From positions 17,546,001 to 17,610,000 of the forward strand of contig NC_043008.1 in the NCBI RefSeq assembly GCF_006345805.1: a DNA stretch of 64,000 nucleotides, in the 5' to 3' direction. A model generated the notes under the pieces. It was not told the origin of the DNA. It did no database searches and saw only the letters and a program-made list of their open reading frames with translations. Positions 1 to 64,000 of this stretch are shown here, one piece after another. Source of the stretch: Octopus sinensis (taxonomy: Eukaryota). Every line of letters begins with the position of its first letter. Within the stretch, counting starts at the first letter, position 1. The position numbers and the translations under genes were made by a program.

Positions 1-1269
1 CACATAAAAAATGGGTCTCGGGACTTTCTTTGCTTTGTGTGTGTGTTTTTGATTTTCTTGTAGGAGGGGAGTGGGTGGAATCACTGTTTGCCGGGGAGGG
101 TCGGGACTCCAAGGGTATGGGTGGTGTCGGGGTGGGTTGGGGCTTCGCACAGTTTTTCTTTTTCCTTCTTTTTCTCTTTGTTCCCCCTTCTTTCCACTCT
201 TGTTGCATCTCTTCTTCTGTCGTTTCCTTCTCTGTTTGTTTCTGTTTATTTTCTTCCTCTCCTGAGGCTTCCTCAACGCTTTCCTTTTCTTTTTCCTTTG
301 GTGGGGGAGGGCAGTAGGCTCTTATGTGCCCCCTTTGGCCACACTTGTAGCACCTGGGCGCCCTACCCTCCACCCACACTCTCATAATAATATTTCCAGT
401 TTTTATGCTGTCCGTAATCCTCTCTATAACATCCGCCTCCGTTTGAATGTTCATAACTAGTGTGGCACCTCTCACGCCTTCATTCTTCATAATGGCGTGG
501 AGGATGTCCACTTTATCTTCATTTCCTTTTATAACCGCAGCTGTTATTAATTCGCCTTCTAGGTGTGGAGGTATTCCTTCCACCCTAATTCTAGTTGTCC
601 GCCTATTCAGATACGAGGGTAACAAGTAAAACTTTTCAGTACTCACCACCTTGGCTGCTACATTCCTGGCTGCTTTTTCACTTTTAAATTGCACCGTTAT
701 GGTTCCGTATTGTAATCCTTTTGTCATGTACACAATTCCTCTCCTGTCTGCTGAGAGCCTCTTCAATTGCTTCCATGTTAATTACTTCCATCTTTCTCCC
801 TCCATTCATAAAAACTTTATATTTAATGGTTCTACGATGGAACCAGTCTTCGCGCCCTACTGGAGGCAGCAGCTCCACCTCTCCGTTTTCGTCCTCCTTC
901 ACAAACTCCTGGAGGCCCGTCAACTTAGCCAGGTCTATCTCTCTTTCCATTGACTTCTTCGTTACACCTGCGTAGGTGCCTTCCATCTTTTTCACCGCCA
1001 ACTCCTCCTCAGATGACGATACTTCCGTCGAAATTTCAGAGAAATTTCTCCCTTCCATCTCCTCCGTTTGATGGAGGCGGCTCATAATCGCCTCAGACCG
1101 AAAAACGGCCTCCCGAACCGAAAAAGTTTAACGCGCCGAACGAGCGAAACGCGAAACCGCGCCAACGCCGTTCAGAGTCTCCACAACAACAACCACGCTT
1201 TTTTTTTTTTCTTTTTTACCGAATTTTCAGGAGCCGAAAAAAACACAACCGACGTCAAACGAAGTGGTG
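1..1269 (-). mobile_element. ORF1-only non-LTR retroelement, array unit 1 (divergent subfamily; runs off the window start)
   Basis: The 5' leader (about 1090-1269) is nearly identical to units 2 and 3. The minus strand encodes a homologous but clearly diverged protein (TYAGVTKK, LLPSYLNRRTTRIRVEGIPP, RVWVEGRAPRCYKCGQRGHIRAYC at 311-352). Confidence 0.8.
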
Positions 1270-3013
1270 ATTTCTTTATTACCCACTAAGGGGCGACACA
1301 GAAGGGGACACCAAAAGACATGGGGACATAAAACATTATAATTAGACTTTATGAAAATGAATTGTTAAACGAAAAAATGATTAAATGAAAGCGATACCAA
1401 CGGCCCCGTCCGTCAGCATCACTTACCTGTCCTTTGTTTTTCATAGTCACTTGAATGTTCCTTGCCAATACGAACAAATTCCATATCCATTCTTACTCCG
1501 AAATACTCATCCATATTTTCCACGAATTCATCGCTCATTCTTATATCTTTCACCTCCCAATTCTCGCATTCACACATCACCATAAAGTCACTATGTTCTT
1601 CTTTTCAATCACAGCATACCTAGTCTCACAAACATCATACCATTTATACTCTTCCATTAGACTTTTAACTTCTTTCTGTTCAGTCATAGTACAAATGTAC
1701 GGCCTGATATCTATTTCAATCTCTGTGTGTGTGTATTCTTTTTTTTCTTTTGTTTTCTTGTTGGGGGGGAGCGGGTGGGTTCAATGTCTGCATGGATAGG
1801 GTGGGACTCAGAGGGCGTGGGTGGTTTTGGGGTGGATTGGAGTTCCATATTATTTTCTTTTCCACGTATTCTTCTCTTCCTCTTACTTCAGCAGCTTCCT
1901 TCCATTTCTGTGTATCTCTTCCTCTGTTTCCTTCTCCTCTGGTTTCTGCTTCTCTCTCTCTGGTTCGGGATCCATTTCTTTCCCTGGGGGAGGGCAGAAG
2001 GCTCTTATGTGACCCCTCAGGCCACACTTGTAACAACGTGGAGCCCTGCCCTCCACCCACACTCTCATGATCACTTCCCCAGTCTGATGCTTTCCGTCAG
2101 GTCCACCAGTACCTCGGTCTCTGCCTGTACGTTCAGCTCCACTGTTACGCCTCTCCAGCCCGGACTTAACCGAGGCATGGAGAATATCCACTTCGTCCTC
2201 GTGGCCGCTGATCACAGCCGCCACAATCCATTCTGCCTCCACGTTTGGTGGCACTCCCTCCACCCTTATTCGTTGTAATCTCCTGTTTAAATACGTAGGT
2301 AACAGTGTTACCTTTTCCGACTTCACCGCCTTCGCCGCCATCTTCCTCGCTGCAGATTCACTTTTAAAATGCACAACTACGGTCCCATACTTGGATCCTC
2401 GAGTCAGAAAATTATTTCCTCCTCAGTTCTTCGCAGGGCTTCCTCTATCCATTCCATGGTTACAACTTCTACCCTCTTCCTTTCGTTTGCGAACACCCTG
2501 TAAACAATGGTCCTCTTATCATACCATTCTTTTCTCCTGGGTGTCGGTGATAGTTCCACCTCACCGCTTTCCTTTTTCAGTGTTTATGGTAACTTGGTAG
2601 CTTGGCCAAGTCGACCCCTTCTCTTCCGCCTTCTTGGTTACACCGGCATAAGTATAACTCAGCTTCTTTTCCAATTTCCTTGCTGCCATTTCTAGCTCCT
2701 TCTCAGACGCAGACAAGTCTGATAAAGACTCGAAATCTCCAGCCTTTTCCTCCATCAGCTTCACTGCAATTGCCTGTTCCAGTTCCTCATCTGTCGTGGA
2801 CAAGTCTGTTAGAGACTCATAGTCCATTTCCTTCTGTCTGACAGACCGAAAACGGCCGCCAAAACAGAAAAAAGTTTAACGCGCTGAACGAGCGAAACGC
2901 GAAACCGCGTCAACGCCGTTCAGAATTTCCACAACAACAACCACGCCTTTTGTTCTTTTTTACCGAATTTTCAGGAGCCGAAAAAAACACAACCGACGTC
3001 AAACGAAGTGGTG
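1270..3013 (-). mobile_element. ORF1-only non-LTR retroelement (Tx1/L1-like ORF1, HAL1-like architecture), array unit 2, 1744 bp
   Basis: Minus strand starts CACCACTTCGTTTGACG and ends ...CCCCTTAGTGGGTAATAAAGAAAT. One frameshifted ORF fills most of the unit. No RT or endonuclease motifs lie between the ORF stop and the 3' tail (about 150 bp). Confidence 0.8.
1419..2827 (-). pseudogene. ORF1/Gag-like nucleic-acid-binding protein, about 465 aa when frameshifts are corrected
   Basis: ORF pieces 2561-2827, 1883-2374 and 1716-2060 join into MDYESLTD...KYGTVVVHFKSESAARKMAAK...LLPTYLNRRLQRIRVEGVPPNVEAEWIV...RVWVEGRAPRCYKCGLRGHIRAFC (CX2CX4HX4C, 1994-2035), then an acidic/Pro-rich linker and a C-terminal tail ending RTGK* (TGA 1419-1421). 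RRM-like segments followed by a knuckle resemble Tx1/L1-clade ORF1. The frameshifts may be assembly errors. Confidence 0.75.
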
Positions 3014-4746
3014 ATTTCTTTATTACCCACTAGGGGCGACACAGAAGGGGACACCAAAAGAATGGGGACATAGAACATATAATTAAACTTTATGAACATG
3101 AATTGTTAAACGAAAAAATGATTAAATGAAAGCGATACCAACGGCCCCGTCCGTCAGCATCACTTACCTGTCCTTTGTTTTTCATAGTCACTTGAATGTT
3201 CTTTGCCAATACGAACAAATTCCATATCCATTCTTACTCCGAAATACTCATCCATATTTTCCACGAATTAATCGCTCATTCTTATATCTTTCACCTCCCA
3301 ATTCTCGCATTCACACATCACCATTAAAGTCACCTATGTTCTTCTTTTCAATCACAGCATACCTAGTCTCACCAACATCATACCATTTATTACTTCCATT
3401 AGACTTTTAACTTCTTTCTGTTCAGTCATAGTACAAATGTACGGCCTGATATCGATTTCAATCTCTGTGTGTGTGTTATCTTTTTTTTCTTTTGTTTTCT
3501 GTTGGGGGGGAGCGGGTGGGTTCAATGTCTGCATGGATAGGGTGGGACTCAGAGGGCGTGGGTGGTTTTGGGGTGGATTGCAGTTCCATATTATTTTCTT
3601 TTCCACGTATTCTTCTCTTCCTCTTACTTCCAGCTTCCTTCCATTTCTGTGTATTCTCTTCCTCTGTTTCCTTCTCCTCTGGTTTCTGCTTCTCTCTCTC
3701 TGGTTCGGGATCCATTTCTTTCCCTGGGGGAGGGCAGAAGGCTCTTATGTGACCCCTCAGGCCACACTTGTAAAACGTGGAGCCCTGCCCTCCACCCACA
3801 CTCTCATGATCACTTCTCCCAGTCTGATGCTTTCGTCAGGTCCACCAGTACCTCGGTCTCTGCCTGTACGTTCAGCTCCACTGTTACGCCTCTCCAGCCC
3901 TCGGACTTAACCGAGGCATGGAGAATATCCACTTCGTCCTCGTGGCCGCTGATCACAGCCGCCACAATCCATTCTGCCTCCACGTTTGGTGGCACTCCCT
4001 CCACCCTTATTCGTGTAATCCTCCTGTTTAAATACGTACGGTAACAGTGTTACCTTTTCGACTTCACCGCCTTCGCTGCCATCTTCCTCGCTGCAGATTC
4101 ACTTTTAAAGTGCACAACTACGGTCCCGTACTTGGATCCTCGAGTCAGAAAATTTATTTCCTCCTCAGTTCTTCGCAGGGCTTCCTCTATCCATTCCATG
4201 GATACAACTTCTACCCTTCCTTTCGTTTGCGCACACCCTGTAAACAATGGTCCTCTTATCATACCATTTTTTCTCCTGGGTGTCGGTGATAGTTCCACCT
4301 CACCGCTTTCCTTTTTCATGTGTTTCTGGAAACTTGGTAGCTTGGCCAAGTCGACCCCTTTCTCTTCCGCTTCTTGGTTACACCGGCATAAGTATAACTC
4401 AGCTTCTTTTCCAATTTCCTTGCTGCCATTTCTAGCTCCTTCTCAGACAAGTCTGATAAAGACTCGAAAACTCCAGCCTTTTCCTCCAATCAGCTTCACT
4501 GCAATGGCTGTTCCAGTTCCTCATCTGTCGTGGACAAGTCTGTTAGAGACTCATAGTCCATTTCCTTCTGTCTGACAGACCGAAAACGGCCGCCAAAACA
4601 GAAAAAAGTTAACGCGCTGAACGAGCGAAACGCGAAACCGCGTCAACGCCGTTCAGAATTTCCACAACAACAACCACGCCTTTTGTTCTTTTTTACCGAA
4701 TTTTCAGGAGCCGAAAAAAACACAACCGACGTCAAACGAAGTGGTG
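3014..4746 (-). mobile_element. ORF1-only non-LTR retroelement, array unit 3, 1733 bp
   Basis: Near-identical direct repeat of unit 2, with the same junction sequence (GAAGTGGTG|ATTTCTTTATTACCCAC on +). Differences are mostly single-base indels. Confidence 0.8.
3160..4561 (-). pseudogene. ORF1/Gag-like protein, second near-identical copy (frameshifted)
   Basis: Same protein as 1419-2827 (ORF pieces 4050-4349, 3810-4004, 3476-3799, 3352-3606). Its frameshifts fall at different positions from those in unit 2. Confidence 0.72.
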
Positions 4747-4772
4747 ACGTTTCTGCCAGCTCGCTGCCTTAT
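4747..4772 (-). mobile_element. 5' head fragment of tRNA-derived SINE family B, directly joined to the array
   Basis: Reverse complement TAAGGCAGCGAGCTGGCAGAAACGT matches the start of the full SINE at 12597 (TAAGGCGGCGAGCTGGCAGAAACGTTAG) at 24 of 25 positions. Confidence 0.75.
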
Positions 4773-5228
4773 ATAAACTATTGACAATAAAAGCCATGGG
4801 ATATAAAATGATTTAAATTTTAAAAATGTAAAAGTTGCATAACTTTTAAAATTTGCTGGTGTCCCAAGGCACTCTGCCGGCCAACGAAGGGTTAAAATAA
4901 ACAAATATGCTAGACATTGAATGTAGTCGAAAAAAAAATTTTTTTTTTTTTGGTCACGGTTGGACAAGCTACTACTATTAAGATTACTTCTGTAGGAGCA
5001 ACCCAGGTGATTCTACAACAACATCCGGTTTTCTTAGCAGAATTAGAAGCTACGATATTTGTCACGACAAATATATTTCAAACAGCAGCAGCGAAAGGAA
5101 GAGCGAAGCTTTTACGTGGGTGGTTAATTAAATATATTCTTTACACGCTGGTTTTAGAATCAGTTCTTAACTTCCTGACAAGCAGTACACACCCAAGAGG
5201 CTTGAGACTCGTGAAAATATATAAAGAA

Positions 5229-5618
5229 ATGGAAAAGATTATCAAAATGTTTACATGGACTATTATTTTCTTGCTTTTCGTTAGCACACTTAGTTGGTAT
5301 ACGGTGAAAGCTGGTTTGGAACGTCGGTGTAACGATGAAACAATCAGAAAAAGTGCTGTGTCAAATAGCTACTGCGCCACCAGAATGCCCAACTTCTTGC
5401 GACTTGTCTGCAACCGGGAAGACTATGTTAAAATGGACGATATTTTATTTTACACAAATCGATGTCCTAAACCCAAACGCAGAAGACTCAATGGAGTTGT
5501 TATCAGTAAAAGGAAAGCGAAGTCGCACTTATCCAGAAAAACCAACTTTTGGTGTGGAATTGTATGTGAATGCTGTCATCACACTTGTAGTTTAGATGAA
5601 CTCTTAGCCTACTGCTGA
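5229..5618 (+). CDS. Molluscan insulin-related peptide precursor (MIP-type ILP), 129 aa, single coding exon
   Basis: Hydrophobic signal peptide (MEKIIKMFTWTIIFLLFVSTLSWYTVKA). B chain GLERRC...YC-x11-C. Basic cleavage sites KRRR, KRK, RK. A chain GIVCECC-x3-C-x8-C followed by TGA. The extra B-chain N-terminal Cys and extra A-chain Cys (VCECC) are the molluscan four-disulfide pattern. An alternative start lies at 5247. The track's upstream extension from 4917 is not supported. Confidence 0.93.
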   Translation: MEKIIKMFTWTIIFLLFVSTLSWYTVKAGLERRCNDETIRKSAVSNSYCATRMPNFLRLVCNREDYVKMDDILFYTNRCPKPKRRRLNGVVISKRKAKSHLSRKTNFWCGIVCECCHHTCSLDELLAYC

Positions 5619-7377
5619 GCAAATCCCAAAGGATTATCTAGGTCATTCACAGCTGCCTGACTGAATGACATGTATGTCTGTTTCTTTTACAACCACTTTC
5701 TTTTTTTATAATCAAAGACTTAATCTTGATTTTTAAACTTTTTATAATCCTATCAATACTGCTTCTTAGTATATTTACTTCAATCTGAAATTATATTATA
5801 TCTTGCATATTTTTATCAGTTCATCACTTTTAATGTTCAACCACATTTTAGACTTCTGATAAATCCTTTTAATTTCTTTTTCTATATATTTTACTTTATT
5901 TTCTCCTACTCACATATCGCCAACAGGCTGTAAACTTTTTTGAAGTATTAGTAAATATATCCACAAAAATAATTTCTTTATGCTTGTTCTTGAAAAAATG
6001 ATTTTACTAAACATTGTTCTTATTGTGTTTTGGTATGACAAAATTAAGAGCGAAAAACAAAGCCCACGAATGGTTAATTAATGATCTGCGGTCGAACTAC
6101 AGCCAATTTCGATTTTGCTCCTTAGCCATCCCATGGTCGATTAATAAAGTCCCACTAACACAGAATTCGACTATAGTCTTGCTAAAAATTGGTCGGACTT
6201 TGTGTTTATAGGAAATATTCTTATGAAAAAAGCCATGTAGATTCTGAGCTGCCATTTTATTTGAAATCCAGTAAAAACAAAATTTCGAACATAAGATGTG
6301 AAAGAATTTAACTTTCTTGAAATAGGAGGTTCTTTGAGTTGCATGTCTGGAGTAGGAAATTGAAGACTCCTGTATTACCAACGGAATCGTTTACTCTAAT
6401 AAACGATATAATTGTAAATGAACCCTGGAGTAGTTACGCCAGGTACAGTGCAACAGTACGCCCCCACCACAAAAAAAAAAGACAATATCAGATCATTTGA
6501 GTGTTCGACTGCCAGGAGTTGTCTCAGCAAAAAAGTGAGCTATATTTTATGTTAGACAAAATGCAATTGTTCGATGTGACCAATCATGGAGTCTCTCGAG
6601 AAAAAGCACTCAACATTCCGCACTCACAAAAATGTAGCTTTTGGAATTTCGATTGTACTTAAACCAAAGGGGAGATGGATAAGATCAAGAACAAAGATTT
6701 GCTTTCATATTACATCATACATGTACTCTGGGAAAAATAACAGGCGTGAATGAAAGCTTGCATAATTCAAATTATAAATTCCGCAAATGTTACCACAGGA
6801 AAAAGAAAATACCCCTGTCAAATCGGCAAAACTAAGTTTTATGCAAGAACCAACAAATCACCATCCCGCAATAATGCATGAGCACCCTGCAATTTACAAA
6901 CACCTCAATAACAACTTTTTATTTAAAGATCCTGGTCGTTAGTATGGAGATGGCGTCACTTTGGAGAAGTGAAGACAGATTAACTTTCAAGGGCGAACTC
7001 AGAACAATAATGAAAGAAAAATAATACCAGCCAACTGCTTGATTTACTATACGGTTTTCTAAAATTTGCGACCTCCTGCTACAGCTTAGAGAATACTCTA
7101 GACCTGTATTAATGTCTTAATCTGTTAAGTCATTTCTTAGGATTCTGCATTTAAATTCCTATGGCATCAATTTTATCAATTCCTCTGAAGTAGACTAAAT
7201 GTATCATGCATGTACTTATGATAAATACATTGAATTTCTCTTTTGTATTAATTTTATTTTCCTTGAAATTTTTTGTGCGAAATGTATCCAGCATTGTAAA
7301 TTAAGTTGCAGAGTTAGTAAGCAAACATCTTGAAGTTGAAACTCTGATTTCTGCTTTTTAGGCTTTAATATTTGTTT

Positions 7378-7612
7378 TTTTTTATTACCCACAAGGGACT
7401 AAACACAGGGGGTGGGGGGCAAACAAGGACAGACAAACGGATTAAGTCGATTATATTGACCCAAGTGCGTAACTGGTACTTAATTTATCGACCCCGAAAG
7501 GATGAAAGGCAAAGTCGACCTCGGCGGAATTTGATCTCAGAACGTAGCGGCAGACGAAATACGGCTACGCATATCGCCCGGCGTGCTAACGGTTCTGCCA
7601 ACTCGCCGCCTT
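7378..7612 (-). mobile_element. tRNA-derived SINE family B with GTGGGTAATAAA tail
   Basis: Reverse complement begins GGCGGCGAGTTGGCAGAACCGTTAGCACGCC, has a B-box-like GATCAAATTCC, and ends CCCTTGTGGGTAATAAAAAA. Confidence 0.85.
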
Positions 7613-10499
7613 TCTGCTTTTTAGGCTTTAATAGAGAGCAAGATACATTTTAACCATAAGTTACCCCTTTGTGCCCAGAGACCCTTTTGGTTGCTATTTT
7701 ATTCGGGGAAACCCGCATAGTCATTCGATGCTTAAAAATATTTTTTCTTTTTATAATATTAGGAATTAAAATTGTCCAAATATTTTGTATATTGAGTATA
7801 ACCAATTTATTGCACTTGAGTTTTAACAAAAACCGTATATGAACTCCGGTTGAGAACCACAGATATAGAATAACTTGTTCATTAACAAAAACTGCGTGTT
7901 CTTCCCTTGTTCTATAGTCAAAAAATTGAAACTATCACATCCAACACCTCTTCATAAATGTGATATTCCATATTTTAGATTTACATTTTAAAAAATTAGT
8001 CAATTTTCACTTGTACTATTTTTCAAAATATAGTGTACTCAGCACAAATTTAAGGTGCTCTGCCGTTTTTAACGTCTTTTTTTTTTATTTTTATTTAAAA
8101 CAACGTCTAGGGGTTAATTTCCTTTCATTTTCAATTGAAGCTATTAGAAATAAGTACAAATGAATTAGTGGTTAAGATGCTGTACTTTTTCCAATTTGCT
8201 TCGAGGCTGCTTCAAACTAATTTTATTTACGTACAAGTTTTGATTTTAGCCGACTACGCATATCATTTCAATTCACTTTCCAGACTTTTATTAGGTTTGC
8301 ACCACTAATACATTAAATCATACAGCTGACTTTCCATACTGTCACAGACGAAATAAATATTAGTTTTAAACCAAAAGATAGCGAATTATACCACCTCACT
8401 TCTTCATTCTCACATACATCATCCTTCTCTTATTCACTTTCCTCATCCCCTCTGTATTCGTTTTTCACTTCTGAACACTATATCGAAAAAATTGAAACAA
8501 AACAAACCAGCAACAAACACTAAAAATATATTGACAACAGCTTAATAGGTCCCCAGTTCCCCAAATGGCCGTTACTTACATTTCAGATGTCTTTATTATT
8601 TAGCAGCAGGGTGGCATATTTGGAAAGAGAGCCTTCCCTTTTTTTCTTATTCTTTTGTGTGTGTAAAAGCAAAAGACCACACTTAAATACAACACTTATT
8701 TCTTTTTTGTTTTATATTTTACTGGTCTTTACATATTTAATAAACCCATCCATTTGATATGTGTTTGCATCTTCATATTAGCATTTTTTTAATGCTTTCA
8801 GAATGTCTCCTGGGGGATCTCTATCATTTAGGTTAACTTACAACCGCTCTATATGCTTCGGGCGTAACATTAATATTGTTAATGTGACACCCGCTAAAAT
8901 TAATTTTCAACATCTGAACAGTAACACTAATTTTGGTTGACTTCAGTATTTGACTGTTACTTTATTTCACCGCTTCCAGACATACACAGCTGAACTATAA
9001 AAGGCAGTCAACAAATAAATTTAAGCAATTGTTCAACGCATCTATGTAAATGATGTAGTAATGCAATAGGCTCTTTATGTTTAACTGAGAATACTCTGAT
9101 ATATCCCTGTCTAGATTCATAAGGATGTCAAAACAAATAACCCATTAATAAAAATCTATTGAGATTTGAATGTTGAAAAACTGCACACATCTATTTAGCA
9201 TTCATAACTACTCTAGTCCATCAAAAGCCGTCTCTACATCGTTTATTGAAAGGCGGTATTTGTGACAGAGGCTGGTGTTAAACCAGATACGTTTATATCT
9301 GTTCCACGGTCATAATCTTATCAAATCTCTTTGACTAAAGAGTTATCTCCTCTCCAGGTTTTAGTCTAGCACGCATTGGTGTCCAGGTATCGACAGCTTT
9401 AAAGCGTGTTTTGCTCATTGCAATAGAAATTGTTTAACTCCACGTCTGTTGTAAGCGAAATTGGAACACAGTGAGTTATTTTTCTAAGGCTTTAAATATT
9501 CTGCCAATTCATGCACATAAATGCGAGCTTAAGCGGGAAACTTAGAAACTTCTTCAGCTAAATTCGAGATACTAAATATTTATAATGTAATAAACTTGAA
9601 GTTAAATGAAATACGTAAATCCGAAGGTAAAACATTCGATAAGAAAATAAAATGCATCATACGAAGGAAAACGGCGAGTTTAATTATCTTTTACTTGTTT
9701 GTCAGACCACTACCATGCTGGGGCACTGCCTTATATTTTCAGTCGAACGAATCGATCCCAGTACCTTATTTTTCTTCAATAATTTACATGCAAGGAAAAT
9801 ACACACGCACACATAGATGCAGAGGAATCGTTTTTGTATTTGCAGATTATCAGTGCGAAGACTGGAAAATTGCATTATGTTTCGTAGTTTACAGGTAAAG
9901 AATGACGGAAATTTAATTAAAAACTTATGGCTTCTAACATAATATATTATTTTTTTTGTAACTATAGATCAATATATAATAATATGCGTTTCAGAAATCC
10001 AGCGTTCTCGTTCCTGGCCTGTACAAGGTTCGTAGAGCGTATTATAATTGTTTTACTAACAGAAAACAATTTCTACGGATTCTAATGTATTATAAAATAT
10101 GATGCGCATACAAGATGGTTTATATTCACGCACACAAATCAACAGTAAATATAGATAAATATTAATATTTGCAATGACATAAAAACTGATTTGTTTTGAG
10201 TTTAGTATAATGGCATCAACTCTTACTAAATCCTGCTAACAACAGTACTCTAGTACGCTACTCTAGTACATTTAGTACACTAAACTCTGCTGACAGTAGT
10301 CAAGTATTTAGTGTCTATAGCAATAGTTGTTGCTTTTGTGAATAAGTGTTCGGATTCTGGGTGGGACCTTTCTTCAACAGTCTCTATTTGTTTTATTCCA
10401 AAACTTAGAGAAGGTATTGGGGCACCTTTGTCACTTTGGAGAGACACCATGCCTGCATTATCTTCAGATACCTGTCAGGAATCGTCTGTAGTCACGCAA

Positions 10500-35870: not shown

Positions 35871-37476
35871 CTTACACAAATGTTACTCTCCATGAATTAG
35901 ATCTCTTCGTTTGTATATGTACTTGTGTGAATTACTATATCTTATGCATTGATTTCGCATGCGGATAACTCCCACACGTAACTTAGCTTACGTCAGTGCT
36001 GTTTGACTTCTACCAACTGAATCTCGAGCACACCCTAAAATGGAGATATAACAATCCTGTCTCATACAGCAGCAGTAAATACGTGATCTCTACTCATATT
36101 AAGGACACTGTTGCTCAATGCCCTATCGCTACAGGGTTAAAAAACACATGCGGGTGTATTCGAGGATTTGAACTGAACATTAACCGCAGTGGCCTCCCAT
36201 AGATATATTGCCAAATCTACATTGCCAAATTTAGGATTGAGGATGAGTATTAAACCCATATTAACTACGCATACTGAATTACTCCAAGTAATGAACTGGA
36301 AATACGGAGTTCTTAGCAACACAGAGTTAGTAAAAATTTATTAGTAAACTTCATGAATAGAGTATTGATGACTTTTACTTAGTAGAAAAACACAGAAAAC
36401 TTTGTTGAAAATTCAGTAAAGTTCCCCATTTTCTAAAATGATGTAATTTTATTTAATTTACTGAAAGAGTGAAAACTTTTAAAAATCTCTGGAAAGATAG
36501 TTCGAGAAGTAAATATATAATCAAACATTTTGATACCGAAATAAATTGAATCAACACCTCCAACAGATGAAACCATTGAAACATCCACCCATTGGTGTAT
36601 GTCACATCTTCCGGCAACGACACAGCCTAAAGGAGAGCAGAAATATTTCTAAAGTTAAATATTCTTCTTACAAACTTTTGTCCATGGTGTTTGTTGTTGT
36701 GTGCGAACAACAACAATATGTTTCCATAACAAACATTGAAGAATAATGATCAATGTTGATTGAATTAAGTTTTATAAAGTCGTGCTTAAGCGTTGAACAA
36801 TTTAGTGGAGCAGATAAATTTCAAGTTGGCAGAGAACGTGAGTGGCATTCTAACAATAATAATTGAAAATATAATACACAAACAGATTGAATATATTCAT
36901 TTGTACGATTGTATGCTTTTGTGTGTATATATGTGTATATGAATGTCCATGTGTGCGGGTATGCTCGCTATTTCTCTTACTTTGTGTTAATTTTAGTTAT
37001 TTTATACATGTATTTAGTTCTTACTTAAACAAAATGTGAACATTTGTTAGCAAAGATAAATATGTATTGAACTTTTCCTTGGATACTACAGACAATTCTA
37101 CAGAAAACATTCCGTATTCATCGTTAAAAATAATATCACCCATGGCGAATGTAGAAATAATTTACATCTTTAAAGTATATTTTATTAAAGTATATCCCAT
37201 AAAATTTCCATAGACAAACTGCACTGTATATTGACCATATCCTCCGGTGACATTTACGAGAACTAATAGAATTGGGAGTTAGTAAAAAAGAAATCGATCA
37301 AATATAGTGGGTTCACTAGAGACTTGTTGGTATGCAACTATAACCAGATTCATTGTGCAATTGTAAGCTTCACTGTAGTGTCTGCTTTTATCTTTCGATT
37401 CTACAAGCCAGTTATATCAATAGCAAGAGTGAATACATTTTGTAAGTTGAAGAAACACTCATCAATATTACAGGTA

Positions 37477-37880
37477 AGCAAGGCGGTGAGCTGGAAGAAT
37501 CGTTATGACGCACAGAAAATTACTTGGCGGCATTTCGTCCAACTTATGTCCTGAGTTCAAATTCCGCCGAGGCCGACTTTGGCTTTCATCCTTTTGAAGT
37601 TGATAAAATAAGTAGCAGTTGGACATTGGGGTGGATGTAACCGACTCACCCCAGCCCCGAAATTGCTGGCTTCGTGCCAACATTTGAAAACGATTTTACA
37701 GTATGGCAAGGCGGCACGCTGGCAGAACAGTTAGCACGCCGGACAAAATGCCTAGCGGCATTTCATCTCTCGTTACGTTTTGGGTTCAAATTCCTCTATG
37801 GTCGATTTTGCCTTTCAATCATTTGGAGTCGATAAAATAAGCACCAGTTAAGCAGTGTGGTCAATTTAATCAACTTAGTA
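37477..37880 (+). mobile_element. Two tandem SINE family B copies
   Basis: Heads AAGGCGGTGAGCTGGAAGAATCGTT (37479) and AAGGCGGCACGCTGGCAGAACAGTTAGC (37708), each followed by the GATAAAATAAG..CCAGTT body. Confidence 0.78.
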
Positions 37881-37974
37881 CCTTCCCTGGTGTTTGAATG
37901 GGCGCAGATCCTCGTGAGTTAGCTCTTTCTATTCAACTGAATTTAACAGACTTGTCGGAACGTGGCGAGCTTTC

Positions 37975-38075
37975 GAGGTCAAGAACATAACGCATCCTTC
38001 GGTCCGGGAATCGAAACCACAATCTTACGATCATGAGTCCAACACCCTAACCACTAAGCCACGTGAATCCACATG
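37975..38075 (-). mobile_element. SINE head fragment (family D-like)
   Basis: Reverse complement contains CGTGGCTTAGTGGTTAGGGTGTTGGACTCATGATCGTAAGATTGTGGTTTCGATTCC. Confidence 0.7.
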
Positions 38076-38329
38076 CGCAAAACGAATGTATTGAACGGCT
38101 TACAGGCTTGGTACCTTGAGTGAAAGCGAAGAGAAGTAAAGCGTCAAAAGAGTTAATTTTTCTTCTTGACCCTCCATCGACACAAGCGACAAAATATATT
38201 TAAATTTTTATAACGATCAACCAAAGTTTTAGGAGAAAAAATATAGCTACAAATTAAAAAAATCAGTATGATAAAACAATTTCTGGATTAATTCAAGTAA
38301 CAGTTGACAGAACGAATTTAACTAAAAGT

Positions 38330-39190
38330 GTCAGACTAGACTTTTGATGGGGACGGTGAAATATTCGATGAAGGGTATATCTCTCAATACCGAAGTTCGG
38401 CACATATCATTCGAATCGTTGAACTTTAAGTACCAAAAAATTCCCAACAAAGCGTTCCTTGAGAGACCTTGTTCTGGAATCGTGATGTCGTTGATTGTGG
38501 AAACCTCACCTACAACCTCCTGACCACTTTAGCTGTCAGGCAACTGCAGGCCTGCATCCCTAGCAATTCTCAGATATTGCAGCTATTAACATATTCTATG
38601 ATCAACTTTATCATAGGTTTTCTAAATCAAGGAACACCACACATATTGTTCGATTGAGTAACTGTTTCAGCCTTACATAACAGCGACGCATATTCTTTGC
38701 TGGGAAAAATTTATGGTGGTAGTAGTGCTAACACCAAGTTAGCAAACCATTTTGAACTAAGGACGTGATTGGATTCTTGATGATAAATCGTTTGTTAATA
38801 TAAAGAGACAGAAAGATCGACCAGTCAACTTTAGCCTTTCATTTGCATTTCCTTTATGAGTAGCACAAGTCATACCGTCATTCAACTGTTTGGAGAATTA
38901 CCTCTTATGAAAAAGCACAGCTAAAGTATTCAGAGTAACATTGCCAGAACCTTCGGAGATACGCTAGGCACTTGCCGAACAACTTCTTCAAATATTGCGA
39001 CCTCTTTACCACCACTCCACCCAGATTACTAGTGGAATTTTATACTTCCCGGATTCTAGCATCATGGGTTTTATTGTACATGATATATATTTTCTACTAG
39101 AGGAATAAGGCCTGGGGCTTAATGGAATTCATCCATCGGTTATGGATGTATTTCAGATTATTTCACCTATCATCGATATTATTCCTTCTT
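38330..39190 (-). mobile_element. Decayed CR1-like LINE RT remnant
   Basis: The minus strand gives CVVFLDL..YDKVDHRI across a frameshift, followed by a degenerate G..QG segment. Many stops. Confidence 0.55.
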
Positions 39191-39208
39191 GTTCAATGTT
39201 GATGTAAT

Positions 39209-39345
39209 TCAGTGATTCTCAACTGGGGTCCATATAACTCCTGAGGGTCCATTTAAGATTTTTAGGGGGTCCACGCAACAAAAGAGTAAATTGTTGATCC
39301 GCAATAGTATTTTAAGTTCCCCTGAAGAAGTTTTGCATTTAATAT
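39209..39345 (+). mobile_element. hAT-like MITE end fragment
   Basis: Starts CAGTGATTCTCAACTGGGGTCC, resembling hAT/Charlie TIRs. The partner TIR was not found. Confidence 0.4.
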
Positions 39346-39357
39346 ATGTATTGCTAT

Positions 39358-39663
39358 GGAGGCGCAATGGCCCAATAGTTAGGGCAGCGGACACGCGGTC
39401 GGAGGATCGCGGTTTCGATTCCCAGACCGGGCGTTGTGTGTGTTTATTGAGCGAAAACACCTAAAGCTCCACAAAGATCCAGCAGGGGGTGGGGTGGTGA
39501 CCTCTGTTGTACTCTTTCGCCCCAACTTTCTCTCACTCTCTCTTCCTGTTGTCTTGAGTAACGCTGCGATAGACTGGCGTCTCGTCCAGCTGGGGGGAAC
39601 ACATACACCACAGAAACCGGGAAACCGGACCTATGAGCCTGGCTAGGCTTGAAAAGGGCGCAT
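39358..39663 (+). mobile_element. SINE family C (tail type 2)
   Basis: GGAGGCGCAATGGCCCAATAGTTAGGGCAGCGG head with B-box GGTTTCGATTCC. Tail CAGAAACCGGGAAACCGGACCTATGAGCC. Confidence 0.85.
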
Positions 39664-40220
39664 AAATAATTTAAAAAAATTGCTATGTATCGCAAGAAAG
39701 TGCTAGGTTTCTTTCTTTTATGTCATACGTTGAGCAACCTAGACAAGTTAATGTGTGAAAAACAAAATCGGAATTGTGAAAAAGTTTCTTTAACACTAGC
39801 TATCAAACATCGAATGGCTAAGGAAGTCCACCAGCAAAAAATAGTAATTAAAGGGATCCATAGATAAAAAAAAATGGTGGATGCCTCTTGAATAATTGAA
39901 TGATTGATGGCTACCACTTCCTTAAGTTTATACTACAGAGTTCCCAATAGGATGTGGCATTTTAGCCGTTTATTATGAAGTAAATTCAAGTCGACAAAAT
40001 CAAAAATATTCATGTATTGGTCTTCTGAGATTTTACAAAAACATCACAAATATTATTAAAAAAAACAAAAACATTTTTTAATTCTATCATATTTAACTCT
40101 ATCATATTAAGACCCTCTTCAAATTTACTGCCGTGTCTTTAGGTACTTGACGAAAGTTTCAGTGTATCTATAAGTACATTAAGTTACAAGATATAACCTA
40201 CAAGCACGCCATATGCTCAC

Positions 40221-40318
40221 GGGAATATAGCGTAGTGGTTAAGAGCGTGGGCTACTAACCCCAAGATTCCGAGTTTGATTCCAAGCAGAGTGACCTGAAT
40301 AATGATATTAATAATACA

Positions 40319-40364
<46 letters not shown>

Positions 40365-40547
40365 TTAATAACAACATCGAAAAATACCTTAGGAATGAGA
40401 AGCCAGGTTCGAAATTTTTTCAAGACACCTGATGAAGGCTGGAGGGTATATCAACCGAAACGTTGTGTTAACAACAAACAAGATGAGGACAAATATCCGT
40501 CAAATGTAAATAACGTACATAATTCCCCATCTCATAAATATAGAACT
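40221..40547 (+). mobile_element. SINE family E, full length: tRNA-like head + (AAT)n + hammerhead-bearing tail
   Basis: A-box TAGCGTAGTGG, anticodon-like arm GGGCTACTAACCCC, B-box-like GAGTTTGATTCC, then (AAT)n, then the hammerhead core at 40424-40469. Confidence 0.82.
40424..40469 (+). ncRNA. Minimal hammerhead ribozyme (zero-loop stem III, dimer-dependent)
   Basis: GACAC-CTGATGA-A-GGCTG(GAGGGTATAT)CAACC-GAAAC-GTT-GTGTT. Stem I ACAC/GTGT, stem II with one mismatch (CAGCC at 20390), palindromic ACGT stem III. Confidence 0.65.
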
Positions 40548-42234
40548 TTATTGACTTCACGGATGTCACAAATCTACTCTGGCATCTTTCATTCGTTCAG
40601 GAGGGGAAACTAACATTGGATGTGCGCGCGTGTCTATGTATATCGACCTGCGTGCTCACGTGTGACTGCTCACGTGTGACTCAGTGTAAGCGTGTTCGTT
40701 GTTTTTTGTGTGCACATTTTCATCGGAAATGTTTAAGTAACAAAGACCGAGGAGATGATTTCAAATTAGATATGTGCAAAAGAAAGTGCCAAAATAAAAA
40801 AAAATTAAAAATTGAAAGCAAAAAAATTATTCAAGGCGTAGAAAATAAATTAATAACGTAAACTATGTTTTGCCATCTTCTCTATTAGCTACAAAACTGC
40901 TTGTTCCCTTAATATATAAATATAAATAAATCTCAATTTAAATGCAAAGAAACTTTCAAAATGCAATTTCAATGTCCTCGCTTATTTGATTTTAGTTAGG
41001 GAAACGTGTTTGCAATGCAAAAATTCAAACAGTTTTTTTTCCTCTCATTATCAAATATCCGTATATCTACATTTCGTAGTTTCATTCAACCAAGAGAGAA
41101 TATACAAAACATTAAGGTACACTTTGCTAGATTCAATCTCTGTGTTTATCATTTGAAAATCGATGAATAATAATTGTATATTATTAATATTATATGAATC
41201 AACAGAGAATGAAAGCAGCCTCATGGGATATATATATATATATATATATAGATAGATAGATAGATAGATATACATATATATATATATATATACATACATA
41301 TATGTATATATATATATACATTTTCACACACACACACTCATATATATATACATGTGTGTGTGAGTGTGTGTGTATGTGTGTGTGTGTTTGTGTGTGCGTG
41401 TGTGTATGTGTGTGTGTGTGTGTGTGTAGAGTATATTAAAATTTGTTTGTGTTTCTCCGTGCATGCACGTTTTCATATCTTTCGAATATATATTAGTCCA
41501 AACGGAAACACATTTTTTAAAAATGTATAAATGGTTGTGAAAGCTATAGGACTGCAGATTTTTTTTTTAAGATCGCACGTATGTGTATATTAATATACTC
41601 ACCTAAATACACACACATCCATATACAAGCACAAACTGTCACACGCATGAAAACATATGCATACGCGATGTGCTTGTGAATGTTGGTATCTTGTTATTTG
41701 TCTTTGTATGTGGAGTGGGTGTGTGTTTCTGTGCGCCTGTTTCTATCTCTGTGCGCGCTGTTGATTATGCAGACACGCACACACACATACAAAGAAACCT
41801 ACACGCAAATATCCATTGATATACACACAGATACACGCGCAGACGAGAGGTGGAATTCAAGTCTTATCATGACGAACTAGGATAGCAAGCGTAACAGGTT
41901 GATCAGTTTAACACCAAAAAATGATACTTTCGTTTCCTTTAGAAGTGTTCCCTCTCTTGCAATTACTAAGGTACAGAATGCATTTTGAAATAAAATTGCT
42001 TTTTCTTTCATCATTGCCAGGCTTGGGGGTTATTTTACTGCTGAAAGGCACTAATCTTCGTCCTGACTGAAAGCTTATATTTGTATGTGGTTATATATGT
42101 TTGTCTCCAAACAGAATCCTACACTTTTTCTTATGAATTGTGAACTTTAGTGAAATTCTAGAGTCAGTCCTTCGTTCAGAAGTGGAGTTGGTTTTTATTG
42201 TCAATTAGATGTGGAAATAATTTTAAGAAATTAA

Positions 42235-42401
42235 GAGGAGTGGCTGTGTGGCAAGTAGCTGGCTTACCAACCACATGGTTTCGGTTTCATTCCCACTGCC
42301 TGGCACCTTGGGCAAGTGTCTTCTACTATAGCCTCGGGCCGACCAAAGCCTTGTGAGTGGATTTAGTAGACGGTAACTGAAAAAAGCCCGTCGTATATAT
42401 G

Positions 42402-42441
<40 letters not shown>

Positions 42442-42656
42442 AAAGACCCCCTTCGGTCATGAATGACCATGGGATTGCACCTAGAAAGTTACCCTCCTAG
42501 ACACAAGTCCGGGCAAGGTTGTTTATGGAAGACCAGCAGTCGCCCATGCATACCAGCCTCCCCTCTCCACGCCACCAGTGTTATCCAAGGGAAAGACAAA
42601 GGTCGATACAGCTTGGCACTAGTGACGTCGCAACTCATTTCTACTGCTGAGTGAAC

Positions 42657-42688
<32 letters not shown>

Positions 42689-42945
42689 TTATATATTTAT
42701 ATATATATGTGTGTGTGTGTGGATGGGTGTATTTGTGTGTGTGTGTGTATTTGTGTGTCTGTGTTTGTCTCGCTTGACGACCGATGCCGGCATGTTTACG
42801 TCTCCGTAACTTAGCGGTTCGACAAAAGAGTCCGATAGAATAAGTTTTAGGCTTACAAAGAATAAGTGCTGGTATCGATTTGCTCGACAAAAGGCGGTGC
42901 TCCAGCATGGCTGCAGTTAAATAAATGGAACAAGTAAAAAGAGTA
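42235..42945 (+). mobile_element. CORE-like SINE family A interrupted by microsatellite and a family D tail
   Basis: Head GAGGAGTGGCTGTGTGGCAAGTAGC at 42235. 3' half at about 42720-42945. Confidence 0.8.
42437..42655 (-). mobile_element. SINE family D, 5'-truncated
   Basis: Nearly identical to 43187-43405 (AAAGACCCCCTTCGGTCATGAATGACC...). Confidence 0.85.
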
Positions 42946-43183
42946 AATAACATTGCACTTTTAACCATTCTACTGAGGCTAATAATACTAAAGTGTTTAA
43001 CCAACGGAATTGCGATGACCATGTAGCAGACCCTGTCCAGAGGGACAGAAATTCACATTGGAAGCAGACAAAGAGCAAAATAATACATTCTTTCCAGACT
43101 TATCTGATCTATATACATATAAAAGAATTAAGCTTTACCCTAACCCTATTGGAAACTTGATTTAAATGGAATTATAAATACTT

Positions 43184-43527
43184 AAGGGTAAAGACCCCCT
43201 TCGGTCATGAATGACCATGGGATTGCACCTAGAAAGTTACCCTCCTAGACACAAGTCCGGGCAAGGTTGTTTATGGAAGACCAGCAGTCGCCCATGAATA
43301 CCAGCCTCCCCTCTCCACGCCACCAGTGTTATCCAAGGGAAAGACAAAGGTCGATACAGCTTGGCACCGGTGACGTCGCAACTCATTTCTACAGCTGAGT
43401 GAACTGGAGCAACGTGAAATAAAGTGCCTTGCTCAAGAACACAACACGCAGCCCGGTCCAGGATTCGAGCTCACAACCTCACGATCGTAAGCTCGACGCT
43501 CTAACCACTCAGCCATGCGCCTTCACT
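43184..43527 (-). mobile_element. SINE family D, full length, with an 11-bp TSD
   Basis: tRNA head GAAGGCGCATGGCTGAGTGGTTAGAGCG...CTCGAATCC, central GTGTTCTTGAGCAAGGCACTT domain, tail CATGACCGAAGGGGGTCTTTACCC. TTATAAATACT flanks it at 43172-43182 and 43528-43538. Confidence 0.88.
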
Positions 43528-43727
43528 TTATAAATACTACAGCATTCTTTATAAATACTACAGCATTCTTTAAGGTAGGGAAACTCACTATTTGATAAGA
43601 GTAACAATGATAAATCATTTGTTCAAAACAAAAGCAACTATGTTTCTCCCAATGACAGGAATAAAACAATTAAGGATTTTGCGAATGCAATTTGAATTTT
43701 CCGTGAATAATGCTAATATTTGTAAAC

Positions 43728-44116
43728 GTGGTAAGTAGCTTGTTTAACAAACACATGGTTCCGGGTTCAGTCCCACTGTGTGGCACCTTGGGCAAGTGTC
43801 TTCTACTATAGCATCGGGCCGGCCAACGCCATGTGATTGGATTTGGTAGACGGAAACTGAAAGAAGCTCGTCGTATATATGTATGTGTGTGTGTGTGTAT
43901 ATGTTTGTGTGTCTGTGTTTATCCACCCAACATCACTTGACAACCGATGCTGGTGTGTTCACGTCCCCGTAACTTAGCGGTTCGGCAAAAAAGACTGATA
44001 GAATAAGTACTAGGCTTACATAGAATAAGTCCTGGGGTCGATTTGCTCGACTAAAGGCGTTGCTCCAGCATGGCCACAGTCAAATGACTGAAACAAGTAA
44101 AAGAGTAAAAGAGTAA
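43728..44116 (+). mobile_element. CORE-like SINE family A
   Basis: Full head-core-(TG)n-tail structure. Confidence 0.88.
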
Positions 44117-44208
44117 GTGATTATCAAAGTTCAGCGACGCTGAATGGAAAGATATAACTCAAAGTGAAATTGAAATAACAATAGAAAAATCCATAGGAGT
44201 TCAATTAT

Positions 44209-44356
44209 ATGCTAGGGGGACAAACACAGACACACAAACATATACACACACACACATACATACATATATACGACGGGCTTCTTTCAGTTTACGTCTACCA
44301 AATCCAATCACAAGGCGTTGGCCGGCCCGAGGCAATAGTAGAAGACACTTGCCCAA
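44209..44356 (-). mobile_element. SINE family A fragment, inverted relative to 43728-44116
   Basis: Reverse complement of the GGGCAAGTGTCTTCTACT...GAAAGAAGCCCGTCG segment. Confidence 0.82.
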
Positions 44357-45005
44357 TTATATTAATGGATAGTAAATTTTTTTGTCATTATATTCATTGT
44401 AGTAGAGGATATATTCTTCGAAACATTAACATCTACAACCAAGATGTGTATGATAGAAATTGCCAACCTAATATAAACTGAATCCAGTTCTATGAACACT
44501 GGCATAATATCTGAGAAAGCGTGGTACTACAGGAGTTCAGATTCAATAATAAATATTGGTTAAGCATTCAAATGCACTCGGGATACCAAATGCAGAATTC
44601 CAAGCGACCGTAATGGCAAAACGAACTTAAGGACAACTCAATATAAACTTGTGTTGAACTTAATTTCTTCCACATTTGCCCTTTGTTTTATAAACAGCAT
44701 TTTAGTTACTTAACCTCTAAACTGATCTATAAGAATCTATTCTGAGCTCTACATATGATAGTAGCAATCGCACATCGATTTGCACTCACGAGATAGTATG
44801 ATAATCTAATAATCTGTGTATGTGTGCGTACGTGTTCATATATATACATACATACATATATATATATATGAACACGTACGCACACACCCACAGATAGTGA
44901 TAGATTAGTAAAGCAAGAGGTCGATTCTTTGATCGATCGATGCATAGAAACATTGATTCATATGTATACATATAGATGAATATATATATATACATATATA
45001 TTAAA

Positions 45006-45042
<37 letters not shown>

Positions 45043-45257
45043 ATATATATATATATATAACATAGGTACATATATAATCAGACACTTGCATATATATATG
45101 TGTTCGTATATATATGTGTGTGTGTGTGAGTCTGTATGTATATATATACAAATGCATATATATACACATACACACATATATATATGTATATATACATAGG
45201 TATCTATATATATGAATAATATATATATATCGATAGATATATACATATGCATATGTA

Positions 45258-45298
<41 letters not shown>

Positions 45299-46583
45299 TA
45301 TATATATATAGTGATAGATAGATATTGATAGATATGTATCGACTCTAATATCAGAAACGGAAGTGTAAATGTCAATGGTGTGAATTTGGAAGCAAGATAT
45401 TGTTTCTGTTGACGTTTAGATTTTTATCTAAGTTCGTTGATATTACATTGTGTTGTATTGATTATAGTAAAAAATACATGTGTTCGTACTCTATACAACA
45501 TAATTCATGCCGAGAATTTTACAGTTTCTAACAATATCTTCGTGTAAATTCAAAGTTCACTTGTTTTTGTAGTAAAATCATGAGAGATTATTTCGCTCCT
45601 ATGGAGCACATTAAATAGAATAATCGAATTACTTGACCATTTATTGTAATGAATTCATTTCCTATTTAAACTTTACACTTCTGTCTATATTTTTAAGCTA
45701 CACCTACATATCTGTATATTCATTGTTCTATTGATTGTCAGGTTATTTACAATATATTAAATAAGTTTCATGTCAAATTATCTCCACGTGAAGATTTTTA
45801 ACAGCTTTTTGTAAATAATTTCACCGGAACTTAGTAACTTTTGGAAGGATTGAGTAATGTTATTCTCAAAGTGGAGACGTAGCGTGAATTCTTGCAACGG
45901 AAAGTTTTTCCGCGAAATGCGCTATCCGACCGATAGATTAATTTCGTAGCCTACTTAAACAGGAATAAACATACACCTTCCCCGATAATCTCTTACTTGG
46001 TTTAAGTCTACCGCTTGTAAGTTACGCCATCGAAATCGGGATTAAATTTTAAGAGTAGGTAATTGTGAAGCACTAAATAGCAGAAGCTAGCATTTCAGGA
46101 AATTTTCTCTAAAATAAGCAGAAGGCTAGCAGCTTTGAGGGCAAGGGGTTTCGTAGATTACAACGACTCAGTAACAATTTTATCGGTCCCAAAAGAATGA
46201 AAGGCAAATTTGAAATCAACAATATTTGAACTCAGAACATAAAGAGCTAGAACAAATGTCGCAAAGCATTTTTTACGATGCTCTACTGAGTCTACCAGCC
46301 CCGCCACTTTGCATTCATCTTAAGTAATGATTTCAAATTGGTTTCCGATGTTTTGTATTTTACGCACAAGCCAGCAATTTTGAGGGTAGGCATTGTTATC
46401 AATATCACCAACGCTAGTGGTCGACTGCTACATTAGCGTGTTGATTCTGAAAGGATGAAAATCAAAGTCGACTTGGGCGTGATTTAAACTCTAAAGTTTA
46501 ACAGACGGAACAAGTTTCCAAAACATTATCCCCGGCACCCCACCGATTCTACGACACGACGCTATTTTTTAAAACAATGTAAG

Positions 46584-46922
46584 CCATATTTGGCTAACCC
46601 AAAAGGGTGGATCCTATTTGTGAAGGGGAGTCATCCTCCCCGTCTTCAACACATGATACACACGTATATGGAAAAAGTATATGTATTTGTGAAGGAATCT
46701 GACTTCTCGTCGACAACCATGATTGTCACACGCTGATGAAAGGTAAACACCTTGAAACTCGGGTACGTGTGTATCATGTGTTGAAGACGGGGAGGATGAC
46801 TCCCCTTCACAAATACTGACAGGACACAGATAGTGTGTCTATAGCCAGCGGGAGAAGGTGTCTTCCTGGGGCTACAAACTACAGTAGCATCCACCCTTTT
46901 GGGTTAGCCATATTCAAATGGC
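46584..46922 (+). mobile_element. Penelope-like pLTR fragment with an inverted partial copy
   Basis: 46616-46666 is the reverse complement of 46764-46814, and 46591-46612 of 46889-46910. A hammerhead lies between them. Confidence 0.72.
46727..46771 (+). ncRNA. Minimal type I hammerhead ribozyme
   Basis: CACACG-CTGATGA-AAGGT(AAAC)ACCTT-GAAAC-TCGG-GTA-CGTGTG. Perfect 6-bp stem I, 5-bp stem II, AC/GT stem III, GUA triplet. Predicted cleavage after 46765. Confidence 0.85.
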
Positions 46923-46939
46923 ATATATGCATCACGTTA

Positions 46940-46943
46940 TGTA

Positions 46944-46996
<53 letters not shown>

Positions 46997-47006
46997 ATAT
47001 ATATAT

Positions 47007-47105
<99 letters not shown>

Positions 47106-47134
47106 ATATATATATATATATATGTATATATTAT

Positions 47135-47229
<95 letters not shown>

Positions 47230-47262
47230 ATATATGTATGTATGTATATATATATATATACA
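46940..47262. repeat. (TA)n microsatellite
   Basis: Directly visible. Confidence 0.97.
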
Positions 47263-47269
47263 TTACAGA

Positions 47270-47560
47270 TATAGGGTGGAATATAATTAATTTAATAAAA
47301 TCAACAAATTACACCTAGTAGTATTTCGGTATGGAAAAGGACCATATTTGGTAAAAACTTATATAATTATAACAATAAGGGTTTTTGCAACAAGTTGCTT
47401 AAACACATACCGAAAATTTTAGAAATAGCAGTTACAAATATTGTTGTCTGTGGAGACATATTTTTGTAGTGAAAGGAAATAGTATTCCTTTGGCTGCTAT
47501 TTCTAAAATTCTCGGTATGTGGTTAAGCAACTTGTTGCAAAATCCCTTATTGTTATATAC
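47270..47560 (-). mobile_element. Fragment homologous to the 586-bp hammerhead repeat, with a 63-bp inverted repeat
   Basis: 47368-47430 is the reverse complement of 47494-47557. CTGCTATTTCTAAAATTCTCGGTATGTGGTTAAGCAAC resembles 31530-31570 (CTGCTATTTCTAAATTCGGTGTGTGGTAAGGCAAT). Confidence 0.65.
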
Positions 47561-48417
47561 ATAATATATATATATATATATATATAATAATATATATGAT
47601 GGAGCAGATAAAATCCAGGCTACATATGATTCATAGCTAGTGGAACCTCGGAAGTAATAAGTAATCCAAACTAGGAGTAGTCCGCAAATTTGCATATGTA
47701 ATAGCCCTTTTGTAGGGCAAAGTTTGTTTTCTCTATGTAGGGCCTTGTGGCCAATAATTATCATGAATCTCAAGCTTTTTCTTTTAAACCGATAATTTTA
47801 AAAATATAATCCAAATCCAGAAAACCCATCAAGCCTTACTCTGTTTTATCATAATTCAATGATTTTTTTTCTTTATATTTCTTTTCGCTTTTTCAAACAA
47901 TAACGAAAGTAAAACAATTTGTAGTTCCTGAGTATATTTAAACACATTTTTATCATTTCTTTCTATGTCTTTTTTGCGTTCGTTCTTGTTTTATCTTTTT
48001 TCTTTCTTTCTCTTTTTCTCTTTCTATTATTTTCGTATGCCAAATCTCTCAGTCGCCTTTTTTTCTTCCGGCTTTTTAATAATTTTTATTCGTTTCTTTC
48101 TTTTATCCTTTTCTTTTCCTCCGTTCATTTGTTTTTGTTTTTTTTTGTTTACTTTCATTCTTTCATTCATTCTTTCAATCTCTTGTTTCTTACTTTCCAC
48201 TCTCGTATTCTATTTAAGAGAGATATGAAGAAGTTTTGATCAACCGCTAATAAGCCTGTAATAACTATTTACAACTCATATCACCTGCTAGAGCTTTAAT
48301 GAATTAGGTTAACTTTAAATGTTCATCAGGAGAGAAAAGTGAGTAAAATATGTATGGATGTGTGAACACAAGTATGTCTGTATGTATGTACGTGTCCTTA
48401 TATTGGATGTGTGTATA

Positions 48418-48454
<37 letters not shown>

Positions 48455-63744: not shown

Positions 63745-64000
63745 TCTGAACAACAACATTTTCATCTTTCGACGAGCGCTGATTTTTTTCTGGTAAACAT
63801 TAATATAAGACAAGTAAATAAGATTCTTGCACCTCAAAATTATTTTTCTGCATCTCTATGGATGTTTGACTGTTCTGGAAGACTTTTCTGCTTAAAAACT
63901 TGCAAACTTAATAGAATATAAGATATGTAAACTTAATAGAATATAAGATATGTAAATAAGTAGTAATTTTCAAGTCATAAAATAAAAATATTGTCTACTG

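Follow-up and report, generated by a model that had tools for sequence, protein, structure and literature searches.

A ten-cysteine insulin-like peptide gene in octopods and its candidate fifth disulfide bond

The gene and its encoded precursor

The window (the whole stretch of Octopus sinensis DNA that was analysed, 64 kb in length) contains a single-exon coding sequence on the + strand at positions 5229-5618 that encodes a predicted insulin-like peptide (ILP) precursor with ten cysteines (129 amino acids, followed by TGA at positions 5616-5618). The precursor begins MEKIIKMFTW and ends LLAYC. The first ATG has an A at -3 and a G at +4, and no upstream in-frame ATG is found between position 5229 and the stop codon before position 4917. 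On the same strand, a pyrimidine-rich tract ending in TTTTAG at positions 5137-5157 is, by pattern match, a speculative 5'-UTR splice acceptor, and AATAAA motifs occur 0.5 and 0.8 kb past the stop codon. The first of these (positions 6143-6148) is a candidate polyadenylation signal and the second lies at positions 6398-6403, both being motif matches only. No second ILP copy and no canonical ILP was found within the 64 kb window.

The protein is a member of the insulin family by profile and by structure-based comparison. The Pfam Insulin model (PF00049) covers residues 47-129 with E=4.3e-6 and 28.1 bits against a curated gathering cut-off of 23 bits, and in a comparison with the PDB the last 20 residues align with the A chains of solved insulin, bombyxin, DILP5 and IGF structures. 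The ten cysteines are found at positions 34, 49, 61, 79, 109, 113, 115, 116, 120 and 129. Six of them (49, 61, 115, 116, 120 and 129) are the core insulin cysteines, with the spacing C-x11-C in the B chain and CC-x3-C-x8-C in the A chain. Two more, Cys34 (x14 before CysB7) and Cys113, form the extra pair that is specific to the MIP type, resulting in an eight-cysteine framework of C-x14-C-x11-C in the B chain and C-x-CC-x3-C-x8-C in the A chain. The MIP-type motif has been defined by an extra A-chain cysteine (C-x-CC) and a B-chain cysteine 9-14 residues before CysB7 (PMC5996578), and the eight-cysteine framework is likewise defined in a second study (PMC9221753). Cys79 in TNRCPKP and Cys109 in FWCGIV are in addition to these eight, giving ten cysteines and not the eight of the MIPs. 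In the reading preferred here, the gene codes for a functional insulin-like hormone that is presumably secreted.

Residues 1-28 (MEKIIKMFTWTIIFLLFVSTLSWYTVKA, then GLE; positions 5229-5312, + strand) are by inspection a predicted signal peptide with a hydrophobic core at residues 8-22 and V-K-A at -3 to -1 before G, and this VKA/G junction aligns with the LVIA/GLEH junction of the canonical cephalopod ILPs. The B domain (residues 29-82; positions 5313-5474, + strand) contains Cys34, Cys49 and Cys61 as well as a 21-residue extension to TNRCPKP. Within it, the Ala50 codon GCC (positions 5376-5378, + strand) occupies the position of Gly B8 in the motif comparison of ILPs, and the codon TGT of the first extra cysteine, Cys79 (positions 5463-5465, + strand), lies in a C-P-x-P motif and is kept in three of three orthologues. 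KRRR (residues 83-86; positions 5475-5486, + strand) is a candidate prohormone-convertase site at the B/C junction. The connecting (C) peptide that follows (residues 87-102, LNGVVISKRKAKSHLS; positions 5487-5534, + strand) contains a basic cluster and is predicted at low confidence to be helical in the AlphaFold models. At the C/A junction, RK (residues 103-104; positions 5535-5540, + strand) replaces the usual KR as a weak candidate for cleavage and is directly followed by TNFWCGIVCECC. The A domain (residues 105-129, TNFWCGIVCECCHHTCSLDELLAYC; positions 5541-5615, + strand) includes the codon TGT of the second extra cysteine, Cys109 (positions 5553-5555, + strand), which precedes Gly1 of the A-chain Gly-Ile-Val by one residue, and the last cysteine is the C-terminus of the protein, with no tail.

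Retranslation gave 129 uninterrupted codons and ten cysteines, and every detail of the reading frame quoted in the initial annotation was correct. That annotation had placed one extra cysteine in TNRCPKP before KRRR and the other after RK, and had noted CA in the B chain where CG is usual; both cysteines and the Ala codon after CysB7 were confirmed. It had also stated that no dibasic site separates the last B-chain cysteine from the first extra cysteine. Residues 62-78 (NREDYVKMDDILFYTNR), which lie between Cys61 and Cys79, indeed contain zero dibasic pairs, so that no classical site is available at which Cys79 could be cut away from the B chain.

Conservation, processing and origin of the ten-cysteine lineage

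The best database match of the window protein is an O. bimaculoides protein of equal length (XP_014772597.1 / A0A0L8IEJ1; E=1e-70, 84% identical) in which all ten cysteines are kept. Residues 106-129 are 100% identical between the two, and the differences between the two Octopus proteins concentrate in the stretch 40-52 and close to the cleavage sites. An HMMER scan of 1.84 billion representative proteins returned one more member, GAB1606112.1 from Argonauta hians, which is approximately 36-40% identical and has its extra cysteines in DTVCPEP and YYWCGIVCECC. A profile search built from these three ten-cysteine sequences returned no further member, and the known members are three in number (two from Octopus and one from Argonauta). 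These matches indicate that a ten-cysteine ILP lineage is present at least in the incirrate octopods (Octopus, Argonauta). The O. bimaculoides protein has been automatically named 'molluscan insulin-related peptide 3-like' and the A. hians protein is labelled 'hypothetical protein' in the database.

The extra cysteines were compared across a set of 48 molluscan-type ILPs with complete B and A motifs. Cysteines between CysB19 and the A motif are found in three of the 48, exactly two in each, and these three make up the ten-cysteine clade; the extra linker cysteines are absent from all 45 others. A cysteine before Gly-Ile-Val (WCGIV) occurs in the three ten-cysteine proteins and in no other ILP in the set, the canonical cephalopod ILPs having NW[S/T]GIV in the region of Cys109. 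In the mature part of the window and Argonauta proteins, the identity of the non-cysteine residues is 33% while ten of ten cysteines are conserved. Were the two extra cysteines to evolve like the average residue of the linker, chance alone would preserve the pair in Argonauta approximately 1 time in 9, and for this reason conservation of the cysteines alone is suggestive and not decisive. Their family-wide co-occurrence argues more strongly that they have a structural role as a pair. The loop motif L-x-x-[IV]-[IV]-I-x-K-x-x-A-x-S-x-L is conserved as well and is common to other molluscan ILPs.

The codons of the window gene were compared with those of the Argonauta gene. Synonymous sites are saturated (pS 0.83), such that the comparison with pN (0.36 for the whole protein) can be read only qualitatively, as pN much lower than pS. 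The lowest pN of any region was found in the A domain (0.23). The reading frame is intact in all three species (123-129 codons), and the GIVCECC core and the ten cysteines are kept. The codon comparison indicates that the gene is selectively maintained across the deep octopod split. In the initial annotation the two cysteines had been taken as a paired gain and not as decay, with orthologues and dN/dS named as the means of checking this. Both cysteines are kept in O. bimaculoides and in A. hians, the latter being far more divergent, and the qualitative excess of pS over pN points the same way.

The candidate processing sites are less uniform than the cysteines. At the B/C junction the window protein has KRRR, O. 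bimaculoides has KR-SK (KRSK), and A. hians has no site (EIKD). At the C/A junction RK is found in both Octopus proteins and no site is found in A. hians (SN), while nearly every other ILP compared has KR at this junction. Inside the loop there is KRK in the window protein and KKK in both O. bimaculoides and A. hians. In the window protein, K-M takes the place of the canonical RR that follows the B chain, and part of the ancestral C-peptide would therefore have become an extension of the B chain. The B-extended two-chain form proposed in the initial annotation holds for Octopus, where KRRR or KR and RK are present and such a product is plausible, but does not carry over to Argonauta, which has neither flanking site and only the internal KKK. 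As Argonauta is without both flanking dibasic sites, processing is not the conserved feature; what is conserved, whatever the processing, is the pair of cysteines that brackets a 29-residue connecting loop, together with the I-x-K-x-K-A-K-S-x-L motif of that loop.

Canonical eight-cysteine ILPs are also present in these animals (O. sinensis P0055, A. hians P0002 and a fragment from O. bimaculoides, P0005), and the decapodiform counterpart of the octopod protein is found in Sepia latimanus (P0056). The window protein is 44-47% identical to the octopod canonical ILPs (44% to that of O. sinensis), and the ten-cysteine and canonical proteins have several cephalopod-specific stretches in common (AGLExxCN[DE]ET, PNFLRL, IISKxKAKSxL and ELLxYC). 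The two differ in their rates of evolution. Between Octopus and Argonauta the canonical ILPs are 82% identical with a distance of 0.13, whereas the ten-cysteine proteins are 36-40% identical with a distance of 1.0-1.1, which is approximately 8-fold faster. Between O. sinensis and O. bimaculoides, the canonical ILPs show 99% identity across 71 residues.

The gene structures differ as well. The canonical ILP gene is approximately 95-100 kb long in O. sinensis and A. hians, and in A. hians a phase-1 intron of approximately 92.5 kb in the C-peptide splits a Gly codon (G|GA); this is the classical intron position of the insulin family. The ten-cysteine coding sequence is intronless both in the window and in Argonauta, its B extension corresponds in the alignment to the N-terminal portion of the canonical C-peptide, and Cys79 aligns with the intron-split Gly codon. 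In A. hians the ten-cysteine and canonical genes are located on separate chromosome-scale contigs (BAAFZT010000048.1 and BAAFZT010000015.1, respectively). These features fit a paralogue of the canonical MIP-type ILP of cephalopods that is dispersed and evolves fast, and that probably goes back to retroposition (a processed copy) or to a precise loss of the intron. The suggestion in the initial annotation of a specialised paralogue is in keeping with a separate eight-cysteine ILP in the same species and with the roughly eightfold faster evolution of the ten-cysteine lineage.

Rodent Ins1, which derives from an Ins2 transcript that had been partly processed and which is without the C-peptide intron, is like the ten-cysteine gene in being a functional insulin paralogue that is missing this intron and located away from its parent gene. 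It is unlike the ten-cysteine gene in that it has kept the parental cysteine pattern and a near-identical sequence.

A neighbour-joining tree of 41 ILPs with bootstrap supported the ten-cysteine clade at 94% and a canonical cephalopod clade including Sepia at 98%. A position of the ten-cysteine clade inside the octopod canonical clade received 0%, and the clade was placed outside the octopod and Sepia canonical ILPs. Either the duplication predates the split between octopods and decapodiforms, or long-branch effects mislead the tree.

Neither a poly(A) remnant nor a convincing target-site duplication was found around the ten-cysteine gene. The absence of these retrocopy hallmarks is uninformative, as the insertion would be old, before the split between Octopus and Argonauta. 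An 11-nt repeat (TGGTTAATTAA) at positions 5121 and 6071 was considered as a target-site duplication and rejected as being at chance level; the 2.3 kb of AT-rich DNA around it contains several repeats of 10-14 nt that are about as good. When the window was compared with 20 kb of the Argonauta locus for synteny and conserved non-coding sequence, only the ILP coding sequence matched. One further candidate insulin, P0009 (577 aa, 7 matched stretches), was rejected as a translated simple repeat.

The candidate fifth disulfide and its alternatives

It is established in protein chemistry that when a secreted protein gains cysteines in an even number, pairing is favoured. We consider it probable that Cys79 and Cys109 are bonded to each other, forming a fifth disulfide on top of the four MIP bonds that closes the base of the connecting loop. 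Cys79 is located 18 residues after CysB19, and the bond would fasten the lengthened B domain by its end to residue A(-1), where the A domain starts. The path from CysB19 to A1 would thereby be closed through about 19 residues, much as in single-chain insulins or an IGF. In Octopus, KR(RR) and RK lie within this staple and a C-peptide of 16-20 residues could be excised; the chains would stay tied after excision because the cleavage sites sit inside the staple. In Argonauta the loop is probably intact, since the flanking sites are missing, or may be nicked at KKK only. The final topology would thus be independent of processing.

A second change accompanies the extra cysteines. The residue after CysB7 is Ala in both Octopus sequences, Thr in that of Argonauta, and Gly in 45 of 45 other ILPs, and among the 48 ILPs the loss of Gly B8, which is taken here as a conserved family feature and not as a formal criterion of membership, is exclusive to the three ten-cysteine proteins. 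In vertebrate insulin, L-residues at B8 impair the pairing of B7 with A7 and foldability, and the folding of insulin has been described as being 'at the edge of foldability', the three core disulfides and Gly B8 acting as constraints that are close to absolute (PMC8514764). The Cys79-Cys109 staple may offset the folding cost of losing Gly B8.

Structure prediction was carried out with AlphaFold on the full precursor (with 9 sequences) and on the mature part (with 41 sequences). Both models are of low confidence (pLDDT 53 for the full precursor; pLDDT 62 and pTM 0.43 for the mature part), and the full-length model is worst around both extra cysteines. A Foldseek comparison of the predicted model with the PDB gave no meaningful structural match. 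The mature-part model contains a short beta-bridge between residues 33-34 and 108-109 which, at this low confidence, would bring Cys109 near Cys34 rather than Cys79. The two-residue strand pairing in this better model is consistent with a different set of five disulfides, in which the extra cysteines bond to the two MIP-specific ones (for example Cys34-Cys109 and Cys79-Cys113) and both chains fold differently at their N-terminal ends. Cys109 is only four residues from Cys113, such that either could reach Cys34, and an 18-residue B extension would be long enough to reach most of a 5-kDa core. We nevertheless consider re-partnering unlikely given the low confidence of the model, the unchanged spacing of Cys34 and Cys113, which suggests that the ancestral four bonds persist, and the symmetric placement of the new cysteines at both ends of the connecting segment.

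A further proposal concerns the use of the peptide and is compatible with any pairing scheme. Instead of serving as a hormone in the animal's own metabolism, the paralogue may be deployed externally (in saliva or venom, in reproduction, or in association with eggs) and act on other organisms or on conspecifics, which would explain fast evolution on a fixed cysteine scaffold. The large Octopus-Argonauta distance relative to that of the canonical ILPs (1.0-1.1 against 0.13, with identities of 36-40% and 82%) agrees with such a role, as does the location of the substitutions between the two Octopus proteins on the B-domain surface, with the A domain identical. Endogenous peptides of other families have been recruited to cephalopod venoms (PMC13311285). 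However, a young or relaxed retro-paralogue would equally be expected to evolve fast, and the salivary-gland and venom literature is without an insulin component: no insulin in the posterior salivary gland or in cephalopod venom was found in the literature searched. The only published octopus assay under the name 'MIP3' is a qPCR on O. vulgaris gastric ganglion (PMC5736919). Its reverse primer encodes NWSGIV and the assay therefore targets the canonical ILP; neither primer matches the window. External deployment is in our estimation quite unlikely. The full combination, namely a second octopod insulin that is without Gly B8, has a disulfide-locked loop that keeps it IGF-like whether or not it is cut, and is a retro-paralogue used outside of classical neuroendocrine signalling (saliva/venom, reproduction), is likewise a rather improbable conjecture.

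To return to the pairing itself, Cys79 and Cys109 could be bonded between molecules, giving a covalent dimer, or to another protein, as two surface-exposed cysteines on flexible segments could pair in trans. This is highly unlikely, since a cysteine pair at both ends of one loop is the classic intramolecular geometry and no precedent for such bonding was found in the searchable insulin literature. A decaying copy or processed pseudogene with the extra cysteines as random substitutions, which could be suspected from an intronless coding sequence that adjoins repeats and from the lack of any called gene for exactly the window protein in the collection searched, is extremely improbable and is effectively refuted by the codon comparison with Argonauta (pS 0.83 against pN 0.36), as an unconstrained frame could not stay open over a saturated divergence, and by a frame that is intact in three species, the conserved ten cysteines and GIVCECC core, and a good start context at the first ATG. 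Exact-match look-ups of the window and O. bimaculoides ten-cysteine proteins returned no record with genomic context.

Known insulin systems and the significance of a probable fifth bond

The MIPs, including the canonical cephalopod ILPs (Sepiella japonica SjILP and the proteins of Sepia latimanus, O. sinensis and A. hians), were compared here with the ten-cysteine ILP. Like the MIPs, it has a signal-B-C-A precursor, the eight MIP cysteines, and the GIVCECC, ELLxYC and IISKxKAKSxL motifs. It differs from them in its two additional cysteines, in the replacement of Gly B8 by Ala or Thr, in the absence of the C-peptide intron, and in its processing sites, as KR before the A chain is replaced by RK or by nothing and the B/C site is shifted or absent. 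Unlike the canonical cephalopod ILP, it is missing the C-terminal KDP tail and evolves approximately 8 times faster.

Ten cysteines and five predicted disulfide bridges have been reported in the locust arthropod IGF (aIGF) (PMC8220825). Like the ten-cysteine ILP, locust aIGF belongs to the insulin superfamily and has a predicted fifth disulfide. Unlike it, aIGF is a single chain in which four cysteines are added to a six-cysteine base, compared with two added to the eight-cysteine MIP base here. Positional homology of the extra cysteines in the two proteins is unlikely. The idea of an insulin-like protein with ten cysteines and five disulfides thus has a precedent in the locust, but one that is built on another base pattern and belongs to another phylum.

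IGFs and engineered single-chain insulins resemble the proposed staple in that a short covalent path leads from where the B domain ends to where the A domain begins. In IGF-1 and in active single-chain insulins this path is comparable to about 19 residues. They differ from it in that closure is through the backbone, whereas the disulfide would persist after excision of the C-peptide. The similarity of the window protein to single-chain insulin structures is confined to the A chain.

No description of a ten-cysteine molluscan ILP was found in the literature searched. One paper lists XP_014772597.1 as 'ILP-3' without remark on its cysteines. The databases already list the proteins of O. bimaculoides and A. 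hians under automatic names, and no description of their cysteine pattern was found. Conservation across the clade, loss of Gly B8, an intronless coding sequence, an eightfold rate and non-conserved processing make this gene more than a lone odd sequence.

If the Cys79-Cys109 staple is real, it would provide a natural insulin under selection that is without Gly B8 and has a disulfide bracketing its C-peptide. The ten-cysteine ILP would then be a ready-made experiment in which extra cross-links are traded off against backbone constraints, and it bears on whether the peptide linker of a single-chain insulin could give way to a disulfide. The gene also indicates that octopods have at least two insulin ligands of distinct structure. 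Studies of the insulin pathway in octopus feeding, reproduction and senescence have so far dealt with the canonical gene only, and a second ligand matters there.

The cone-snail venom insulins, which were compared by description only, are like the ten-cysteine ILP in being specialised, fast-evolving paralogues of molluscan ILPs. We know of none with this ten-cysteine pattern. The automatic NCBI name 'con-Ins Im1-like', which is found on canonical cephalopod ILPs, derives from these cone-snail venom insulins.

Conserved C-peptide and the canonical insulin-like gene

The C-terminal half of the C-peptide of insulin-like peptides (ILPs), a segment located at window 5487-5534 in the ten-cysteine gene and at columns ~110-125 of alignment A3, follows the motif L-x-x-[IV]-[IV]-[IL]-x-K-x-x-A-x-S-Y/H-L-x-KR. 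This segment is kept from bivalves to cephalopods at roughly the level of the B chain, and a helix is predicted for it with low confidence. Such conservation would not be expected of a spacer that is discarded.

The canonical ILP gene, which encodes the separate eight-cysteine cephalopod peptide, is unusually large given its precursor of 150 aa. In Argonauta hians (locus L002, 10001-104781) a tiny first coding exon is followed by exon 2 at ~11820-12062, an intron of ~92.5 kb and then the A-chain exon. The O. sinensis canonical gene has a comparable span of ~100 kb. The endogenous cephalopod and bivalve ILPs (P0002 from A. hians, P0055 from O. sinensis, P0004 and P0006) were automatically named 'con-Ins Im1/Im2-like' by the NCBI pipeline, a label taken from the venom insulins of cone snails, and these names could lead readers to mistake ordinary ILPs for toxins.

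Sequences flanking the ten-cysteine gene

An exact 11-nt direct repeat, TGGTTAATTAA, lies on either side of the ten-cysteine gene at window 5121-5131 and 6071-6081, the two copies being separated by 950 bp, and a weaker second repeat is located ~27-30 nt 5' of each copy. TGGTTAATTAA is the sole retrocopy-like mark, but in AT-rich DNA it was put down to chance.

Upstream, a tandem array with a unit of ~1.74 kb and about 2.7 copies occupies window 1-4750, and the ILP start codon is ~480 bp downstream of its end. Copies 2 and 3 share 95-100% identity whereas copy 1 reaches just ~61-82%. On either strand, every unit contains ORFs 130-180 aa long, for which a Pfam search returned no match.

Other repeats in the window

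A reverse-transcriptase fragment on the minus strand at 22420-22947 (Pfam RVT_1, E=7e-19) is probably a degraded non-LTR retroelement. It is flanked by very long (TA)n arrays at 21172-21639 and 23146-25153, one of which is 2 kb. Long ORFs on both strands at 56120-57079 were rejected as spurious products of trinucleotide arrays. A 500 bp (TCA/ATC)n array is found at 56291-56791, with several further trinucleotide arrays (ATC, AGT, AAT, ATT) 3' of it at 57058-58388.
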